From: Promethearchaeota archaeon
GTDB taxonomy: Archaea; Asgardarchaeota; Hermodarchaeia; Hermodarchaeales; Hermodarchaeaceae
Length of the DNA stretch: 64,000 nucleotides
Reading direction: 5' to 3'
Assembly: GCA_048938385.1 (NCBI GenBank)
Contig: JBHLMG010000001.1
Coordinates: 96,001 to 160,000 of the forward strand
The notes under the pieces are model-generated. The model saw only the letters and a program-made list of their open reading frames with translations, did not search any database and was not told where the DNA came from. A program made the translations under genes and the position numbers. Of the stretch, positions 1 through 64,000 are shown one piece after another (positions within the stretch are counted from its first letter, which is position 1; each line of letters begins with the position of its first letter).

Positions 1-261
1 AAGCCACATGTACCGAACCTTGTTGATATCGCAACATTGGTAGGACAACTAGACGGGGTCGTTGGAGTCAATGTCGCCCTCGTTGAAGTCGACTCGCATA
101 CAGAGTCCATAAAAGTGACAGTTGAAGGTGAAAACCTCAACTTTGGAGAGGTAAAAGACGCCCTCGAAGCCTGTGGTGCCTCGGTTCACTCAATCGATCA
201 GGTCGTGGCTGGTCGAACAGTAGTTGAAGAGGTTAAAACACACATGGAAAACGGGGGCTAA
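1..261 (+). CDS. DUF211 family protein (5'-partial, starts before the window)
   Basis: Frame open from base 1: KPHVPNLVDIA...GVVGVNV..VEVD..TE.IKVTVEG..L....VKDALE.CGASVHSIDQVVAG, the archaeal DUF211 pattern. Confidence 0.8.
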   Translation, partial: KPHVPNLVDIATLVGQLDGVVGVNVALVEVDSHTESIKVTVEGENLNFGEVKDALEACGASVHSIDQVVAGRTVVEEVKTHMENGG

Positions 262-956
262 AGGCCCAACACCCACTTAGAATTCTCAATCAACGCTTCT
301 ACATGAGGTGCTAAATGGTCATACAACGAATTATAGAAAACCTTGGGAAGTAACCGTAGAGTATCGAAGATTCGGTTTAACAAACCACTTAGAATAGGTT
401 CAAGAAGTTCGCGACGATTAACAATGTAAGAAGTTAGTACGGCATCGACTGCTATTTCTTCTGCTAGGGCGTCAATCAATCGGTAGATTGGTCCCGTTCT
501 TTCCAAGAAATAAGGAAGTCCTCGTTCGTCGTAAAGCACGATAATCCCTAATTTCTCAACGACTCGTTTAGTGTACCAATCAATGCTGGAATCTCCAGCC
601 GCAAATCCTTTCTTAAAGAGTGTTTCGGCTGGATGTCGTTTGGTGTTTTTCGAATCCTTCTGGGAAAAGAAACTTCGGGGAACTAAATTGGGATAGGTTT
701 TCGGATGACGGAAAGCGATGTAAAGCGCGGCTGCGTAAAGAGCTTCGGGTTCACGCCCTACCTCTTGAGCTCCTAGATGGCTTGCTAGAATACGCAGTGT
801 GGGCAGGATCAAATCCTGTCGTACTTGTTTTTCCTTATAGATCTTGTACGCCTGTTTGAGATAGAAAGTCGGAGCCCTTTGATCCGACTGAACAGTTCTA
901 CTCTCTCCTGCCTTCAACGACAATGTAAGTAGCTCCTCAGGCGATAATATCTTCAA
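258..956 (-). CDS. Hypothetical protein with a TFIIB/cyclin-repeat-like motif
   Basis: 232-aa ORF; GREPEALYAAALYIAFR resembles the TFB cyclin-repeat motif (compare [17 protein letters not shown] in tfb of this window). Confidence 0.45.
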   Translation of the reverse strand: MKILSPEELLTLSLKAGESRTVQSDQRAPTFYLKQAYKIYKEKQVRQDLILPTLRILASHLGAQEVGREPEALYAAALYIAFRHPKTYPNLVPRSFFSQKDSKNTKRHPAETLFKKGFAAGDSSIDWYTKRVVEKLGIIVLYDERGLPYFLERTGPIYRLIDALAEEIAVDAVLTSYIVNRRELLEPILSGLLNRIFDTLRLLPKVFYNSLYDHLAPHVEALIENSKWVLGL

Positions 957-1147
957 ATAAGATAATTAGTCCTAAATATATGTTAGGCGTCGCTTTCTAT
1001 CTCTTTGATTGTAACCTTAACCTCTAAACCAATAGTTCTTTGATTCATTAACTCAGTTTTTTGTTTGGTTTTCCTCTATCCTTTCCAATATCTAGTTGTT
1101 TTTACTAGAAGAGAAGTCTTTGATTTTTCATTCGTCAAGCAAATGTA

Positions 1148-1525
1148 TTATGTGATGTGACCAGAATTTTCCAAAAAAAGTAAAGATTCCTCATTAAGTT
1201 CCGTTTGGATGAATTCTATCCCATTTTCAGTTAGCGCAACCTGCGCATCGTACCGATCCTGTGAATAAATGGAGACCATGCCCTGATCTTTCAAACGCTG
1301 AAGCGCCCCTACGACAATCTGGTTGAGCTCTTCTTCTGTGACATTGAGTTTTCCATCGGGTCTTTGAAACTCTGGCGTGTGCTTTAAGACATGACATAAA
1401 GAAGCCAAAGATCGACGATAGGTTTCATGTGGATTAGAATAAAGCCAAAGCAACAGAATATAATCTATGAGCTCTCCCGAAAGACGCCGGTGAAGTTGAC
1501 GCGCAAAATAATAGACTACTGGCAT
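1148..1525 (-). CDS. Hypothetical protein, probable winged-helix fold
   Basis: 125-aa ATG ORF ending in a wHTH-like segment ALQRLKDQGMV...VALTENGIEF. Confidence 0.5.
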   Translation of the reverse strand: MPVVYYFARQLHRRLSGELIDYILLLWLYSNPHETYRRSLASLCHVLKHTPEFQRPDGKLNVTEEELNQIVVGALQRLKDQGMVSIYSQDRYDAQVALTENGIEFIQTELNEESLLFLENSGHIT

Positions 1526-1581
1526 GATTTATTCCAGCTAATTCAAGAAGTTAGTATAAACATGTCAATTGGGTTTACGGT

Positions 1582-2331
1582 TTAATCAGATGTCCATCGG
1601 TACGAGCCCGTAGGAGTCTTGAGAATATATCCCTGCGCACTAAGTAAATTTAGTGCCTTTTCAACATCTATGCTTAATATCGACTCTTGGTCCAATTGTT
1701 CACGAAGCTGAACGAGATCTAATGGTATAGACGACTCGCGCAAAATCTGACCAATTCTCCGGGCTAGGGTAGAAAGATTTACGGGTTTTGATGCCTTTTC
1801 ACCGGTTTTAAAATCCTCTGCGACTAACTTAATTTGCCATGGTTTAGGCGCAATAAGGTGTCCTGATCGGATGAGCATTTGAATTTGCGTAACTGCCCAG
1901 CTCCAAGGAATACCCGCCTTTTCACAAGCTTCTTCAATTACATGCAAATCAACAGGTTTGCTTCGTGCTTGTTGAAAAAGAACCCGCTCTAATTCCCGAC
2001 GCCGGGATGATAATGTTAATCGTTCTGGCTTTGGCTCTTGGAGTCGTTCAATATCAACCACATTTTCAGGAATCATTGAGCGTATCTTCTCTCGTGATTT
2101 TTCAACTGCTGTAAAAAATTCCTTATGGTGTTTTCCCGTTTGATATAATTTCACACGGGTTCTTGCTGTCTCGGGATCCTCGACAAAAACAGCGTTTAAC
2201 GGATCTATCTTAAAGATTCGTTGGCAAAACACACATAGGCGCGTCTTCTGCGGGGTTGGTGCATATGTGTAACGACCACACTGTGGGCATCGAATAATGT
2301 AAAATCCTTCTCGAGGCATCGAATCCATCAC
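1582..2331 (-). CDS. Zinc-ribbon (DUF1922-like) protein with C-terminal winged-helix-like repeats
   Basis: IIRCPQCGRYTYA...TRLCVFCQR Zn ribbon; two later segments ending L.RSGHL / L.AQGYILKTPTGSYR. Confidence 0.55.
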   Translation of the reverse strand: MMDSMPREGFYIIRCPQCGRYTYAPTPQKTRLCVFCQRIFKIDPLNAVFVEDPETARTRVKLYQTGKHHKEFFTAVEKSREKIRSMIPENVVDIERLQEPKPERLTLSSRRRELERVLFQQARSKPVDLHVIEEACEKAGIPWSWAVTQIQMLIRSGHLIAPKPWQIKLVAEDFKTGEKASKPVNLSTLARRIGQILRESSIPLDLVQLREQLDQESILSIDVEKALNLLSAQGYILKTPTGSYRWTSD

Positions 2332-2370
2332 TGCCGCAAGCCTAATTTAGCCTTTCGTGTCAATCACCCA

Positions 2371-2697
2371 ATGGGACTGTTCATGAGTTTTGGTTTAGAT
2401 CAGTATTTCAAGAAGGAAAAAACCAAAAAAACACAAGAGGAGAAACCCAAAACTGAGAAAGTCGTTAAGATATCCGAATCTGGCGACTTGGAAGAGCGTG
2501 ATTGGCCATTGATTTTAGAAGAGACCGTTAAATCGATGATTCTTTATCCGCATCTTCTCGATTACACACGCACCAACATTCTCCCCCAAAATCCATCAAT
2601 TAATCCAGAAGAACTTGCTATTCAGCTTCATACACCATTAGGAGTTGCGATCGTTCTTCTCGAACGCCTAAAGCGTGAAGCCGAAGAAACCGAATAA
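2371..2697 (+). CDS. Hypothetical protein with C-terminal HTH-like segment
   Basis: 108-aa ORF, Lys/Glu-rich N-terminus, NPSINPEELAIQLHTPLGVAIVLL. Confidence 0.5.
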   Translation: MGLFMSFGLDQYFKKEKTKKTQEEKPKTEKVVKISESGDLEERDWPLILEETVKSMILYPHLLDYTRTNILPQNPSINPEELAIQLHTPLGVAIVLLERLKREAEETE

Positions 2698-2704
2698 ACT
2701 CTAC

Positions 2705-3484
2705 TCATGTCAATGGTTGAGCAGAATTATACAAATAGAGAAAGTAAATTTTAGCGAGTTCTGCAAGCTCTGTATGCCTAGACCAAATAGCTAAGGATTC
2801 TGCGGGTTTTGTACTAAGTACGATGATGGCTTGTTTTTCATCAATGATTGCTCCACCACCGTAGATTTCTTTCCGCTTTTTGCCTTCACCAACAGCTGTA
2901 ATCAAACGCTGCACTTTATCAGTCAACATTTGTTCCGATACTAAGATTTTAAGATTCACACCCCGATCACGAAGATGGAGCAGAGTCGGGCTAATAAACT
3001 CGATATCCTCCTCCTTTATGATTCCCCAGGAAAGTAAGACGCTGCGTTCGGCCTGACCCAAGGCGACATTAAGTTTGGCGCGAACATTATTCGATCCATG
3101 GAGAATGTGAACTTCAGGGGCAGAAATTTTAGTTTTTTCATCAAATAAGGGCTGTAATCCCTCGATAACCTGTTGCTCCCATTCTGTTAGTCGTTCTTGG
3201 GCAGTTAATACTGCTGCCTTCGAAGTCTCTCGTGGACTTTTAGGAATGTAGCGTTTAGGGCGTCCTTGTTCAACAGTAATCCATCCGCCTTGTTCTAGTG
3301 CAGCTAAGACATCATAGACCCTACTAAACGGAATTCGTGAGTGAGAACTCACTTCGCTAGCTGTTAACGCACCGTTACGAACTAAAGAGATATAGACTCG
3401 AGCCTCATAGCTACTTAACCCAAGGTTCCTTAAGGCACGCATTATACCTTCATTCAAACGCTCACTCATACCAATCACACTCAC
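2705..3484 (-). CDS. TrmB family transcriptional regulator
   Basis: LRNLGLSSYEARVYISL..GALTASEVS..SRIPFSRVYDVL..LE..GWI...QGRPKRY; PLD-like C-terminal domain. Confidence 0.9.
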   Translation of the reverse strand: MSVIGMSERLNEGIMRALRNLGLSSYEARVYISLVRNGALTASEVSSHSRIPFSRVYDVLAALEQGGWITVEQGRPKRYIPKSPRETSKAAVLTAQERLTEWEQQVIEGLQPLFDEKTKISAPEVHILHGSNNVRAKLNVALGQAERSVLLSWGIIKEEDIEFISPTLLHLRDRGVNLKILVSEQMLTDKVQRLITAVGEGKKRKEIYGGGAIIDEKQAIIVLSTKPAESLAIWSRHTELAELAKIYFLYLYNSAQPLT

Positions 3485-3524
3485 GACCCTCCAATGAGCG
3501 ACAAAACCTTTTTGGTCCCATGAA

Positions 3525-4469
3525 ATGTATGATACAAGTGAGAAAATGGATTATATCAGACAACCTGTTGCAATCGGCTTTTACCCGCCTGAAAAAACCG
3601 CGCTTGAGAAAGCACTCCAAGCTGCCTTTGCAGATGCTCATGGTGCCGGGGATATTCCTGAAGTAAGTTCTGACAGAAAAGGACAATTAGTTGCTGGCAT
3701 AGCACCGCATGCTGGTTTCATTTACTCTGGACCTATTGCCTCACATCTCTACAAAACTATTGCACAAGACGGCTTTCCTGATACCTTTATTCTCATTGGT
3801 CCTAAACACGGTGCAATGCGGTTTCAAGGTGCAGTTGTGATGACGAAGGGTGTATGGGAGACGCCACTTGGCAAATGTCCTATCGATACAATGTTAGCTC
3901 AACTTTTGCTTGAACGCGGTCAAAAAACAGGAGTTGAATGCATCTCGGAAAATACCCACGCTCATGATAATGAACACTCACTCGAAGTGCAGTTACCCTT
4001 CCTTCAATTTTTAGGCGGAGAAGATATATTCAAAATTGTACCCCTGGTAATCTCTTCACCAAAATATTCCATGTGTGAAAAAGTAGGGACAATCATCGCC
4101 GAAGCAATTCAACAAAGTAAACGCGATGTTATCCTCATTGCAAGTACAGACTTCACTCATTATGGTCAATATTTCTATGGCTATGCCCCTGTCGGAAACG
4201 GCCCAGTCGAAAAAGTCGTTCAATGGGTATATGCAACTGATGCTGATTTGATTCAAAAAATTGAGCAACTTGATGGTAAGACCCTGTTGGATACGGTTGT
4301 CAATGAACATCGGACAATGTGTGGGGCAAGTGCTGTAGCAACGACTATCGTAGCGGCTCAGAAACTTGGTGCAGTAAAGGGAAACCTCCTCAAATATGCT
4401 ACAAGCTATGATGTTCGAGGAAGCTCTGATGCCATTGTAGGCTACGCGGCTGTTGCTATCCAGCGTTAG
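3525..4469 (+). CDS. MEMO1 family protein (AmmeMemoRadiSam protein B); start may be ATG 3546
   Basis: IRQPVAIGFYP, IAPHAGFIYSG, IGPKH, EHSLEVQLPFLQ, ASTDFTHYG, TMCG, VGYAA. Confidence 0.93.
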   Translation: MYDTSEKMDYIRQPVAIGFYPPEKTALEKALQAAFADAHGAGDIPEVSSDRKGQLVAGIAPHAGFIYSGPIASHLYKTIAQDGFPDTFILIGPKHGAMRFQGAVVMTKGVWETPLGKCPIDTMLAQLLLERGQKTGVECISENTHAHDNEHSLEVQLPFLQFLGGEDIFKIVPLVISSPKYSMCEKVGTIIAEAIQQSKRDVILIASTDFTHYGQYFYGYAPVGNGPVEKVVQWVYATDADLIQKIEQLDGKTLLDTVVNEHRTMCGASAVATTIVAAQKLGAVKGNLLKYATSYDVRGSSDAIVGYAAVAIQR

Positions 4470-5064
4470 TAACGGTTCTTTTTGGTGCCTTGATCCCTTT
4501 TTCCAGAGCTTTAATGTTCATGGCGCGATATCTTGAGGGTAAAATCTCTTTGATCGCTGAAATCACCGATTTTTTTTCGATAGGTAAAACATGGAGTCCA
4601 ATAGCCGCCCCAATCAAAACCGTGTTCAGGGTCATAATACTCCCTGCTTCTTGAGCAGATTGCACTGCATTAATAGTGACAACCTTCGCAAACTTACTCA
4701 AATCTTCTAGAATGACCTCATCCCTCGGATATTCAGCGCGTCCAAGTAATACGGCTGTGGGGATGATTCGATTCTCTCCAACAATGATAGTACCTAAGGG
4801 GTTTACTCGGTCTACTTGGCGTAGAGCCTCAACCGGTTCACCGCTTAGAAGTACATCAGCTTGTCCGGTTGGGATAATAGGTCCATATACCTTTTCTCCA
4901 ATTCGAACCGTACAATTCACCGCCCCTCCTCGCTGGGCCATTCCATGGATTTCACCCATTCGAACCTTGTTTCCCTCAACTAGCGCGGCTGTTGCTAAAA
5001 TCCTGGCAGCTGTTAAAACGCCCGTTCCTCCAACCCCCGTAAACATAATATTGAATGCCTTCAT
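4456..5064 (-). CDS. iorB: Indolepyruvate:ferredoxin oxidoreductase beta subunit
   Basis: GVGGTGVLTAARIL, EIHGMAQRGGAV; directly follows iorA. Confidence 0.93.
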   Translation of the reverse strand: MKAFNIMFTGVGGTGVLTAARILATAALVEGNKVRMGEIHGMAQRGGAVNCTVRIGEKVYGPIIPTGQADVLLSGEPVEALRQVDRVNPLGTIIVGENRIIPTAVLLGRAEYPRDEVILEDLSKFAKVVTINAVQSAQEAGSIMTLNTVLIGAAIGLHVLPIEKKSVISAIKEILPSRYRAMNIKALEKGIKAPKRTVTNAG

Positions 5065-5085
5065 CGTAATCGTCCTATCATGGGT

Positions 5086-6963
5086 TCATGAAATTTGCTT
5101 TATTGCTTTATACGGGCAGATTTGGGCACAGACACCACATCCTGAACAGAGGGCCTGATCGATGGCTGCGTGGTCTTCCTCCCATATGGCTGCAGCACAT
5201 CCTAACTTATCAGTGCATACCCTACAACCTTGGCAAACTTCGGGGTCTACTTCGTAAGGAATTATCTCCTCATTTTCTTGCCGTTTCCGTGCAAGCTCAA
5301 TAAGAGCACAGGGGCTTCTTGAAATGACCACTGCAGGTCCCTCAAAAGCGACTGCTTCACGAATAGTGCGTATTGATTCTTTGACTTTAAGGGGGTCTAT
5401 AATTTTTACAAAAGGTATACCGATTCCACGAACAATATTTTCTATGCTGACTTGTGTGCCCTTGGTGCCCATGCCTGTGATCCCAGTACCTGGGTGTGGT
5501 TGATGGCCAGTCATGGCAGTTGTTTGGTTATCAACAACGATAATTTTTACTGGATGGTTATTGTAAACGGCATTAACTAAGCCAGGGATCCCTGAGTGAA
5601 AGAAGGTAGAATCTCCAATAGCTCCTACAATGGGTTTATCCAAGACAGCTGTTAAACCACAGGCAGTACCGATACTCGAACCCATACATAACAACAAATC
5701 AGCCATTTCCAGTGGCGGTTGGATTGCTAATGTATAACAACCGATGTCTGTCGGGTAAACACCCTTTCTCGCAGTTGCGGTGGCTACCTCATAGAAGGTA
5801 GCGCGATGAGGACAACCCGCACAGAGAATTGGTGGTCGAGGGGGTGGTTCAGCAAGTTTGGTAGAGAGCTTCTTATCCACCTTTCCGAAATATTCTGGAA
5901 CCTTAAGATCCAAAGCTTTCGCTATGCCCTCAATAACAGCTCTTGGGTTCAATTCCCCAATCTCTGAGAAGCACTCTTGACTCTTACCTAGAATTGGCGT
6001 TACAATGCCTTGTTCTTGGGCAAAGGCGCGGGCATGATTTTCCAAATATGGCTTGAGCTCCTCAACGATGATGATTTTTTCTTTGGATGTAATAAATTCT
6101 TGAATGCGTTTCTTTGGAAGCGGGTAACTCATTCCGATCTTAAATACAGCTGCATTGATTTGCAATGCATCCAAGGCTTCTAGAACATAATTATAACTAA
6201 CTCCTGAAGTGATAATTCCAAGGGGCCCTTCTCCTTGAATCTTGTTCCATTTGCTTTTTTCTGAAATTGTAGTTGCTTGTTTTACTTTCTCCACTAGAAT
6301 AGGATGGCGCATGCGCGCAACAGTGGGGACGGTGACGAATCGAAATGGGTCTCGTTCAAAACGCGCCTTTTTACGGGGAGGTTTTATGGGTCCAAGTTTC
6401 ACACCTGCTCTGGTATGACTGACCCGTGTTGTAACCCGGAGGAGTACGGGCTGTTCTAGCTTTTCTGACAACTCGAAGGCTGCAATAGTCATGTCTTTAG
6501 ATTCTTGGGGGTCTGCTGGTTCTAGCATTGGTGTATCGCCGAGCATTGCATACAAACGGTTATCTTGTTCATTCTGAGAACTCCAACACCCTGGATCATC
6601 AGCAGTGACGATGACTAAACCTGCACGAACACCAATATAATTCAATGTCATGAACGCGTCGGAAGCTACATTCAATCCCACATGTTTCATTACCGCTAAC
6701 GCACGCGCATTGGCTATTGCTGCGGCACCGGCAACCTCCATTGCTACTTTCTCGTTTGTGCAGTATTCAAAATAGTATTTCCCATGCTTAACCGCCTGAA
6801 ACAAGCTATCGCCAATTTCCGATGCTGGAGTCCCTGGATATGTTGAGGCAAGTTCGAGTCCTGCTTCAATGGCTCCGCGTGCAATGGCTTCATTCCCTAG
6901 AAGCAGGTAGTGCTTCCCAGGTTCATCTCTTGTAAGAATTTTAGCAATATTCATTGGTTTCAC
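5086..6963 (-). CDS. iorA: Indolepyruvate:ferredoxin oxidoreductase alpha subunit
   Basis: LLGNEAIARGA, YPGTPASEI, MKHVGLNVA, SSQNEQDNR, LCAGCPHR, DIGCY, IGDSTFFHSG, C-terminal ferredoxin CxxCxxCxxxCP. Confidence 0.96.
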   Translation of the reverse strand: MKPMNIAKILTRDEPGKHYLLLGNEAIARGAIEAGLELASTYPGTPASEIGDSLFQAVKHGKYYFEYCTNEKVAMEVAGAAAIANARALAVMKHVGLNVASDAFMTLNYIGVRAGLVIVTADDPGCWSSQNEQDNRLYAMLGDTPMLEPADPQESKDMTIAAFELSEKLEQPVLLRVTTRVSHTRAGVKLGPIKPPRKKARFERDPFRFVTVPTVARMRHPILVEKVKQATTISEKSKWNKIQGEGPLGIITSGVSYNYVLEALDALQINAAVFKIGMSYPLPKKRIQEFITSKEKIIIVEELKPYLENHARAFAQEQGIVTPILGKSQECFSEIGELNPRAVIEGIAKALDLKVPEYFGKVDKKLSTKLAEPPPRPPILCAGCPHRATFYEVATATARKGVYPTDIGCYTLAIQPPLEMADLLLCMGSSIGTACGLTAVLDKPIVGAIGDSTFFHSGIPGLVNAVYNNHPVKIIVVDNQTTAMTGHQPHPGTGITGMGTKGTQVSIENIVRGIGIPFVKIIDPLKVKESIRTIREAVAFEGPAVVISRSPCALIELARKRQENEEIIPYEVDPEVCQGCRVCTDKLGCAAAIWEEDHAAIDQALCSGCGVCAQICPYKAIKQIS

Positions 6964-7013
6964 CGTTGTGCCAAACCGTTTAAACGGAGTTACTCTACAC
7001 TATTTTACAGTTT

Positions 7014-7439
7014 GTGATTTGTACAAATTTGGTGAAGCTAGTGGACGAATGGCAAATCACCATTAAAACATCTAAGCGTGTACTTCGGGATATACTTAAC
7101 AAAACTGGATCGAAGCTAATTCGACCAAGGTTTATTAACGAACTGAAGGGAATTTCGAGGACGCATCGCGTTAATTTTCAAGTGCGTTCTCCTCAAGGTA
7201 TCAATAAGCTTTCTTCGAGCTTTTTTGTAGTCAAGCTCTTTCTTCCAGAAAACAATACAAGAACTGTAACGGGGTTATTTGAATACGCATACGGTGCGAT
7301 TCGACTCGTTGCCATTGATGATGAAGAGCTGGCTAATAGAGATGGAGATACTATTATTGCGTTCTTCGAAGAGCCCTTGCAAAAAAACACAAGCACCATC
7401 ATTCATGTCTACGAACCTTCTTCTCTTCTTCGCCCCTGA
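7014..7439 (+). CDS. Hypothetical protein
   Basis: 141-aa ORF filling the gap between iorA and cca; no recognised motif; start uncertain. Confidence 0.45.
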   Translation: MICTNLVKLVDEWQITIKTSKRVLRDILNKTGSKLIRPRFINELKGISRTHRVNFQVRSPQGINKLSSSFFVVKLFLPENNTRTVTGLFEYAYGAIRLVAIDDEELANRDGDTIIAFFEEPLQKNTSTIIHVYEPSSLLRP

Positions 7440-7447
7440 TTGTTCCC

Positions 7448-8872
7448 TTAGGTAGGAAGTGGGGATTCAAAGGGTTGCACCGCACGAGTTAGAATCCAAA
7501 GGGCTTGCTGTCCCACCTTTGTGCTTCCACGGTGCGTGATTTCTATTAGGGATAATTTGTCGGATAATGGGTTTTCTGTTAGAAAGTATCGCAGGGCATG
7601 TTCAGCGTTCGTGAAATTTCGATGGAGGCTAACCTGGTACCGTCCATCTTTTTGGAAAGCGTCAGGGTGTTTTTTCCTGAATTCTTCAACGCCTTTTGCA
7701 AACTTGGCTCGCGGTCCTTCTCTTACAAAAATCGGGCTGATATCGGTTTTTTCTATATAAAGTGCAATTGCGAAAATTTGTTGGTCAAAAACCTCTTCGA
7801 AAATAACAGTACCAAACCGGAGTTCGCCTGTTGGCTCATGGCTAAGGAACTTTCCTAATTTCGTGGAATACCGATATAACTTATCTCGCGTTTTAGTGTA
7901 ATGCCATCCGGTTTCATCTTGGAACTCGATGATAAAATAGTTTGGACCTAATGATTTCAAATCCACTGGTTTTATGACAGGAATTGGTTGCATCGAGAAA
8001 AAGGATGCATGTGGTCTCTGTAGGAGGGTCTGTGCGTTATCAGTGGTGTACCGGTGTGCGCGAATTGATATGCTGGAAGCGATGTTTCGGTTTGGGTCCG
8101 TTGGGTCCACGATGATGAGTGGCTCATTGAATAATTGTTTTAACTCTTGGGCGGGTCGAGTGAAATAATCAAGCGGAGTAGGTGCTGGGTGGGTGAGAAA
8201 TTTTAGAGCGGATTTAAAGCTCTGTTTGTGGTAAATCAGCATTTCCGTGCTGAAACCAGTAAAGCCGCTTCGTCCAACGGGACTGGCATCTCCATATACG
8301 AACGTGGATGTTAGGAATGCTTTCAGCAATCGGACATGATCTCGTTGGTTAGGAGATAGATGGGAATCGACAAAACGCGAATGGTGGGGAGTTCGATCCA
8401 CAGCCGTGATTGGTCCCTTTTCTAATAGGTATTCAGGTGTTAAATCAAAGCAAAAAACGATGTCCAAATTATAATTATCCAGGCTAGCTGAAACATAGGG
8501 ATGTTCTGCATACGCAATACTCGGGAACTGACTTCCTGCCTCTGTGACAGCTTCAAGGGCGATCTCTTTTACGAGTTTACGGAAAAACTTCCTTAAAGCC
8601 GACTTCGATAGGCTTTCAGGTCTACTTAGGGCTAAAACGGATAGTGGTAAACCAATGAAAACATCTAGTTCTTTCTTATTACGAAGTTGTGTCTGTTTAG
8701 GTCCAGATGATCCTTCTAATTCAATGAAAGCAATTTCCAGTCTCTTTTCGTCAGCTTTTTGTTGAAGCCGCTCTTTGACTTTTAGAAACACTCGGTAGCT
8801 TTCTTCGATTTCAGATCGAGTTGGTCTAATCTCGTCCAATACATTTTCGCAAATTTGTTGGAGGCTAAGCAT
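7448..8872 (-). CDS. cca: Archaeal class I CCA-adding enzyme
   Basis: EGSSG..T.L....ELDVF, YAEHPYV, AVDRTPHH, VRLLKAFL...VYG, GFTGFSTEMLI, IIVDPTDPNRNIASS. Confidence 0.88.
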   Translation of the reverse strand: MLSLQQICENVLDEIRPTRSEIEESYRVFLKVKERLQQKADEKRLEIAFIELEGSSGPKQTQLRNKKELDVFIGLPLSVLALSRPESLSKSALRKFFRKLVKEIALEAVTEAGSQFPSIAYAEHPYVSASLDNYNLDIVFCFDLTPEYLLEKGPITAVDRTPHHSRFVDSHLSPNQRDHVRLLKAFLTSTFVYGDASPVGRSGFTGFSTEMLIYHKQSFKSALKFLTHPAPTPLDYFTRPAQELKQLFNEPLIIVDPTDPNRNIASSISIRAHRYTTDNAQTLLQRPHASFFSMQPIPVIKPVDLKSLGPNYFIIEFQDETGWHYTKTRDKLYRYSTKLGKFLSHEPTGELRFGTVIFEEVFDQQIFAIALYIEKTDISPIFVREGPRAKFAKGVEEFRKKHPDAFQKDGRYQVSLHRNFTNAEHALRYFLTENPLSDKLSLIEITHRGSTKVGQQALWILTRAVQPFESPLPT

Positions 8873-8944
8873 TGATTGATTTGTAAGCGAACAGGCTTTT
8901 AAGTCATGAAGACTTAGCCCTAGTTCGAGGGAGCCTGAAGCAGA

Positions 8945-9400
8945 ATGCTAGATAAAGTAGATCTCCAAATACTCGAAGTGTTACAAAGGAATTCTCGAAT
9001 ATCCTTTTCAGAACTAGGTCGAAGTGTAGGGCTTAGTGCAACCGCGGCCAGAAATAGAATCAATAGTTTACTCACGCGTGGAATAATTACTAGACTAGGT
9101 GTGGAGCTTGATTGGTCTAAAATTGGTTGGCAACTTCAATCACTTCTACTTGTAAGGACCGAACATGGTAAGACAGAGACGGTAACCAAACAGCTTCACA
9201 AAATCCCTCAAATTCTATCGGTTACGAAAACTGCTGGTACTGTTGACTTGGTAGTTCGCCTTTTAGCGAGTGATGTGTCTGATTTTAATAATCTAATCCA
9301 CCGGGCGTTTTCAAAAATTCCTGGGATTGTAAGTATCAATACCCTGATGGTTTTAGATGAAGTGAGTAACACTCCACCTTTGCCTATCCAAAAAGAATAA
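8945..9400 (+). CDS. Lrp/AsnC family transcriptional regulator
   Basis: LDKVDLQILEVLQRNSRISFSELGRSVGLS...RNRI..L...GII; RAM domain with TAGTVDL. Confidence 0.92.
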   Translation: MLDKVDLQILEVLQRNSRISFSELGRSVGLSATAARNRINSLLTRGIITRLGVELDWSKIGWQLQSLLLVRTEHGKTETVTKQLHKIPQILSVTKTAGTVDLVVRLLASDVSDFNNLIHRAFSKIPGIVSINTLMVLDEVSNTPPLPIQKE

Positions 9401-9402
9401 GC

Positions 9403-10038
9403 TCAAAATGTCCGTTCAACGATCTTTCCTCTCACATGCTCTTCAGCAAAAATTTGAGCCTGGAAAGTAAAGACTCTGACATCAGGGTCCATATAACAAC
9501 TAACACCTAAACCAGCCTTCTGGCAACAGCCCTTTAAGAACTCCTCGGCATTCCATCCTTGTTCAGGAGCCACTTGGGGTAGCAAGAGACCACGATGCCA
9601 TCCTTTTCCTTCGATGATGAGTCCATGTTTTCCCACAACAATGTGGTTTGGTAATTCCAAGCGATTTTCTACATCAAGTTCTTCGGGAATTGTGAGAACG
9701 CTAACTTCAACCAAAATCGTATCTAGTTCAGTCTCTTGAACAGGTGGAAATCGAGGATCCTTAAACGCTGAGCTTAGTGCAGCTTGCTGAGTAGCTTGGA
9801 GAAGGGGGAGAGGGCTCTGTTTACTATTCGGGCTCGGTTGTAAAAAGCCAATGCAACCCCGTAAATCTCTTGGGTGTTGGGTTTTCAGCGTCACAAAAAC
9901 CCCTCGATTTTCGGATAAAACTTTCGAATCAGAAGCAGGGATTTTCGGTACTTTGTGTTTCCGAATAGAGTCCTCAATGGACTTTCGGGCAAATTTAGTA
10001 AGAATTGTGCCCTCTTGGAGGGTGAGTAATGTGGTCAT
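9403..10038 (-). CDS. AMMECR1 family protein (AmmeMemoRadiSam protein A)
   Basis: RGVFVTL, LRGCIG, SAFKDPRFPPV, VEVSVLT, GKHGLII, GLLLPQVAPE, CQKAGL. Confidence 0.93.
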   Translation of the reverse strand: MTTLLTLQEGTILTKFARKSIEDSIRKHKVPKIPASDSKVLSENRGVFVTLKTQHPRDLRGCIGFLQPSPNSKQSPLPLLQATQQAALSSAFKDPRFPPVQETELDTILVEVSVLTIPEELDVENRLELPNHIVVGKHGLIIEGKGWHRGLLLPQVAPEQGWNAEEFLKGCCQKAGLGVSCYMDPDVRVFTFQAQIFAEEHVRGKIVERTF

Positions 10039-10056
10039 CAGCTGAGCTCCCGTTTC

Positions 10057-10869
10057 TCATTTTTGAGGAATAAATTGATTGGCAACTAAATCAACCAGAT
10101 TTCGCCGAATAAGCATGTGTTCCATCTGATTCTTACTCATAACTGGGAGGAGATGTTGATGTTCTCGTAGAAGTAAATCCGCTGCTTCTCCAACTGTTGC
10201 ATCATGGCTAATTGTCAACTCCGTTCGTATTAGAATGTTCGAAACGAGAAAATCACGAAGCCTAGTACTCTGGTACTTAGCTGGAGTTTCGCGTCTGAAC
10301 GCTGCGAAACCTAAGGCAAGGCGTTTTTTCGTCACCAAGCCAATGACCTGACCCCTTTCAAACACGGGGAGACCTGGTAAACCTTCAGCTAATAATACTT
10401 GGCGGGCGTGTACTACACGATCAGTTGGGCTCACACTGATTGGCTTTTCTAGTTTTAAATTATGGACATATGTGTCCGAGATATTCCGACATTGATTAAC
10501 AAAGTGCGTGTTTGTAATTATCCCCACAATTTCTTCATTACTCACAACTGGTAGTGCCCGTTCTTTGCGTTTAATCAAAAGTTTTGCTGCGTCGAACATA
10601 TTCATGGAGGGCTCGATGGTTATTGGGTTATACTCCATAACTGAGCTTACATGAATGCTCGCTGGCGTCAATTTTCCTACACGAGCAGAACCTAATCGAT
10701 CGACGATATCCAATTCAGTGATTAGTCCGATTAACTTGTCGCTATCTGTGACAGGAATAGCTGAAATTCCTAACTTCTCCATAACATCTAAGGCCACTGT
10801 CACACCTTGATCCTTATCGATGGTTTTTACAGGACTTTTCATAATTTCTTCTACGATCAGTCTCCACAC
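10057..10869 (-). CDS. CBS domain protein (tandem CBS pairs)
   Basis: Repeated CBS motifs: VEEIMKSPV, ISAIPVTD..LIGLITELDI, VSSVMEYNPITI, LPVFERGQVIGLVT. Confidence 0.88.
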   Translation of the reverse strand: MWRLIVEEIMKSPVKTIDKDQGVTVALDVMEKLGISAIPVTDSDKLIGLITELDIVDRLGSARVGKLTPASIHVSSVMEYNPITIEPSMNMFDAAKLLIKRKERALPVVSNEEIVGIITNTHFVNQCRNISDTYVHNLKLEKPISVSPTDRVVHARQVLLAEGLPGLPVFERGQVIGLVTKKRLALGFAAFRRETPAKYQSTRLRDFLVSNILIRTELTISHDATVGEAADLLLREHQHLLPVMSKNQMEHMLIRRNLVDLVANQFIPQK

Positions 10870-10938
10870 CTCTTCTTACAATAGTGGGTATTTTCTTCAA
10901 AATACTTGTCCATTTTTTAATCAACTTCATTGAATCTC

Positions 10939-12948
10939 TTAATCTTTTACAAAATCTACTGGACCAGGAGGTAGGACAGATATGATTTCATCAACACTCA
11001 AAGCTTGCACTTGTTTCTGTAGTTCTGGGGCTACTTGTTCAGAAAACAACATTCGAATTTTTTTGGCCGCGTCTGACATTTTAGTTTTTCCTGGGATTAA
11101 AGTAGTCAAGATGTTAGTTCTCTGACGAATCGTTGATTCTGGTCCTGAGATTACTAAGGGAAATCCATTTTCCAGGACAATTCCGATAGCGATACGAAGC
11201 GGCACACCACGCAAGTAGTTTCGCTCACCTCGAACCATGACCGAACCCTTTGCTAAGAATTCCCCCGACGGCGCGCTCAAAGAGACTTGGTTACTGTGTA
11301 CCCAATATGCATCTGCTCCACTCCAACTGGATTTCCACGCTCGCGAATTACAAACAGCGAAAATGGCTATCTCCTGTAACTCCTCTTTTGAAACGGGTTT
11401 TCCCTCGGTTTTCACAATGACTACTGGAGCACCTGAAAAATCCGCATGAAAAAATAGATCAGATTCCTCGAGATATCTGCGAACTAGTTGCTGGTTACTC
11501 GTTGCGTCTCGCCCACCTAGAACTAAAAAATCCTTTGAGGTGCGAAACCATCGGAATTTTTCATACCATCTTTTCTTTCGTCGACTACCTAGTCTAGCGG
11601 CTTCGGCCTGAACCAGCGACTCTTCATGCTTTTCCTCAAGGGAGGCGATTTTCCGTTTTGTATCTTCAATCGCAATTTTTGCGCCTTTAACTTTCTTCTC
11701 AAGTTGCTTACTTCGTTGAAAAATTCGATTTGCGTTTTCAGCCACTGAATAACGAATATCAAGTGAAATTGAGTGCTCATTCAAATTAACTTGAATCTGC
11801 CCGGTCTTTGCTAAGATTTTTTCGAAAACAACCGCTGCAGCGAGTTCTTTTGATTTTCCGTTTTCAAGGCGTTCAATGATTTCATCCCACGAAATGCCCC
11901 GTTGTCGCGCATCCTTAATTGTAGATAGTAATTCCTCTAACACGGGAAGATGTTGATAGATGCTATTCGCAGCAGATCGACTTTGCTCCGCGCGTTTTCG
12001 CATGGTTTCCAAATGCTCACACTGCTGACTGTGTAAACGCTGGAGTTTTGCTAAATCCTTCTGATAAGCCTCATCAATCTCATCAACAGCGAGGTCTTCG
12101 TGAAAAGTCGAGTAGAAGTTATCCAAGGCCTCATTAAAAGTTGAAAACTCTCGCTTTTTCATATCTGCAAAGCGCGAACTATCCGTAGGCAGAACTTGAA
12201 ACGGTTCTCCATCCTGATCTAAAATTATCTGGGGCTTCAACTCCCCTGTTGTCAGCGTATCAAAATGAGCTCTCAGGGTCTGATGCAATTTTTGTCTTTG
12301 TTTATCGGTTAGGTTTGGAGTAATAATGTCCTGTTGGATTTGAATCTTGGAAAGAATTTCTTCAGCAGTAGCCCCACTCATATTTAATCCTCGAACTAAA
12401 GTCGGGACAATCGCCCGTTCTGAGCTATTAAGGATCTCGTTTAGATCCTCAACTGACACTGTTTTCGGATCCATGGCTCTCAATGGAGGAAATTGAAAAG
12501 GCGCCCCTCGTACGACATCGCGGTCTCGCATCCGACGGTAAGTCATCGCTGAGACAATACGGTTCTCAGGGTCTAGTAAGACCGCGTTTCCGCCTCCGAA
12601 GAGCTCGATCACGAGTGTGAATCGTTTTTCCGGGGGACCTGCTCTCAAATAGATAACGCGATCAAAATCGTGCTGCTCAAGATCCGAAATCTTATGGTTT
12701 CGAAGATGCTTTCGGAGAGTCTTACAAAATGCCCGAAGTTTAGCTTCTCGCTCATAGGTATGTGAAGTTAGGTGCATCCGTCGACCGGGTTCTATTAACA
12801 ACCAGATTTTATTAGGTGATTCGTGACTAAGCTTGAAAAGCAGTGTACCATTAAGTTGATAAATATTAAGAATCCATCTCCCGATTGCTACATCCTTGAC
12901 TTCGCGTAACATCACATAAATATCGGACGCGGTCATAGCAGTACTCAC
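10939..12948 (-). CDS. rqcH: Ribosome quality-control factor Rqc2/RqcH (NEMF/NFACT family)
   Basis: QHDFDRVI, LVIELFGGGNAVL, coiled coil, WYEKFRWF, GGRDATSN, FFHADFSGAP, APSGEFLAKGSVMVRGERNY. Confidence 0.92.
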   Translation of the reverse strand: MSTAMTASDIYVMLREVKDVAIGRWILNIYQLNGTLLFKLSHESPNKIWLLIEPGRRMHLTSHTYEREAKLRAFCKTLRKHLRNHKISDLEQHDFDRVIYLRAGPPEKRFTLVIELFGGGNAVLLDPENRIVSAMTYRRMRDRDVVRGAPFQFPPLRAMDPKTVSVEDLNEILNSSERAIVPTLVRGLNMSGATAEEILSKIQIQQDIITPNLTDKQRQKLHQTLRAHFDTLTTGELKPQIILDQDGEPFQVLPTDSSRFADMKKREFSTFNEALDNFYSTFHEDLAVDEIDEAYQKDLAKLQRLHSQQCEHLETMRKRAEQSRSAANSIYQHLPVLEELLSTIKDARQRGISWDEIIERLENGKSKELAAAVVFEKILAKTGQIQVNLNEHSISLDIRYSVAENANRIFQRSKQLEKKVKGAKIAIEDTKRKIASLEEKHEESLVQAEAARLGSRRKKRWYEKFRWFRTSKDFLVLGGRDATSNQQLVRRYLEESDLFFHADFSGAPVVIVKTEGKPVSKEELQEIAIFAVCNSRAWKSSWSGADAYWVHSNQVSLSAPSGEFLAKGSVMVRGERNYLRGVPLRIAIGIVLENGFPLVISGPESTIRQRTNILTTLIPGKTKMSDAAKKIRMLFSEQVAPELQKQVQALSVDEIISVLPPGPVDFVKD

Positions 12949-12960
12949 GGTGATTCACCA

Positions 12961-13281
12961 TTGTTAGAGAAAACTCAATCCTGGCGTACTCGCCTCAGTC
13001 CAGAAGACATGATCTATTATACGCGTCTTCTTTTTTCAATTATTTCTGCAGCTATTGCCCTAGGTTTTAACCTTTGGGGTCTATTGGGGGTATTCGGGTT
13101 CTTAATCGGCATAGTGCTCATTGTTAGTTCCTATCTCATCCCTGTCTACATTCTCGGCGTGAACCCCAAAGAAGTGGGGGGTCATGTAAGGGGAATAATG
13201 AAGGGGTTAGGTACAAGTATATTATTATTCTTAGTAATTTGGTTATTAGGATTTAATTTCATTTACGCGGCTTCTTTATAG
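12961..13281 (+). CDS. EMC6/Rab5ip-like three-TM membrane protein
   Basis: 106 aa, three hydrophobic segments; YTRLLFSIISAAIALGFNLWGLLGVFGF and GLGTSILLFLVIWLLGFN follow the EMC6 pattern (Y.R...S..SG..AGILGL.G..GF; G...Y.LFW...Y). Confidence 0.6.
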   Translation: MLEKTQSWRTRLSPEDMIYYTRLLFSIISAAIALGFNLWGLLGVFGFLIGIVLIVSSYLIPVYILGVNPKEVGGHVRGIMKGLGTSILLFLVIWLLGFNFIYAASL

Positions 13282-13391
13282 ATTCCTTGAATGTGATTGC
13301 AGAATTCTGCGCCAAACTGTCTTTATTTTGAAGAAACCTTAAAAGGCGACCTGCCCTCTATCGTTTAGGATAACTGCACTGAGGGAGTTCA

Positions 13392-13919
13392 GTGAAACTT
13401 GACGATAAGGATTTGCAAATCCTCTCCCTACTGCAAGAGGATGGGCGAGCGAAGTATACACAAATCGCACGAACTCTATCCAAAGCGATGAACCAAAACA
13501 TCCCTGACACTACAATCCTGTTTCGGATCCGGAAGCTGCAACAGGCAGGGGTGATTAAACGGTTCACTGTAAGTATCGATCAGGAAATGTTAGGGTATAC
13601 AATTTATGGTGTACTCTTCATTGAAATCGGTGGGCATATCCTGCGCGATATTACTATAGAGCATACCAGGAAAATCAGAGCGGAACTCGAAAGCCGATCG
13701 AAGGTCATTTTTCTAGCGCTAAACGAGGACGAAACCGGCATCTTTGCGATTATCCTTGGAAAAGAAAAGACAGAAATTCAAGGAATTTTTGACCAACTTA
13801 AGGACAATCCAGATGTTGTTGACGCAAGGTTGTGGTTCCTGAGACCACCAACAAGGGGTGATAGCCTGATAGGGACAGGCTTGCCCATTCATCAAACGGA
13901 GGAAAATGATGGTGTCTGA
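13392..13919 (+). CDS. Lrp/AsnC family transcriptional regulator
   Basis: LDDKDLQILSLLQEDGRAKYTQIA...RIRKLQQAGVIKRFTVSID...LGY. Confidence 0.85.
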   Translation: MKLDDKDLQILSLLQEDGRAKYTQIARTLSKAMNQNIPDTTILFRIRKLQQAGVIKRFTVSIDQEMLGYTIYGVLFIEIGGHILRDITIEHTRKIRAELESRSKVIFLALNEDETGIFAIILGKEKTEIQGIFDQLKDNPDVVDARLWFLRPPTRGDSLIGTGLPIHQTEENDGV

Positions 13920-14649
13920 GACATCGGAACGGGTGAAAACGGGAATTCCCGGATTAGATGGAATCCTTCACGGGGGGTTTATTCCGGGCAGCAATGTACT
14001 CGTCTCTGGAGGGGCGGGTACTGGTAAAACTATCTTTTGTATGCAGTTTCTTTTATCAGGGGCAATGAAATACGGCGATAACGGTGTGTTTGTAACCCTT
14101 GAAGAACGACCCAAAGAGCTGAGGCGTGAAGCAACACGATTCGGGTGGAACTTTGAAAAACTGCAAGAAGAAGAAAAACTCATCATAGTTGATGCAGCTT
14201 CAAGCAAAGCAGGTTTACCAACAACCGAACCACATGCGATTCGAACAGGCCTGGACATTAATGCACTTGCACAAGAAATCTATCGAGTGACAAAACGAAT
14301 CAACGCCCGACGCATAGTAATTGACTCTGTATCAGGATTGGGAATTCGCTTCGAAGGAATAGCTGCAGTAAGAAACGCAATCTTTAAGCTTTCTAGCCTT
14401 CTTCGCGAACTCGGGGCGACATCTATTATGACTTCTGAGGTTGCCGAAGGAACAACCGGATTTAGCCGTTATGGGGTTGAGGAATTCATAGCTCAAGGAT
14501 TAATCATCCTCTCTCTTACCGAGCAAGATCGCGAACTTCGTCGTAGCCTAGTAGTGCGAAAGATGCGTCAAACAGGTCACAGCCTGAAACGCTTCCCCTT
14601 CGAAATAAGTAGCTCTGGACTAGTTGTGATGCCAGGTGGCGAACTCTAA
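13906..14649 (+). CDS. KaiC/RAD55-like single-domain RecA-superfamily ATPase
   Basis: KTGIPGLDGILHGG, Walker A GGAGTGKT, FVTLEE, RIVIDS, LVVRKMR. Confidence 0.92.
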   Translation: MMVSETSERVKTGIPGLDGILHGGFIPGSNVLVSGGAGTGKTIFCMQFLLSGAMKYGDNGVFVTLEERPKELRREATRFGWNFEKLQEEEKLIIVDAASSKAGLPTTEPHAIRTGLDINALAQEIYRVTKRINARRIVIDSVSGLGIRFEGIAAVRNAIFKLSSLLRELGATSIMTSEVAEGTTGFSRYGVEEFIAQGLIILSLTEQDRELRRSLVVRKMRQTGHSLKRFPFEISSSGLVVMPGGEL

Positions 14650-15243
14650 CTAGACGAACACTACTAACGAAGTGGCCATCAAACCCAACATCACCGTGTA
14701 AGCCACTAGAATGTAAACTACTAACGGCACATTTTCGATTGCCCACACGGTTTTAGAACCTTCAGCCGGTGACTGTATCAACCTTCGAGTTAACCAAAAG
14801 ATGCGTTTTGGGGGCTTTTCATCTTGGCAACTTGGCCTGCGTCGCCAGCGTACTACATTCAGAATTAGTAGAATGATGCTATGGATACCTACAATCAGAA
14901 ACCCTCCAATCAAGACCCCAATTGAAGCAAATAACATCCATGTACTTTCAAGGGTTATCCATGGGTGAGTCAATGAAATAAGAAGAATCGCTTTTCCATC
15001 TGCTCCCCCTAATACACCAAATCGAAATCCTAGAATCACTAAAATGAAGTTTGCAAAGATTTCTACACCATAGAACACGAAGAGCCCTGAAAAATAAACA
15101 CGAATCAAAGTGAGGGGAAGAATGAACAAGGCAACAACCCATACCCAATTTGTCACCTCTCTAGTTTTCCAATCTCGAATGGCTGCATAAAGGAGGAGAA
15201 TGAATACCCAAAATATGATGATTAAACTGAGCAAGTTATCCAC
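14650..15243 (-). CDS. A24 family prepilin/prearchaellin peptidase
   Basis: Multi-TM; AAIRDWKTREV (first Asp) and LGGADGK (GxGD-type second Asp). Confidence 0.8.
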   Translation of the reverse strand: MDNLLSLIIIFWVFILLLYAAIRDWKTREVTNWVWVVALFILPLTLIRVYFSGLFVFYGVEIFANFILVILGFRFGVLGGADGKAILLISLTHPWITLESTWMLFASIGVLIGGFLIVGIHSIILLILNVVRWRRRPSCQDEKPPKRIFWLTRRLIQSPAEGSKTVWAIENVPLVVYILVAYTVMLGLMATSLVVFV

Positions 15244-15319
15244 TAAGCACCCTCAACTATTTCCAGTCATTCTGCTATTTAGCCTTCGCTCATTAAGGAA
15301 GCGACTAGATCGTTTCAAT

Positions 15320-15565
15320 CTATCTTTCTCGCAGGAACCTCAAATACACATAAATGCCAATAATAAAAAGTGCAAAAACCTCAACGGCTATACCTAGTAA
15401 AATTAAGGATGTAACTGGAATTAACTGGTCAGTCATTTTATTTACAAAAACGAAGCCTACGCCACTCAATAGTAGAACAAGAATAACTACCGCTTCAAGG
15501 AATGTCCCAAAACGGCTTAAGCTTCTTCTCATCTGGGATGTTTCAGGTGACATTTTTCTCATCAC
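15320..15565 (-). CDS. Small two-TM membrane protein
   Basis: 81 aa with two hydrophobic helices, co-oriented with the peptidase. Confidence 0.55.
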   Translation of the reverse strand: MMRKMSPETSQMRRSLSRFGTFLEAVVILVLLLSGVGFVFVNKMTDQLIPVTSLILLGIAVEVFALFIIGIYVYLRFLRER

Positions 15566-15703
15566 ATGCTCCTAATTTGAAATTCAAAAGGCTCCTTGAG
15601 GGAAATGTTCAGTGGGTTGTTTGAAATATAAATGTGTGTACAACTGCTAGAATCTACCCAGCACCAGTAAGGTATAGCACGCCTAGGAAATCCACCCATT
15701 TGA

Positions 15704-16003
15704 TTATGGGACAGCGTTGATAATTACCTGTTTCACTGCTGGTTCACAAACTTTTCTCACACCATGATCGCCAGGCTCATAGTGGCTTTTGATAAGTCCC
15801 GCGGTCTCAAGGATTTTAACTTGTGCACTTATGTTAGCCTCAGTTTGTTTCAAGGCTTCAGCAATCCGGCTAACATCCATGTTTTTTTCACGAAGAAGAG
15901 AGATGATTTTCCACCGAGTTGGGCTGGAGAGGGCTTTAGCCACATCAGGAACCTCGTCATTTGGCACTTCAAACCGTTCTTTCAACTCTAGGGATCCCGC
16001 CAT
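15704..16003 (-). CDS. ArsR-family HTH transcriptional regulator
   Basis: VAKALSSPTRWKII.LL....MDVSRIAEAL..TEANISAQVKILE.AGLI. Confidence 0.88.
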   Translation of the reverse strand: MAGSLELKERFEVPNDEVPDVAKALSSPTRWKIISLLREKNMDVSRIAEALKQTEANISAQVKILETAGLIKSHYEPGDHGVRKVCEPAVKQVIINAVP

Positions 16004-16262
16004 AAGATTTCGACTAGGTAGCCCCCTTCATCGGCTCTCCTTAATATACATTTCCCAGTTTATGTTATAAGCAGGTTGTCCAACTTTCTAATACTCATAT
16101 AACGGTTTTTTTAATTAGATTCGGGCGCAATCAAAAAGTGCGTAATAGGGTCGCTAGATTTTTAGTCAAAATGCATCTGATGATGTGAAAAACATCTTTT
16201 GTTCTTCGTTCAATGTTTTCTCAGTTCCCAATAGGTTTTTTCGACACGATATCTCAGTTCAG

Positions 16263-17171
16263 ATGATTGATTTGCATCGACTGGCTAATATTCTGCGCGA
16301 AATCACGGTAGAGGAAATTCAAGTTTTGACGACTCTTGAGGAAGTGGCGCCTCGATTCGAATATGTTCCACTTCCAATAGTGGAGAAACGGTTGGATTTG
16401 TCAGTCGATGATTCGCTCTTCTTTCTTACACGGCTTAACAAAGAAAAACTAGTACAACGCCAAACCGAACCATATCTTGGGTATCGGATATCCCGAGCAG
16501 GTTATGATATCTTAGCCCTTCACACCCTCGCTACCAAGGACATCATCCTTTCCTTAGGTCAAAAATATGGAGTAGGTAAAGAAGCTACTGTTTATCGTGC
16601 ACTAGATGCTAATGGAAACGAAGTGGCTGTCAAATTTCTCCGATGGGGGCGGTCTAGCTTCAAAAGTGTTCGACGATTACGGAGTTTAAAAACGGAGATA
16701 TTACAATCTTGGGCTGAATTCAGTAAACGAGCTGCTGATCGGGAATTCACCGCTTTACGAGTGATGTACCGGAATAAAGGAAAAGTGCCCAAACCAATAG
16801 CGCTTAATCGGCATGTTATTGTTATGTCAAAGATGGACGGCGTTCTACTTCGGTTCGCTGCTGAACTAAATGATCCTCACGCAGTACTAACCCAAATACT
16901 TCAACAACTGCACCTTGCATACCATCAGGCGAAGATCATCCATGGAGATCTTAGCGAGTACAATGTTTTCGTCAATGAAAAGGAACAGATTACTCTCTTT
17001 GACTGGCCTCAGTGGCAACCCATTACGCACCCAAACGCGTTGTGGTTACTAAAACGCGACATTGCAAATGTTCTGAAATACTTTAAACGAAAATTCCGTA
17101 TAATCACTGATGTTCAAAAAACGCTAGAGATGATAACAGGTACGAACAAAAGGAAATACGATTATGACTAA
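16263..17171 (+). CDS. rio2: RIO2-type Ser/Thr protein kinase
   Basis: N-terminal wHTH (YLGYRI..AGYDILAL), GVGKEATVY, IIHGDLSEYNV, FDWPQ; ATG 16263 preferred over the ORF-track start. Confidence 0.92.
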   Translation: MIDLHRLANILREITVEEIQVLTTLEEVAPRFEYVPLPIVEKRLDLSVDDSLFFLTRLNKEKLVQRQTEPYLGYRISRAGYDILALHTLATKDIILSLGQKYGVGKEATVYRALDANGNEVAVKFLRWGRSSFKSVRRLRSLKTEILQSWAEFSKRAADREFTALRVMYRNKGKVPKPIALNRHVIVMSKMDGVLLRFAAELNDPHAVLTQILQQLHLAYHQAKIIHGDLSEYNVFVNEKEQITLFDWPQWQPITHPNALWLLKRDIANVLKYFKRKFRIITDVQKTLEMITGTNKRKYDYD

Positions 17172-19227
17172 ATCCCCTGCTCCGCTCATAATGGGGTTCG
17201 ATATTCTTCCTCAAAGTTCCCCATCTTCTCTGAGGTCACCGCTATACGCAATGGCATTGAAGAAAGGGGATGTAATACGAACTTGGGATGCGCTTCGCCG
17301 AAATGAACTAATTTCAATGATTCGTCGAGAGAAACCTGACATTGTTGCCACAGACAACATCCTCGAACTAGCACCCACGGAAAAAGGTGTAATTGATCTG
17401 TTATCGAAAATCCCTTCGAAGACTCGCATAGTGCAAATTACTGGATCTCCTCTTCATGGAATGACTCCGTTGACAAAACTGGCAAAAAAACACGGATTTC
17501 GCGTTCACAGTCACCCAACACCCGTTGAAACAGCTAGTCTTATCACGGAATTGACAGCACAAGGTATTGGTACAGAAATCTCTGTCTTAGCTCGGGAAAC
17601 GCGAATTACTATTTCCCGAGCGCGTAATATTGGTCCGGGCGGGTTTTCGCAGGCGCGATACCAAAGACGCATGCATGGGGCTATCCAACAGGTTGCCCGG
17701 AGAGTCTTGGAGAAACTGTCCAAGAAAGGAATGGATTATGACCAATTCGATACAAAAACTTCTCATGGCTTATCACGTTGTGTAATTCATGTTTACGACT
17801 CCTTAGAGAATGTATGTCAAATTATCCAATCAGAAGTGAATCGAATTGCGGGTGTATCCATTCAAATCAATCCGGTTAAACATCGGTCGATACTCTATCT
17901 TGTAAGAGGAGATAGGAAGGAACAACAGAGTCCACGAAGACTACTAGTCGTTGGAATTGATGCTGGAACAACTATCGGTATTGCCATCGCTGATATCAAT
18001 GGAAATCTCTTGGCGCTTCGAAGTGGACGAGGGTTATCACGAGGGGATGTAATTCGGTACCTTGTTGATTTTGGCCGACCAATCCTAATTGCTACAGATG
18101 TCGCGCCTGCACCTAATTTTGTGGAGAAATTAAGCGCTTCTCTTCAAACTCATCTCTTTTTCCCTGATCGACTAATATCGGTAGCAGAAAAACGAGAGTT
18201 GGCAAAAACCTTTGATCTTGAGTCTAAGCTTCGTCCAACCAATTCACATCAACGGGATGCCCTAGCCGCAATTTCAAAAGTATTTCAAATTCATGGCAAC
18301 AAGTTCAAACTGCTCAATAAACGCCTAAAAGAAAGTGAACATCACCATCTAGTTTCGAAGGTTGTTTCATTAATGCTGCAAGGGGTTTCACTTACTGATG
18401 CACTCAATCAGTCAATTTTACCATTAGACACTGAAACTCTCAAAACTGAGATAACAGATCAAAGTCAACGCATTCCAGCCACACCTTCTAAAGACGAGCT
18501 TCTTCATTTGATAAAACGCCTTGAACGGCAGGTTGAATCATTACAGCGCCAACTTCATTATGAAAGTAGCAAACATCGTCAAAGTCTTGAAACCTTAGTT
18601 CAATCCAAGAATGAGCTAGAACAAACTCAACGAAAACTTGAGCGGATTCAAGATAGAGAACAGCGTGAACAACGACTTGATGAACGAATAAGCAGAAAGG
18701 ATGCACAAATTCAAAGGCTGAAAGACCAAATCAAATTGCAAAGAAACGAATTAGAAAAAACCAAACGAACACTGACGAACCTTAAACTAATGCGCCGTCT
18801 GGAAATTCGGGGTGAAGTGCAACCTATTCTCGTGCTCCCACAGTTCTCGCAAGATGAAATACGACGGTTTGCTGAAAGATACCCCAAAAAGAAGGGGATG
18901 GTTATCTACATCTTGAATCCGAGCGGGGGCGGTAGTTCTACTGCGGAGCAACTAATTCAGCTGGGAGTTCAAGTGGTAATTACTCATGGAACAATGTCAC
19001 ATCTAGCCCTTGAACAGTTTCATTCTGTAAAAATTCCTGTGCTAAATGCTGAATCGTTGGAAATCACCAGTGTAGATGAATTTGCAGTAGTCGATGCTAA
19101 TCAACTAGGCAAAGAACTCGCAAAATGGGAGAAGAAGTATCTTACGACCGAACGAGAAGCTACAGCCGAAGCCCTAGAACGGATTATTCAAGAATATCGT
19201 CAAGAACGAAGAAATGGAACCTCTTAA
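17164..19227 (+). CDS. DUF460 domain protein with long coiled coil
   Basis: IMGFDI, IVATDNILEL, SRAR..GPGGFSQARYQR, VVGIDAGTTIGIA, IATDVAPAP, NSHQRDALAA. Confidence 0.85.
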   Translation: MTKSPAPLIMGFDILPQSSPSSLRSPLYAMALKKGDVIRTWDALRRNELISMIRREKPDIVATDNILELAPTEKGVIDLLSKIPSKTRIVQITGSPLHGMTPLTKLAKKHGFRVHSHPTPVETASLITELTAQGIGTEISVLARETRITISRARNIGPGGFSQARYQRRMHGAIQQVARRVLEKLSKKGMDYDQFDTKTSHGLSRCVIHVYDSLENVCQIIQSEVNRIAGVSIQINPVKHRSILYLVRGDRKEQQSPRRLLVVGIDAGTTIGIAIADINGNLLALRSGRGLSRGDVIRYLVDFGRPILIATDVAPAPNFVEKLSASLQTHLFFPDRLISVAEKRELAKTFDLESKLRPTNSHQRDALAAISKVFQIHGNKFKLLNKRLKESEHHHLVSKVVSLMLQGVSLTDALNQSILPLDTETLKTEITDQSQRIPATPSKDELLHLIKRLERQVESLQRQLHYESSKHRQSLETLVQSKNELEQTQRKLERIQDREQREQRLDERISRKDAQIQRLKDQIKLQRNELEKTKRTLTNLKLMRRLEIRGEVQPILVLPQFSQDEIRRFAERYPKKKGMVIYILNPSGGGSSTAEQLIQLGVQVVITHGTMSHLALEQFHSVKIPVLNAESLEITSVDEFAVVDANQLGKELAKWEKKYLTTEREATAEALERIIQEYRQERRNGTS

Positions 19228-19282
19228 TTATAATAAGCATGCCCTTAAAGCGAAAACGGTGGTTAGAGTGTTGGGGGGGGGG

Positions 19283-19534
19283 CTATCCCTTATTTTCCCA
19301 AATAATCTGGGTGAGGTCTGGTTTGATGTACAAAATATTGTTACCACGAATAAGGACTTCACCAAATTTTGCTGTGGGGGTTCCATTCCTTAGCTCTTCA
19401 GCGCCTTCCAGCACGAGGTTCATATACACATCAATTTCTTTAAGACGGCCTTGATATTCCGTTCCATCTTTGAGTTTGATTAGTACTAGGTTGCTAGTGG
19501 CTTTCTGCAGGATTTTAATGGGCTGGTTTTCCAC
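19283..19534 (-). CDS. Sm-like (LSm/SmAP) RNA-binding protein
   Basis: VLIKLKDGTEYQGRLKEIDVYMNLVL..AEE, GEVLIRGNNILYI. Confidence 0.95.
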   Translation of the reverse strand: MENQPIKILQKATSNLVLIKLKDGTEYQGRLKEIDVYMNLVLEGAEELRNGTPTAKFGEVLIRGNNILYIKPDLTQIIWENKG

Positions 19535-19591
19535 GGTGTTCGACTCCCAGAGTAACCCTGCTAACCGTAAGCTTATCTTTAAAATTAACGG

Positions 19592-20158
19592 TTAAAGGGA
19601 ATGTGTGATAGAACTGTTCTTTTTCTGAATAACTCTAAGGATTAGTCCCACATCTTCATTTGAAAGCGATTCCAGCTCTGCAAGATTAATGACTGATGAA
19701 TTGAACCTCGTTTTAAGATCGCGGAGTGAAAGAACTTTTGCTAAAGCTGTTACTGCTACTAATCCGTTGATCTGCGTAATTCTAAGTAGTTCGTTAATTC
19801 CCGCATCGATATTTGCAAGGTTCTGCAATACCGTTATACTGACAGCAATTGGAAACGCACTGGTTCGGAGAGGTAGGGTTTCAGCTGAACCACAAACTAG
19901 GTGAATCGGTTCTTGGCGATTACTCGGATTTTGGGCTTGTGCCTGCGCAATTCGAAGCATTTCAATTGCTCCATCAATACCAATCACAGGAGCAAAATCA
20001 ATGAGGATTGGCAAACCAATCCCAGTACCAATTCCTACATCCACAACTGGGCCTGCTTGAAGATAATTAGCGATTGCTCGGTATTTTATTTGTTGAATCT
20101 GTTGGTATCTCCGATGGTATGCTGCTGCTGACTCGTCATACAAACGAACCTTTCGCAC
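19592..20158 (-). CDS. Class I SAM-dependent methyltransferase
   Basis: VVDVGIGTGI, IGIDGAIEML, GSAETLPL. Confidence 0.85.
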   Translation of the reverse strand: MRKVRLYDESAAAYHRRYQQIQQIKYRAIANYLQAGPVVDVGIGTGIGLPILIDFAPVIGIDGAIEMLRIAQAQAQNPSNRQEPIHLVCGSAETLPLRTSAFPIAVSITVLQNLANIDAGINELLRITQINGLVAVTALAKVLSLRDLKTRFNSSVINLAELESLSNEDVGLILRVIQKKNSSITHSL

Positions 20159-20194
20159 AAAAAATCTTCAACTGGTCAAGACTTAATTAGGCTT

Positions 20195-21037
20195 ATGGAA
20201 GGAACTCAGAGGGAAGAAACATTGCCTGACTACGAGCTTATTACAAACGAAAAAACTTGGATTCTCCAATCACCAACCCTCAACCAAGCACATACTTTAA
20301 TTACGGCTGCTCTCGCTCAAAAACGTCTAATTCAAATCATAGGGCAGTGCCATGTTGAGTATAAAGGGCGAGCGCGGTCTATCCTGACAAAAGGCGAACG
20401 CCTTGTTATTATTAAACGGGATGGAGCTATTCTGGTTCACCAAGAAAGTGGTGTTGAACCAGTCAACTGGCAACCACCTGGGGCTACAATAAAACTTACC
20501 CACAAAGCTAATCTTCTTCTCTTACAAGCTACTCGCTCGAAACCTAGAGAAAAAGTACATGTCGAATTCTCTTCTCTAGCGATGGTTTCTGCGAGCCTCA
20601 TTGACGACGCCGGTGAGTTCAGTATGTACCTAACTGAAGAAGAAATGCAGCGAATCCTGAGTGCTCACCCTGAACTTATCGAGCCTGGTCTGCGTACAAT
20701 TCGCCGAGAACGCCCTGTCACTCCTGGGTTCATCGATATCTTAGCACATGATGCAAACGGGCAGCTAGTCGTGATCGAACTAAAACGGCGCCGAGCGAAT
20801 AGTGAAGCAGTGTTACAGCTCCATAACTACCTTAAAAGCTTCCAAACAGGAAGTGCTACTCAAATTCGTGGCATTCTCGTCGCTCCCAGTTTAGCTAAAG
20901 GAACTCAGGCACTTCTCGAACAGCTTGGTCTCGAGTTTCGTAAGATCGAGCCACAGCAATGTGCTCAGTACTTACGGGAGTCTAAATCACAGAAACTTAC
21001 TGATTTTGTCAAAGACTCGTTAAAGAACCCAACCTAA
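20195..21037 (+). CDS. nucS: Mismatch-specific endonuclease NucS/EndoMS
   Basis: C.VEYKGRARS.L..GERLVIIK.DG..LVH....EPVNWQPPG, GFIDIL..D..G.LVVIELKR, AVLQL..Y, RGILVAP. Confidence 0.95.
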   Translation: MEGTQREETLPDYELITNEKTWILQSPTLNQAHTLITAALAQKRLIQIIGQCHVEYKGRARSILTKGERLVIIKRDGAILVHQESGVEPVNWQPPGATIKLTHKANLLLLQATRSKPREKVHVEFSSLAMVSASLIDDAGEFSMYLTEEEMQRILSAHPELIEPGLRTIRRERPVTPGFIDILAHDANGQLVVIELKRRRANSEAVLQLHNYLKSFQTGSATQIRGILVAPSLAKGTQALLEQLGLEFRKIEPQQCAQYLRESKSQKLTDFVKDSLKNPT

Positions 21038-21549
21038 CTGATACAGGTCCATGCAATTTGTCGGAAGCCGTCAGTGACGCCTTGGCCTTCCTTTGCGCTA
21101 GTCTCAAAGTATCCCCATCCCACTTGTTGTGCATAAGCCATCCCCTCTTCTGTTGATACCTGTCGTTGGTCAACCAAGTCTACTTTGTTAGCGATTAGAA
21201 CAGATGGAACTGCTCCTGTTACACCTGAAACCTCGCTATACCACCCAGGAATATTATCAAAAGTTTGTCTGCGTGTCACATCAAACACCAAGATCACACC
21301 CGCAGCCCCTCGATAAAATACAGGGCGCACAGAGCTAAAGTGGGGTTGGCCCGCTAAGTCCCATAATTGCAATCGTACTAGCGTGTCTCCAAAATTCAGC
21401 TCTTTAACAGCAAAACTGGTGCCGACCGTCATGATATAAGACTCACGAAAATGCCCTTCTGTATAGCGAATGATAAGACTTGTTTTTCCAACGGCCCCGT
21501 CACCGACGACGCAAACTTTTAGGACATATTGGCGTTGATGTGTACTCAT
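21034..21549 (-). CDS. Rab-like small GTPase
   Basis: G1 GDGAVGKTS, G2 Y.MTVG..F, G3 LQLWDLAGQ, FYRGA, G4 NKVD, G5 ETSAK. Confidence 0.93.
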   Translation of the reverse strand: MSTHQRQYVLKVCVVGDGAVGKTSLIIRYTEGHFRESYIMTVGTSFAVKELNFGDTLVRLQLWDLAGQPHFSSVRPVFYRGAAGVILVFDVTRRQTFDNIPGWYSEVSGVTGAVPSVLIANKVDLVDQRQVSTEEGMAYAQQVGWGYFETSAKEGQGVTDGFRQIAWTCIS

Positions 21550-21717
21550 GAAGCCTTGCTCCTTGTGAGGGCTCGGTTTGTCTGACTTACGCCTGTGTGC
21601 ATATATTGGTTTCGTTCCTCAGGAAGTTTTCTGCTTGGTTCATTAATTTCGCCCAATGATTTTTATGGAGCTGAAGGTTGTAAGGTGCAAGCTAATTCAC
21701 TCGGAGTGCTAACAGAA

Positions 21718-24690
21718 ATGCCAGTTTCCGAAATTCCCAAACAATTCGATTTACCCTCCTTAGAAGAGGATGTACTTCAGTTTTGGCAAGAAAACCAGGT
21801 ATATGAGAAGATCACCGAACAACTCCTTGATCGTCCAATCTTCCAATTCCTTGACGGCCCTCCTTACACCACAGGTTCCATTCATCTCGGAACCGCTTGG
21901 AACAAAATTATGAAAGACTTGGTTTTACGGTTTCACCGGATGCAGGGCTTCCGTGTAATAGATACTCCGGGTTTTGATATGCACGGGTTACCAATTGAAG
22001 TCCATGTAGAAAAAGCTCTGAAAGTTAAATCGAAGCTAGACATTGAAAACAACATTGGCGTAGACAAGTTTATTGAACGATGTCAGGATTTTGCCCTCTT
22101 AAATTTGAATGAGATGACGCAGCAATTCAAACGCTTAGGCGTTTGGATGGACTGGGACCGACCGTATCGGACAATTGACAACCCCTACATTGAGGGCACT
22201 TGGTATTTGATGAAAAGGGCTTCGGAGAAGGGCTTTCTATACCGTGGGCTCCGATCTATAGACTGTTGCATACGATGTGAGACCGCCCTCGCCAAACGCG
22301 AGCATGAATACAAGACAATTGAAGATTATTCGATTTGGGTTAAGTTTCCTGTTTCAGGAAAACCCAACGAGTTTATTGTGATTTGGACTACAACTCCTTG
22401 GACACTACCCGCAAATATGGCTGTAATGGTCAACCCCGAATTCGAATACATCCGAGTAAAGGTTGACGATGAAATATGGATACTAGCGAAGGGGCTAGCT
22501 AACATCATATTACAGGGTCTGTTAAACAAACAATACGAGGTTATAGAGGAGGTCAAGGGAAAGGCGCTTTTAGGGCTTCGTTACGAACATCCCCTGTTAA
22601 AGGAGGTTCCCAAACAAGCAGACTTCCATAACACCTCAAAGAAAGTACATTCCATTGTATTAAGTGAAGAATATGTGACGCTTGAACAAGGGACTGGACT
22701 CGTCCATATGGCTCCTGGACATGGTCCCGAAGACTTCGAGGTGGGCCAGCGTGAAGAAATACCTATCTTCTGCCCTGTGACATTCTCAGGGACTTTCACC
22801 GAAGCGGGTGGAAAATACTCAGGAATGAAAGTTCAAGATGCTAGCGAAGTTATTCTGACCGACCTACGCAAAAAGAACCTCTTAGTTCATCAGGATACGA
22901 TTGAGCATGAATACGCGCACTGTTGGCGTTGCGGCTCACCCTTAGTATACCTTGCTACTGATCAGTGGTTTCTTCGTGTAAGTGATTTACGAGAAGAAAT
23001 CATAAAAAAGAACGAAGGGATTTACTGGGTTCCAGATTGGGCTGGTCACACTTGGTTTCGTAACTGGGTTCAGAATCTTCGAGATTGGTGCATTTCAAGA
23101 CAACGGTATTGGGGGGCTCCTCTCCCAATCTGGATTTGCGATAAGTGTGAGCAAATTGAGGTCGTTGGTAGCGTAGCTGAGTTAAAAGAGAAAGGAGAAA
23201 AAGTCCCTGAGAACCTCCATCGACCTTGGATTGACAATATCATGTGGCCTTGCTCAAAATGTGAGGGCACAATGAAGCGAGTGAATGATGTCTTAGATGT
23301 GTGGTTAGATAGTGGTGTTGCACCCTGGGCAACTCGTTGGGCCACCTATGGCACGACGGACTTTGACAATTGGGTAACGGCTGACTTTGTAATTGAAGGG
23401 AAAGATCAGATCAGTAACTGGTTTAACACTCTCTTTAACTCGACAATGCTTGTTGATAATAGAGAACCATACAAGCGAGTCTACATGCATGGATTTACAG
23501 CCGATGAATTCGGTCGACCTATGTCAAAATCAAAAGGAATTGGCGTCATGCCCGAAGAGGTGGTGGCGAAATTTGGTGCTGAGACGCTACGAATGTACTG
23601 CATTAAAAGCACTGGACCGGGTGAAGACATGACTTTTCTCTGGAAAGATGTAGAAGATACTCGTCGATCTCTCTCCATTCTTTGGAATGTTTATGTCTTT
23701 GCTACGACATTCATGAAAGCCGCAGGTTTCGTTCCTAAAATTCAAACAATTTCAACCAAGGCGTTGCAGAACGAAGACCGTTGGATTCTTTCGCGATTGC
23801 ACCAAATGCTTCAAGAAGTTACCAATCGCTTTGAGAAATACGAACTGCCCTTTGTTCCACGCCTAATGGACGATTTTGTTGTCCGCGACCTTAGTAGGTG
23901 GTATATTAAACTTATCCGATCACGAACATGGGTTAGCTCTACCGACGATACAAAAACACAAGCCTTTAACACCCTCTATTATGTGTTGAGAAGCCTTCTT
24001 GCGATACTTGCTCCAGTTCTTCCCTTCCAAACAGAAAGAATGTACCAAGCTCTCGTTCGCTCCGTTGAACCTGATGCCCCTCTGAGTGTTCACATGCTTC
24101 CTTGGCCGAAGGTCGATACAACGCTAATAGATGTCCAATTAAACCAGGAAATGGATTGGGTTTCAGAAATCGTAGATGCTGTACAATTCATCCGACAAGA
24201 AGAGGGATTGAAACTTCGTTGGCCGTGTAGCCGTCTTGTGATAGTTCCCTCGAAGAAAGAATTCTCCTTGGAGAATTTCAGCGAAGTGGTTGCTAGTCAA
24301 ACTAATGTGAAGCTGGTTGAAATTAAAAATAGAGTGAAAGGTGACAATCTAAAAGAAAAGGAACTTTCCTTTGCTACGGTATACCTTGATGTTTCTGAAA
24401 CAACTGAACTTCGCGCAGAGCGCTTATCTCGTGACCTTATTCGTAGAATTCAAGCAACTCGTAAGAAAGAAGGTTTACATGTTACTCAGCGAATAACGCT
24501 CTATATAGCGGCGCGCCCTCAAAAACTACGAGAAGCCATAGAAGAAACAAGGGCGGCTATAGCATCAAAGGTTGGTGCAACAAAATTAGAAGTGAGCGAT
24601 AAATTACCTCTCCTAGACGGACTCGCTAAGGGTAAGCTTGATTTTGACAACGAGAACATTGAATTCGGTATTTTGCGCAATTCCAAGTAG
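21718..24690 (+). CDS. ileS: Isoleucine--tRNA ligase
   Basis: FLDGPPY, HLGT (HIGH), GFDMHGLPIE, WTTTPWTLPAN, GTGLVHMAPGHG, DWCISRQRYWG, MSKS; ATG 21718 follows a GGAG SD-like sequence. Confidence 0.97.
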   Translation: MPVSEIPKQFDLPSLEEDVLQFWQENQVYEKITEQLLDRPIFQFLDGPPYTTGSIHLGTAWNKIMKDLVLRFHRMQGFRVIDTPGFDMHGLPIEVHVEKALKVKSKLDIENNIGVDKFIERCQDFALLNLNEMTQQFKRLGVWMDWDRPYRTIDNPYIEGTWYLMKRASEKGFLYRGLRSIDCCIRCETALAKREHEYKTIEDYSIWVKFPVSGKPNEFIVIWTTTPWTLPANMAVMVNPEFEYIRVKVDDEIWILAKGLANIILQGLLNKQYEVIEEVKGKALLGLRYEHPLLKEVPKQADFHNTSKKVHSIVLSEEYVTLEQGTGLVHMAPGHGPEDFEVGQREEIPIFCPVTFSGTFTEAGGKYSGMKVQDASEVILTDLRKKNLLVHQDTIEHEYAHCWRCGSPLVYLATDQWFLRVSDLREEIIKKNEGIYWVPDWAGHTWFRNWVQNLRDWCISRQRYWGAPLPIWICDKCEQIEVVGSVAELKEKGEKVPENLHRPWIDNIMWPCSKCEGTMKRVNDVLDVWLDSGVAPWATRWATYGTTDFDNWVTADFVIEGKDQISNWFNTLFNSTMLVDNREPYKRVYMHGFTADEFGRPMSKSKGIGVMPEEVVAKFGAETLRMYCIKSTGPGEDMTFLWKDVEDTRRSLSILWNVYVFATTFMKAAGFVPKIQTISTKALQNEDRWILSRLHQMLQEVTNRFEKYELPFVPRLMDDFVVRDLSRWYIKLIRSRTWVSSTDDTKTQAFNTLYYVLRSLLAILAPVLPFQTERMYQALVRSVEPDAPLSVHMLPWPKVDTTLIDVQLNQEMDWVSEIVDAVQFIRQEEGLKLRWPCSRLVIVPSKKEFSLENFSEVVASQTNVKLVEIKNRVKGDNLKEKELSFATVYLDVSETTELRAERLSRDLIRRIQATRKKEGLHVTQRITLYIAARPQKLREAIEETRAAIASKVGATKLEVSDKLPLLDGLAKGKLDFDNENIEFGILRNSK

Positions 24691-24702
24691 TTCTCCCAAC
24701 AC

Positions 24703-24710
24703 ATTTAAAC
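24703..24710 (+). promoter_or_regulatory. Putative TATA box of the tRNA gene
   Basis: ATTTAAAC about 30 nt upstream of the tRNA 5' end. Confidence 0.45.
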
Positions 24711-24738
24711 CCAAATGAAACACGACCCTGTAATTAAT

Positions 24739-24884
24739 GGGCACGTGGCTTAGCCTGATGGAGCGCCGAACTACTACGCATACTGCGTGGTGTGTGTATG
24801 CCTTATATGGTGTCGCTCCGAACATTCAAATGCGAAACCTAGGTAAGCCGGAGGTCGCGGGTTTGAATCCCGCCGTGCCCACCA
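24739..24884 (+). tRNA. tRNA-Ile(UAU) with two BHB introns (24769-24799 at 29/30; 24808-24845 at 37/38) and encoded CCA
   Basis: Acceptor GGGCACG/CGTGCCC + A + CCA; D stem GCTT/GAGC; spliced anticodon arm CCG|GC CT TAT A|A GCCGG; T arm GCGGG TTTGAAT CCCGC; both inserts fold as BHB-type motifs. Confidence 0.88.
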
Positions 24885-24892
24885 TCTTGCTT

Positions 24893-26434
24893 TTAAGCGG
24901 CTCTGCGTTTTCCTTCGAAATCCTTAGCCATGGTTTCAAAGTCTGTACCGAAAGCCGTTTCTTTAGTAAGACGCTTTCTCACCTTGAGAAAAACGGGAAA
25001 ACGTGTGGCTTGACCAACAACAAGCGCCTCTCCAACACTAAGGCTTGAAATAGAAGTTAAGGTGGCTTTGGTGATTTTTTCAGATGTAGCGCGAATATGG
25101 TCTAGATCGTAAGGATTGGTAATTCGGAGAAACACATTGGTCCCACATTGCGATAACACCGTTGTTGAGAGACGAACCGGTCGTTGCGAAATTACGCACA
25201 GAGATAAATTGTACTTTCGACCTTCGCGCGCAACCGTTTCAAGAATACCTTTCGAAAATGCCAAGGCACGACGGGCTTCAGGGCAGAATTGATGGCTCTC
25301 CTCGAGAAAGACAATTGTTGGTGGGATAACTGAATCACGTCGAAGGTCGAATAATCGGCGAAGTACGGCATCGACGATGATCTGTTTTTTCTGCAGATTT
25401 ACAGTGTCACTCATGTCGAGAATCACGGCATGACCAGGTTTCATCATCTTTTCCCAAATGGGTGTGGGGGTCTTACCGAAAAGCCGAAGGTTCTGAAGAT
25501 TGTCCAACCATCCTAAAAGGGCTTCTCGCGTTCGGGTGTTGATTGACGGGTCTTTTTCCAGTGCAGTGATGAGGTCACTAATATCATAAGGTTGCCCTTT
25601 GCGTGCACTTCGCATGGTATGGATTATTCGTGTGAGTTCACGAACCTGGATTGTCCCCATTTCGGGAGAGTAGGTGGCAAACGCTTTGGCGCTCATTTGA
25701 GGGGTAGCTATTTCGATAAGGGGACTCTTGATCATCGAGATTTGGTTCTCGAAGTTGCTTCCATGCTCCTCTATGGGTTCAGCTAGACTAGTGTACTCCC
25801 CGTGTACATCAATTACCAGAATGGCTGGTCGACCTTGGCTAGGTTTTCTCGAAAGTAATTCTTCGAGCATCACTGTCGCAGTGTAGCTTTTACCTGCCCC
25901 GCTCATTGCGAGTAAAGCAACATGCTTTTGAAACATTTTTGTTAAATCAAAGGTTGCAGGGATTCCGTGAAACATGAGTTGACCGAGAAGAACCCCGCCA
26001 GGCGTGAATCCAAGAAACTTCGACAAAATTTTAGGATCCGGTGTAGCTACAATGGCCCCGGGTGAGGGGGGAAATGTTACTCGTTGAACTTCTCCCTTGT
26101 TGTATATGCCAAGCGGCTTAGCCTCAGCAACCACATACTCCCACCGATCAATCGGAAAAATCGCTCCAAAAGCCTTGCCAGAACGAGTGAACTCGTGGAC
26201 CGCATCGATTTGAGCGAAGTAGCGATTGGTTTTGTAAACCTGCTCAATGTGGGCAATGACTAATCCTTCTTCGGTTTCCGTCGAGACATATTGTCCAACA
26301 TGAACTGGAATTCCATCCCTAATTGTTGGGTCATCCTGTTTTCCAATGACAAATACAACATTCTCCGTAGAAGGACCATTTTCTGTACAGACAACAGTTC
26401 CAAGGGGATTGGGATTCATTGTCAAGTTCAACAC
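24893..26434 (-). CDS. herA: HerA DNA translocase/helicase
   Basis: N-terminal HAS barrel, HVALLAMSGAGKSYT, IDVHGEY, LEESHQF, AREGRKY...ISQRP..L...VLSQC; adjacent to nurA. Confidence 0.92.
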   Translation of the reverse strand: MLNLTMNPNPLGTVVCTENGPSTENVVFVIGKQDDPTIRDGIPVHVGQYVSTETEEGLVIAHIEQVYKTNRYFAQIDAVHEFTRSGKAFGAIFPIDRWEYVVAEAKPLGIYNKGEVQRVTFPPSPGAIVATPDPKILSKFLGFTPGGVLLGQLMFHGIPATFDLTKMFQKHVALLAMSGAGKSYTATVMLEELLSRKPSQGRPAILVIDVHGEYTSLAEPIEEHGSNFENQISMIKSPLIEIATPQMSAKAFATYSPEMGTIQVRELTRIIHTMRSARKGQPYDISDLITALEKDPSINTRTREALLGWLDNLQNLRLFGKTPTPIWEKMMKPGHAVILDMSDTVNLQKKQIIVDAVLRRLFDLRRDSVIPPTIVFLEESHQFCPEARRALAFSKGILETVAREGRKYNLSLCVISQRPVRLSTTVLSQCGTNVFLRITNPYDLDHIRATSEKITKATLTSISSLSVGEALVVGQATRFPVFLKVRKRLTKETAFGTDFETMAKDFEGKRRAA

Positions 26435-26443
26435 ATTAACTAA

Positions 26444-27619
26444 TTATTTTGAATGAAAGGGCATTCGCTCGCGTCGTAATTTCAACAAGCTCTGTGGATA
26501 ACCAATACGGTTTGAAAGTTGATTAAATAAAAAGTCAAGATCTCGTTCGATAAGTCGGGCTTGAGAATCTGCATCTATTAGAACAGTGGGAAGTGCGAAT
26601 TCGTCGTTATTTGACGCCATTGGAAGTAACATGGCTCCTACTTTCTCAATAATTCTACTCGGGTTATATGAACCTGTGTAGACTTCAATGCGTAATGGAT
26701 AGTCGTATTTTGCTGTGCGTAAGTAGAAACATACAAGGTCAGCATCTTGAGTGGCGCCGTCGTTCAAGGCATCCGAATTGTTATCGCTAAATCCGTTCAG
26801 TCGAAGAATTGGTGAGCGTTCACCCACTTCGAGAATTCGGTAAAAAAAGTCGGAATCGTAACTAATTTTCAACACGGATCGGTAATCCATGTCTAATAAT
26901 GGTTTCAACTCAGGAAAACGGGGAATTAGGTGAGGTAGAACTTCTCCTAGAATGTGCATGAAATGTTGGCTTCGACTATCTTTGACGACTCCTGCTAAAA
27001 GTGTGCCCGTTTTCTTTGTCTTTGTGTACAACTCTTCATAAAGAGAGAGAATTTCTTGATATTTTGCAGTATTCACTGAATGGTTCGATGGACGAACACT
27101 GATGTGAGGTCTAAGGGAACCATCAAGAAGAAGTAACTCAGATGGATGGTGATCCTGTACACGAATTGCCAATTCTAACTCTGCTTTTAGCCGTTCTAAG
27201 GATGCGCTCAGCTCCGCGTCTCGCCAAGATATTGGGGTAAGTTCAGCCTTTACCATTGGAGGTGTTGTTTTTTCAGGAAAGTAGATGGCAGAAACTCGGT
27301 TTGCAGGTGTATATTCAAAGATGGTTGCAACTGCACGTGTAATGACTAGTTCGATACCTCGTAGCGTCTTCTTTAATAATCCGCCATCAATCCCACACAC
27401 TCTCAGACCGTTCAGGTTAGTAGGTTCAACTCGGTGGGCTAGTTTACCATCAATCAAGGCTTTTTGAGCAAGCGGGATATCTAATCGTAGATCGATGTTG
27501 TGTCGGTGGCTATGCAAAATAGCAGCGAAGGCACTCCTTTTCTTTTCAAATAATTGAATTTGCTCGGCGATTTTTTGGATTTCAGCATCCAACGCCCAGA
27601 GCTCTCGAATCGTCTTCAT
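26444..27619 (-). CDS. nurA: NurA DNA double-strand-break repair nuclease
   Basis: VCGIDGG, ELELA, LLLLDGSL, GVVKDSRS, P..LIDADSQAR. Confidence 0.9.
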   Translation of the reverse strand: MKTIRELWALDAEIQKIAEQIQLFEKKRSAFAAILHSHRHNIDLRLDIPLAQKALIDGKLAHRVEPTNLNGLRVCGIDGGLLKKTLRGIELVITRAVATIFEYTPANRVSAIYFPEKTTPPMVKAELTPISWRDAELSASLERLKAELELAIRVQDHHPSELLLLDGSLRPHISVRPSNHSVNTAKYQEILSLYEELYTKTKKTGTLLAGVVKDSRSQHFMHILGEVLPHLIPRFPELKPLLDMDYRSVLKISYDSDFFYRILEVGERSPILRLNGFSDNNSDALNDGATQDADLVCFYLRTAKYDYPLRIEVYTGSYNPSRIIEKVGAMLLPMASNNDEFALPTVLIDADSQARLIERDLDFLFNQLSNRIGYPQSLLKLRRERMPFHSK

Positions 27620-27698
27620 TCAAATCGTCCAGAGGAGCTTTCTTAGCTTAACACGGTGCTTAAAATTAAAACTTGGTATAACGCTATAAACGCAACCA

Positions 27699-28265
27699 AT
27701 GAACACTAATAATCCCATGTTGCTCAAGGCTCAGGCTCTTCTTAGCCAATACATCGAGGATGTTGAAATTCTGAACCATTGCGAGGCCACACGCCAGAAG
27801 GCGCTCCAAATCGCAGAGATCCTTTCAGCTAAAATAAGTGTTGACTTCAATATAGTAGGTCTTGGAGCAGTATTACACGACATCGGTCGTGCGCGAATCC
27901 ATGATGTAACACATGGCTATGTTGGCGGGCAAATCTTGGAACTTTATGATTACCCTTCGAGCGTTGTAAGAATAGTTGAGCGGCATGTATTAGGCGGGTT
28001 TACAGCAGATGAGGCGATTTTAGTCGGTCTTCCCCCACGGAGTTTCGTCCCAGAAAGCTGGGAAGAAAAAATTGTGTGTGTTGCAGATAAATTGGGGGTA
28101 TACGCTTGGACAGGAATAGATCGACCTGATTTGTGGCTCGAGAAGATGGAAAGTCGGTTTGCTGAATTACAGCAACGATATGGGGTTGTCGAACCGTATT
28201 TAACTTCAATGGAACGCGCTAAACACTTTGCCATAGCAATGAAACGACTTGCGACAATGCAATAG
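27699..28265 (+). CDS. HD-superfamily (HDIG) phosphohydrolase
   Basis: HCE, AVLHDIGRA..H..HG..G..IL, IVERHVLGG, EEKIVCVADKL. Confidence 0.88.
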   Translation: MNTNNPMLLKAQALLSQYIEDVEILNHCEATRQKALQIAEILSAKISVDFNIVGLGAVLHDIGRARIHDVTHGYVGGQILELYDYPSSVVRIVERHVLGGFTADEAILVGLPPRSFVPESWEEKIVCVADKLGVYAWTGIDRPDLWLEKMESRFAELQQRYGVVEPYLTSMERAKHFAIAMKRLATMQ

Positions 28266-28284
28266 AGCATTCATCAACGAGTAC

Positions 28285-29067
28285 TTATGGACAACACATA
28301 GGATAAATGAGCAATCCAGTAAATACTAGGATGATTGTAGCGAGAAGTGGAACAGAGAGATTATCCCAACCTGCGGGGGATAACCCTTCGAGTAGCATAG
28401 CAGAACTAGCACACATCAGGCTAATAGTGATAATCTGAAGTAAACTAAAAACTGGAAGCCCATTCGTAGAAAAGACATCTAAGAAGAGCCAACATATCCA
28501 CGATCCGATGAAGGAGGCTGCAAACACTGAAAGTGACCCCTCAATGCTCCGAGTCGCTTTTCCAATTCTATACCAATGCTTTCCGTATTTTGCTCCTATG
28601 AAGGGAGCTATACCATCACCGAGATACATTGCAGTGAGACCCATTGCGGGTAAGGGGTAGAGGGGAGTTAACGAAGGAATTAATGTAAAAACCGAAACCA
28701 GAAGTGTAATCGACACTGCGTAAAAGAAAGGACCCCAAATGTGCCCTGAAAGGTAATCCTCCTCCCGTGCCATAACTTCAAACATACTTCTTAAACCCTT
28801 TACAGGGCTCTTTGGCGATGCAAGATAGATGAGCACTAAAAAGGATACTGCTACGATTATCGCAGCCCAAGAATGCGTGTAGAAGGGAACTGTGAACACA
28901 GAAAAACCTGCACCAAGATGAATAAACTTCCTAGTCATCGCAGGATGGTAGTTACGCCAACGCCGGAGTCCCTCCCCGATAACGAGAATAGCAACAACCC
29001 AAGTATAAGCAATAGCCAAAACAAGAAGATCTGTTAAGGTAGGAAACGGAAGTTGCATGGTGTTCAC
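28285..29067 (-). CDS. Dolichol/phytol kinase family (CTP-dependent polyprenol kinase) membrane protein
   Basis: TRKFIHLGAG, GPFFYA, GDGIAPFIG..YG, RSIEGS, GWDNLSVPL. Confidence 0.85.
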   Translation of the reverse strand: MNTMQLPFPTLTDLLVLAIAYTWVVAILVIGEGLRRWRNYHPAMTRKFIHLGAGFSVFTVPFYTHSWAAIIVAVSFLVLIYLASPKSPVKGLRSMFEVMAREEDYLSGHIWGPFFYAVSITLLVSVFTLIPSLTPLYPLPAMGLTAMYLGDGIAPFIGAKYGKHWYRIGKATRSIEGSLSVFAASFIGSWICWLFLDVFSTNGLPVFSLLQIITISLMCASSAMLLEGLSPAGWDNLSVPLLATIILVFTGLLIYPMCCP

Positions 29068-29182
29068 CCATCTAGTAATTGTCGTGTCTTGTACTAAGAT
29101 GTATTTAGGTTATCGGAAATAGTGAATAATGATTATTTCCATTGAATTCGGTAAATGATGTGGTAAGGTAGGCGCGTCGTTA

Positions 29183-29929
29183 ATGAATTTAATCAATCAC
29201 AGCGCTCGTGATAATTTACTTAGAACGATTGCCGGTGAAATCACCCTCGCAGAAAACCCAGGAAGGGCTATGCGAAAATGGCGGGAACAGTTTGGAGTAG
29301 CTCAACACGACCTTGCCCTCCAGCTGGGCATTTCTCCTTCGGTAATTAGTGATTATGAAAGTGGGCGCAGAAAATCACCCCGAGTTGAAACAATTCGTAA
29401 ATTCGCTGAATGCCTTCTGGAAATAGACGAAAAGCGTGGTGGGCACTTTGTTAGAGCCTTTCTTCGTTTGATAGGATCGGACATACCTTCTGATATTCTC
29501 CTTGATATTCGAGAATTTCCTACTGCGATTTTAGCCACACAATTAACTGAATTTCTCGAATGCAAAACCATCGTAGACGACGAAATACCCAACCGAGAGC
29601 TATTTGGCTACACAACAATTGATAGCCTAAAGGCTATTCTACAACTCACCCCAGAGCAAATGTTAAAACTATACGGCGCAACGCCCAATCGTGCAGCTAT
29701 ATTCACCCATGTCAGCACGGGGCGTTCACCGATGGTGGCTATTCGAACCTCGCAAATGGGTTTAGGCTCTTCAGTTCGACCTTCTATCGTCATTCTTCAC
29801 GGCCCAACGAAAGTTGATCCGGTTGCTACCAAAATCGCTGAGGTCGAAAAAATTCCTCTATATCTCTCTACAATCAAAGAGACAGACGCCCTAGTCAAAA
29901 AACTTCGTAATTTTAATCCAGAGGTGTAA
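29183..29929 (+). CDS. XRE-type HTH transcriptional regulator (archaeal COG1709-like)
   Basis: IAGEITL.ENPG..MRKWRE.F...Q..LA..LGISPSVISDYESGRRKSP; GYTTIDSLKAI; VSTGRSPMVAIR. Confidence 0.88.
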   Translation: MNLINHSARDNLLRTIAGEITLAENPGRAMRKWREQFGVAQHDLALQLGISPSVISDYESGRRKSPRVETIRKFAECLLEIDEKRGGHFVRAFLRLIGSDIPSDILLDIREFPTAILATQLTEFLECKTIVDDEIPNRELFGYTTIDSLKAILQLTPEQMLKLYGATPNRAAIFTHVSTGRSPMVAIRTSQMGLGSSVRPSIVILHGPTKVDPVATKIAEVEKIPLYLSTIKETDALVKKLRNFNPEV

Positions 29930-29937
29930 CAAAAACA

Positions 29938-30705
29938 GTGCATGCAATCTACTTTGTTGGTACAGCAGGGTCAGGGAAGTCAACCCTCACTCATATCTTC
30001 GCCAAATGGCTTGCAGATGCAAAGTTAAGCGTGGGAACCGTGAATTTAGATCCTGGAGTACTGCACCTTCCTTATGGACCAGATATCGATGTTCGGGATT
30101 TTGTTTCTCTTCAAGGAGTGATGGAAAAATACAATCTCGGCCCTAATGGTGGGCTGGTTGCCGCTATTGATCTCATAAGCACACATCTTGGTACTTTGCA
30201 GGAGGAAATTAAGGATCTGGCTGTAGATTTCTTACTATTAGACGCTCCTGGTCAAATTGAATTGTTCGCCTTTAGACAAACAGGACCGATTATTGTATCA
30301 AGCCTTGGGGGAGAAAGCAAAATGATCGCATACTTAGTTGACTCAACGTTAAGCAAAACTCCTGCAGGATTTATCTCCTCCTTGTTCCTTTCTGCATCAG
30401 TCTTAGTTCGATTTCAACTTCCTCAACTCAATGTTCTTTCACGAGCTGATTTGCTTGACCAAGAAGAACTTGAACGGATTCAAAGCTGGCTTGACGATCC
30501 CGATCAACTTATTTTCGCCTTACAAGAGTTGCGAAATGAACTACAAACGGAACTTTCCAGTGAGCTATGTCGTTCCATTCAACAACTTTTTTCAGGGCTT
30601 GATGTTGTTCCACTTTCAGCTGAAAAAATGTCTAACTTAGACCTTCTCTATTCCCATATATCCTATACTCTGACAGGTGGCGAAGGTTTCGAAATCTTTC
30701 GCTAA
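29938..30705 (+). CDS. GPN-loop GTPase
   Basis: GTAGSGKST, VNLDPG, YNLGPNGG (GPN), DAPGQIELF. Confidence 0.93.
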   Translation: MHAIYFVGTAGSGKSTLTHIFAKWLADAKLSVGTVNLDPGVLHLPYGPDIDVRDFVSLQGVMEKYNLGPNGGLVAAIDLISTHLGTLQEEIKDLAVDFLLLDAPGQIELFAFRQTGPIIVSSLGGESKMIAYLVDSTLSKTPAGFISSLFLSASVLVRFQLPQLNVLSRADLLDQEELERIQSWLDDPDQLIFALQELRNELQTELSSELCRSIQQLFSGLDVVPLSAEKMSNLDLLYSHISYTLTGGEGFEIFR

Positions 30706-30759
30706 TTTCGTCTTCCTAAAAGGTTTTAATTCAGACAATAATGTTGTATGAAGCGCTAG

Positions 30760-31482
30760 GTGAATTTAATGCCGAAGATTGATGACATAATTGCAACGGC
30801 GCGTTCAGAGAATCGGACATATCTCTTGGAACACGAGTCTAAAACCATAATGAAGAGTTACGATATACCCGTAACGGAGTTCCAGGTTGCGGAAACTGAA
30901 GAAGCCGCAGTGAAGGCGGCAGAAAAGATCGGTTTTCCCGTTGTACTCAAAATCTTAAGCCCCGATGTAATACACAAAAGCGATGTCGGTGGCGTACTCA
31001 TAAATCTGAAAGATAGTGAAGCCGTGCGAGAGGGCTATCAAACAATTATTTCAAAAGTAAAGAAACACAAAGCTAAAGCTGATATTAGGGGTATTTTTGT
31101 TGAAGAATTCGCCCCCAAGGGGGTCGAAGTGATCATTGGAGCAATTAAAGACCCCCAATTTGGCCCTGCTCTAATGTTTGGGTTAGGTGGGGTCTTCGTT
31201 GAAGTACTTAAAGATGTTAGTTTTCGTGTAGCTCCAATTACAAAGTATGATGCCCAGGAAATGATTCGAGAAATAAAGGGGTATCCCATTCTAACCGGAA
31301 TTCGCGGACAGGAGGCTTCTGATACTACGGCATTAACGCATATACTCCTTCAGGTTTCAAAGTTAGTGATCGACTACCCGAGCATCAACCAACTCGATCT
31401 TAACCCTGTATTTTCATATCCTAAGGGGGCAAAATGCGTGGATGCTCGTATCATTCTAGAAGAAAAGGCTAAAACTCAATAG
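30760..31482 (+). CDS. acdB: ADP-forming acetate--CoA ligase beta subunit (ATP-grasp)
   Basis: LLEHESK, IGFPVVLKILSPDVIHKSDVGGV, DPQFGPALMFGLGGVFVEVLKDV, LDLNPV, VDARI. Confidence 0.9.
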   Translation: MNLMPKIDDIIATARSENRTYLLEHESKTIMKSYDIPVTEFQVAETEEAAVKAAEKIGFPVVLKILSPDVIHKSDVGGVLINLKDSEAVREGYQTIISKVKKHKAKADIRGIFVEEFAPKGVEVIIGAIKDPQFGPALMFGLGGVFVEVLKDVSFRVAPITKYDAQEMIREIKGYPILTGIRGQEASDTTALTHILLQVSKLVIDYPSINQLDLNPVFSYPKGAKCVDARIILEEKAKTQ

Positions 31483-31607
31483 GCTCTTTGTGTTTTGAGA
31501 AATCTTCCTGCAAAGGTGTTGAGTTCCGTTAGTTTTAAAAAACCTTTTTCCATACCCCTTTCACTCTTGAAACCCTCATCAGTTGTAGTTTAGAATAAGG
31601 TGGTATA

Positions 31608-32477
31608 GTGGCCGAGGAATCTGTTCTTAAGCTGGCCGAAATAAACCGGCTAACCACTTCATTACGAGAAAAACGTGATGAATTGAATACAGAAGCTAAA
31701 AGGCTAATGAAGGAAAGGGATAGCCTTAACGCACAAGTGGCTGAACGACTACAAAAAGCACGTGAACACCGAGAACAACGCGACGAATATAACCAAAAAG
31801 TCGCTGAATTCAAGGTGAAGCGAGACGAAATCTATGCCAAACTGAAAGATAAGGTAGAAGAACGACAGGATACTGAAGAAGAAGTTCAAGAAATCCAAAA
31901 CAAAACCTCGGTACCTGCTCATGTCCTGCGTCGGAAAATTCGTGAACTAGATTGGTCACTTCAAACACAGGTTTTAGATCTTAAACATGAACGCGAAATA
32001 ATTGAGCAAATCGCTGCGCTTGAAGAAGAAATGAAGGTGGCAGAAGACGCGGCGGCTAAAAAGAAAGAAAGCGCTAAGACCCGAACAGAAATTGAAGATT
32101 TTCGCCTCCTTATGAATGCGCATCACAACTCAGTGTTGGAATTCGCACGGCTTTCACAAGAGGAAAACCAGCGTATGATAGAAGCATATGCAGAAGTTGA
32201 CTCGTTACGAAAACAAGCAGATGAAGCTCACCGTCATTACCTTGCAACCCGAAAAGAAGCAGATGAAACACATCACCAATTTATTGAAGCTAAACAGGAA
32301 AACAACCGACTAAGAAAGGAATTGAGCGAAGTTCGTGTTCGTAGGCGTGTAGAAAAACTTCAAGAGATGGAGGAGCGTCTTGAAGAAAAAACTTCAACCG
32401 CCTTGGAGAAGTTTAAGCGTGGAGAGCGATTAACGATGGAAGAGTTTTCGCTCTTAATGAAGCGTGGTTTATTATAG
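31608..32477 (+). CDS. Archaeal coiled-coil protein (COG1340-like)
   Basis: Repeated KRDELN/ERDSLN/QRDEYN heptads, LDWSLQT..LD..HERE, C-terminal EKFKRGERLTMEE. Confidence 0.8.
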   Translation: MAEESVLKLAEINRLTTSLREKRDELNTEAKRLMKERDSLNAQVAERLQKAREHREQRDEYNQKVAEFKVKRDEIYAKLKDKVEERQDTEEEVQEIQNKTSVPAHVLRRKIRELDWSLQTQVLDLKHEREIIEQIAALEEEMKVAEDAAAKKKESAKTRTEIEDFRLLMNAHHNSVLEFARLSQEENQRMIEAYAEVDSLRKQADEAHRHYLATRKEADETHHQFIEAKQENNRLRKELSEVRVRRRVEKLQEMEERLEEKTSTALEKFKRGERLTMEEFSLLMKRGLL

Positions 32478-32485
32478 GGCTTGAA

Positions 32486-32917
32486 CTACAAGTCAATTGG
32501 CAAAACCAAATCTGCTGATTTTTGGAGACCCTGATTTTGAGGGTTTGATGATAAAAGCAACACAACCTCTTTACCGAGTTCTCTTGCACGGCAAATCAAC
32601 GGAATGAACTTTTCATTCTCTGTCACAAGGGCTAATATGTCGATTTTTTCGTTATAAACGAGTTCCATGGCTTCGAGGGCAAAGTGGATGTCAAGGTCAC
32701 CATGGACGATGATTGGTGTGAATCCCTCTTTGGAGAGCTTTTTTGAATTTTCTAGTGAGTATTTTTGTAACATCACAATCTTTGCTACTTTAACATCTCC
32801 AATTTCTTTTAATAGTGGTCGGATGTGAGTTGCAACTGAAAGGATTGAGGGAGATATATTACTATCAATCAGAAGTGCAAGAGGTTTTCCTTTCTTTCGT
32901 CGGACCACCACTCTCAC
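32486..32917 (-). CDS. NYN domain protein (TIGR00288-like, divergent)
   Basis: ALLIDSNI, GDVKVAK, GFTP...GDLDIHFALEAME, FIPLI.RARELGKEV, LQKSAD. Confidence 0.7.
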   Translation of the reverse strand: MRVVVRRKKGKPLALLIDSNISPSILSVATHIRPLLKEIGDVKVAKIVMLQKYSLENSKKLSKEGFTPIIVHGDLDIHFALEAMELVYNEKIDILALVTENEKFIPLICRARELGKEVVLLLSSNPQNQGLQKSADLVLPIDL

Positions 32918-33709
32918 CTAATTTCCAAATCGCCTTTCTCGGCGTTGATAAGTTCTAACTGCACGCCAAAAGTCAATCTTACGAATTTCTGGCCAATATA
33001 CATCAGCAAAATACAATTCAGAGTAAGCTGACTGCCATAATAGAAATCCCGACAATCGTTCTTCACCAGAAGTGCGAATGATTAGTTCTGGATCCGCAGT
33101 ACCTGCAGTGTACAAATGCTGTTCGACTGTCGAATCACTAATAATAGCGGGATCTAATTCTCCAGCTCGAACTTTCTCTGCTATTCTTTTGATCGCGTCC
33201 ACAATTTCGGTTCGACCACCATAGCCTATCGCGACATTTAGTTGAAACTTATTATAGTTGGCTGTGACCTCTTCTGCCTTTTTTATTGCTTTTAACAGCG
33301 ATGAGGGAAGCAGTGAAAACTGACCAATAGCTCTTACTCGAACCTGGTGATGGTGGACCACTTCTGACCGGGCAATGGTTTCAAAACGCTCTTGAGCGAG
33401 GTTCAAGATGTGTTGGACTTCCTTCTTGTTTCGGGAGAAATTCTCAGTCGAAAAGGCGTACACTGTAATTACCTTGATTCCCGCCTCAAAACACCAATCG
33501 AGAACCTCTTCCACGCGTTGAGCACCCATAGAATGACCAAAATCTGTATCTTGACCCTGTTCTTTGGCAAATCGGCGGTTTCCATCAAGAATAATACCGA
33601 TATGGGTTGGCATTGGGTTGTCCTTTATTTGGCGCCAAAGATACCACGAGTACAAATGATAAACCGGACCCATTAAATTAGCCACTGTCTTACCCTCGGT
33701 TAGTCCCAA
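32918..33709 (-). CDS. uppS: cis-prenyltransferase (polyprenyl diphosphate synthase)
   Basis: HIGIILDGNRRFA, VYAFSTENFSR, AIGYGGRTEI, IIRTSGEERLSGFLLWQSAYSELYF, RERRFG. Confidence 0.96.
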   Translation of the reverse strand: MGLTEGKTVANLMGPVYHLYSWYLWRQIKDNPMPTHIGIILDGNRRFAKEQGQDTDFGHSMGAQRVEEVLDWCFEAGIKVITVYAFSTENFSRNKKEVQHILNLAQERFETIARSEVVHHHQVRVRAIGQFSLLPSSLLKAIKKAEEVTANYNKFQLNVAIGYGGRTEIVDAIKRIAEKVRAGELDPAIISDSTVEQHLYTAGTADPELIIRTSGEERLSGFLLWQSAYSELYFADVYWPEIRKIDFWRAVRTYQRRERRFGN

Positions 33710-33759
33710 AAGCCTGCGTTATATAACCTTTCGTATTGCAATTATTCTATTTGGGTTAA

Positions 33760-34143
33760 TCATCGGTTGAGTTTTTTAGCGATTTTTTTTGCAGCACGCT
33801 CCATATTGATAAAGACTAGTCCTAGACCCGCAAGGGAAGCCGTGTTCGTGCTCACCATTAAAACGGAATCTGGACCTGCCGCCACCATGATAACGGCTCC
33901 TGTTTTCCCTTGAGCAAAAACCTGGTGTAATGCTCCTTTCCTTAAATCTGACGCCGCCCGTTCACCAATAGTAAGCAGTGCAGCGCTCATCGCAGCTAGA
34001 AGCGTCTCGTCGAATTCTTCCGGAAGATTCGCTGCAATAGGAAGCCCATCGACTCCAACTACAACAGCAGCCTCAATCTCGTCTACTGATTCTGTAAGAC
34101 TCTCCAGGATTTTCTCAATTTCAGGAGAACTCGGAATCATCAA
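33760..34143 (-). CDS. Roadblock/LC7 (MglB-like) protein
   Basis: IEAAVVVGVDGLPIA, LAAMSAALL.IGER...L..G.L.QV. Confidence 0.92.
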   Translation of the reverse strand: MMIPSSPEIEKILESLTESVDEIEAAVVVGVDGLPIAANLPEEFDETLLAAMSAALLTIGERAASDLRKGALHQVFAQGKTGAVIMVAAGPDSVLMVSTNTASLAGLGLVFINMERAAKKIAKKLNR

Positions 34144-34150
34144 GGTTGGT

Positions 34151-34738
34151 CTAACTCGCTGATGCTTTTGCAGATGTCTTAGGGTACAAATGGTACATCA
34201 AGATATCGCGAGTTACCTGTCGAAACGCGCGTTTAACATTTTCTCCTGTAATAGCACAGGTCGTAAAATTCGGAACATTCCCCAACCCCAACTTTGCCAA
34301 CATGATGGAATTATCCATAGCATTGGACAAATCCTGCTTGTTCAGCATAACAACCAAACTAACCGAATGCCCCAGCTCATCGCTTACAAAGGAACGGAGC
34401 TCAGACATACTTTCGATATTCGCCTCCATCTGATCTGGAGACGAGTCCGCCACGAAAATAATTCCATCTACCCCAGTTAGAATTACCTTTCGTTGTCCTC
34501 GATGTCTGCGTTGACCCGCTACAGTGTATACATCAAAGACTACTTGAGCTGTGGCTTGCATTGGAGTATAGTCAAAAAAAAGAGTCCGACCTGTATGATC
34601 TGCCACCGATGTAAATCCGCCTTTTTCAAGCCCTTCAACATTATCATAAATCCAGCGAAGTGCAGTCGTCTTTCCCGACAGTGATGGTCCCCAGAAGACG
34701 ATTTTGAAATGTATTCGACCTTTCGTGTCTTTCTTCAA
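34151..34738 (-). CDS. MglA-like small GTPase
   Basis: KIVFWGPSLSGKTT, RTLFFDY, YTVAGQ, R..IL.GVDGIIFVADS, NKQDL, CAITG. Confidence 0.9.
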   Translation of the reverse strand: MKKDTKGRIHFKIVFWGPSLSGKTTALRWIYDNVEGLEKGGFTSVADHTGRTLFFDYTPMQATAQVVFDVYTVAGQRRHRGQRKVILTGVDGIIFVADSSPDQMEANIESMSELRSFVSDELGHSVSLVVMLNKQDLSNAMDNSIMLAKLGLGNVPNFTTCAITGENVKRAFRQVTRDILMYHLYPKTSAKASAS

Positions 34739-34784
34739 AGCAGGACGGCTCCTCCTTATTCACGTTGCGCCTATCCCGTCCCCA

Positions 34785-35284
34785 TTAACCCTTCTCTAAT
34801 TCGCCGAGCGCTGCACGCAGCTCTTCTCGCTCTGCGTCAGTCTTACCTGCCGCTACTGCTGGCTTCTCGGCCATGAATTCATCTAATACTTTCGCAAGCT
34901 CCGCCGCGGCTTTCATCATCGTTAAACGAATCATCCCAATGTTTACTTCCTTATCGGTGATTACGCAGAGTACACCTTTTCCTGCACCAGCAGCGAAAAT
35001 CTTGCCATCACCAAACTCCGAAGTCACGATCGTCAGATCGCCTACATCCAAACTTTTTCCCTGCTCTTCGCTAGCGCAGAACACGGCACTTGCAATCGCG
35101 CCTATCCCGTCTACATTTCCGCGTTGTCTAGGTATTAGAGCAACTCAACGGGGTAGTACGAGAATTTTGAAACATGCGCGATAGTAAGACCGGTTCGGTC
35201 AACGAGGATAGTCTTCTTAATTCCTGGTTCGGATTTAATGACATCGGAGAGGATTTCATCAAATTGTCTCACGGTTATTGACAA
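34785..35284 (-). CDS. Roadblock/LC7 protein interrupted by a 29-nt BHB insert (join 35284..35146, 35116..34785; 156 aa)
   Basis: Two ORF-track fragments in different frames join to MSITVRQFDEIL...LVDRTGLTIAHVSKFSYYPVDVDGIGAIASAVFCASEEQGK...; 139+332=471 nt; TTG start after GGTGG. Confidence 0.8.
35117..35145 (-). other. Candidate BHB-type pre-mRNA intron (29 nt)
   Basis: mRNA CCGU-[UG^A]-GUUGCUCUA-AUACC-UAGACAAC-GCGG-[AA^A]: 4-bp helix CCGU/GCGG flanked by two 3-nt bulges; contains an in-frame UAA; excision restores the frame. Confidence 0.78.
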
Positions 35285-35330
35285 GGCTAATCCCTTTCCA
35301 CCGAGCTTGCGGGAGTTACCATTTGAGGGG

Positions 35331-35348
35331 CAGCTTATATCTTTTGTG
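35331..35348 (-). promoter_or_regulatory. Putative BRE/TATA upstream of the intron-containing roadblock gene
   Basis: Minus strand reads CACAAAAGATATAAGCTG, about 50 nt upstream of the TTG. Confidence 0.35.
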
Positions 35349-35411
35349 TGGCAGGAGGTGGATGCCAATTGCGTCGATGATGTTCGAGAGAGAACTGTGA
35401 GAGTTGTCGCA

Positions 35412-35699
35412 TCATCCTCGTAGGACGATGAGGATATAATCTTCTTCAGGCGCAACCATGACTTCTCCCTGTGGAGTTGAGATTGTAAGAAAGTTCATTC
35501 CACCTTCGCCAAGTTCGTCGACTACGCGTTTAGCTTTGCCTACTAGTGATGTAACGAGGGCAGAAATAACCTCAGTTTTCTCTGCGTTTAGGTTGGAGCT
35601 GATTGGTAGGCCTTCCATGTTGGTAATGATAACGCCTCGCACTCCTTCGTGTGCACCGAGGCGTTTGAGTGAGTCTTTCAACGCTTTTCCGCCAATCAT
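35412..35699 (-). CDS. Roadblock/LC7 protein (dynein light chain roadblock-like, 95 aa)
   Basis: [45 protein letters not shown]. Confidence 0.88.
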
Positions 35700-35874
35700 T
35701 GTACTCCACGCTCTCTAGCCACTCACTAGAGGTCCCTCATTGAAGTTATAAAAGTTCCCTCTTGTTCGGGGATAACGAAGACTTTTTGAAAAAATCTATT
35801 GAACGGCGCACAGTTTTTAAACAGGTAGACTAAATCCATGGTAACGCAAAAACTCATGCCATCTTCTTCTGGCG

Positions 35875-36255
35875 TTGGTTGTGGCTTTTATGCTCGGAAA
35901 AAAAGAGGTCGAAGGGGTACTTGCTGAAGTAATGGACACCATTCCAGAACTCGAAGGTATTATTGCTGCTTCAAATACCGGTAAGGTGGTTGCTGGCCAG
36001 ACTCTTCGAGAAATGAATCATGATGCAATTGTTTCAAGTGTAGTTACCCTTCTAAAGGAATCAAAGGCAGTGAGCCAGTCAGTTGATCAGGGTACAGCTC
36101 AAGTAATCTATCTCGAAACCAACAAAGGCTACACTGTAGCAGTAAACACGGCAAAGGCAATAATCGTTGCAATCGCTGGTAAAGACGCTGCCGCCAGCCT
36201 TGGCCTAATAATCCGGAGCCTTCGAGCCTCAGTAGAGAAAATAACAACTAGTTAG
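35875..36255 (+). CDS. Roadblock/LC7 protein (start possibly ATG 35890)
   Basis: LEGIIAASNTGKVVAG, IIVAIAGKDA..SLGLI...LR. Confidence 0.78.
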   Translation: MVVAFMLGKKEVEGVLAEVMDTIPELEGIIAASNTGKVVAGQTLREMNHDAIVSSVVTLLKESKAVSQSVDQGTAQVIYLETNKGYTVAVNTAKAIIVAIAGKDAAASLGLIIRSLRASVEKITTS

Positions 36256-36537
36256 ACTCTTTTTCAAAGGGGTTGTGTCACTCAAAGTCTTAATTGATCT
36301 GACTGTGACCCCTCCAATACGGAAAGTTTACATTTCCTGCTTCATGCCTATGTTTGATATTAACTGATCGACCTACTTTCTGAGGATACGCTTTGAATAG
36401 AGTTGACATCGGAAAGTTCGAAGCATACAAATATGTTGTCTAGGTGGTTATTTGAACTTGAAGAAGATCCTTATCACTTCTAAAGGAAGGGTCTTTTAAG
36501 GTAAATAGATAAAAGCAAGTGAATAGGCGTTGTTTGT

Positions 36538-39500
36538 GTGGCTTTCATTCGGCAAATAACAATTCAAGGGTTCAAAAGCTTTAGTCCCCGAAAAACTACG
36601 ATTAATCTCACCCAAGGGTTTACTGCTATTGTTGGTGAAAACGGCTGCGGGAAAAGCAACATCCTAGATGCGGTTTGCTTTGTTTTGGGTCGACTAAGTA
36701 GTAAATCACTTCGTGCTGAGAATTTTGCTTCATTGTTGTTTAATGGAGGAGCAGGCAATTCTCCAGCCAAGATTTGTCGTGTCAGCTTAGTATTTACTAA
36801 CACGGATCGTCAACTTCCCATTGATGCCGATGAAGTCACCATAAGTCGTGAAGTTGATGAAAGCGGAGTGAGTGCCTATCGAATCGGTGGAAAACGCGTA
36901 ACACGCACTGAAATGTTAGACACTATTTCTGTCGCAGGTTTGCATCCTGAAGGTCACAACATTGTTCTGCAAAACGAATTGGCGAACGTCATCAGCATGT
37001 CACCAACGGACATCCGTCAGGTCGTCGAAGGCGTTGCGGGAATTTCCGTCTTTGACGAAAAGAAACAACAAATTGAAGGTGAATTATCAAAGGTTGATCA
37101 GAACCTCCAAATTGTCCAAATGCGCACAGAGGAAATTAGACAAGAATATTCCCGATTAGAGAAAGACAGGCAGGATGCTCTACGATGGCGTGAAATAACA
37201 GAACAAATAGTCGGTTTTGAACGGGATCTTGTTTTTGCTGAACTCATCCGACTTGAACAAAGACTAAACGAGCTTAAAGAAGAATATGCTACCTATTCAA
37301 AAAACATCAAAGAGTTCGAGGCACAGCGGCAAGCTGCCATGGATCGAAGACTAGAATTAGAAGAGGCTGTTCATAACGACGGCGTTCAAATCAAAACCTT
37401 AGATCAACAGCTGCATAGTAATGAAATTGAAATAACCCGGCTCAGAGAAATACTACGAGGACTCCAACTAACATCTGACAAAATTAATCGTCGAGCAGAG
37501 ACTCTTTCTGCCAGCGTACAACATCTAGAATCTCAGAACATAGAGAAAGAAACAGCCCTTTCTGCGCTAGATGAGAACATAAACGAGTTAAAAGCGGTTG
37601 AAGCCACTCTAAAAGAACAGATTTCTCCCCTTCGTACTCGGTTAACCGAACTCTCTGGACAAATTCCTTCACCTGACGCAGAGTATGTGACCTTGCGTGA
37701 TAGAATTTCATCACTAACCGAGAGGATTGAAACCAAGAAAGGCGAATTGGGTGAGTCTCTTGCTCTACAGCGAATCTCTGATAAAGAGATTACTGAGATA
37801 AAAAAACAAATTGACGAAAGCTACGCGGTGTTACCTGAACAGGAACGCACGCTGCAAGAAGCCAAAACTGAACTCCAAAGCATCGAAAAGGAACTCAAAC
37901 TCATCGAGTCAGAACAGGCAGCACTCCAAGAACAACAAAACAAACTCCAATCTTCTGTGCAAGAAAAACAAAAAACTCAAGATGAACTGACTCTTCTCAT
38001 TCAAGCCGCAAAGGAAGAACTCTTAGAAGCCCAAACACGACTTAAGACTATTCAGGAATTCAAAAAGTACGGTCTTACCCGAAAGGCAGCGATCGAAGCC
38101 GTCCTAAAATTTGCTAAAGAAAATAAAATCCCAGGGGTTTATGGAACTCTTGGAAGCTTAGGACAAACATCAACTAAGCATGCTATTGCCCTTGATGTCG
38201 CAGGCGGTGGACGATTAGACTTCATCGTCGTTGACAATGAAAATACGGCCACGAAATGCATTGACCATCTTAAAAAATCTCGAATAGGGCGGGCTACATT
38301 CATTCCTCTAAACTCGATTAAAGCTGACCCCTTTAGGTACAAAGAGAAGCAAAAAGGAGTCATAGGGAATGCGATGGAATTACTCAACTTCAACGAACAA
38401 TTCCGACCCGCCTTTGAATATGTCTTTGGCAGAACCCTGATCGTTAAGGATTTAGAAACTGCGCGGGAAATTCCAGCTTCGGGTGTTCGAAAAATCACCA
38501 TTGATGGTGATGTTGTAGAGCCTAATCGAACTATAACAGGAGGTTACTACAAAGGCGTTTCTTCCTTAACTCTTGAAGAAGAAGCACGGATTCCTGAATT
38601 ACAGAAGAAACTCAAAGAACTACAAAATTTACAGAAAAAAACAGACCAAGAGTACCGTGAATGGAAGGAGCAATATGAGAATCTAGGTGTACAAATTCGT
38701 GAAAAAGAAACAACAATGGAAAAATTACGAGTTGGTAGAGAGCAAGCCTCTGATGTAGTTACGGAGCAAGAAGAAGCGCTCCAAATCTTCAAAGACAGTA
38801 TTGCTAAACTCCATGCCTCGTTAAAGGGTCAAGACGAAGCGAAGAACCTCTTGGAAAAGAAAATACAATCCATACAAACAGAAATGAATGACCTCACGCA
38901 GCAGCGTGAACGCATACAAAAAGAACTCTCTGACCTTGAACGAAGTAGCCTAGATCCAAACTTAACTAACTTACGATCACAACTGGATGAACTCGAAAAT
39001 CAGTTCCGTGATGTGCAGGTTGAATTAACAGAAAAGAGTGGCGAATCTAAAATTACCACCATCGAATTCAACCGTATATCCAAAGACTTAGAAAACACAA
39101 AGAGCGAATTAGAACAGACACAACAAGAACTTGTCCTTAATCAAAAGGAAATCCAAAGAATTCAATTAGAGCTGGCTTCGCTAGAATCGATCAATAGTGG
39201 TTTAGAAGAAAAAATCCAAAACCTTGAAACTGAAATTTCTTCTAATGAAGCTGAGGCGCAACGCCTCAACACTCAGATTGACGAATTCTTTGATACAATC
39301 AATGAAGAAAAAATGAACCAATCTAGGACAGAAGGCCGTATTGAACACTGGGAAGAACGCATTGCTGCTCAAAAGGAAAAAACCCGCGATTTTGAACCGC
39401 CTCCAATACCGGTTGACCCTGCCATGGTTCATAGCATCCGAAGGCAGTTAGCCGATCTTCAACAAGAACGAGAACAACTTGGGCTGGTGAACCAAAAAGC

Positions 39501-40101
39501 CGTTGAACGATTCGAAGAAATCCGACATGCATACGATGAAATTCTAGAAAAGGAACGCCGAATTCGTGAGGAACGCGAAGCTATCCTTGATGCAATGAGA
39601 CGTGCAGAGGAGGAAAAGTTTCGAGTATTCATGGCTGCGTTTTCCAGCATCTCACATAATTTCTCTGATGTATATCAGAAATTAACACAGGGCGAAGGTC
39701 AACTCGAACTAGAAAATCCCGAGAATCCCTTTTTAGGGGGAATTCGTATGCGAGTTCGACCAGCAGGAAAACGGATTCAATACCTCGACGCTCTATCAGG
39801 CGGAGAAAAGGCACTTACTGCCTTGACATTTATGTTTGCTCTGCAGCTCCATCAACCTGCACCATTCTACTTTCTGGATGAAATTGACGAAGCGCTTGAT
39901 CCAAACAATGCCGATCGCGTTGCGAAACTTATTGAGAATTTATCCCGGAACTCCCAGTTCATTATCATATCCCATAACGAAATCACCATACGGCTTGCTA
40001 ATACCTTGTTAGGAGTGGCTATGGCAGATGGAGTTTCCAGGGTTTTCTCTGTAACCTTTGAGGAAGGCCAACTTCTCATTGATGGTAAGGCTACAGCGTA
40101 A
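36538..40101 (+). CDS. smc: Chromosome segregation protein SMC
   Basis: QGFKSF, GENGCGKSN, hinge (GVYGTLG..GRATFIPLN), LSGGEK, FYFLDEIDEALD, QFIIISH. Confidence 0.97.
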   Translation: MAFIRQITIQGFKSFSPRKTTINLTQGFTAIVGENGCGKSNILDAVCFVLGRLSSKSLRAENFASLLFNGGAGNSPAKICRVSLVFTNTDRQLPIDADEVTISREVDESGVSAYRIGGKRVTRTEMLDTISVAGLHPEGHNIVLQNELANVISMSPTDIRQVVEGVAGISVFDEKKQQIEGELSKVDQNLQIVQMRTEEIRQEYSRLEKDRQDALRWREITEQIVGFERDLVFAELIRLEQRLNELKEEYATYSKNIKEFEAQRQAAMDRRLELEEAVHNDGVQIKTLDQQLHSNEIEITRLREILRGLQLTSDKINRRAETLSASVQHLESQNIEKETALSALDENINELKAVEATLKEQISPLRTRLTELSGQIPSPDAEYVTLRDRISSLTERIETKKGELGESLALQRISDKEITEIKKQIDESYAVLPEQERTLQEAKTELQSIEKELKLIESEQAALQEQQNKLQSSVQEKQKTQDELTLLIQAAKEELLEAQTRLKTIQEFKKYGLTRKAAIEAVLKFAKENKIPGVYGTLGSLGQTSTKHAIALDVAGGGRLDFIVVDNENTATKCIDHLKKSRIGRATFIPLNSIKADPFRYKEKQKGVIGNAMELLNFNEQFRPAFEYVFGRTLIVKDLETAREIPASGVRKITIDGDVVEPNRTITGGYYKGVSSLTLEEEARIPELQKKLKELQNLQKKTDQEYREWKEQYENLGVQIREKETTMEKLRVGREQASDVVTEQEEALQIFKDSIAKLHASLKGQDEAKNLLEKKIQSIQTEMNDLTQQRERIQKELSDLERSSLDPNLTNLRSQLDELENQFRDVQVELTEKSGESKITTIEFNRISKDLENTKSELEQTQQELVLNQKEIQRIQLELASLESINSGLEEKIQNLETEISSNEAEAQRLNTQIDEFFDTINEEKMNQSRTEGRIEHWEERIAAQKEKTRDFEPPPIPVDPAMVHSIRRQLADLQQEREQLGLVNQKAVERFEEIRHAYDEILEKERRIREEREAILDAMRRAEEEKFRVFMAAFSSISHNFSDVYQKLTQGEGQLELENPENPFLGGIRMRVRPAGKRIQYLDALSGGEKALTALTFMFALQLHQPAPFYFLDEIDEALDPNNADRVAKLIENLSRNSQFIIISHNEITIRLANTLLGVAMADGVSRVFSVTFEEGQLLIDGKATA

Positions 40102-40134
40102 TGAAAAGACAGATAATACATCAGTTTATTTAGG

Positions 40135-40881
40135 ATGCGTTATTCAAGGTATTACATATTTTCTAACTGGACAGCGGAGTACGACGGTGCATTGACGGAA
40201 AGTAGCTCGGAACCATTTTGGTTTCATCAACCATGGCGAGTTCTTACAGATATCCTTGATTTACAAAAAATTAGTCCTTGGGAACTAGACCTAGCTGAAC
40301 TTGTTAACGGCTTCATCGGGCGTTTACTTACGGCTGAATATATTGACTTTCGTATTGCGGGTCGTGCGCTGCTCTCTGCTGCCATACTTCTCCGATTCAA
40401 AACTGAATACCTTCTTGAGTTCGGTCGAGAGGAGGAGGAGCTTATCCGTGTAATTGAAGAAGATATTTTTTTACCCCCAATTCGCCCCCCCTTCAGGAAA
40501 AACATTAGGCCAACAACATCTACAGAATTTATAGAGGCGCTTCGGGAACTTGTTTTTCCACCCAAGAAATATTCACGGAAACGCAACAAACTTGATTTCG
40601 CTCCCCCTGTTATTCCTCTGCTTGATGTCTCCCACATCGAACTCACCAAATCCATGAAGAATGTCTATTCTCGACTTTGCGATGCTAGCATCAACGAGAA
40701 CCCCCTCTCGTTTCGTGCTTTTGTCAAAGGAATGACTCATCTGGAAATAATCCGTGCATTTCTAAGTCTTCTTTATCTTATGAGCGAAGGAAAAATCACA
40801 ATCACCCAAGAGCAACAATTTGGTGACATCTTGATCTGGGTGGAAAGACAACTTATAGAGGAGGAATCAGTGGGTGGATGA
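40135..40881 (+). CDS. scpA: Kleisin ScpA
   Basis: ISPWELDL, DFRIAGRALLSAAILLRFK, FLSLLYL..EGKI.ITQEQQFGDI; follows smc; start uncertain. Confidence 0.88.
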   Translation: MRYSRYYIFSNWTAEYDGALTESSSEPFWFHQPWRVLTDILDLQKISPWELDLAELVNGFIGRLLTAEYIDFRIAGRALLSAAILLRFKTEYLLEFGREEEELIRVIEEDIFLPPIRPPFRKNIRPTTSTEFIEALRELVFPPKKYSRKRNKLDFAPPVIPLLDVSHIELTKSMKNVYSRLCDASINENPLSFRAFVKGMTHLEIIRAFLSLLYLMSEGKITITQEQQFGDILIWVERQLIEEESVGG

Positions 40882-41422
40882 AGAATCTCGGTTAGTCGAG
40901 GCTGCACTTTACATCTCCGGGCGTCCCCTCTCCATTCACGAAATCCAACAGGCAACCCAATTACCCACATTAAAAACAGCTCGGAAAATAGTTCAAGAGT
41001 TAATGGAAGAATATAGTCGTCGGGCTGGAGCTCTCGAAATAGTCCGACTCCCCCACCAACGTTATGTGCTACAATTAAATCCTCAACTCAGTGAAGAAGT
41101 CGGATCCTTAGCTCCACAAGGACTCTTGTCGTTAGGCGAACTCAAAACACTCATCTACATCGCGCTTTCTCAACCGGTTTTACAATCTAATGTGGTGTTG
41201 TATAGGGGTTCACACAGCTACAAACACATCAAAACCCTTGAATCACATGGGTTCGTCGATGCTAAGAAGTTTGGTCGCACAAAGGAACTTACTACATCAG
41301 AGATGTTTGCAGACTATTTTGGTTTTGATTATGAAGTGGATAAATTAAAGGATCAATTGAAAAGAATGATCCGACAGATTCGTATCGAGCAGTCAGAACT
41401 AGCCAAAGCAGCAGAAGAGTAG
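40874..41422 (+). CDS. scpB: Kite protein ScpB
   Basis: LVEAALYISGRPL, LKTL.YIA..QPV, RGSHSY.HIK.L...GFV, TTS..FADYFG. Confidence 0.92.
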   Translation: MDEESRLVEAALYISGRPLSIHEIQQATQLPTLKTARKIVQELMEEYSRRAGALEIVRLPHQRYVLQLNPQLSEEVGSLAPQGLLSLGELKTLIYIALSQPVLQSNVVLYRGSHSYKHIKTLESHGFVDAKKFGRTKELTTSEMFADYFGFDYEVDKLKDQLKRMIRQIRIEQSELAKAAEE

Positions 41423-41535
41423 TCAAGGCAACTAACGCTCCAATAGGCTAGCTAGAATGTCTTCTTCGACATTTTGGAGTTTATATCATCCATTATCTAC
41501 AAAAGAGAAGTGAAAAGAAAATAGAGGCTCCAAGA

Positions 41536-42012
41536 GTGGCACATTTCACCCAATCTCCCCTTATTCAGCAATGCTCTCAAAGCGAACCATCTAAAATATC
41601 ACCACCCGCTGGGCTCTACTCGTTATTCATCCTTCGGGAATCAGGGTGTCCGTTTTATTACCGTTTTTATGAAAGTGACAAGAACCATCCTGATCCTGCA
41701 ATACTTGGCGGATTCTTCATCGCGCTCTCACTATTCGCAAAAGAGGTAACAACAGGGGAACTGGAGACAATAACAACCGGACCCTGTCGGTATACCTTCC
41801 ATCAGTTACGCCAAGGACTGCTTGTGTTGTGTAGTGCAAAGAATTTCAACACCCTAGTACTCAACAAAATTGCTAAACGCATCGCCCAACTTTTTGTTAC
41901 TAAATTTAATGGACGCTTGCTTCAACCCTATTCCGCGGCATCGTATACCCCGGCTTTAGAAAAGCATCTTGACCAAATATTTAGCGAAATAAAATCAAAA
42001 TTTCACCGATAA
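41536..42012 (+). CDS. Longin/roadblock-like domain protein
   Basis: LYSLFIL..SG.P.YYR.Y....DPAILGGFF.AL..FAKE....L..I, a pattern typical of Asgard longin-like domains. Confidence 0.65.
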   Translation: MAHFTQSPLIQQCSQSEPSKISPPAGLYSLFILRESGCPFYYRFYESDKNHPDPAILGGFFIALSLFAKEVTTGELETITTGPCRYTFHQLRQGLLVLCSAKNFNTLVLNKIAKRIAQLFVTKFNGRLLQPYSAASYTPALEKHLDQIFSEIKSKFHR

Positions 42013-42032
42013 CTTCTGCATCTCTAATTGTC

Positions 42033-43073
42033 TCAACACACTCTTGGAATGGCTTCAGCCCAAGGATGTTGAATAATTCTCGAGCCTCCAACTTCGGTTT
42101 TCATAACGACTAGTCCGGAGCGTTCTTCCCGTGCTTCTCCAATGATTTGAGCCGATTGTCCATATCGAGTGGCTTTGATAGATTTCAACACAGCTTCGGC
42201 TTTTTCGGCTTCTACCGATATAATCGCTTTACCTTCACATGTAACTTGCAAGGGATCAATACCCAACATTTGACTAGCCGCTAAAACTTCTCTCCGATAG
42301 GGTAATTGTGATTCGTCGATCCACAGACCAACCTTTGATTTATTCGCGAATTCATTCAATGCAGCCGCAAGTCCTCCTCGCGTCGGGTCCTTCATCGCAT
42401 GTATGCCTCCCACCTTCAAAGCAGGATAGATCACTGACCACAACGGTGCCACATCAGAAGTTAGAGTTGTGTCAAAAGCCAATCCTTCACGATTTGCCAA
42501 AAGCGCTATACCATGATCTCCAATTGTTCCAGTAAGTATCAACTTGTCTCCTACTTGCACATTGTTATCCGTAATCACAGCGTCTTTATCGGCTAGACCG
42601 ATTCCTGTCGTACAGATAATCAGCTGATCTAAGCTCCCTTTGGGCATCACCTTAGTATCCCCCGCAATGATACTAACTTGATCTTCCTGAGCTGTGTCAG
42701 CTAATGATTTCAATATCTTTTGAAGCTCAGATATCGGAAATCCTTCTTCAATGACCAAGGCGCTTGTCAATACCACAGGGCGTGCTCCCATCACAGCTAC
42801 ATCATTAATGGTACCAGCAGCGGCAAGTCTTCCAATATCGCCGCCTGGAAAGAACAAAGGGGTAACCGTGTGGCTATCTGTAGAAATTACAACATCATAT
42901 TCTCCAAGGGGCATCGTTGCTCCATCATCCGCTTCGGGTAAGCCCACGCCGTTTTCAAAGCGATTATTTTTGAAATGCGGAAAAACAATATCCCTTAGGA
43001 AGTGAGCCATTGCTCGCCCACCTGCGCCATGAGCCAACTCAACTAATGTTGGGTCCTCTGTCAAAGTAATCAC
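42033..43073 (-). CDS. hypE: Hydrogenase maturation protein HypE
   Basis: LAHGAGG, STDSHTV.PLFFPGGDIGRLA..GT.ND, GDTKV, MKDPTRGG, C-terminal PRVC. Confidence 0.96.
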   Translation of the reverse strand: MITLTEDPTLVELAHGAGGRAMAHFLRDIVFPHFKNNRFENGVGLPEADDGATMPLGEYDVVISTDSHTVTPLFFPGGDIGRLAAAGTINDVAVMGARPVVLTSALVIEEGFPISELQKILKSLADTAQEDQVSIIAGDTKVMPKGSLDQLIICTTGIGLADKDAVITDNNVQVGDKLILTGTIGDHGIALLANREGLAFDTTLTSDVAPLWSVIYPALKVGGIHAMKDPTRGGLAAALNEFANKSKVGLWIDESQLPYRREVLAASQMLGIDPLQVTCEGKAIISVEAEKAEAVLKSIKATRYGQSAQIIGEAREERSGLVVMKTEVGGSRIIQHPWAEAIPRVC

Positions 43074-43192
43074 AACCGCATTATTGTAAGATGTTCAATT
43101 CCAACGAGCTAAAGACTTTTTCAATAATCGGATATGGCGAAATCTTTATAGCCATTCGTCAAGGTCTCGTCACCAATCCGAGGTTAATCGAA

Positions 43193-43573
43193 ATGCCAGT
43201 TTGGCAAGGTAAATCAAAACGATATCCAAGTGGTTCCCGACGGCGTACCGCTAGGAAACACCGAAAATATGAAAGGGGTAGCCAAGCAACTGAAACCATT
43301 CTAGGGAAGAAAAAACTTCGGAAAAAGCGCACCCTAGGTGGTAACCAAAAACTTCGTTTGTTATCGGTGAATCACGCTAATCTCACTGATAGAGAAGCTG
43401 GAACTTCAGAGAAAGTCCAAATAATCCAAGTGCTAGAAAATCCCTCTGATGTTGATTTCAATCGTCGTGGAATAATAACTAAAGGATCGATTATTGAAAC
43501 AGAAAAGGGGAAAGCAAGGGTAACCAGTCGACCTAGCCAAGATGGCGTGGTTGATGCGGTCAAAATCAAGTAA
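43193..43573 (+). CDS. rps8e: 30S ribosomal protein S8e
   Basis: WQGKSKR..SG, RKYERG, RTLGGNQK.RL, ENPS..DFNRRGIITKG.II, ARVTSRPSQDGVVDA. Confidence 0.95.
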   Translation: MPVWQGKSKRYPSGSRRRTARKHRKYERGSQATETILGKKKLRKKRTLGGNQKLRLLSVNHANLTDREAGTSEKVQIIQVLENPSDVDFNRRGIITKGSIIETEKGKARVTSRPSQDGVVDAVKIK

Positions 43574-43577
43574 CCAC

Positions 43578-43964
43578 TTAACTAGGGGCCTCTTCACCAA
43601 TCTCTGCTTGGATATCTTTAACGATGCATTCTCGTCCCTGACTTATGTCGACATTTTTCGCACCACACTTGGGGCAAACCAGAGAAGTAAGAATTTCATA
43701 AAACGACCCCTCGTCAGAAACAACTGATTCTACTCCGCACTGCTTACAGCGGGCTTTTGTTGGTAAGGGTTCAACGGAAACGACTGCTCCTTCGGCAACT
43801 GAACCTTTTGCAGCTATTTCCATTCCGAAAAGTAATTGGTCGTGATTAAGCATGGACAATTTTCCGATTTGGAGCGTAATCCTTCGGACTCGAGTTGCTC
43901 CGTGACTCTTTGCCGCTCGCTTTACCGCCTCGATGATATTGACCGCCGTCGAAAACTCGTGCAT
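43578..43964 (-). CDS. hypA: Hydrogenase nickel metallochaperone HypA
   Basis: MHEFS start, IGKLS, CKQC...CPKCG, GRE. Confidence 0.93.
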   Translation of the reverse strand: MHEFSTAVNIIEAVKRAAKSHGATRVRRITLQIGKLSMLNHDQLLFGMEIAAKGSVAEGAVVSVEPLPTKARCKQCGVESVVSDEGSFYEILTSLVCPKCGAKNVDISQGRECIVKDIQAEIGEEAPS

Positions 43965-44064
43965 AACAAGACACTTTGCCACATCCGACGCTTTTCAAAC
44001 TTGTTCCCTTCTCAATAATGCAAACCTTTTTCTCACATAATCAAAGCTAGAAACGCGGTTTAGA

Positions 44065-44367
44065 ATGAGAAAATCAGGAAACTACTACATTTACCCTGCC
44101 TACTTTGAAGTCCACCGAAGTCGACAATCAGGACGACGAGTACCTAAAAAATTAGCGCTTCCCAGCGTCGATTTGAAGCTTATCACCCAAGCCGCTCAAC
44201 GATTGGGGTTGGAATTCACAGTTGACAACCAAGCCCGGTTCCCAGCAAGTTGGTGGAGCACTTCAGGTATCGTAATGATTAAAAAACCACCCGAAGGGAC
44301 GAAAACTCAACTCCTGAAAAAACTCGCAAAGGTTATGCAGACACTCAAGGCCGCTGGAGTAAAATAG
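44065..44367 (+). CDS. srp19: Signal recognition particle protein SRP19
   Basis: IYPAYF...SR..GRRVPK.LA, LGLE......FP..WW..SG, KTQLLKKLA. Confidence 0.92.
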   Translation: MRKSGNYYIYPAYFEVHRSRQSGRRVPKKLALPSVDLKLITQAAQRLGLEFTVDNQARFPASWWSTSGIVMIKKPPEGTKTQLLKKLAKVMQTLKAAGVK

Positions 44368-44557
44368 TTCAGCAAGATTTCTCCGAGCTCCATGGCTAAG
44401 GAACTTCTATTGTGTCAAGAGAGCGGCTCGATTATCAAAAGATTACAAACGACAAGGGTTTTGCACACAAAAGCAGGATAATGTTTTTAAGTGATGGTCG
44501 GTTTTTCACCCTCTAATCCCCCACGACCCAATTCTAGCCTTCCCAGGAGTCGATCTG

Positions 44558-44824
44558 CTGCAAGGAATTGGTAAAGTTTTACATTTCTCCGCGCAAGGGC
44601 ACATCATCTTGCGCTTGACTCAAGTCATACGACTAGGGACACGCCTTTTCTCTAATCACTCTAAACCAATTGGTAAAGTGATTGATATCTTTGGACCAAC
44701 GAGTCAACCATACGCTACTTTGAAACCTAACGCAAAAATCACTGATGCTGAAGTTCCTCCTGGGACAACTCTCTTCCTGAAGAAGGCGCCTAAAGGAGGC
44801 GTAGGGAAACGACGAAAGAAGTAA
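44558..44824 (+). CDS. gar1: H/ACA RNP protein Gar1 (probable CTG start)
   Basis: [18 protein letters not shown]...[19 protein letters not shown]; lies upstream of tfb; conserved N-terminus extends before TTG 44609. Confidence 0.8.
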
Positions 44825-45738
44825 GTACTTCTGCGCTTGCTAACTGTCCTGACTGTGGTACCACCCGTCTAGTGAGAGACTATTCAAGAGCTCAAATTAC
44901 TTGCACAAACTGTGGACTGGTTCTCACCGATCGAATTATCGATGAAGGCCCTGAGTGGCGGGCTTTTGATCAAGAACAGCGTGATAAACGCGCACGCGTC
45001 GGAGCTCCCCTCACCTTTACTATTCACGATAAGGGTCTATCAACGATGATTGACTGGCGAAATCGCGATAGCTATGGTAAGGATTTAGCTCCCAAAAGAC
45101 GCGCTCAGATCTATCGACTACGAAAATGGCAAAGACGTATCCGAGTTTCTGATGCAACCGAACGAAATCTGGCTTATGCGCTCTCTGAGCTGGATCGAAT
45201 GGCTTCAAGCCTTGGACTTCCTCGAAATGTTCGTGAAATCGCGGCGATGCTTTATCGACGAGCTGTAGAACAGCGCTTAATTCGTGGGCGTTCAATCGAA
45301 GGTGTCGCTGCTGCGGCGCTTTATGCAGCTTGCCGTCAATCCCGTATCCCCCGAACTCTTGATGAGGTAGCTGAGGTATCACGCGTTGGTAAAAAAGAGA
45401 TTGGTCGTAGCTACCGATTCATCGCTCGGGAACTTCGACTATCCATACCTCCTACATCACCAATTGACTATGTTCCGCGGTTTATCAGTGAACTCAAACT
45501 TCTCGGCGAAGTACAAGCCCAAGCCATTCAAATCCTGAAAAAAGCTGCTAACAACGGTCTTACAAGCGGTCGAGGACCTACAGGAGTCGCGGCCGCCGCC
45601 ATATATGTTGCAAGTGTACTAGCGAACTCTCGACGAACTCAACGCGAAGTTGCTGCTGTGGCTCGTGTAACGGAAGTGACAGTCCGGAACCGATACAAAG
45701 AATTAGTCGAAAAACTCGACCTTGAAGTCCCCCTCTAA
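44809..45738 (+). CDS. tfb: Transcription initiation factor IIB (start codon non-canonical or uncertain)
   Basis: Zn ribbon CPDCG...[24 protein letters not shown], two cyclin repeats, [12 protein letters not shown]; frame open from TAA 44791-44793. Confidence 0.93.
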
Positions 45739-45748
45739 CGGGCAATAA

Positions 45749-45782
45749 AAGGGCGATTCTTCGCCCTTCTTCCTCTATTTTT
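45749..45782 (+). terminator. Hairpin plus T-rich tract after tfb
   Basis: AAGGGCGA-TTCT-TCGCCCTT stem-loop followed by a pyrimidine/T-rich run. Confidence 0.45.
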
Positions 45783-45820
45783 GGTTATCTGTTGAAAGGT
45801 TTTTTATTTCTCGGTCCCAC

Positions 45821-46171
45821 TTGATAGATGATGTCATGGAATCCTTCGCTAAGGAGCTCGTTAAAGGAGCGGGAAAGCAGGGCATTCTTCTTGCCGACTT
45901 AGTTCAGCAACTGGGCAAGGACGAAACGACGGTTCTTCAACTCATTGATGAAATGAGTCAAAATGGTCAACTGACTAAAGTCGAAGAATCACGCGACGGA
46001 AACACAATTGTCCGCCTTTTTTGGCATGAAACGGATGACTCTGAATGGGATACCCTGCAAGGCTGTCCATGTTTTATTTGTCCCGACATTAACCAATGTG
46101 GTGCTGGACAACCAACGACTCCCTGGATGTGTAAGAAGCTAAACAAATGGATCCAGGACCGCAAAGGATAG
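45821..46171 (+). CDS. TFE beta / RPC34-like protein (wHTH plus Fe-S cluster motif)
   Basis: N-terminal wHTH-like segment; C-terminal PCFICPDINQC.......PWMCKKLNKW four-Cys motif. Confidence 0.72.
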   Translation: MIDDVMESFAKELVKGAGKQGILLADLVQQLGKDETTVLQLIDEMSQNGQLTKVEESRDGNTIVRLFWHETDDSEWDTLQGCPCFICPDINQCGAGQPTTPWMCKKLNKWIQDRKG

Positions 46172-46765
46172 TTACCCCTGAAACCCTTTGGCAATTAGAT
46201 ACATTTCAGGGCTTCGTTGAAAAGACGATTTTGGTTTAAAGGTCTTTACGAACTGGAAGGTATGTTGAACCTTAGAGATGAAATCTTTAGCTTCTCCAGA
46301 TTGGAATATTTTAGTCACAAAATTACCACCCTTAGCTAACAGCTGTGACGCAAGTTGAAGGCTTAGCGTCGCCTGCCAGAGTTGCCTTTCTCGGTCAAGA
46401 CTCTTATTGCCTGAAAGTTTTGGCGAACAATCACTAAGAACGACATGAGCGGGTTGTTCTAACAGACCCAATATTCTTGAGGCAATTTCAGGATCATCAA
46501 TAGAGCCTTGAATGATTTGGGTTCTAGGGATGGGTTGAATGCGAGCAATATCAACTCCAACGATAATACTATCCGGGGACTTGCAAAGTTCTTGAGCTAC
46601 CTGTAACCATGAACCTGGTGCACTACACAAATCCACAATCCGTTTCGCATCAGTGAAAATCCTATACCGGGCTTCAATTTCTAACAACTTAAAGGCAGCC
46701 CGGGACCGATATCCCTCCTTTTTAGCTTGCCTTCGGAACACCTCGTCTTTTTTCCATCTACTCAT
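46172..46765 (-). CDS. rlmE: FtsJ/RlmE rRNA 2'-O-methyltransferase
   Basis: AKKEGYRSRAAFKLLEI, VDLCSAPGSWLQV, VLSDCSP, FVTKIFQ, KPKSS...SPEMYL. Confidence 0.93.
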   Translation of the reverse strand: MSRWKKDEVFRRQAKKEGYRSRAAFKLLEIEARYRIFTDAKRIVDLCSAPGSWLQVAQELCKSPDSIIVGVDIARIQPIPRTQIIQGSIDDPEIASRILGLLEQPAHVVLSDCSPKLSGNKSLDRERQLWQATLSLQLASQLLAKGGNFVTKIFQSGEAKDFISKVQHTFQFVKTFKPKSSFQRSPEMYLIAKGFQG

Positions 46766-47942
46766 GATTGGCAGCCTCCTTTGAGAGCCGAATTAACAAC
46801 TCAGTAAGCCGTTCACCATTGACGGAGGTGCGAACCGAATGTGCAGAAAAGTGTGTTCGCGAACAGAATTCGCCGGCATTCTGAAGTTCACTTATCACAC
46901 GACGAAAAGGGGGAACTGGAATGTTTGCGCGATCAGCTAGTTGATGAAGATTATAATAAGTGGGAGGGCCGTCAATCTCTTCGCAAATAGTTTTTAACAG
47001 TAATAAAGCGCGACGCGCCGTTCCCAACTCCATATCTTGACTTTGTAGCAATACTTTCTCTATGAAGGCTTTTTCAGCGAACTTGCCAATCCATAGTGGT
47101 CCAATGAATTGACCACTTGTACTCTTACACTCTGGGCAGCAAGGTTGGCTTGGCGCCAAACCCTGAACAATCAAACGATTTTCGCATTCTTCACAGTGAT
47201 AAATAAAACCCATTTGAGAAACGGAGTTCCAAACAGCTTTATCTCCTTCAGAAGACTCACAGAAAACCCGTAAATAGTGGTCAATCGAGAAACCAAGCAA
47301 AGGGCGTAGACTAACACTTTGAGCCGCTGCTTCACGAACCACAGATCCGATTAGTATGCGAAGAGCTAGCTCGTGTGCATATTCAGTTTTTAATGGCACC
47401 GCAGCGTAACGCTTAATGCAGGTTTGGCGACGAATTCCAACTAATGGCGGTAAGTCGGTAGCAGTCAAACACAACAATCCAGGCGTTTTCAACGCACTTA
47501 TTGCTGCAGTGAAAAACTCCCGAGGAGAACCAAAGGGGTCAATGTCAATTATGGTGAACTTGTTCTGAAACGAAAAATACTTGGTGAGGAGTTGATTGGC
47601 TCCACTATGGTGTACCTCTACTAGTTCCGTAACACCATTCAGCTTTCGGTTTTTAGTAATTAATTCCACTGCGTCGGGGTTCGCATCTCCTGCAACTATT
47701 TGCTGAATTCCAGTTACTTCTTTCGCAATTCGAATCGCTCGTACTCCTGTTCCTGCAAGAGGGGTACAGACTCGAACATCTGTGAGGTTCTGTTGATCAA
47801 TGAATGTCTGCAACACGATAACGGTTATGTCTCGATTGAGTTCGGATTTCGGATTGAAAAACACCGGCATATTGGTTGTGGGGACCTTTTGCAATGGAGG
47901 ACGAAGGAAGGACACCTTACCCTCTTGATGCCGTTCGTACAC
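46758..47942 (-). CDS. trm1: tRNA (guanine26-N2)-dimethyltransferase
   Basis: VFFNP..ELNRD, AGTGVRAIR, IDIDPFGSP, LTATD, HELALRIL, GPLWIG, SRTHF. Confidence 0.93.
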   Translation of the reverse strand: MYERHQEGKVSFLRPPLQKVPTTNMPVFFNPKSELNRDITVIVLQTFIDQQNLTDVRVCTPLAGTGVRAIRIAKEVTGIQQIVAGDANPDAVELITKNRKLNGVTELVEVHHSGANQLLTKYFSFQNKFTIIDIDPFGSPREFFTAAISALKTPGLLCLTATDLPPLVGIRRQTCIKRYAAVPLKTEYAHELALRILIGSVVREAAAQSVSLRPLLGFSIDHYLRVFCESSEGDKAVWNSVSQMGFIYHCEECENRLIVQGLAPSQPCCPECKSTSGQFIGPLWIGKFAEKAFIEKVLLQSQDMELGTARRALLLLKTICEEIDGPPTYYNLHQLADRANIPVPPFRRVISELQNAGEFCSRTHFSAHSVRTSVNGERLTELLIRLSKEAANHE

Positions 47943-47943
47943 A

Positions 47944-48915
47944 TCAAGCTCCTCGCCGGTTATGTATCAACATGAGCAATTCCTTCGGGTCCTTAATTGA
48001 CAGTAATTCCTCAAGATAGATGACGGGGATACCATCGATAGTTTCAACAGTTGGGGGTTCTGAAGCGATAATCGCTGGTTTTTCATCAAGGACCTTTGCT
48101 AGTCTAGCGAGAAACAGAAGTCGTTCTTCATCAAATTGTTCGAGACGCTGTTTTAGGTAACTCAATAACACATGGCGCTGAAGGGAGGTCAACATATCAA
48201 AGGGTGTTTCCTGAGTGAGAGTTGAAGAAAATCCTAGACGAGAGAATAATTTTACTGCAATTTTGGCTAAATGTGTTGACTTCGTGGGCGTTTTCCGTTC
48301 AATATCTATCGAGTCTACTGTAGCTATAGTTTCTAGCGGGTTGCAGGATCCAATTATTTCCGCATCAAGAAGCTCCTCAAGGCGAAGGGCCACATCAACA
48401 GTGGGATTAATCATTCCCCGTTCATATTCGTATATGGCTCGGCGTGAAAGACCCAATTCATCGGCAATGTCTCCTCGGGAATAATTGCTGGCTTCACGAG
48501 CTTCTCTGAGTTTGTCTCCATTTATGATAACATAAGTTCCGCCCTTTTTTGCTAAAAGTGTAGGAAAGATATTTTCTTCAAACATTCGACGGAGTGTTTC
48601 CAATGTGATGGCGGGAATAGAACCTCGAGTATGAACTACCCCGTCTTGAAGGGGCTGTTTTCGTGTTCGTTCTCCCACAATTAGAGGAGAACACCGTAAA
48701 AACTTACAAACTTTAACGAGTTCCTCTCGCGTATGCACACTAACATTGTCAATGGTTAGACTCACCTTGATAGCAACTCGGGTATCTCCTTCGCCCACGA
48801 CGCTATCAAAGCAGTATTCCTGCTCAAAAGCAGTTGCGTGCTCTCTCGTCGTCGAGTCGACAAACCCACGAACATTTTCTAAATACTTCTGGTGTGAGGA
48901 CACTTTATGTTCCAA
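47944..48915 (-). CDS. Archaeal HTH transcriptional regulator (COG1395-like)
   Basis: PLIVGERT....LQDGVV..R, GGTYV.INGDKLREARE...SRGDIA..LGLSRRAIYEYERG, TPFD. Confidence 0.85.
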   Translation of the reverse strand: MEHKVSSHQKYLENVRGFVDSTTREHATAFEQEYCFDSVVGEGDTRVAIKVSLTIDNVSVHTREELVKVCKFLRCSPLIVGERTRKQPLQDGVVHTRGSIPAITLETLRRMFEENIFPTLLAKKGGTYVIINGDKLREAREASNYSRGDIADELGLSRRAIYEYERGMINPTVDVALRLEELLDAEIIGSCNPLETIATVDSIDIERKTPTKSTHLAKIAVKLFSRLGFSSTLTQETPFDMLTSLQRHVLLSYLKQRLEQFDEERLLFLARLAKVLDEKPAIIASEPPTVETIDGIPVIYLEELLSIKDPKELLMLIHNRRGA

Positions 48916-49339
48916 ATCCTATTGTCAATGTTGTCGGTAATTTCCGTCTTAAAATGGCTACTTCGGGTGAATAAATAATTCTCGGTAAATTACATTCACG
49001 CCACATTGAATAAGACTTCTCAATTTTTCCTAAGATCTTAAAGACCGTAAATTGGTCTAGCTTCGAACCTCCTACAACATGTGCTCCCGGTCCCAAAGAG
49101 GTTCGTCGTAGCACCGTGAAGGGTAACTGGATTTGCTCATGAAGTTCCTGAGGGATTTGCGCGGCGAGAGTTTCGATTTCTTCACGACGAACGGCACTTC
49201 GTTGCCCATCCCTGGTTGTGAATGCTGGGGCTTTTTCGGAGAGAAGTTGGGATAGGGTCTTCTTAGACCGCGGCATATGCTCATTTAACTGAGCAATTTC
49301 TTTTTCCAAGGCTGATAAAAAACCAGTATATTTTTTCAT
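48905..49339 (-). CDS. DUF61 (UPF0216) family protein
   Basis: LNEHMPRSKKTL.QLL.E..P...TRDG......EEI..L, LP, LRRKLPTT. Confidence 0.8.
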   Translation of the reverse strand: MKKYTGFLSALEKEIAQLNEHMPRSKKTLSQLLSEKAPAFTTRDGQRSAVRREEIETLAAQIPQELHEQIQLPFTVLRRTSLGPGAHVVGGSKLDQFTVFKILGKIEKSYSMWRECNLPRIIYSPEVAILRRKLPTTLTIGFGT

Positions 49340-49342
49340 AGT

Positions 49343-50038
49343 TCAACCTTCACCGTAAATGGCGCTTATGAAGATATGATCAGCTGAGTACGGGTTCAGG
49401 GTAATACGATCGACGATGGTGAATCCTGACTGGGTGAGAATTTTCTCTTCGCGTTGGAAAATTTGTTTTGGTTTGGCCGCAACATCTATGCTTCGCGCTT
49501 TAATGGCAAGATAGATCGCACCACCCGGCTTGAGATACCGTTGTGCGTTTTTTACCAGTATTTTGGCTTGGTGTGGCTGTGCTACATCTTGGTATATGAC
49601 ATCTACGAGCTGAGGGATGATCAAATACGATTCAGGATACCGGGCATCTGCGAGAATAGGAATCATATTGTGCCGAGAAATACAGACTTGAACTAGATCT
49701 CTCAGTACGCGGGGTGCAAATTCAACGCAATATAGCATTCCTTTCGGGCCAATCAAGTCCGACACATGGCTGGCCGTTGTTCCAGACGAAGCGCCAAGGT
49801 ATAGCACAGAAATTCCGGGTGTAATAGCAAACGCCGCTAAGCCTCGGAGTAAGGCCGCTGAGAATTTACTCCGGTAAGGATCCCACACCCTAAATTCTTG
49901 CTCCTTTTGCTGAATTACTCGCTCACCATATACCGTAGCACCCATGGCTAGATTTCTAGTGGCAGGGCGTTTAGAGCCTTCATCCAACTTCGCCCAATAG
50001 AGGCCGGGTCGTTTCTCATCTTCAATGATTCTTACCAT
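49343..50038 (-). CDS. flpA: Fibrillarin (box C/D 2'-O-methyltransferase)
   Basis: VYGER, WDPYRSK, VLYLGASSGTTASHVSD, VEFAPR, ADARYP, YQDVAQP.QA, IKARSID. Confidence 0.96.
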   Translation of the reverse strand: MVRIIEDEKRPGLYWAKLDEGSKRPATRNLAMGATVYGERVIQQKEQEFRVWDPYRSKFSAALLRGLAAFAITPGISVLYLGASSGTTASHVSDLIGPKGMLYCVEFAPRVLRDLVQVCISRHNMIPILADARYPESYLIIPQLVDVIYQDVAQPHQAKILVKNAQRYLKPGGAIYLAIKARSIDVAAKPKQIFQREEKILTQSGFTIVDRITLNPYSADHIFISAIYGEG

Positions 50039-50043
50039 GTTTG

Positions 50044-51276
50044 TTACCGCCTTTTGCTTCTGGATGTTTTTGGTGAATGAGATTTTCGATGCTTCTTACC
50101 TGGTTTTCGGTGTGAAGTTTTCTTTGGGGGTTTCGAAACGGTCTTTGGCGCTGTGGGGTATTTGCGTTTTACTTCACCAATTCGTAATTGTACATTCTGC
50201 TTGAGTTGTTCTGCAACATATTCACCAGAGTACAAATCAATCCTTGCGGCAATAGCAATTTTACCAGCAAGGATTCGCGCAATTTTTCCACGTTGCCACC
50301 ACGGAGCAGAGTGGATTGGAGTATATTGGAAAATAATTCCATGTTTTGGCGGCTTAGCTCCGGTTTTCAAGGCTCGAAAGAGGGCTTGCTCAGCTCCAAG
50401 GACTTGAACAGTGCTTGCAGGAAGCCGTGCTAGTTTATCTAATCCCCCTGCAAGTGCAATGAGCCTTGCCCCAATCATTGGACCAATTAGTCCGCGTAAG
50501 TTCGGAGCTATTTCCCGCATCACTTCATCTAGGTATTTTTCTAGATGATCTCGAAATACCTGCAATTCAAGATACTGGCGTGCTAACCCCTGAATCATCA
50601 TCATATCTTGATCAGGGAGATCAGCTCCCATCGACTTGTCTAATAGTTCAGGATTCACATGAGATTCGAGTAGTACCTTTCGAAGATCCTCGTCTTTGCC
50701 AATATCCTCTCGATGACCCCCCTCGGCAACAATTCGAGCCAGAGACTGGGCGTTTTCAATTTTATGCGAAGCTTCGGGAAAGTGTAATCCATACCATTCG
50801 CGCAGTCGAGAGACCATTAGGTTTTGAACTTTTTCTACATCATCAAGTGAACTCATTGCCTGGATTACTAATTGGTCGCCTTTTTGAGACACTTCGCGAA
50901 TCGCTCGGCGAGATAGTTCTACTGCAACTTCATGAAGCTCTCGCTGTTTCTCCGGGGTTAAATTGATGCCAGTAAATTCTTGGCGAATTCGCCGCCAAAC
51001 TGCCACATCTTCGTAATGGAGCGCCTTTACACCATAGATGCTGGTAATGTCATCCGCTAGCGATTTCGCTTCTACAAAGAACTTCTCCAGACCTTTTTCG
51101 TTCAGCTGTTGTATAAATTCCGCAATTGCTTGATCTTTAGTACCTTGACGAATCCGATTAAGGGTGAGAGTTATTTCTTCAATAGTCTCACCCAAGGGAA
51201 GCCTCGCAATAATGGAAAAGCGTTCGTCGAGGCAGTATAGTTCAGAGGTACCCCAAACCAGAAATCCATTCATCAA
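50044..51276 (-). CDS. nop5: Box C/D RNP protein Nop5 (Nop56/58)
   Basis: RLREWYGLHFPE, APNL..LIG...GARLIALAG, PASTVQVLGAE.ALF, PPKHGIIFQ, RGKIAR; basic tail. Confidence 0.96.
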   Translation of the reverse strand: MMNGFLVWGTSELYCLDERFSIIARLPLGETIEEITLTLNRIRQGTKDQAIAEFIQQLNEKGLEKFFVEAKSLADDITSIYGVKALHYEDVAVWRRIRQEFTGINLTPEKQRELHEVAVELSRRAIREVSQKGDQLVIQAMSSLDDVEKVQNLMVSRLREWYGLHFPEASHKIENAQSLARIVAEGGHREDIGKDEDLRKVLLESHVNPELLDKSMGADLPDQDMMMIQGLARQYLELQVFRDHLEKYLDEVMREIAPNLRGLIGPMIGARLIALAGGLDKLARLPASTVQVLGAEQALFRALKTGAKPPKHGIIFQYTPIHSAPWWQRGKIARILAGKIAIAARIDLYSGEYVAEQLKQNVQLRIGEVKRKYPTAPKTVSKPPKKTSHRKPGKKHRKSHSPKTSRSKRR

Positions 51277-51422
51277 TTTTCACCTACATGGATACTGCCT
51301 ACCAGGCTAAACAGGTGGTAAAAAGATTCCTAATTGCAGAGGCGTATTCAACGCCTTCTCAAGGTCTTATCAGATGGAAATCCTTAAAGGTTAAGATGCA
51401 AACAGCCAGGCAGTGAAAGTAA

Positions 51423-51596
51423 ATGCCAGGGTCACACGGATCACTTACCAAAGCCGGCAAAGTCCGAAGCCAAACACCTAAAGTACAGGGTAGAGTTCGT
51501 GAAACTCCAATCCCCAGAATACGCAACCGCCGGAATTATGCAAAACGCATTCTTAAAGGAACACCTGCTGGACAGCCAAAAGCTGTTCGAAGGTAA
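51423..51596 (+). CDS. rps30e: 30S ribosomal protein S30e (absent from the ORF track)
   Basis: MPGSHGSLTKAGKVRSQTPKV...PIPRIRNRRNYAKR, 57 aa. Confidence 0.93.
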   Translation: MPGSHGSLTKAGKVRSQTPKVQGRVRETPIPRIRNRRNYAKRILKGTPAGQPKAVRR

Positions 51597-51674
51597 TCAA
51601 CTAGCCTCGGTTAGAGGTTGGTTATCAAGATAACACTTTTCACACCCTAATAATTTGGAATAGGTGGATGTAGG

Positions 51675-53258
51675 GTGCGCCGAGTTTCACAGGAAATCCT
51701 TCAAGCAGTATTAGCAGGTCAAATTCGTAGCAAAGATGATCTCCAACGCATGAAACGAAAACTCTGCCGAAAGTACAAGTTGTCACGCTTTCCCTCTGAT
51801 GTTGAAATTCTTGGATACGCCAGCGAGGACGAAAAACAAAAGGTTAACGCACTTCTACGGAAGAAACCAACCCGCAGTCTCTCTGGCGTAGTCATTGTGG
51901 CTGTAATGACCGAACCCATGAAGTGCCCTGGCCAATGCATCTATTGCCCAACAAACTTACCCACCGCGCCTAAGGCATATGTTGGCGAAGAACCTGCGAC
52001 TCTTCGTGCACAACAAAACCAATATGATCCCTATCTTCAAGTAAAAAGCCGATTAGAACAGCTGCAAGCCATGGGTCATAGTACGGAGAAAGTCGAGCTT
52101 ATCGTGATGGGTGGAACTTTTCTCTCTGCACCTCCAGACTATCAAATTAACTTTGTTAAAAGAAGCCTTGATGCGATGATTGGGTCCGATACCAAAACTC
52201 TCACGGAGGCAATACAATTAGCTGAAAGGAGCGTAACACGACCTGTCGGGATAACAATTGAAACACGACCCGATTACTGCCAGAGAGAGCACATTGATTC
52301 AATGCTTGCGTTCGGTACCACACGCGTTGAACTAGGAGTCCAAACGATTTACGATGATATTTATTCCAAGGTCTCTCGAGGCCATAAGGTATCTGATGTT
52401 ATCGCTGCGACTCAAGCCGCGAAAGATGCTGGATTGAAAGTATGTTATCATGTAATGCCTGGATTACCTGGTTCTACACCGAAACGGGATAAACAAGTTT
52501 TCAAAGATCTTTTTCAGCGAAGTGAATTTTGCCCGGATATGCTCAAAATCTATCCTTGCCTTGTGCTTAGAGGCAGCGATCTCTTCGATATGTGGAGAAA
52601 GGGTGAATATGAACCCTATACTACAGAAGAAATTGTAGACCTGCTCGCTGATATTACGCCTTTTCTTCCTCCTTGGGTACGAATCCAGCGTATGCAACGA
52701 GACATACCCAAACACCTCATCGTTGCAGGGCCCAACGCAGGAAACTTAACGCAATTAGTCTTTCAACAAGCAGAAGAAAAGGGGTATGAACTACAAACCA
52801 TCCGGCGCCGAGAAGTAGGATACAAACAACGGTCTAGTCAAGAAATATTACACGACGCTCCCAACATCAAAAACCTTGAACTTCAAGTAACAGAATATTC
52901 GGCTTCAAACGGCACAGAACTCTTCATTGCTTTTGATGACATCGAATCAGACACTCTAATCGGTTATCTACGCCTACGGCTTCCCAGTAACGATGCTCAC
53001 CGTTCAGAAATAAATTCATACGACTCAGCGCTCATTCGAGAATTACATGTGTATGGATTATCAGTGGATCTTGGAAAACTTCAAGATGAAGCCTGGCAAC
53101 ATCGAGGCGTAGGTTCCAAACTCCTATCCATTGCTGAAAATCTTGCCCTCGAAAAGGGGCGGAATCATATGGTGTGTACCAGTGGCATCGGAGTTCGGCA
53201 ATACTATAAACGCCATGGGTACCAACATGATGGACCCTATATGGCAAAGCAGCTTTAG
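51675..53258 (+). CDS. elp3: Elp3 radical SAM/KAT tRNA U34 acetyltransferase
   Basis: KPTRSLSGV..VAVM, CPGQCIYCP, MGGTF, IETRPD, TRVELGVQ, RELHVYG, QHRGVG, SGIGVRQYY. Confidence 0.96.
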   Translation: MRRVSQEILQAVLAGQIRSKDDLQRMKRKLCRKYKLSRFPSDVEILGYASEDEKQKVNALLRKKPTRSLSGVVIVAVMTEPMKCPGQCIYCPTNLPTAPKAYVGEEPATLRAQQNQYDPYLQVKSRLEQLQAMGHSTEKVELIVMGGTFLSAPPDYQINFVKRSLDAMIGSDTKTLTEAIQLAERSVTRPVGITIETRPDYCQREHIDSMLAFGTTRVELGVQTIYDDIYSKVSRGHKVSDVIAATQAAKDAGLKVCYHVMPGLPGSTPKRDKQVFKDLFQRSEFCPDMLKIYPCLVLRGSDLFDMWRKGEYEPYTTEEIVDLLADITPFLPPWVRIQRMQRDIPKHLIVAGPNAGNLTQLVFQQAEEKGYELQTIRRREVGYKQRSSQEILHDAPNIKNLELQVTEYSASNGTELFIAFDDIESDTLIGYLRLRLPSNDAHRSEINSYDSALIRELHVYGLSVDLGKLQDEAWQHRGVGSKLLSIAENLALEKGRNHMVCTSGIGVRQYYKRHGYQHDGPYMAKQL

Positions 53259-53318
53259 AGGTCCATAACAAGAAAGTTTAAGCAATCACGAACCACTTCA
53301 TCTGAGGGGCTTATACTC

Positions 53319-55151
53319 GTGTGCGGAATCACAGGGGCCATTCACATTACAAGAACCGTCGCACCTTTTCTACGAGAGTCCCTAAAACGATTAGAATATC
53401 GAGGTTATGACTCAAGCGGGATCGCAACAGCATCGAAAGGCATGCTTTTCATTAAGAAAGATAAAGGCAAAATCGATGAGATTCATCAACGATTGAATTT
53501 TGACAACCTTCCAGGAGTAATTGGCATAGGTCATACGCGTTGGGCAACACATGGTGCCCCCTCCAAGGACAATGCCCACCCTCATACAGATTGCCATAAC
53601 CAAATTGCAGTGGTTCATAACGGAATTATTGAGAACTATCAAGAGCTCCGTGAGCAACTAACCGACAATGGACATCACTTCATCTCTCAAACTGATACAG
53701 AAGTCGTTCCACATCTAATCGAAGATGCACTCACTGATTCTCCCCACCTTGATCAAGCCGTAGCCCAGGTATTACCGAAATTAGAAGGCAGCTATGCTCT
53801 TGTAGTGCTGAAAGCCCAAGGGAATGAACTAGTATGCGCCCGAAAAGAAAGCCCCCTTGTGATTGGACTAGGTAACAATGGTATTTACTGCGCTTCTGAT
53901 GTTCCTGCTTTCTTACCCAAGACTCGAAAAACCCTAATCCTCGAAGACAACGAACTAGCTCATCTAACTATCCAAGGAGCTCTTCTCAGCCGGTTCACTG
54001 ACACCGGTACACTCTCTCAGGTACCCTTGCGTTCACCGATCGAAGTTCAATGGACTATTGAAATGGCCCAAAAAGGTGGCTACCCACACTTTATGCTGAA
54101 GGAAATCCATGAGCAACCTCGTGCACTCCGTGACACGCTCCGAATTCGCTCCAGTGCTTTCGAAAACTTTGCAGAAATCTTACATAACCACAGGAACATC
54201 TTACTAATAGCAGCAGGCACATCCTATCACGCCACCCTTGCCGCCAAATACATGTTCTCACAGATATCTAATCGTCTAGTCCACAGTGTCATCGCTTCTG
54301 AAGGAACCGCTACAACTGCCACTAGCCTTGGAGAGGACACAGCGGTCCTAGCTGTGACGCAATCAGGAGAAACAATCGATACGCTTCATGCAGTTAAACA
54401 CCTCAAACAACAAGGTAGCACCATATTAGCACTCACAAACACCGTTGGAAGCTCAATTACACGACTTGCAGATAATGTTCTCTATACTCAAGCAGGACCT
54501 GAAATAGGCGTTGCGGCAACTAAAACCTTCGCGACCCAACTGGCTTCTATCTCCTCCCTTTCCATTCATCTAGGTGCTCTTGCAGGAATTCAAAAGAAAT
54601 CAGAACAAAAACAATTGCAGGATGCCTTGAATCAATTTCCAGCACTAATTGAGTCAGTTATCCGTAATCAAGAAAGTATGATTAAAGCAGTTGCGCAACA
54701 ATACATCACGAAATCCAATTTCTTCTTCCTAGGCAGGGGAATTAGCACAGCAACAGCATTAGAAGGCGCCTTGAAGATCAAAGAAATCGCTTATGTGCAC
54801 GCAGAGGGATATCCTGCTGGCGAATCCAAACACGGCCCCATCGCCCTCGTAGAACCAGGCTTCCCCGTAATTTTTATTGCACCTCATGATACTACTCGTC
54901 AACACCTTGAAGGAAACATCATGGAAATGAAGGCCCGTGGTGCTCAAATCATATCACTGTGTTCTACTGAAGACAAAGCCATCCTTGCCCTCAGCGATCA
55001 AGCAATCCCGCTCCCTTCCCTACCATCCCATTACTTTTCACCCATTTGCTATGTAGTCCCTCTCCAACTCCTAGCATACTATGCTGCAATTTTGCGTGGG
55101 CACAACCCCGATCAGCCACGGAATCTAGCAAAGGCTGTTACAGTCCTTTAA
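53319..55151 (+). CDS. glmS: Glutamine--fructose-6-phosphate aminotransferase
   Basis: CGI N-terminus, LEYRGYDSSG, GHTRWATHG, QSGETIDT, EGALKIKEI, KHGPIAL, PRNLAKAVTV. Confidence 0.97.
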   Translation: MCGITGAIHITRTVAPFLRESLKRLEYRGYDSSGIATASKGMLFIKKDKGKIDEIHQRLNFDNLPGVIGIGHTRWATHGAPSKDNAHPHTDCHNQIAVVHNGIIENYQELREQLTDNGHHFISQTDTEVVPHLIEDALTDSPHLDQAVAQVLPKLEGSYALVVLKAQGNELVCARKESPLVIGLGNNGIYCASDVPAFLPKTRKTLILEDNELAHLTIQGALLSRFTDTGTLSQVPLRSPIEVQWTIEMAQKGGYPHFMLKEIHEQPRALRDTLRIRSSAFENFAEILHNHRNILLIAAGTSYHATLAAKYMFSQISNRLVHSVIASEGTATTATSLGEDTAVLAVTQSGETIDTLHAVKHLKQQGSTILALTNTVGSSITRLADNVLYTQAGPEIGVAATKTFATQLASISSLSIHLGALAGIQKKSEQKQLQDALNQFPALIESVIRNQESMIKAVAQQYITKSNFFFLGRGISTATALEGALKIKEIAYVHAEGYPAGESKHGPIALVEPGFPVIFIAPHDTTRQHLEGNIMEMKARGAQIISLCSTEDKAILALSDQAIPLPSLPSHYFSPICYVVPLQLLAYYAAILRGHNPDQPRNLAKAVTVL

Positions 55152-55211
55152 GCCGAAAATTTAAAGCATCCGGTGGTTACATCCCAATCAGGAACACGCC
55201 CCTGGTGAACA

Positions 55212-55445
55212 ATGGTGGCTCGCTGCCCAGAATGCGCAGGAACAATGCGCTTCGATCCGAAATCCAATCGTCAAGTATGTCAACGTTGTGGGCTCGCCGT
55301 TTCCCGAGCCGAGCTCGACCGATTATGGGACGAACAACGCTCTTCTTATCGTCAAGAAGACGAAGAGCGGGAGAAGTCTCAGCGACGCCGTGACTACCTT
55401 GACTGGTGGTTAGGAAAGAAAGAGAAAGATAAACGAAAACGCTAG
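55212..55445 (+). CDS. Small zinc-ribbon protein
   Basis: CPECAG...CQRCG followed by a charged helix; ATG after GGTGA SD. Confidence 0.7.
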   Translation: MVARCPECAGTMRFDPKSNRQVCQRCGLAVSRAELDRLWDEQRSSYRQEDEEREKSQRRRDYLDWWLGKKEKDKRKR

Positions 55446-55574
55446 CGGACTCCCAAGTCCATTCAACGCTAGTAACTTTTACGCTAGAGTGGAAAATCCT
55501 TTTATGGGCGGCAACTTCTGTTCGTGCAGTGAAGCGGCTAGCCTTCTCAGAATCAATCCTTTGAGGGTGTACAC

Positions 55575-56783
55575 TTGGGCGAGAATATCATCGAAAAGGC
55601 GTTATTGGGCGCGTCGGTCTTCAAAAACGAAGAGACCCTTCATCCTGCCTTTATACCTCCTGAACTACCCAACCGTCAAGACCAGTTAGTTCGGTTAGGA
55701 CACGATTTCAAACCCTTACTGAATACAGAGGGAGCATACGCGGTTAATGTTGCAGTAGTCGGGAAGCCAGGAACCGGAAAAACTGTGTCTATTCGCTACT
55801 TTGGACGCGGATTAGAAAAAGCCGCTGCAAAACGCGGTATCAAAGTACGATTTGAATACTACGACTGCTTCATGTTCCGAACAAAAAGTGCAATTTTAAG
55901 AGATCTACTCACTGAACGCTTCAAAGTTACTAGTCGTGGATTCTCGGATGAAGAAATCACAACTATGATCCACCGGCGTCTATCTCGAGAAAACATCCGA
56001 CTTGTACTATGCCTCGATGAAGCCTATATTTTGGGGCAAGATCTCCTCAGCATCATTCACGCAAGCGAAGTAGCAAAACATGGTCAAGCGTACATTTCTA
56101 CGCTGATCGCTTGCCGTGTCGTCGATTGGCAAAACACGCTGAGTTTTCCTCTTTCAGGTCGTTTGCATGACCGCGTCGATATGCCTTCCTACACAGAAGA
56201 GGAACTTTTCGAAATCATGAAGTACCGTTCAGATCTTGCCTTCCACAAGGGCGTCGTCACGGACGAAATCCTGAAAATGGTGTCAAGCATTTCGGCTTCC
56301 ACACAAAATGCCAGGCACGGCATTGAAATGTTATATCTGGCTGGAAAAGCCGCAGACAGGACCGGTATTCGCCCCCTGGTCCCTGATTTGATACGAAGAG
56401 CAAAACAAGAAGTCTATTCTGAACTACGCTCAGATGTGCTCTATGGGCTACGAGATCAAGAAATCCTTGTTCTCGCCGCCATCTCCCGGAAACTTAAGCT
56501 GGAGAAATCCAGTTCAACTACTATTGCCAAGGTCTATGAGAACTACCAATTAATCTGTGAAGAATTAGGTGTGAAAAAGCAAGCCCTACCCACTTTTCGA
56601 AAGACAATCGATGCCTTAGTGTCACTCGGTATTCTCGGCAAAGTCGTTGAATCAATAAGCGACGGACGGCGCGGCCGGCGTGCACGCCTAACCCTGATGG
56701 ACATCCCGGTAGAAGTCTTTGATGAAAGAGTGAATGAAATATTACAGCGTCGTCGCTCAAAAGAAGAAGGCTACGATTTTTGA
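55575..56783 (+). CDS. cdc6: Orc1/Cdc6 replication initiator
   Basis: VFKNEETLHP.FIP..LPNR, GKPGTGKT, LCLDE, Y..EEL..I...R, C-terminal wHTH with GRRGR wing. Confidence 0.93.
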   Translation: MGENIIEKALLGASVFKNEETLHPAFIPPELPNRQDQLVRLGHDFKPLLNTEGAYAVNVAVVGKPGTGKTVSIRYFGRGLEKAAAKRGIKVRFEYYDCFMFRTKSAILRDLLTERFKVTSRGFSDEEITTMIHRRLSRENIRLVLCLDEAYILGQDLLSIIHASEVAKHGQAYISTLIACRVVDWQNTLSFPLSGRLHDRVDMPSYTEEELFEIMKYRSDLAFHKGVVTDEILKMVSSISASTQNARHGIEMLYLAGKAADRTGIRPLVPDLIRRAKQEVYSELRSDVLYGLRDQEILVLAAISRKLKLEKSSSTTIAKVYENYQLICEELGVKKQALPTFRKTIDALVSLGILGKVVESISDGRRGRRARLTLMDIPVEVFDERVNEILQRRRSKEEGYDF

Positions 56784-56804
56784 AAAAACGCAGGAGTTTG
56801 AAAA

Positions 56805-57362
56805 ATGGCAACCCAAAGTCTGAAAGAAGCGTTACGATTCCACTACAACAACTCATCGGTGACCGTTATCGCCCTAAAAGCCATTGACGAATTCACCATC
56901 CACGATACTAAATACGGCCCTATCGAAAAGGGGCGGGAATTTACAATTCCTCAGTGGGCGGCACATGAGTTACTTACAGCCAATCTGGTTCAACTCAAAG
57001 ACCCGTACATCAAAGTACCCCTACTTCAAAAAACACTCTGGCAGGAAACCGAGGATACTGCCCTTCAATCACTGACCCCTGATTTTTATCACCGCGTAAG
57101 AAGTTCAATTGAACAACTGGGGCAGTTGAACCAAAAGGAACCCAACGAAGTTCGGTTAGCAGCACAAACACGAATGGAGCAACTTTTCCGTGACTTAATA
57201 GCCAACCGGCTCCTTAAGCTTATGAAGATATCACTACGTGAAGAACGCCTACGCGAAACCAAGAAGAAAATGACCGGTGAGGAAAAGTGGCTCTTCGATC
57301 GGTTAGTCAACCTGTTACGAAATTGGCAAACGCAAGTGTTGGAGATTGAAGAAGGTGGCTGA
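56805..57362 (+). CDS. GINS subunit (Gins23/Psf2-Psf3-like)
   Basis: N-terminal B domain (IP.W.A..L), L..L..DFY, R..KL....., MT.EEK; directly upstream of mcm. Confidence 0.8.
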   Translation: MATQSLKEALRFHYNNSSVTVIALKAIDEFTIHDTKYGPIEKGREFTIPQWAAHELLTANLVQLKDPYIKVPLLQKTLWQETEDTALQSLTPDFYHRVRSSIEQLGQLNQKEPNEVRLAAQTRMEQLFRDLIANRLLKLMKISLREERLRETKKKMTGEEKWLFDRLVNLLRNWQTQVLEIEEGG

Positions 57363-60300
57363 AGAACTCGATTTAATCACACGATTTGAGGAATTCCTCA
57401 AAACCTACAAAACAGAAGAAGGAGACACCCCATACAACGACGCGATCGCGCGTTTAAGCCTCGAAGAAGCCATCTCCGTCCCCATCGACTTCAACCACCT
57501 CGTAACCTTTGACCCCGACCTCGCATCGGCCACACGAAGCCACCCCCAACAGGCCATCGACGCGGCATCAGCCGCCATTCGACGCATCCTTCAAGTCGTC
57601 GACCCCGATTACTACCAGACGATTGAAAAACCCCACGCCCGGTTCAAAGAAATTCCTGACCGCGTTTCAGTGCGTCTCATTCGCGCCGAACACATCGGAC
57701 AACTCATCATGGTCGACGCCCTCGTCACCCGGGTAAGCGACGTCAAACCCCTCCTGGTGGAAGGCGTCTTCCAATGCCGTCAATGCCAAGAAATCATCTA
57801 TGTCCAACAAACCCACCAATTCGTCCCTCCCCCCCTGTGCACCAACGAAGCCTGCCGCAGCAAAGGCCCCTTCGACCTCATCCCCGAACGATCGAAGTTC
57901 GTCGACTGGCAAAAAATCCGCCTCCAAGAAAAACCCGAAGAACTCCCCCCCGGCGCCCTCCCCCGCGCCCTCGACTGCATCCTCCAAGAAGACCTCGTCG
58001 ACATCGCCCGCCCCGGCGACCCCTGCCGCATCGTCGGCATCCTCCGCTCCACCCAAGACACCACCGCCCGCACCCGCCGCAAAGCCCCCACCTTCACCAG
58101 CTTCCTCGCCACCAACTACGTCGCCGTCTCCGAACGCGAAGCCGACCGCGTCGAAATCACCCCCAAAGAAGAAGAAACCATCCACGACCTCGCCCAAGAC
58201 CCCCTCATCCACCGCAAACTCGTCAACTCCATCGCCCCCTCCATCTACGGCCTCACCGACGAAAAAGAAGCCGTCAGCCTCCTCCTCTTCGGCGGCGTCC
58301 CCAAAACCCTCGCCGACGGCGTCAAAATCCGCGGCGACTCCAACATCCTCCTCGTAGGGGATCCCGGAACTGCTAAATCGCAGCTCCTTAAGTATGTAGC
58401 CCAGATTGCCCCCCGTGGACTGTACACCTCGGGAAAGGGTTCCACCGCCGCTGGCCTAACGGCGGCAGTGCTCCGAGATCCTGACACCGAGGGCTTCGCC
58501 CTCGAAGCGGGCGCCCTCGTCCTCGCCGATCGAGGAACAGCGTGTCTTCATCCAAGTTCTCGAGTCTTAGCGGACAACAAGCTATCTACAATAGAAGCGC
58601 TTTTTTCACAAACCACTCCAGCTACTGCAGTTTCTAATGGAGAAACAGTGATGGTTGGGCGGCTGGATGTTAAGGTTCCGTCGCTCACCAAGGATTTGGA
58701 TATGATCGAGTGTAAATCAACTTACATTCGGAAAAAGGCTGGTCCGAGTTCTTTACTTAAAATTTCAACTGAAACCGGGTTTTCTACGATAGTAACTCCT
58801 GACCACATGTTACTGGATGGAGCGTCATTAGAATGGAAGAAGGCTCAGGACTTTACAAAGGGGGAAAGTCTTGTTGCGCCCCTCAAGGTACCTGGATACA
58901 ATGACCCAGTCTATATCTTTGATTTAATCCCAGCTGACTGGATTGTTTGTCTTAATCAAGATGAGAAGACAGAATTACGGACTGAACTTTTCAAGCACTT
59001 CTCATCTCTCGCGAGCATAAATCGTTTCTTTGGACTACGAAGGGATGTCTTATCCGGACGATCGCAGATGAAAGTTGGGACCTTACACCGAATTCTCTCC
59101 CATCTTGGAATTTTCAACGAATGGAGGAAGCGAAAACTATCATTTGGACGAAAACAATCTGGTGAAAGACTCAAAGTCTCTGAAATCACGCCGGAATTAG
59201 CATACTTCCTCGGGTTTGTCTATGGAGATGGCTGGGACAGAATAAACAAGCGGCGGTCGTCTTTATCCGTTCACCAATCCTGGGTTAATCAGGAGCAAAT
59301 TCACCGTCTAATAGAATGCTATTCAACATTTTCCCGACGGTCACTTCGTAATTACCCTAGAACTTGTGAATCTGAAATTCGAGGGTCTGAAGTTCTCTGT
59401 CAATCAACTATCTTTACTGCGAATTCAAATCTTTTAGCACAAATTTACAATTACTTGTTAGCCAATGATCTATCAAATCTTCTTCAACTTCCTAATGACT
59501 CTTTAGCAGCTTTCATTGGAGGTATTATAGATTCTGATGGCTGCATCTCAATAAAATGTGATAGAAGAAGCGATTCTGATTACTACACTGCGCACATAGA
59601 TATTCAGTGTTCAAATAACTGGATTGAAAACCAATCTCTACTACTTTCGCTTAGACGATTTGATTGCTATGGTCGGCTCAAACCAGGTCGTGGAGTAATC
59701 CATGTCCAAATCACAGCAAGAGTTGATGTTGAAGCTCTACTGCACGCAATTAAGCCTTACAGTGTAAAAATAAAATTGCTTCCTAAATCTATTCGCACTA
59801 TTTCCAGTCTAAGTGATAGACTCCCGAGTAAGCCAATTGCTCAACTCGCTGAGCAAATCTCAACGATTAATACTGCCATGTTGGTTGAGAAAGGACTTTG
59901 GAGTACCATTTACAGTTACAAACATGAACGCTACGCGCCCAGCAGAGGGCAAGTAAAGAAAATCCAAACAATGCTAGACGACCATCTTTCCCCTGCTCAA
60001 CATGAACTAATCGACAACCTCCTGAAACGCGATTACTTCTTAGATCCTATTTCTTCTATAGAAGAAATCCCATATGATGGACCCGTTTACGACCTTCATG
60101 TTCCACAAACACACAACTTCACAGCAGACGGACTCATAACTCACAACTGCATTGATGAATTTGACAAGATGCGACCGCAAGATCGAACCGCGATACATGA
60201 GACGATGGAGCAGCATACTGTAAGTATAGCCAAGGCGGGGATTGTGGCGACGTTGAATGCGCGGACGGCGATTTTGGCCGCGGCGAATCCGAATTTGGGG

Positions 60301-61026
60301 CGGTATGTGCCGGAGCGGTCGTTTGCGGAGAATGTGAATTTGCCGGTGACGTTGTTGTCGCGGTTTGATTTGATTTTTACGTTGACGGATTTGCCGGAGT
60401 CGGAGCGGGATGAGCGGACGGCGGATCATATTCTGGCGTTGCATAAGCGGCGGGAGGCGTCGAAGGAGCCGCCGATTCCGGCGGAGTTGTTGCGGAAGTA
60501 CATTGCGTATGCGCGGCGGAACGTGTCGCCAGTGCTCACCGACGAGGCGTTGAATGTGGTGAAGGAGTTCTATCTGAGTATGCGGAAGTCGGGTGAGCGG
60601 GAGAATGCGCCAGTGCCGATTACGGCGCGGCAGCTTGAATCCATGATTCGGTTGGCGGAAGCGCATGCCAAGATGGCGTTGCGGGAAAAGGTCGTTGCAG
60701 AAGATGCGCAGGCGGCGGTTCGGCTGGTGCAGGTGTCGCTTCAGCAGGTGGGGTTTGACCGGGAAACGGGGCAGTATGATGTGGATAACATCATGATTGG
60801 GCGGTCGAAGTCTCAGCGTGAGCGGCTGCAGTCGATCCTCGTGTTGCTGCGGGATCTCGAAAAGGAGTCGCCGGGTGGGGTGTCGGTTGACAAACTCATC
60901 GAGCGCGCGGGGTTGGAAGGCATTTCTGAGCAGTTTGTACGCCAAGCTGTGAACCAACTGCGGGATAAGGATGGATTGATCTATGAACCTCGCCCGGGGC
61001 TGCTCAAGTACATTAAGGGTGCCTAG
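57346..61026 (+). CDS. mcm: Replicative helicase MCM, intein-containing (start TTG 57346 or GTG 57355)
   Basis: Zn finger CRQC..C...AC, IAPSIYG, GDPGTAKSQLL, AAGLTAAV, CIDEFDKM, SRFDL, ITARQLE. Confidence 0.97.
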   Translation: MKKVAEELDLITRFEEFLKTYKTEEGDTPYNDAIARLSLEEAISVPIDFNHLVTFDPDLASATRSHPQQAIDAASAAIRRILQVVDPDYYQTIEKPHARFKEIPDRVSVRLIRAEHIGQLIMVDALVTRVSDVKPLLVEGVFQCRQCQEIIYVQQTHQFVPPPLCTNEACRSKGPFDLIPERSKFVDWQKIRLQEKPEELPPGALPRALDCILQEDLVDIARPGDPCRIVGILRSTQDTTARTRRKAPTFTSFLATNYVAVSEREADRVEITPKEEETIHDLAQDPLIHRKLVNSIAPSIYGLTDEKEAVSLLLFGGVPKTLADGVKIRGDSNILLVGDPGTAKSQLLKYVAQIAPRGLYTSGKGSTAAGLTAAVLRDPDTEGFALEAGALVLADRGTACLHPSSRVLADNKLSTIEALFSQTTPATAVSNGETVMVGRLDVKVPSLTKDLDMIECKSTYIRKKAGPSSLLKISTETGFSTIVTPDHMLLDGASLEWKKAQDFTKGESLVAPLKVPGYNDPVYIFDLIPADWIVCLNQDEKTELRTELFKHFSSLASINRFFGLRRDVLSGRSQMKVGTLHRILSHLGIFNEWRKRKLSFGRKQSGERLKVSEITPELAYFLGFVYGDGWDRINKRRSSLSVHQSWVNQEQIHRLIECYSTFSRRSLRNYPRTCESEIRGSEVLCQSTIFTANSNLLAQIYNYLLANDLSNLLQLPNDSLAAFIGGIIDSDGCISIKCDRRSDSDYYTAHIDIQCSNNWIENQSLLLSLRRFDCYGRLKPGRGVIHVQITARVDVEALLHAIKPYSVKIKLLPKSIRTISSLSDRLPSKPIAQLAEQISTINTAMLVEKGLWSTIYSYKHERYAPSRGQVKKIQTMLDDHLSPAQHELIDNLLKRDYFLDPISSIEEIPYDGPVYDLHVPQTHNFTADGLITHNCIDEFDKMRPQDRTAIHETMEQHTVSIAKAGIVATLNARTAILAAANPNLGRYVPERSFAENVNLPVTLLSRFDLIFTLTDLPESERDERTADHILALHKRREASKEPPIPAELLRKYIAYARRNVSPVLTDEALNVVKEFYLSMRKSGERENAPVPITARQLESMIRLAEAHAKMALREKVVAEDAQAAVRLVQVSLQQVGFDRETGQYDVDNIMIGRSKSQRERLQSILVLLRDLEKESPGGVSVDKLIERAGLEGISEQFVRQAVNQLRDKDGLIYEPRPGLLKYIKGA
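58543..60147 (+). mobile_element. Intein with LAGLIDADG homing endonuclease (535 aa)
   Basis: Starts CLHP, block B VTPDH, LAYFLGFVYGDG and FIGGIIDSDG, block F VYDL.V..THNF.ADG, ends HN followed by +1 Cys; splits ADRGTA|CIDEFDKM. Confidence 0.96.
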
Positions 61027-61046
61027 CCTGTAGGTGGGATTGTCCG

Positions 61047-63278
61047 ATTAAACAGATTGCCAAACTACCCTTAGACCCCCGAATCAAGGACTATTTCTTA
61101 CACAAAGGCTTCTCGACGCTATACCCTCCCCAAGTCAAAGCCATCAAAGCCGGCGCCCTCGAGGGCGCGAACACCGTCTTGGCTATTCCCACCGCGTCGG
61201 GCAAAACGCTGATCGCTGAGTTCTGCATGCTCAAGTCTATACTTGAACAAGGTGGGAAGGCCCTCTATTTGACGCCCTTACGGGCCTTAGCGTCTGAGAA
61301 GTTTGAAGAATTCCAACCCTACGCTCAGCTTGGTGTAAATGTGGGAATCACCACCGGGGATTATGACACTGCGGATGAAAAGTATGGCGCTTATGATCTC
61401 CTTATCTGTACGAATGAACGCGCCGACTCCCTCCTGCGCCATCGCGCCAAATGGCTCTCCGACATTGCTATCGTTATCGCTGATGAAGTCCACCTCATCA
61501 ACGACCCAAGCCGCGGACCCACCCTCGAAGTGGTACTAGCCCGCCTTCGCCAAATTGCTCCACATGCCCAAATCCTCGCCTTAAGCGCCACCGTCAATAA
61601 CGCGCAAGAACTCGCCGATTGGCTCAAAGGCAAAGCCGTAATTAGCGATTGGCGTCCTGTGACTCTTCGTGAAGGTGTCTACCTCGAAGGAAAGGTCCTT
61701 TTCGGTGATGACAGCGAGGAAAACTACGCACCTGCTACTGCTTTTCCAATTGGCGACATCGTCCGTCGCGTGCTCAGACAAAAAGGACAGCTTCTTGCCT
61801 TTCTGAACACTCGTCGTTCCGCAGTTAGAACAGCGCAGAAACTAAGTTCAATCGTCGCACCACGCTTGAATCAATCCGAACAAAAGGAACTACAACGCCT
61901 CGCTGAGACGATCCTCCATTTAGGCGAAGTCACCCAGGTCACAGACACTCTTGCCCGACTCATCCGCGCCGGCGTAGCATTCCACCATGCTGGGCTCCGT
62001 TACGCCGAACGCAAACACATCGAAGACGCCTTCCGCAACAACCTCATCAAAGCCATCTGCGCCACACCGACCCTTTCGGCTGGCCTGAACCTTCCCGCCC
62101 GCGTCGTGGTCATTCAAGAATATCGGCGATTTGATCGAGTTGAAGGGTATCAACCGATTCCGGTGTTAGAATACAAGCAAATGGCCGGGCGGGCAGGACG
62201 ACCGAAATACGATAAGACGGGCACGGCGATTCTGCTGTCACGGAATGATGGGGAGCGCGACTTTTTGCTGGACTATTACATAATGGGAAGTCCGGAAAGC
62301 ATTATTTCCAAACTGGCGAGCGAATCAGCACTCCGTAGCCACGTCCTGTCCACCATTGCCATGCGGTACGCCTCGGATAAAGAAGGCATCATGGAGTTCA
62401 TTCGACAAACCTTCTTCGGGCATCAGCGCGATCCTGATGAAGTTGAATACATGATTGACCTCATCGTGAAATTTCTCAAAGACGAAAAACTCCTCGAACA
62501 ACGCGGGCGTCGCCTTGCGGCGACGAATTTTGGAAGACGCACTTCTCAACTGTACATCGATCCTAAATCCGCTGTCATTCTCCGTGATGGACTTGCTAAG
62601 GCTGCCAGCCATCAGGATCAAACATCCGATATTTCTTTCCTCCACCTTATCAGCCATACACCTGATATGACCTCACTCTATCTCCGACGGGGTGAGGATG
62701 AGCGCTTCCATGATTATGTTATCGAACACATCGACGAGTTTCTAACCCCTGTGCCCGATCCACGGTATCATCGGGATCGCTACGAGTTCTTTCTTGCAGA
62801 AGTGAAAACGGCGCTCTTAGCGAAGGCCTGGGTGGAAGAACTCCCCGAAGATCAACTCATTACCCAATTCAAAATTGGATCCGGTGATCTTTTACGACTC
62901 GTGGATACCCAAGCCTGGCTCCTTTACGCTTGCCGAGAAATTGCTCCTCTCTTTGGACACAAAGGTCTGGTTCCTGAGCTGGATGAACTCGAACTTCGCG
63001 TCCGATATGGAGTGAAACGGGAGCTAGCCGATCTGGTTGAACTTCAAGGCATCGGTCGAGTTCGAGCCCGGTTTCTCTTTCGCGCCGGCTTTATCTCGAA
63101 GCCGCGTATTCGTGAAGCTCCGATTTCAGAACTTGCATCGGTACCTGCAATCGGATTACAGATCGCTAAATCAATCAAGCAGCAATGTGGCGGTATCATT
63201 GACTCATCAGAAGAAGAACAAGCGTTAAAGGGAACACGCCGGTCTTCTACACGACACACTCAGCTCACTTTAGATTAA
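61047..63278 (+). CDS. hel308: Hel308 (Ski2-like) DNA helicase (probable ATT start)
   Basis: Q motif LYPPQ lies upstream of the ORF-track start; PTASGKT, DEVH, LSAT, AFHHAGL, TPTLSAGLNLP, QMAGRAGRP, C-terminal HhH. Confidence 0.95.
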   Translation: MKQIAKLPLDPRIKDYFLHKGFSTLYPPQVKAIKAGALEGANTVLAIPTASGKTLIAEFCMLKSILEQGGKALYLTPLRALASEKFEEFQPYAQLGVNVGITTGDYDTADEKYGAYDLLICTNERADSLLRHRAKWLSDIAIVIADEVHLINDPSRGPTLEVVLARLRQIAPHAQILALSATVNNAQELADWLKGKAVISDWRPVTLREGVYLEGKVLFGDDSEENYAPATAFPIGDIVRRVLRQKGQLLAFLNTRRSAVRTAQKLSSIVAPRLNQSEQKELQRLAETILHLGEVTQVTDTLARLIRAGVAFHHAGLRYAERKHIEDAFRNNLIKAICATPTLSAGLNLPARVVVIQEYRRFDRVEGYQPIPVLEYKQMAGRAGRPKYDKTGTAILLSRNDGERDFLLDYYIMGSPESIISKLASESALRSHVLSTIAMRYASDKEGIMEFIRQTFFGHQRDPDEVEYMIDLIVKFLKDEKLLEQRGRRLAATNFGRRTSQLYIDPKSAVILRDGLAKAASHQDQTSDISFLHLISHTPDMTSLYLRRGEDERFHDYVIEHIDEFLTPVPDPRYHRDRYEFFLAEVKTALLAKAWVEELPEDQLITQFKIGSGDLLRLVDTQAWLLYACREIAPLFGHKGLVPELDELELRVRYGVKRELADLVELQGIGRVRARFLFRAGFISKPRIREAPISELASVPAIGLQIAKSIKQQCGGIIDSSEEEQALKGTRRSSTRHTQLTLD

Positions 63279-63298
63279 CCCATCATGAGGAGACGGTT

Positions 63299-64000
63299 AT
63301 GCCAACGGGGCTCTTCTATCACCCTGAAATGTTAAAACACGATATGGGCTTCGGACACCCAGAAAGCCCAGAACGACTCTCCGCAGTCATGGAGTATTTA
63401 CAAAAACAAAAGGCCATTGATGATAAGCACCTGATCTTGCTTAAACCCCCTGCGGTGGAGCTTTCTGATTTGGAACGCGTCCACCCGAAACACTACATCG
63501 ACTATGTACACACTTCCTCAGATCGTGGAGGTCGGTTTGATAATGACACAAGCGCGTCAAAGGGGTCATACAATGCCGCTCTGTTAGCTGCTGGTGCAGG
63601 CATCAGGGCATGGCGTGAAATTGAAGCAGGAAACATCGATAACGCATTCGCCCTCGTACGCCCTCCCGGACACCATGCGAATAGTCAGGCTGCACGCGGC
63701 TTTTGTTTGTTTAACAACATCTCAGTGCTAGCAAGGTACATAACCGCCACTCTCCCTGAAAGTCGCGTGTTCATCTTGGATATTGATGCTCACCATGGAA
63801 ATGGCACTCAGGAAATCCATTATGCTGAACCTGATGTTTTCTATCTTGGATTTCATCAAGATGGGCGAACATTATATCCTGGGTACTCAGGGTATTCCAA
63901 CGAAGTAGGAGAAGGTCCGGGTAAGGGCATGAATGTAAACCTTCCTCTCCCCCCTGGAACAACTGATCACACATTTCTCCGTGGGCTCTCAACACTCTTC
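63299..64000 (+). CDS. Histone deacetylase family protein (3'-partial, absent from the ORF track)
   Basis: HPESPERL, RPPGHHA, GFCLFNN, LDIDAHHGNGTQEI, YPG, G.G...NLPLPPG. Confidence 0.93.
   Translation, partial: MPTGLFYHPEMLKHDMGFGHPESPERLSAVMEYLQKQKAIDDKHLILLKPPAVELSDLERVHPKHYIDYVHTSSDRGGRFDNDTSASKGSYNAALLAAGAGIRAWREIEAGNIDNAFALVRPPGHHANSQAARGFCLFNNISVLARYITATLPESRVFILDIDAHHGNGTQEIHYAEPDVFYLGFHQDGRTLYPGYSGYSNEVGEGPGKGMNVNLPLPPGTTDHTFLRGLSTLF

Follow-up and report, generated by a model that had tools for sequence, protein, structure and literature searches.

Positions 24739-24884 of the window (the whole stretch of 64,000 nucleotides that was analyzed) very probably, with a probability of roughly 0.9, hold a tRNA-Ile(UAU) gene that is interrupted by two introns, preceded by a promoter-like box, spliced by EndA, and serves as the AUA reader of an Asgard archaeon devoid of TiaS. 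The isoleucine/methionine codon box is a well-known point of weakness in the genetic code, for which the three domains of life are usually credited with three solutions. In the scheme that we propose, this gene, which directly follows ileS and has a promoter-like box of its own, would be the only tRNA-Ile(UAU) gene of the genome. A two-subunit EndA of the (alpha-beta)2 type would cut the transcript at two BHB motifs, a strict one at position 37/38 and a relaxed one at 29/30, ligation would yield a 77-nt tRNA with the anticodon UAU, and the IleRS encoded next door would presumably charge it; both splicing and isoleucine charging are what we infer from the sequence. The UAU tRNA would then read AUA, leaving AUU and AUC to tRNA-Ile(GAU) and AUG to two CAU tRNAs, none of which would carry agmatidine since the lineage is devoid of TiaS.

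The gene and its locus

The features of the locus are as follows.

21595-24690, + strand: ileS, isoleucine--tRNA ligase, 1031 aa (NCBIfam TIGR00392, 906.7 bits against a cut-off of 621)
24706-24711, + strand: TTTAAA box, preceded by CCAACACA, 28-33 nt before the tRNA start (read from the sequence)
24739-24768, + strand: exon 1, with the acceptor 5' strand, the D arm and anticodon-stem positions 27-29 (Rfam alignment, ARAGORN fold)
24769-24799, + strand: intron 1, 31 nt, at position 29/30, with a relaxed BHB
24800-24807, + strand: exon 2, positions 30-37 (GC + CUUAUA), the anticodon U34 A35 U36 being 24804-24806
24808-24845, + strand: intron 2, 38 nt, at the canonical position 37/38, with a strict hBHBh' motif
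24846-24884, + strand: exon 3, with position 38, the anticodon-stem 3' strand, the variable loop, the T arm, the acceptor 3' strand and A73
24882-24884, + strand: encoded CCA, at the 3' end of exon 3

The Rfam tRNA model RF00005 reports a match at 24739-24881 on the + strand (39.6 bits against a gathering score of 29) that covers all of its 71 positions (1-71) and accommodates an 80-nt insertion within the anticodon arm. When 24739-24768, 24800-24807 and 24846-24884 are joined, ARAGORN folds the resulting 77 nt into a regular cloverleaf and assigns it to tRNA-Ile(tat). In this fold, the anticodon arm reads CCGGC-CUUAUAA-GCCGG, with a 7-nt loop carrying U33 and a purine at position 37, the acceptor stem is GGGCACG/CGUGCCC, and the variable loop is AGGUC. 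The T arm is GCGGG-UUUGAAU-CCCGC, the discriminator base is A73, and the CCA end is encoded. The original prediction of a two-intron tRNA-Ile(UAU) following ileS is thereby borne out by the Rfam score and by the spliced cloverleaf, and so is its description of the gene as hidden. Indeed, ARAGORN in its default mode, which allows no introns, returns zero tRNAs across the whole window, and ARAGORN -i, which allows a single anticodon-loop intron, misses the gene when run genome-wide. It is also not among the 23 tRNAs returned by the Rfam whole-genome search.

The T and D loops depart from the usual tRNA pattern. At 24864, in the T loop UUUGAAU, U56 replaces the near-universal C56, and the orthologues of other Asgard classes keep UUCGAAU. 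The D-loop bases 24757-24758 are G18 and A19, an A thus occupying the usual place of G19, and the tertiary pair 19:56 seems to have changed from G:C into A:U throughout the Hermodarchaeota-like family. The matching of U56 by A19 argues for a tRNA that would be in working order.

A spacer of 48 nt separates ileS from the tRNA. Loci L094-L097 and L018 also carry the motif CCAACAC(A)nTTTAA ahead of their orthologous tRNA, and the TTTAAA box together with CCAACACA is likely the tRNA's own archaeal TATA/BRE promoter. Among the neighbours, 20195-21037 (+) encodes a NucS endonuclease (281 bits), 21034-21549 (-) a small GTP-binding protein, and 24893-26434 (-) a HerA-like helicase that scores below the family cut-offs. 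The ORF that overlaps the tRNA, 24737-25048, is probably an artefact.

The two introns and their BHB motifs

Intron 2 displays all the elements of a strict hBHBh' motif, namely a 4-bp central helix, 3-nt bulges on opposite strands, each with its predicted cut after the second base, and flanking helices. Its central helix, as read from the sequence, pairs C32 U33 U34 A35 (24802-24805) with UAGG (24840-24843), and its two 3-nt bulges are UA^U and UA^A; re-reading the sequence thus gives the same CUUA/UAGG helix and bulges on which a full BHB had been proposed. The inner helix is GG.(U)CGC / GCG(A).CC (2+4 bp), while the outer helix is the anticodon stem itself, which counts 2 bp before the removal of intron 1 and 5 bp after it.

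In intron 1, the exon bases GCGC (24763-24766) pair with the intron bases GUGU (24794-24797) to form a 4-bp central helix. It is accompanied by the bulges CG^A and AU^G and by a 2-bp inner helix (24770-24771 with 24792-24793), beyond which lies a variable hairpin. No outer helix is present, the first outer position (A24762/C24801) being mismatched, and the central helix engages the D stem on its 3' strand, a point that we count against the preferred explanation. Since the outer helix is missing and the D-stem strand is engaged, the motif is a relaxed one: the central helix and both bulges are there, and one flanking helix is absent. The relaxed BHB suggested earlier for this intron thus stands, the re-read GCGC/GUGU helix being paired in 16/16 sequences. 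Its junction is unambiguous, because G24800 and C24801 alone can complete the 5-bp anticodon stem.

G24800 is contested, as it is a bulge base of intron 1 and an outer-helix base of intron 2. Since both motifs compete for this base, it is plausible that the two introns are cut sequentially. Nevertheless, intron 2 is not dependent on intron 1 as far as sequence comparison goes, because the relative at locus L010, which lacks intron 1, retains an intron 2 that matches in length, position and flanking arm. Folding by minimum free energy, applied to the precursor and to the intermediates, returned neither the cloverleaf nor the BHB registers, and is not used as evidence in either direction. Within the Hermodarchaeota-like family, the sequence of intron 2 is far better conserved than that of intron 1, including loop bases that are dispensable for the BHB helices; inspection of intron 2 by eye revealed no C/D-box motifs.

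Conservation and covariation in the Hermodarchaeota-like family

By its IleRS relatives (67-82% identity), the genome belongs to the Hermodarchaeota-like Asgard archaea, and the tRNA follows ileS in eleven of these loci. A pattern built on exon 2, intron 2 and exon 3, with 19 bases specified, finds the gene in 17/19 genomes of the family, once in each; it returns nothing in 282 other Asgard genomes and nothing when read backwards. All three exons are identical in 13 distinct genus-level sequences, the variation being confined to the introns. These identical exons, this intron-only variation, and the specificity of the pattern for the family indicate that the gene is more than a chance match. 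Exon 2 is invariant not only in the 17 family genomes but also in the orthologues of the Odin-, Atabey- and Borr-named genomes and of LC30.

The structure proposed for the precursor was assessed by counting pairs in an alignment of 16 sequences. In total, 95% of the cells are paired, compared with 20-51% after shifting the partners by one to three columns. In eight pairs, all of them in the inner helix and hairpin of intron 1, both sides have changed, and 0/500 shuffles attain a covariation score as high as the observed one. The central helix of intron 1 is paired in 16/16 sequences, and the inner-helix pair A24770:U24793 of this intron becomes G:C in two sister-genus sequences. For intron 2, the central and inner helices are 97-100% paired, and genome G114 has C:G in place of the inner pair U24813:A24835. 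In other classes, the central strand of intron 2 is UGAG or UAAG instead of UAGG and still pairs with the fixed CUUA. Lastly, the acceptor pair 5:68 is A:U here and C:G in the sister genus, a compensatory change that argues for a tRNA likely to be functional.

Probable AUA decoding without TiaS

The TiaS_FLD profile (PF08489) has no match in this genome, which is 89.8% complete, and is found in the four archaeal control genomes. It is equally missing from the Hermodarchaeota-like family (0/18 genomes). Using two full-length Asgard TiaS proteins as tblastn queries against this genome, the best hit has an E-value of 1.1; the same two proteins retrieve one another at 1e-96 to 1e-121. The search for tiaS that the original prediction had put forward as a check thus retrieves no such gene by either method.

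As for the other tRNAs of the codon box, a tRNA-Ile(GAU) is encoded at G000:C23:8349-8479. It carries introns in the D loop and T loop and none at 37/38, which is the reverse of its UAU isoacceptor, and it is missed by both ARAGORN and the Rfam whole-genome search. Two CAU tRNAs are present, an initiator-like one at C23:25226-25365 and an elongator-type one at C23:189153-189298. The companion check, a search for tRNA-Ile(CAU), gives a more qualified answer: no third CAU tRNA is seen, in a catalogue that is partial (32 candidates from ARAGORN -i and 23 from Rfam in a genome 89.8% complete). The ARAGORN -i set includes false genes, and our own scans, based on the T arm with acceptor pairing, on BHB-guided splicing and on anticodon-arm searches, were noisy and recovered part of the tRNA set. 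Among the ARAGORN -i candidates, a tRNA-Ile(aat) at G000:C34:21263-21408 was discarded as a false positive, with a poor fold, a 99-nt product and a long extra arm.

In a set of 698 long ORFs, AUA accounts for 10.6 per 1000 codons and for 14% of the isoleucine codons. Opposite the 17 AUA codons of ileS, 14 homologues have I/V/L, as they do opposite AUU/AUC, while they have M at the AUG sites. These figures show that AUA is in use and indicate, indirectly, that it means isoleucine. With TiaS found neither here nor in any of 18 family genomes, and with AUA behaving as an isoleucine codon, the earlier proposal that a UAU tRNA replaces the TiaS/agmatidine route is supported.

The splicing endonuclease

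Two EndA-domain genes are found in the genome (PF01974, 107 and 67 bits). The 186-aa protein displays the Tyr/His/Lys pattern and aligns end-to-end with the 186-aa catalytic chains 3p1z_B and 3ajv_B (6e-46). The 204-aa protein is devoid of the His and also matches the structural chains 3iey_B, 3p1z_A and 3ajv_A; in a pairwise alignment, the His of the 186-aa EndA faces the residues NEA of the 204-aa one. The catalytic EndA possesses a 9-residue insert after GFYG that is absent from its paralogue. We take 3p1z, 3ajv and 3iey to be the Aeropyrum and Nanoarchaeum endonucleases, which are made of two subunits, and the insert presumably sits at the place of the Crenarchaea-specific loop. The genome thus encodes two separate EndA paralogues, one of the catalytic and one of the structural type, which supports a predicted two-subunit enzyme of the (alpha-beta)2 type, the kind known for broad specificity. 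Such an enzyme fits an intron at 29/30, and the broad-specificity endonuclease that had been postulated from the tRNA alone finds its counterpart in these two paralogues, whose closest solved relatives are the catalytic and structural subunits of two-subunit enzymes.

The structural EndA gene lies within a cluster of intron-bearing tRNA genes. The elongator-type tRNA(CAU) at C23:189153-189298 contains a 49-nt intron at 37/38 and a second intron in the T loop, and adjoins a tRNA-Thr(GGU). About 1 kb from it are the structural EndA paralogue, a tRNA-Tyr and a tRNA-Asp (C23:190407-190667 was also noted).

Distribution among the Asgard archaea

TiaS (PF08489) is present in 172/301 Asgard genomes and missing from 129/301, and its distribution follows families. 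It is absent from seven of them (0/68, 0/18, 0/7, 0/5, 0/4, 0/3 and 0/3 genomes) and present in others (68/76, 25/29, 21/21 and 11/11). Every sampled genome of the Hermod-like and Thor-like families is devoid of it, as are the genomes named Odin, Atabey, Borr, Hermod, Thor, Sif and Harpocratesius and two genomes labelled 'Hod', while a Baldrarchaeum genome possesses it.

The arm CCGGC-CUUAUA-[28-38 nt]-A-GCCGG occurs just downstream of ileS in an Odinarchaeota MAG, in Atabeyarchaeum deiterrae, in Borrarchaeum weybense, in the unplaced MAG isolate LC30 and in the sister Hermod genus, with one strand of the arm diverged or interrupted in Atabeyarchaeum. The intron at 37/38 is always present in these ileS-linked UAU orthologues. 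Other introns vary: the one at 29/30 is found in part of the Hermodarchaeota-like family, a D-loop intron in L010, and a T-loop intron in L010, L012, L018 and L096. The pairing of ileS with tRNA-Ile(UAU) is seen across several Asgard classes (loci L010, L012, L015, L016, L017, L018, L020 and L096), and the extra introns, located in the D loop, at 29/30, in the variable region or in the T loop, differ by lineage. By their positions, these extra introns look like repeated gains on one orthologous gene.

A generic pattern combining the UAU arm with a canonical intron was run on five TiaS-less genomes and abandoned, as it returned a single false match. The UAU tRNAs of other lineages were then sought by means of Rfam matches and ARAGORN. 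The TiaS-less family of 68 genomes is Thor-like, the IleRS of its member G008 sharing 78% identity with its counterpart in a Thorarchaeota MAG, and G008 encodes an intron-containing tRNA-Ile(tat). The closed Harpocratesius genome, also without TiaS, does so too. In G302, a genome labelled 'Hodarchaeota', there is no UAU tRNA among eight tRNA regions, a list that is far from complete and uninformative either way.

Published tRNA tables of complete genomes contain both kinds of tRNA. That of Atabeyarchaeia-2 contains the entry 'Ile TAT, 35441-35652, two introns, possible pseudo' along with Met and iMet, and no Ile2, while that of the Freyarchaeia genome contains Ile2(CAT) and no TAT (PMC11291895 Supplementary Data 4). 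According to our coordinates, the Atabeyarchaeia-2 gene lies directly after ileS. Among the genomes examined, the UAU tRNA and the TiaS/Ile2 system look like alternatives.

Alternative explanations and significance

If the segment were a decaying or non-functional tRNA copy, AUA would have to be read otherwise. Three facts would suit this view: the Atabeyarchaeia orthologue is flagged 'possible pseudo' by tRNAscan-SE (52.4 bits), the T loop has U56 for C56, and standard tRNA finders miss the gene. However, U56 is matched by A19, and the exons stay identical across the 13 genus-level sequences, whereas the introns diverge and show compensatory changes. Moreover, the position of the gene and its anticodon arm are conserved in at least five Asgard lineages, each genome holds one copy, and no other AUA decoder was found, so that decay has a very small probability. 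Even less probable is a different pair of splice junctions yielding another anticodon, such as UGU (Thr). This option arises from ARAGORN -i, which, once intron 1 is removed, sets the 38-nt intron one position earlier and calls Thr(tgt). That junction has no BHB, as its central strand UGCC is unable to pair with ACCU, whereas the motif at 37/38 is perfect and conserved in all relatives. Among the BHB-guided splice products searched, only the UAU product gives a clean 77-nt cloverleaf, and the genome already encodes a tRNA-Thr(UGU) at C23:186498-186569.

The last alternative leaves the UAU tRNA intact and changes its role: AUA would be read mainly by a CAU tRNA modified at C34 by an enzyme unrelated to TiaS, the UAU tRNA being redundant or otherwise used. 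The elongator-type CAU tRNA at C23:189153 does share 18/20 D-arm bases with the UAU tRNA, and the tRNA catalogue is incomplete. Against this stand the two CAU tRNAs found, which are the minimum for AUG initiation and elongation, and the contrast offered by the published tables (PMC11291895 supplement), where the complete TiaS-less Atabeyarchaeia genome has Met, iMet and Ile-TAT but no Ile2, and Freyarchaeia has Ile2(CAT) without a TAT tRNA. We consider this alternative highly improbable, although less so than the two others, and retain the two-intron tRNA-Ile(UAU) as the AUA reader.

On this preferred reading, a large part of the Asgard archaea, as judged from the 129/301 genomes missing TiaS, gave up the archaeal solution for AUA. 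In the TiaS-less Asgard lineages the UAU tRNA always comes with the canonical intron, as in eukaryotes, and in several classes its gene sits beside that of its own synthetase. These lineages offer tractable natural cases for studying how an archaeal U34 avoids AUG, whether an intron is needed for anticodon modification, and whether IleRS and the anticodon have co-evolved. They also carry a warning for annotation: because standard tRNA finders miss or down-rate the gene, AUA will be wrongly reported as unreadable in these organisms.

Comparison with known systems

A UAU tRNA in place of TiaS and tRNA-Ile2 has been described in Nanoarchaeum equitans and Korarchaeum cryptofilum, an older survey counting tRNA-Ile(UAU) in 2/167 genomes (PMC6000648), and in ARMAN an intron-containing pre-tRNA-Ile(UAU) is cut in vitro (PMC3239211). 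The present gene shares with those of Nanoarchaeum, Korarchaeum and ARMAN-2/-4/-5 the UAU anticodon and the missing tiaS (PMC6000648; PMC3239211). The tRNA-Ile2(CAU) is missing in Nanoarchaeum, Korarchaeum and ARMAN, and none is seen here in a partial catalogue. The strict hBHBh' intron at 37/38 is another common trait, shown for ARMAN-2 and stated for Korarchaeum, as is an endonuclease of the broad-specificity type, predicted here from sequence. In contrast to these archaea, the gene belongs to the Asgard phylum, has a second intron at 29/30, and is tightly linked to ileS across several classes; the endonuclease of ARMAN is an epsilon2 enzyme, whereas two separate subunits are encoded here. 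The qualification of this tRNA as rare in archaea agrees with older surveys (2/167; PMC6000648) but does not extend to the Asgard phylum, where the UAU tRNA is common.

The resemblance to eukaryotes had also been emphasized. Both systems use a UAU anticodon for AUA, place an intron one base 3' of the anticodon, and have the 3' part of the intron pair with the anticodon loop. The gene of the eukaryotic cytosolic tRNA-Ile(UAU) is intron-bearing, and its pseudouridines are made on the intron-bearing precursor, which is the eukaryotic answer to the reading of AUG by U34. The resulting eukaryotic anticodon is Psi-A-Psi (PMC8879553). Unlike in eukaryotes, the partner isoacceptor is here tRNA-Ile(GAU) and not AAU/IAU, and the endonuclease is an archaeal EndA and not TSEN. 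The term eukaryote-like therefore holds for the resemblance only, the closest kin being the TiaS-less archaea already described, with a GAU partner in the present genome. The TiaS-less Asgard lineages with a UAU tRNA are not, to our knowledge, among those usually regarded as the nearest to eukaryotes. For this reason, and because the partner is GAU and not IAU, common descent with the eukaryotic AUA system is unlikely, and convergence is the simpler reading. Similarly doubtful is the broader proposal that the 37/38 intron is obligatory in all tRNA-Ile(UAU), whether archaeal or eukaryotic, that the helix which it forms with the anticodon in the precursor is the substrate for a U34/U36 modification blocking AUG, namely pseudouridine as in eukaryotes, and that the Asgard system is ancestral to the eukaryotic one.

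In bacteria, Mycoplasma mobile has likewise lost its C34-modifying enzyme and compensates with a UAU tRNA, but that tRNA-Ile(UAU) is intronless and it was TilS, not TiaS, that disappeared (PMC3575796). Regarding the Asgard archaea themselves, the heavy interruption of their tRNA genes has been published (PMC11291895; bioRxiv 10.64898/2026.10.13.758758). The genes reported there likewise contain several BHB introns each, many of them non-canonical and overlooked by standard software, and most of the genomes concerned possess two EndA paralogues, as does this one. The main texts of these two studies do not mention UAU, TiaS or AUA, and the Atabeyarchaeia orthologue appears in PMC11291895 as one line of a supplementary table, flagged 'possible pseudo'. 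Our literature searches (Asgard with agmatidine; Asgard with tRNA introns) found no discussion of UAU/TiaS in this phylum. The breadth of TiaS loss in Asgard archaea, the conserved linkage between ileS and the tRNA, and the constancy of the canonical intron thus seem to be unreported, while the replacement of TiaS by a UAU tRNA is already known in some archaea, to which the Asgard case adds.

What the first reader, a model, noticed from the sequence alone, without database searches (positions are those of the whole stretch)
35117..35145. Candidate BHB pre-mRNA intron in a eukaryotic-signature roadblock gene
Seen: the gene reads ...FSYYPV then hits a 29-nt insert with an in-frame UAA, and the rest of the domain resumes in another frame. 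The insert and flanks fold as a tRNA-endonuclease substrate: central helix CCGU/GCGG, 3-nt bulges UGA and AAA, inner hairpin GUUG(C)UCUA/UAGACAAC, and a relaxed outer helix CUAC/GUAG after one mismatch. Cutting after the second nucleotide of each bulge (the EndA rule) gives GUU G|AU GUA GAC = PVDVDGIGAIASA and a continuous 156-aa protein. Established: BHB introns in archaeal protein-coding genes are best documented in cbf5. Inference: mRNA splicing by the tRNA-splicing machinery gates a GTPase-regulatory subunit, and similar introns may hide in Asgard genomes as apparent frameshifts. The non-canonical tRNA intron in this window independently implies a relaxed-specificity EndA.
Basis: partly seen in the sequence, partly recalled or inferred. 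Interest (0 to 1): 0.92.

Follow-up and report, generated by a model that had tools for sequence, protein, structure and literature searches.

The report
tRNA-type intron in Asgard roadblock gene
A 29-base insert shaped like the introns that archaea cut out of tRNAs interrupts a highly conserved GTPase-partner (Roadblock/MglB-like) gene in one Hermodarchaeota (Asgard) species only, so its mRNA almost certainly has to be cut and rejoined; published work has confirmed this for only one archaeal gene (cbf5).

Summary
On the minus strand, 29 nt (window 35145-35117) split a Roadblock/LC7 gene into two frames. About 99 orthologous loci across Asgard archaea lack exactly these 29 nt. Removing them gives a 156-aa protein 100% identical to another species' orthologue, despite 73 synonymous DNA differences. 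[quoted passage not shown] Contigs from four runs in two studies carry the insert, so it is not an assembly error. The genome encodes a crenarchaeal-type two-subunit EndA with the broad-specificity loop lysine, and RtcB ligase. Three other genes in this genome (cbf5, dnaG, an EF-2 paralogue) carry 28-41-nt BHB inserts. These are conserved across the genus and show compensatory base-pair changes, so mRNA splicing operates in this lineage. The roadblock intron is a species-specific gain. No RNA data exist for this organism, so splicing is inferred. The "gating" role is speculation. Earlier notes of this scan flagged similar mRNA introns in other Asgard genomes. I classify it as a new member of a known kind.

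The parts
35146..35284 (-). Exon 1 of the Roadblock/LC7 gene: TTG start at 35284-35282, ending ...FSYYPV plus the first base (G) of the split Asp codon
   Evidence: Translations. The TTG start is shared with the G013 orthologue, L004:1360. Pfam Robl_LC7 profile positions 3-32.
35117..35145 (-). 29-nt BHB intron (starts AGUUGC, ends GCGGAA); contains the in-frame UAA at 35137-35135
   Evidence: Absent, to the base, from 18 aligned orthologues and from about 99 loci overall. Present in contigs of 4 runs. Unique in the genome.
34785..35116 (-). Exon 2 (AU GUA GAC GGG... = DVDGIGAIASA...) through the stop codon TAA at 34787-34785
   Evidence: Pfam Robl_LC7 profile positions 39-91. 99-100% protein identity to same-genus orthologues.
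35148..35151 (-). Central 4-bp helix, 5' strand (CCGU, exon 1)
   Evidence: MFE fold.
35119..35122 (-). Central 4-bp helix, 3' strand (GCGG, intron)
   Evidence: MFE fold.
35145..35147 (-). 5' bulge UGA; predicted cut between 35146 and 35145
   Evidence: The cut position matches the gap in the orthologue alignment.
35116..35118 (-). 3' bulge AAA; predicted cut between 35117 and 35116. It is followed by U35115, which is mismatched with C35152.
35123..35144 (-). Inner hairpin h' (GUUG-C-UCUA, loop AUACC, UAGACAAC)
   Evidence: MFE fold.
35153..35163 (-). Outer helix, 5' strand (exon 1: UCUCGU-A-CUAC)
   Evidence: The exon-exon pairing is already present in relatives at 5-10 of 10 pairs.
35105..35114 (-). 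Outer helix, 3' strand (exon 2: GUAGACGGGA)
34151..34738 (-). Downstream small GTPase (195 aa; Arf, Ras and Gtr1/RagA-like), the likely partner of the Roadblock proteins
   Evidence: Pfam Arf 5.9e-15, Gtr1_RagA 1.8e-5.
35412..35699 (-). Upstream Roadblock/LC7 gene (95 aa), same strand
   Evidence: Pfam Robl_LC7 2.8e-19.
33760..34143 (-). Roadblock/LC7 gene (127 aa) downstream of the GTPase
   Evidence: Pfam Robl_LC7 1.1e-15.

Best explanation
The 29 nt are an archaeal bulge-helix-bulge (BHB) intron inside the coding sequence of a Roadblock/LC7 (MglB-like) gene of a Hermodarchaeota archaeon. In the pre-mRNA, the end of exon 1 pairs with the 3' end of the intron (the 4-bp helix CCGU/GCGG). The rest of the intron forms a hairpin, and the two exons pair with each other to form the outer helix. 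This presents two 3-nt bulges to the organism's two-subunit (alpha-beta)2 splicing endonuclease, EndA. EndA cuts after the second nucleotide of each bulge, and RtcB joins the exons to GUU G|AU GUA. That restores one frame and a 156-aa protein; the intron is probably released as a small circle. Unspliced mRNA can give only a 49-residue stub. The intron was gained in this species' lineage after it split from the other sampled species of the genus. Shown here: the insert, its exact absence from orthologues, the fold, the enzymes, and conserved sister introns in other mRNAs of the genus. Inferred: cleavage and ligation in vivo.
For: (1) All 18 aligned orthologues lack exactly 35145-35117 and read YYPVDVDG. 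Of 100 loci with a hit, only the window's own is split. (2) The spliced product is 156/156 identical to the G013 orthologue, against 73 synonymous differences. It carries one continuous Robl_LC7 domain, profile positions 3-91. The exons therefore show no decay. (3) The MFE structure is the BHB, with its cut sites at the insert borders. The chance of this is about 2e-4. (4) Contigs of X1, X3, X4 and X5 (a second study; 8 differences in 448 nt) carry the insert without gaps. The three X5 differences shown inside the CDS are all synonymous. (5) The EndA alpha subunit matches A. pernix alpha (3P1Z_B, 6e-46), keeps Tyr/His/Lys, and has a Lys aligned to APE K44. A second paralogue lacks the catalytic His and so looks like a beta subunit. 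RtcB is present. PMC5829648 states that Asgard archaea have the (alpha-beta)2 type with the L1 loop, which confers cleavage of relaxed BHB motifs. (6) Frame-breaking BHB inserts in cbf5, dnaG and an EF-2 paralogue restore the motifs GIINLD|KPPGPTSH, FGQTEGL|LGEDLDL and EEEQRRG|ITIKSA. They are kept in all 9-12 same-genus genomes that could be aligned across the site. For cbf5 and the EF-2 paralogue, compensatory pair changes were counted: 95% and 91% of cells paired, with 6 pairs each changed on both sides.
Against: There is no RNA evidence: no run on record as RNA holds this locus, so neither the junction nor a circular intron has been seen. The intron is known from one species-level lineage only, so its own structure cannot be tested by covariation. 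The motif is slightly relaxed, with a C.U mismatch at the first outer-helix pair that leaves 4 unpaired nucleotides on the 3' side. The fold's z-score against shuffles is only -2.45. No donor copy was found that would explain how the intron arrived. Four of the eight X5 differences were not listed, so the selection signal after the gain rests on three sites.
Confidence: 0.82

Rival explanations
1. A recent 29-nt insertion (for example a hairpin-forming replication error) has inactivated this Roadblock gene. It is a young pseudogene, and its resemblance to a BHB motif is coincidental.
For: Only one species-level lineage has the insert. No RNA data exist. There are three other Roadblock paralogues nearby that might compensate. 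Hairpin-forming insertions would give the inner helix for free.
Against: The exact-register BHB has a chance of about 2e-4. Even with a free hairpin, the central helix alone needs about 1 in 85 tetramers. The exons encode a protein 100% identical to another species' orthologue, with no further lesion. The insert is shared by a strain 1.8% divergent at this locus, and that strain's visible CDS changes are all synonymous. The same genome keeps frame-breaking BHB inserts in essential genes (cbf5, dnaG) across the whole genus, so such inserts are tolerated because they are removed.
Confidence: 0.12
2. The two frames are joined during translation, by a programmed -1/+2 ribosomal frameshift or by translational bypassing of the insert, not by RNA splicing.
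For: Two overlapping open frames exist between the UGA at 35148-35146 (exon-2 frame) and the UAA at 35137-35135 (exon-1 frame). The crenarchaeal cbf5 introns were at first mistaken for frameshift sites (PMC2738675).
Against: The overlap (CCC GUU GAG UUG CUC UAA) contains no X XXY YYZ slippery heptamer. A frameshift would add about 10 foreign residues inside the invariant YYPVDVDGIG segment. There are no matching take-off and landing codons for a 29-nt hop. The structure present is a BHB, not a pseudoknot downstream of a slip site.
Confidence: 0.03
3. The insert is an assembly or binning artefact and is not present in the organism's DNA.
For: The genome is a metagenome-assembled genome of 51 contigs.
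Against: Independent contigs from four runs (three samples of one study plus a second study) span 34872/34900-35487/35500, or 34853-35300, with 0 gaps. The insert-less contigs in the same samples differ at 10% or more of positions and belong to other species.
Confidence: 0.01

Closest known systems
cbf5 pre-mRNA intron of Crenarchaeota (Aeropyrum, Sulfolobales, Desulfurococcales; Watanabe 2002; Yokobori 2009, PMC2738675)
   Same: It is a short intron inside a protein-coding sequence, flanked by a (often relaxed) BHB motif. It is cut by a hetero-oligomeric EndA with broad specificity, and it appears in genome annotation as a frameshift. It is also gained and lost among related lineages.
   Different: The host gene differs (Roadblock/MglB-like rather than cbf5), as does the phylum (Asgard, Hermodarchaeota). 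This intron occurs in a single species-level lineage. Splicing of the cbf5 intron has been shown experimentally; splicing of this one has not.
BHB introns of Asgard tRNA genes (PMC11291895; bioRxiv 10.64898/2026.10.13.758758)
   Same: Same motif, same predicted enzymes, and a similar size: ARAGORN-predicted tRNA introns in this genome are mostly 12-56 nt. Asgard lineages are reported to be intron-rich, with repeated independent gains.
   Different: The substrate is an mRNA. Both outer-helix strands are coding sequence, and the cut must preserve the reading frame. No tRNA body is there to help recognition.
Conserved mRNA BHB introns in the same genus (cbf5, dnaG, EF-2 paralogue), found here
   Same: Length of 28-41 nt, frame-breaking, with a 4-bp central helix, two 3-nt bulges and an inner hairpin. 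The cut rule restores a conserved motif.
   Different: Those three are present in every same-genus genome that could be aligned across the site, and two of them show counted covariation. The cbf5 and dnaG introns have almost no outer helix (HBh' type). The roadblock intron is species-specific, and its 10-bp exon-exon helix makes it closer to the canonical form.
Haloferax volcanii HVO_1309 mRNA, an EndA substrate (PMC7714728)
   Same: It is a BHB motif in an mRNA that is processed by the tRNA splicing endonuclease.
   Different: I did not check where in that mRNA the motif lies, or whether it interrupts the coding frame. Haloferax has an alpha'2 EndA with narrow specificity (my own knowledge).
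HAC1/XBP1 unconventional mRNA splicing in eukaryotes (own knowledge)
   Same: Protein-only, non-spliceosomal removal of a short intron from an mRNA, which changes the reading frame. In animals the ligation is done by RtcB.
   Different: The endonuclease there is Ire1, not EndA/TSEN; the recognition elements are paired stem-loops, not a BHB; and the event is stress-regulated.

Membership tests
Archaeal BHB (EndA-dependent) intron in a pre-mRNA | The intervening sequence is absent from orthologues, and its removal restores one open frame and the conserved protein | tested here: met
   Exactly 29 nt are absent from 18 aligned orthologues, and only 1 of 100 loci is split. The spliced protein is 156/156 identical to the G013 orthologue.
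Archaeal BHB (EndA-dependent) intron in a pre-mRNA | [quoted passage not shown] | tested here: met
   The MFE fold gives CCGU/GCGG flanked by the UGA and AAA bulges, and the cuts after the 2nd bulge nucleotide are the insert borders. It is relaxed by one C.U mismatch at the first outer pair. The chance of the register is about 2e-4.
Archaeal BHB (EndA-dependent) intron in a pre-mRNA | The host encodes a splicing endonuclease able to cut BHB motifs outside a tRNA context, and an RNA ligase | tested here: met
   An alpha subunit with Tyr/His/Lys and the loop Lys aligned to APE K44; a beta-like paralogue without the catalytic His; and RtcB at 579 bits. The link between enzyme type and specificity comes from PMC5829648.
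Archaeal BHB (EndA-dependent) intron in a pre-mRNA | The structure is maintained by compensatory changes among species | tested here: inconclusive
   This intron occurs in one lineage only, so it cannot show covariation. Two sister introns in the genus do.
Archaeal BHB (EndA-dependent) intron in a pre-mRNA | A spliced junction or a circular intron is observed in RNA, or cleavage is shown in vitro | not testable with these tools
   No run on record as RNA holds the locus.
Roadblock/LC7 (MglB-like) small-GTPase partner | A single continuous Roadblock/LC7 domain | tested here: met
   In the protein identical to the spliced product, Robl_LC7 covers profile positions 3-91 at 1.7e-10. The best solved relatives are MglB 3T1R/1J3W and LAMTOR2.
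Roadblock/LC7 (MglB-like) small-GTPase partner | Genomic association with a small GTPase | tested here: met
   An Arf/Ras/RagA-like GTPase starts 47 nt downstream on the same strand, and three more Roadblock genes flank the pair. GAP or GEF activity was not tested.
Programmed ribosomal frameshift site | A slippery heptamer in the overlap of the two frames, with a downstream stimulator | tested here: not met
   The overlap CCC GUU GAG UUG CUC UAA has no X XXY YYZ motif.

The most novel reading that the evidence does not exclude
The roadblock intron is a snapshot of ongoing, de novo gain of endonuclease-type introns in Asgard protein-coding genes. On this reading, introns arise or land wherever the coding sequence already offers exon-exon complementarity (a proto-splice site; relatives already have 5-10 of the 10 outer pairs). 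mRNA splicing by the tRNA machinery would then be a routine layer of gene expression in this lineage, and its efficiency could set the dosage of one subunit of a Roadblock/small-GTPase module.
Probability: 0.35. Interest if true: 0.9.

Novelty: new member of a known kind. Interest (0 to 1): 0.76.

Why it matters
In the papers I could search, splicing of a coding sequence by the tRNA splicing endonuclease is confirmed for one archaeal gene only, cbf5, in Crenarchaeota (PMC2738675, PMC7714728). I found no paper describing such introns in Asgard protein-coding genes. Here an Asgard genus carries such introns in at least four protein genes, and one of them, the roadblock intron, is present in one species and absent from all others sampled. 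That makes intron gain in mRNAs of the closest prokaryotic relatives of eukaryotes directly testable: one junction to look for, a 66-nt substrate, and two enzyme genes to express. It also matters for annotation. These genes are called as frameshifted fragments or pseudogenes, so Asgard gene content, including the eukaryote-like GTPase/Roadblock modules, is undercounted.

Tried and rejected
1. ARAGORN found no tRNA in the window, while Rfam found one. I did not resolve its introns, so I do not use it as evidence on EndA specificity.
2. My genome-wide scan for BHB motifs that merge two ORFs timed out once. When it ran, it did not discriminate: 1803 hits against about 1790 with the cut sites shifted. 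A stricter filter still returned mostly gene junctions. I rejected it as a census.
3. No RNA holder is listed for the locus.
4. The 99-aa C-terminal fragment is not on record as a called protein anywhere.
5. The metagenome scan for the exact intron with a free loop gave 0 hits. A degenerate exon pattern with a 29-nt gap gave 7 hits, all one unrelated sequence family; one record is labelled human gut.
6. Donor search: no second copy in the genome (at most 14-nt matches) and none in 18 genomes of the family at up to 3 mismatches.
7. The four mRNA introns share an 'NNA / AAN' bulge signature, but the tRNA introns of the genome do not. I dropped it as a signature.
8. Exon co-adaptation: the outer helix scores 10/10 here, but relatives already have 5-10 of 10 pairs, so there is no evidence that the exons adapted to the intron.
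9. Assembly artefact and frameshift or bypass readings were considered and rejected (see the rival explanations).
10. The leads on CoA-transferase, fwdB and SRP RNA introns from earlier notes were not checked.

Full report
**What is in the sequence.** The finding lies on the minus strand. One frame reads ...TGLTIAHVSKFSYYPV, then ELL and TAA (35137-35135). The rest of the domain, (N)VDGIGAIASAVFCASEE..., continues in another frame to TAA at 34787-34785. Pfam places the upstream piece at Robl_LC7 profile positions 3-32 and the downstream piece at 39-91, so one Roadblock/LC7 domain is cut in two.

- a 4-bp helix CCGU/GCGG;
- a 3-nt bulge UGA on the 5' strand and AAA on the 3' strand;
- an inner hairpin;
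- after one C.U mismatch, a 10-bp helix made of the two exons.

The z-score against shuffles is modest (-2.45). The relevant chance is different, though: that a 29-mer placed at this site forms the central helix and at least 4 inner pairs in the one register that excises exactly itself. That happens for 1.9e-4 of random genomic 29-mers and 7.5e-5 of shuffles of the insert.

**Comparison with orthologues.**
- Organism: titles of near-identical loci name Hermodarchaeota and other Asgard archaea.
- A search of 40 relatives found an uninterrupted open frame of about 155-217 aa in the relatives and a 119-aa frame only in the window's genome.
- In a DNA alignment of 18 orthologues, every one lacks exactly the 29 nt 35145-35117 and reads GTNG|AYGT = YYPVDVDG.
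- Among 100 loci with a hit, including 80 from a scan of one genome per species, only the window's own is split.
- The spliced CDS is 468 nt. Its product is 156/156 identical to the orthologue of another species (G013, L004:1360-1827), although the two genes differ at 73 synonymous positions.
- That protein has one continuous Robl_LC7 domain (profile 3-91). Its closest solved relatives are MglB, the partner of the small GTPase MglA, and LAMTOR2.
- An Arf/Ras/RagA-like GTPase follows on the same strand, and three more Roadblock genes flank the pair.

**Is the insert real DNA?** Contigs assembled independently from four public runs span it without a gap. They come from X1 (possibly the source), X3 and X4 (other samples of the same study; 0 and 1 differences), and X5 (another study; 8 differences in 448 nt). 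Insert-less contigs in the same samples differ at 10% or more of positions and belong to related species. Of the X5 differences listed, three lie in the CDS and all are synonymous. The fourth lies just upstream of the TTG start. So the interrupted allele is stable, predates some strain divergence, and shows no decay. Four X5 differences were not listed, so this last point is weak.

**Can the organism splice it?**
- The genome has two EndA paralogues.
- One (186 aa) matches the catalytic alpha subunit of Aeropyrum pernix (3P1Z_B, 6e-46). It keeps the Tyr/His/Lys triad and aligns without a gap through the specific loop, placing a Lys opposite APE K44.
- The other (204 aa) has Thr where the catalytic His should be, and it also matches structural beta subunits.
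- This is the (alpha-beta)2 type with the L1 loop. PMC5829648 reports that type for Asgard archaea and links it to cleavage of relaxed motifs. PMC2738675 notes that this enzyme type recognises such motifs outside a tRNA context.
- RtcB is present.
- About half of the tRNA genes that ARAGORN finds have introns, mostly of 12-56 nt.

**Is mRNA splicing used in this lineage at all?** Earlier first-reader notes on the same genome pointed to other interrupted genes, and I checked three of them:
- cbf5 (C4:12651-12691, 41 nt): cutting by the same rule restores GIINLD|KPPGPTSHEV.
- dnaG (C23:180501-180528, 28 nt): restores FGQTEGL|LGEDLDL.
- EF-2 paralogue (C23:40400-40430, 31 nt): restores EEEQRRG|ITIKSANISL.

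Unlike the roadblock intron, these are present at the same site in every same-genus genome that could be aligned across it (9-12 genomes). On the cbf5 alignment, 95% of cells pair and 6 pairs change on both sides. On the EF-2 alignment, 91% pair and 6 pairs change on both sides; one of these is an A-U to G-C swap between an exon base and an intron base of the central helix. Versions of the structure slid by 1-3 columns pair at only 24-62%. Frame-breaking inserts kept in core genes across a genus, with compensatory changes in the BHB, can hardly be explained unless they are removed from the RNA. This is the strongest indirect support for reading the roadblock insert the same way.

**Best explanation and rivals.**
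- The insert is a BHB intron that EndA removes from the mRNA and RtcB rejoins. It was gained in this species' lineage (confidence about 0.8).
- A young pseudogene that mimics a BHB by chance is the main rival (about 0.12). Against it stand the register probability, the intact exons, the shared insert in a diverged strain, and the sister introns.
- A frameshift or translational hop is unlikely. There is no slippery site, and about 10 foreign residues would be added inside an invariant segment.
- An assembly artefact is excluded.
- What is missing is RNA: no run on record as RNA holds the locus.
- The origin of the intron is unknown. There is no second copy in the genome, none in 18 genomes of the family, and none in the metagenome collection.
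- The outer helix is largely dictated by the codons for SYYPV and VDG and already exists in relatives (5-10 of 10 pairs). This fits a pre-existing proto-splice site rather than later adaptation of the exons.

**Known or new?** In the papers I could search, the only coding-sequence BHB intron with confirmed splicing is cbf5 of Crenarchaeota; others were only predicted (PMC2738675; PMC7714728 adds one Haloferax mRNA that EndA processes). Papers on Asgard introns deal with tRNA genes (PMC11291895; bioRxiv 10.64898/2026.10.13.758758). No paper found describes such introns in Asgard protein-coding genes.

Within this scan, similar mRNA introns were already flagged in other Asgard genomes. Two of those notes report RNA-derived contigs that lack the intron; I did not check them. 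I classify the finding as a new member of a known kind. The mechanism is the cbf5 one. The new elements are the host gene, the phylum and the presence/absence pattern, which dates a gain.

Noticed in passing
G000 contig C4:12651-12691 (+), outside the window: The cbf5 gene is split by a 41-nt BHB insert (HBh' type, no outer helix) inside TruB motif I. Removing it restores GIINLD|KPPGPTSHEV. The insert is present in all 12 same-genus relatives, with compensatory changes (95% of cells paired, 6 pairs changed on both sides).
   Followed up: yes
G000 contig C23:180501-180528 (-), which is window coordinate 84501-84528 and so beyond the window end: The dnaG gene is split by a 28-nt BHB insert. Removing it restores FGQTEGL|LGEDLDL. 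The insert is present in all 12 same-genus relatives, and stem changes that look compensatory are visible by eye (for example CTTCATATC/GATGTGAAG against CTTTATATC/GATATAAAG).
   Followed up: partly
G000 contig C23:40400-40430 (-), before the window start: An EF-2 paralogue is split by a 31-nt BHB insert. Removing it restores EEEQRRG|ITIKSANISL. The central helix covaries between exon and intron bases across the genus (GGGG/CCCC, GAGG/CCUC, GAGG/CCUU).
   Followed up: yes
window 24739-24881 (+): Rfam finds a tRNA (39.6 bits) with about 80 nt in place of the 11-nt anticodon region of the model, and ARAGORN misses it entirely. It probably has more than one intron. I did not resolve the introns or the anticodon.
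   Followed up: partly
window 33760-36255: This is a cluster of four Roadblock/LC7 genes (127, 156 spliced, 95 and 126 aa) around one Arf/Ras/RagA-like GTPase. Weak Pfam hits to MAPKK1_Int (LAMTOR3) and LAMTOR5 hint at a Ragulator-like module.
   Followed up: partly
table, relatives G003, G004, G006, G008, G010, G019, G024, G026, G030, G040 and others: Many weak matches to paralogous Roadblock genes in relatives are flagged with one stop (mostly TAA) inside the match. This could simply be alignments running past the gene end, or it could mean in-frame inserts. I did not look.
   Followed up: no
window 35105-35163 and the orthologous sites in L002-L020: The 10-bp exon-exon helix that flanks the intron is largely forced by the codons for S-Y-Y-P-V and V-D-G. 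It is already present at 5-10 of 10 pairs in intron-less relatives, so it is a possible proto-splice site.
   Followed up: yes

Follow-up and report, generated by a model that had tools for sequence, protein, structure and literature searches.

A strand-polarised skew in silent-site composition around the intein insertion sites of an Asgard archaeal MCM gene

The MCM locus and its flanks

The stretch of DNA analysed here (the window, 64,000 nucleotides) carries a gene for the replicative helicase MCM, in which one intein and its adjoining extein are enclosed by two flanks of extreme and opposite codon bias. The features are listed below, with G000 denoting the genome under analysis, other G-numbers the genomes compared with it, and a slash within a motif the point of insertion or of a boundary.

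20636..20983, + strand: NucS/EndoMS mismatch endonuclease gene, a candidate player in one model (PF01939 match at G000:C23:116636-116983, E=2e-32)
55575..56783, + strand: Orc1/Cdc6 gene upstream of MCM, the skew switch not lying beside it (Pfam Cdc6_lid, Cdc6_C, AAA_22)
57346..61026, + strand: MCM replicative helicase gene, 1226 codons, one in-frame intein (ORF list; Pfam MCM_N, MCM_OB, MCM P-loop, MCM_lid, Intein_splicing)
57400..57909, + strand: outer left flank, 70-95% C/A third positions, weaker toward the gene start (20-codon bins)
57910..58356, + strand: saturated left flank, 149 codons in a row with C as third base, replaced by A for Lys/Glu/Gln (codon counts)
58354..58545, + strand: N-extein core, Walker-A site to resident intein, unskewed (A.20, C.38, G.22, T.20)
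58375..58380, + strand: empty Walker-A intein site GDPGTAK/S, the left skew ending ~8 codons upstream
58546..60147, + strand: intein, 534 codons, Cys1 to His-Asn then Cys+1, GC 0.42, unskewed (translation, PF14890)
60148..60231, + strand: C-extein core, Walker B CIDEFDKM to TVSIAK, unskewed (composition)
60216/60217, + strand: third intein site, empty, MEQH/TVSIAKAG, within the C-extein core
60232..60498, + strand: saturated right flank, 88 of 89 codons G/T-ending, G where the code permits and otherwise T, Leu being TTG (codon counts)
60499..60920, + strand: outer right flank, third positions 75-90% G/T, waning (20-codon bins)
61938..62078, + strand: Hel308 mini-footprint, a C/A run ending at ICATPTL/SAG, empty here (Hel308 gene at 61179..63278)

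By its sequence, the insert in MCM is an intein. It lies in frame between ADRGTA and CIDEFDKM, its translated ends read C-LHPSS ... ITHN-C, and the splicing domain profile PF14890 matches it with 57.7 bits (cut-off 35.8). MCM is uninterrupted in G006, G014 and G002 (693-703 aa), hence the insertion is absent from these orthologues. Two LAGLIDADG-like dodecapeptides, read by eye, suggest a putative homing endonuclease; the Pfam LAGLIDADG_3 profile gave no match to the intein at E<=1e-4.

An earlier note on this DNA had described 148 consecutive codons at 57910-58353 that end in C wherever the code allows and otherwise in A, and recounting bears this out, with the uninterrupted run extending even to 149 codons (57910-58356). 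Third positions in 57910-58353 are C 0.83, A 0.17, G 0 and T 0, and a single codon serves each amino acid (GCC, TGC, GAC, GAA, TTC, GGC, CAC, ATC, AAA, CTC, AAC, CCC, CAA, CGC, ACC, GTC and TAC), with the exception of Ser, which is encoded by TCC (five) and AGC (two), codons that no route of silent single steps connects. On the other side, 88 of the 89 codons in 60232-60498 do end in G or T (G 0.76, T 0.22, one GCC), with a longest unbroken run of 73 codons (60280-60498), and Leu is, as described, almost exclusively TTG (12, with one CTG). The reported outward fading and abrupt inner edges are also present: C/A remains at 70-95% back to ~57400, and G/T at 75-90% to ~60890, while the inner edges fall at 58353/58354 (LLV/GDPGTAK) and ~60232 (SIAK/AG), enclosing a core of the intein plus 192 nt of extein on the left and 84 nt on the right.

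Given a C/A share of 0.52 at third positions genome-wide, the chance of the left run is 0.52^148, or ~1e-42. The MCM runs are the longest among the complete long ORFs of G000, in which the runner-up spans 39 codons and the median is 8, and GC3 in the two flanks is 0.83 and 0.77, against ~0.43 genome-wide. The asymmetry flips sign at the site, has a symmetric centre, and occupies flanks whose length is within the 0.5-2 kb expected of a break-repair footprint.

Skew at occupied and empty insertion sites

The skew occurs at the same place in the MCM genes of 14 congeners, which are independent assemblies, and of two other Asgard families, with graded strength; three genomes of the sister genus carry it likewise, and there is phylogenetic structure across the genomes. 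Three intein sites exist in the MCM genes of this genus: the Walker-A site (a), occupied in the congeners G012, G009, G004, G003, G008 and G001, plus G017, G018 and G029; a site before Walker B (b), occupied in G000; and a site before TVSIAKAG (c, at MEQH/T), occupied in G005, G012 and G009. In every congener, the core extends from ~8 codons before site a to ~6 codons after site c, and its edges are unmoved by whether the gene has an intein at a, b, c, several sites or none. In G009, the C/A skew enters the 3' half of the a-site intein, to the left of site b, and the G/T skew enters the 5' part of the c-site intein, to its right. Because these inteins are skewed according to their side of site b, it is position relative to the site, not extein identity, that decides the skew.

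The composition of the flanks varies between genomes. Left-flank C/A is 0.71-1.00 in 13 intein-bearing MCM genes, against 0.43-0.88 in 12 intein-free ones, the values not being independent, as the genomes are related; in the intein-free lineages G002 and G014, the bias has decayed through C>T and C>A changes. Gains of the bias are chiefly T>C and A>C. In G035, a genome of 35% GC, A makes up 0.68 of the third positions upstream and T 0.70 of those downstream. The skew is absent around the MCM intein of G019 and the RNR intein of G039.

The earlier note had made its homing interpretation depend on skew also accompanying intein or homing sites elsewhere, and this association is present at occupied and empty sites alike, with a fixed strand polarity, in PolB, Hel308, the RadA junction, most inteins of G029 and the decay in the two intein-free MCM lineages. 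Firstly, in the intein-free PolB of G000, C/A gives way to G/T ahead of motif B, at ~codon 620, coinciding with inteins at ~612-630 in congeners, in which further ones are found at ~541 and ~648. Secondly, the C/A run in Hel308 of G000 stops at the exact TPTL/S site that holds an intein in G029. Thirdly, RadA switches at QPD/VFF in all congeners examined, and in G000 a detectable duplicated, displaced tail of this gene begins ~12 codons past the switch, behind a one-gene cassette. Fourthly, in G029, a complete genome from another family, A+C at third positions is higher upstream than downstream at 12 of 14 inteins, and at 10 the difference surpasses the 95th percentile of the null; its mean is 0.31, compared with -0.01 +/- 0.11 (Mann-Whitney p=9e-6, Wilcoxon p=0.002); the skew was not seen at the inteins of Ogg, NrdD, NifU and an epimerase.

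A second complete unit of C/A flank, core and G/T flank occurs in G000, flanked by a small GTPase gene and a LAGLIDADG-like gene, with a core GC of 0.39. The phenomenon is wider than inteins, as such patches occur in ~60 long ORFs of G000 and at many of its intergenic sites, with the sense strand C/A in 51 ORFs and G/T in 16. Many of these patches are at gene 3' ends or intergenic, where no mobile element was identified, and sharp upward jumps outnumber downward ones genome-wide by just ~2:1.

Clustered MCM intein sites, designated a-d, are known from Haloarchaea, where MCM-a follows the Walker A lysine (PMC10643990). The arrangement here shares the close spacing of sites in the ATPase core, the site after the Walker-A lysine, the polymorphic occupancy and, putatively, the LAGLIDADG type, but differs in that the unbiased core is not demonstrably a recent co-conversion tract. 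The earlier note had taken the core for the latest such tract, and whereas its link to homing sites and the fixed polarity stand, this part of its inference is not supported. Synonymous identity between G000 and G011 is 0.48-0.56 in the core, near the 0.38-0.48 found farther out in the gene, where the skew fades, and their inteins at the shared site are 69% identical in amino acid sequence; hence the core is not a recent import. Furthermore, the core edges lie at the outermost sites whichever is occupied, even in the intein-free G014. The flanks are saturated in both G000 and G011, and their codon identity there of 0.85-0.89 reflects independent lineages converging on the same codons.

Strand-polarised pressure and its probable origin

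The skew reflects a pressure on DNA, and not selection on codons, because non-coding DNA and amino acid replacements are affected too, and the polarity of patches is set by the DNA strand, irrespective of gene direction. Non-coding DNA beside the second unit is 67% A+C. Among changes specific to G000 at the first and second codon positions of the MCM left region, 12 were keto>amino and two the reverse (p=0.013), and ORFs under weak constraint inside patches are enriched in His, Pro, Thr, Leu and Gln. Translational codon optimisation is rejected on these grounds, as well as by the opposite codon sets within one gene; a metagene analysis of G000 found no codon-skew trend along ordinary genes, and none at their 5' ends. 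GC-biased gene conversion, which is strand-symmetric, would similarly shift silent-site composition locally, with a peak beside the site of recombination initiation, but the symmetric G+C enrichment it entails is not observed, as the two flanks are complementary (C versus G) and the AT-rich relative G035 goes to A and T.

Instead, the skew is probably a previously undescribed by-product of recombination or repair at insertion sites, because the same strand-flipped footprint is found at other occupied and empty insertion sites, in this genome and in related ones. In the literature searched, no published description of a compositional or strand-skew footprint of intein homing was found. At MCM, the explanation that we favour, if with appreciable reserve, is a footprint of strand-polarised substitution pressure centred on the homing-site cluster, arising most likely from recurrent recombinational repair or from the insertion and loss of mobile elements. 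In each flank, the strand running 5'->3' away from the sites becomes G/T-rich, and its complement, with its 3' end toward the sites, A/C-rich, with the effect decaying over ~0.5-1 kb. It is the G/T-type strand that all models of homologous recombination re-synthesise in that flank, whether the resected 5' strand is filled in or the invading 3' end is extended, and this correspondence of the G/T-rich strand with the re-synthesised one makes repair or element turnover the most likely cause. We infer the involvement of breaks, repair synthesis and the enzyme at the insertion sites. Endonuclease cutting with mutagenic repair, as the earlier note had proposed, would be one candidate cause, beside biased correction of heteroduplex DNA or some other process centred on the sites.

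The bias itself might then arise through either of two sub-mechanisms: repair synthesis, or the nascent single-stranded DNA, may gather A>G and C>T changes (G.T-type mispairs) and changes to G; or heteroduplex correction may be strand-specific, for instance through EndoMS/NucS cutting G/T, G/G and T/T but not A/C, C/C or A/A. Silent sites would saturate because purifying selection holds the protein, and the core and intein would show no net skew because opposite pressures overlap between the outermost sites, or because both strands are copied there. Whether C or A (and G or T) results would be set by the GC pressure of the genome itself.

An occupied intein site is not cut. As the flanks in G000 and G011 are saturated despite the occupied site, one has to suppose that events have gone on at the neighbouring sites, which are empty, or that some other process dependent on the intein is at work. 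The retention of saturated flanks while the inteins of these two genomes drifted apart counts against the favoured explanation.

EndoMS and polymerases are known to handle G/T-type and A/C-type mismatches asymmetrically, with EndoMS/NucS cutting G/T, G/G and T/T and leaving A/C, C/C and A/A uncut (PMC4838380, PMC6159521). This division is the keto/amino split of the skew, and the gene lies within the window, but its role would be hypothetical, and across the genomes examined the occurrence of the gene does not follow that of the skew: NucS is present in G019 although that genome is without the skew, and was not found in the skewed G035, which is 84% complete.

The closest known likeness is at human meiotic double-strand break hot spots, which bear strand-asymmetric mutation footprints, the resected single-stranded 3' tail losing C and A (Hinch et al. 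2023, PMC7615360). There too the asymmetry flips at the break site, the centre is without asymmetry and the flanks have the length of resection tracts, and the asymmetry has been attributed to strand-specific steps of recombinational repair (PMC7615360). However, the human signal amounts to a slight surplus of de novo mutations at PRDM9/SPO11 hot spots, whereas that of the Asgard genomes is a saturated equilibrium at silent sites, located at mobile-element homing sites in an archaeon. The polarity is also opposite, the strand with its 3' end toward the site being A/C-rich here, and hence the simplest model, of damage to the single-stranded tail, fails.

A broader and more tentative proposal, which we regard as possible but doubtful, is that some Asgard lineages, the Hermod-like family most strongly, have a repair or recombination pathway with an intrinsic strand and base bias. 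Wherever breaks or insertions recur, it would rewrite the DNA on both sides, over up to ~1 kb each, down to one codon per amino acid. Candidates would be EndoMS-type cutting restricted to keto-containing mismatches in heteroduplex DNA, or a low-fidelity gap-filling polymerase. Were this so, the skew would allow homing sites, present and former, and the starting points of recombination to be mapped from sequence alone in uncultured archaea, and the pathway would drive amino acid change in core replication proteins.

Should the favoured explanation of recurrent repair or element turnover hold, the host DNA around the places where mobile elements home or insert bears a signature that is strong, polar and long-lived, and which exposes sites that are empty today, such as those of PolB and Hel308 in G000. 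It would constitute a natural record of which strand is treated differently in archaeal recombinational repair, a matter hard to study in the Asgard archaea, which are uncultured and are the closest kin of eukaryotes. It would also mean that a local, non-adaptive pressure can wholly override codon usage and push replacements in the essential MCM, PolB and RadA, and can thereby distort phylogenies, estimates of dS and predictions of expression from codon usage for the very marker genes on which Asgard phylogenomics relies.

Competing explanations

The most serious rival, which we nevertheless consider unlikely, is outward transcription, whereby spurious promoters in the AT-rich inserted DNA (inteins, cassettes) and in intergenic cores would send transcripts that are not translated outward through either flank, and the displaced non-template strand of the resulting R-loops, running 5'->3' outward, would be deaminated (C>T and A>G), with the growing G-richness stabilising further R-loops. 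The predicted polarity is that observed, the cores of the MCM and second units are AT-rich, the sharp inner edge with outward decay over 0.5-1 kb fits, the excess of C/A-sense patches at 3' ends would suit antisense untranslated RNAs, and the bias decays once the intein is lost. However, the left edge is fixed at the Walker-A site even though the intein begins 64 codons further on, leaving the intervening 192 nt of GC-rich extein unskewed; PolB, Hel308 and RadA switch without any AT-rich core; inteins are themselves skewed when beside another site; and ordinary genes have no 5'-end skew in the metagene analysis.

Local initiation of DNA synthesis, whether origin-like or recombination-dependent, is a less probable source still, by which an excess of G/T would build up on the nascent strand running outward, or on the template of the lagging strand. 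Bacterial origins share the sign of the switch, C/A-rich to the left and G/T-rich to the right, the window holds a replication gene cluster of Orc1/Cdc6, MCM and Hel308, and the idea overlaps with the break-induced synthesis of the favoured explanation. Yet switch points number dozens in 2.5 Mb, some of them 1-2.5 kb apart and some within ORFs, and the skew is saturated and tied to intein sites across unrelated genes, whereas a replication origin would be expected at few, intergenic positions by orc1/cdc6, with a skew that persists over the replichore. The MCM switch is inside the gene, 1.6-4.6 kb from cdc6. The earlier note had listed an origin-like local skew switch as an alternative; an origin on the scale of the chromosome is rejected, as the effect is lost within 1 kb and no replichore-scale change was seen.

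Selection acting on flank DNA or RNA is very improbable, whether to lower homology between alleles or duplicated tails, to block re-invasion or to tune translation speed around the intein. It would account for silent sites being rewritten while the protein is conserved, and RadA does have a duplicated tail of the kind that divergent recoding would stabilise. Nevertheless, the skew includes non-coding DNA, replacement sites, genes on the opposite strand under a strand-based polarity, and empty sites, where there is no intein whose folding could matter; the codon sets of the two flanks are opposite; and the convergence of G000 and G011 raises homology rather than lowering it. Pairing between the C-rich and G-rich flanks, another alternative of the earlier note, is rejected too, as the flanks lack specific complementarity, the best complementary segment scoring 12 against 11.5 +/- 1.1 in codon-shuffled controls.

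An artefact of assembly, polishing or back-translation, or a chimeric consensus, is barely credible, despite the synthetic look of one codon per amino acid and the location of 12 of 21 patches within 1.5 kb of contig ends, since reading frames are invisible to an assembler, both Ser codon families are retained, the graded and phylogenetically structured pattern recurs in the independent assemblies of congeners and in the sister genus and other families, and duplicated gene tails with insertion polymorphism explain the proximity to contig ends. That patches coincide with contig breaks bears in turn on the assembly and binning of these genomes.

Strand-polarised codon usage around the MCM intein

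The skewed sequence lies within a cluster of replication genes spanning 55575-63278, in an Asgard archaeal assembly (G000; 2.48 Mb in 51 contigs, 45% GC) that also encodes actin and Arf/Ras-type small GTPases. Bare positions are those of the window, and positions on contigs carry a prefix. The cluster consists of:

55575..56783, Orc1/Cdc6 gene, upstream of MCM
56805-57362, 185-aa ORF without a Pfam match, upstream of MCM
57346..61026, + strand, MCM ORF with Pfam MCM_N, OB, P-loop and lid domains
58546 (Cys) to 60147 (His-Asn, then Cys), + strand, MCM intein (PF14890, 57.7 bits)
61179..63278, Hel308-type helicase gene, downstream of MCM

The mirror-image codon bias described in the earlier note was reproduced on both sides of the intein. 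In the left flank (57910-58353), only one codon is used per amino acid, with C at its third position, or A in the case of Lys, Glu and Gln; the exception is Ser, for which both TCC and AGC are used. In the right flank (60232-60498), 88 of 89 codons end in G or T, with G used wherever the code allows, and Leu encoded 12 times by TTG and once by CTG. The bias fades outwards, to approximately 57400 and 60900, and has abrupt inner ends, at 58353/58354 and approximately 60232, enclosing a core (192 nt, the intein and 84 nt) that is free of skew. The uninterrupted run of C- or A-ending codons on the left extends to 149 codons, the runner-up among all complete long ORFs of the genome being 39 codons; with a probability of 0.52^148, or about 1e-42, for the left-flank run, chance is excluded as the source of these flanks.

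The bias is a pressure on DNA, and not on codons. Changes specific to G000 at codon positions one and two in the left region of MCM were predominantly from keto (G, T) to amino (A, C) bases (12, versus two in reverse; p=0.013), and weakly constrained ORFs within similarly skewed stretches (patches) encode an excess of His, Pro, Thr, Leu and Gln, or of Val and Gly. No series of silent single-base changes connects the two codon families retained for Ser, which favours stepwise substitution over back-translation; hence a synthetic origin was rejected, the pattern in relatives also being graded. All 14 same-genus assemblies (congeners) and the sister genus are enriched for C/A upstream of the MCM GDPGTAKS motif, with values graded from 0.50 to 1.00, these genomes being kin rather than independent samples. 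The skew is neither an artefact nor peculiar to the MCM gene. Two further candidates were tried and rejected: a transcription-linked skew of ordinary genes, there being no trend at gene starts or ends in a metagene of 1753 long ORFs, and pairing of the flanks with one another, their best ungapped complementary segment scoring 12, versus 11.5 +/- 1.1 in 30 codon-shuffled controls.

Association with intein and homing sites

The recurrent intein sites that the earlier note placed within the MCM core are indeed there, with three used within the genus. The first, after the Walker-A lysine (between GDPGTAK and S), is occupied in G012, G009, G004, G003, G008 and G001; the second, before Walker B, in G000, G011 and G009; and the third, between MEQH and TVSIAKAG, in G005, G012 and G009. 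MCM is intein-free in G006, G014 and G002. The unbiased core always begins slightly upstream of the first site and ends slightly downstream of the last, regardless of which are occupied, including in the intein-free G014. In G009, with inteins at all three sites, the C/A skew extends into the 3' half of the first intein and the G/T skew into the 5' part of the third, such that both skewed intein parts flank the middle site.

The core had been proposed to be the latest co-conversion tract, which the comparison of G000 with G011 does not support. Synonymous codon identity in the core (0.48-0.56) is similar to that in the outer parts of the gene, where the bias fades (0.38-0.48), and the inteins at the same MCM site are only 69% identical; hence the core is not a recent import. 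In the saturated flanks, convergence has brought identity to 0.85-0.89. The core is more readily interpreted as the stretch enclosed by the outermost sites, in which the left- and right-hand pressures may overlap, or either strand may be equally likely to be copied.

The test that the earlier note had set for itself, whether such skews are tied to intein and homing sites elsewhere, was run, and the association recurred at MCM, PolB and Hel308 sites, and at most of the inteins of G029, a complete genome from a different Asgard family. In the intein-free PolB gene of G000 (G000:C1:61118-63802), third positions flip sharply from C/A to G/T at approximately codon 620, just before motif B; congeners carry PolB inteins at three sites (approximately aa 541, 612-630 and 648), and the gene is also intein-free in G014, G007 and the sister genus. 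The C/A run in G000 Hel308 ends between ICATPTL and SAG, which is the exact intein junction in G029.

Fourteen inteins were located in G029 (two in RNR, and one each in AtpA, Hel308, UvrB, Ogg, PolD, an epimerase, MCM, NrdD, NifU, PolB, RpoA' and RpoB), with boundaries that are approximate, being taken from Pfam coordinates. An index was calculated as the third-position A+C content of the 50 codons upstream of each intein minus that of the 50 codons downstream. This was positive at 12 of the 14, and at 10 it surpassed the 95th percentile of a null drawn from intein-free ORFs, with a mean of 0.31, versus -0.01 +/- 0.11 (Wilcoxon p=0.002; Mann-Whitney p=9e-6). The effect was missing at some of the inteins tested, namely those of G019 MCM, G039 RNR and four G029 genes. 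In MCM of G035, a relative with 35% GC, A reaches 0.68 upstream and T 0.70 downstream, meaning the primary split is between amino and keto bases, with the GC pressure of each genome picking within the class. When silent changes were polarised, some branches showed gains via T>C and A>C, and the intein-free G002 and G014 showed losses via C>T and C>A.

RadA flips between QPD and VFF in every congener examined, all without an intein, and none was found at this point in a search of 250 Asgard genomes, among the matches listed, which are uninterrupted. The switch has a tail-duplication cassette nearby: in G000, a degraded duplicate of the RadA tail (the last ~47 codons, with 55% identity and two TAG stops) lies downstream of the real tail, behind a one-gene cassette, and the duplication is detectable from ~12 codons past the flip. 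The cassette gene is a 219-aa membrane or zinc-ribbon-like ORF, and RadA itself is split over two contig ends (G000:C33:100283-102946, locus L109, joined to G000:C2:1-812). Many patches in G000 are without an assigned element.

Candidate sources of the strand asymmetry

On each side, the G/T-rich strand runs 5' to 3' away from the sites. This would be the strand re-synthesised in any homologous-recombination scheme, whether through fill-in after 5' resection, or through extension of an invading 3' end. The mechanism that we infer could take three forms, each fitting the polarity. Firstly, repair synthesis may be dominated by G.T-type mispairs, which are far commoner than A.C mispairs (PMC6159521). 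Secondly, the nascent single strand may be damaged behind a migrating D-loop. Thirdly, EndoMS/NucS may correct the heteroduplex strand-specifically, as this enzyme cuts G/T, G/G and T/T mismatches, and hardly A/C, C/C or A/A (PMC4838380), a specificity by which the invading strand would lose G and T, rather than A and C. The gene for this mismatch endonuclease (NucS/EndoMS) is present at 20636-20983. The gene was found throughout the family (f1) with the exception of G017, including all 14 congeners, as well as in G029 and the unskewed G019, and was not found in the skewed G035 (84% complete). Its presence therefore does not correlate cleanly with skew, and EndoMS can be regarded as a hypothetical agent. 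Occupied intein sites are not cut. Hence the mechanism must assume events continuing at empty neighbouring sites, endonuclease acting in trans when DNA is exchanged, or repeated loss and re-invasion.

The skew is classed as a probable break-repair-associated strand asymmetry, set apart from the known form by its reversed polarity, saturating strength and position at Asgard mobile-element homing sites, where it is visible even when these are empty. At human meiotic hot spots, the 3' tail loses C and A (PMC7615360); the geometry is alike, but the polarity is opposite, and therefore a simple damaged-tail model is excluded. Multi-site MCM intein biology is already known (PMC10643990), and full-text literature searches found no published account of skewed base composition at intein or homing sites.

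Untranslated transcripts running outward from AT-rich inserts, or R-loops formed there, would account for the polarity, for the way the skew decays, and for patches being found mostly at gene 3' ends. Yet this is an improbable source, as it explains neither why the left edge is fixed at the Walker-A site, with 64 codons separating it from the intein, nor why inteins next to another site become skewed themselves, and PolB, Hel308 and RadA switch without any AT-rich core. Selection is contradicted by the effects in non-coding DNA and at replacement sites, the strand-based polarity, and the convergence of independent lineages. A replication origin is excluded by the scale, number and position of the switches.

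Skewed patches across the source genome

Patches were borne by 64 of 1753 long ORFs in G000. Those that are C/A-rich in sense (51) are mostly at gene 3' ends, and those that are G/T-rich (16) mostly at 5' ends, which read on the + strand as one polarity, with C/A preceding a switch and G/T following it. A second full unit lies at a contig end, outside the window:

G000:C23:331375-333043 (locus L001, 5100-7044), second C/A - core - G/T unit

On its left, an Arf/Ras-like small-GTPase gene (+) is C/A-saturated, and the non-coding DNA upstream of it is 67% A+C. On its right, a free-standing LAGLIDADG-like gene (-) lies where the + strand is 73% G+T, this endonuclease assignment being weak, as its PF14528 score of 21 bits falls short of the cut-off. 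Both genes converge on a 470-nt AT-rich core of normal composition.

Contig C1 has a saw-tooth skew, with sharp rises each 1-2.5 kb. Within G000:C1:1-13500, the + strand becomes abruptly G/T-rich at approximately 1320, 3330, 5220, 7740, 8640, 10560, 11300 and 13020, and then decays. Inspection by eye found no common motif at these edges, at intergenic spots, and a 16-mer repeat census returned few, unrelated families among the matches listed. A reversed switch, from G/T to C/A, is found in G000:C7:1-2600 at approximately 1550, between divergent genes that are both C/A-rich in sense; this may be where two adjoining saw-tooth units meet. Pfam searches of 20 further patch-bearing ORFs found no shared function, the products including FttA, a ClC channel, a helicase, hydrolases, TldD, CdhC, a hydrogenase small subunit and many unknowns.

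Patches at most 1.5 kb from a contig end numbered 12/21, versus 6% expected (p=5e-10). Contig ends with patches are those of C1, C2, C7, C11, C23, C31, C39, C45 and C46, and the actin gene opens C15. Contig ends interrupt actin, RadA and a NuoD-like hydrogenase subunit within C/A-saturated sequence, actin being at contig ends in several congeners too. C31 ends in a hydrogenase-like gene that is saturated with C/A as far as the contig break, and a search for repeats of the hydrogenase tail (regular expression DPCxxCxxH) found only intact hydrogenase genes. Elsewhere on C23, outside the window, a free-standing LAGLIDADG_3 ORF (G000:C23:185834-186007; E=4e-10, 226 aa) lies ~1 kb from a C/A patch in the gene at C23:186797-187318.
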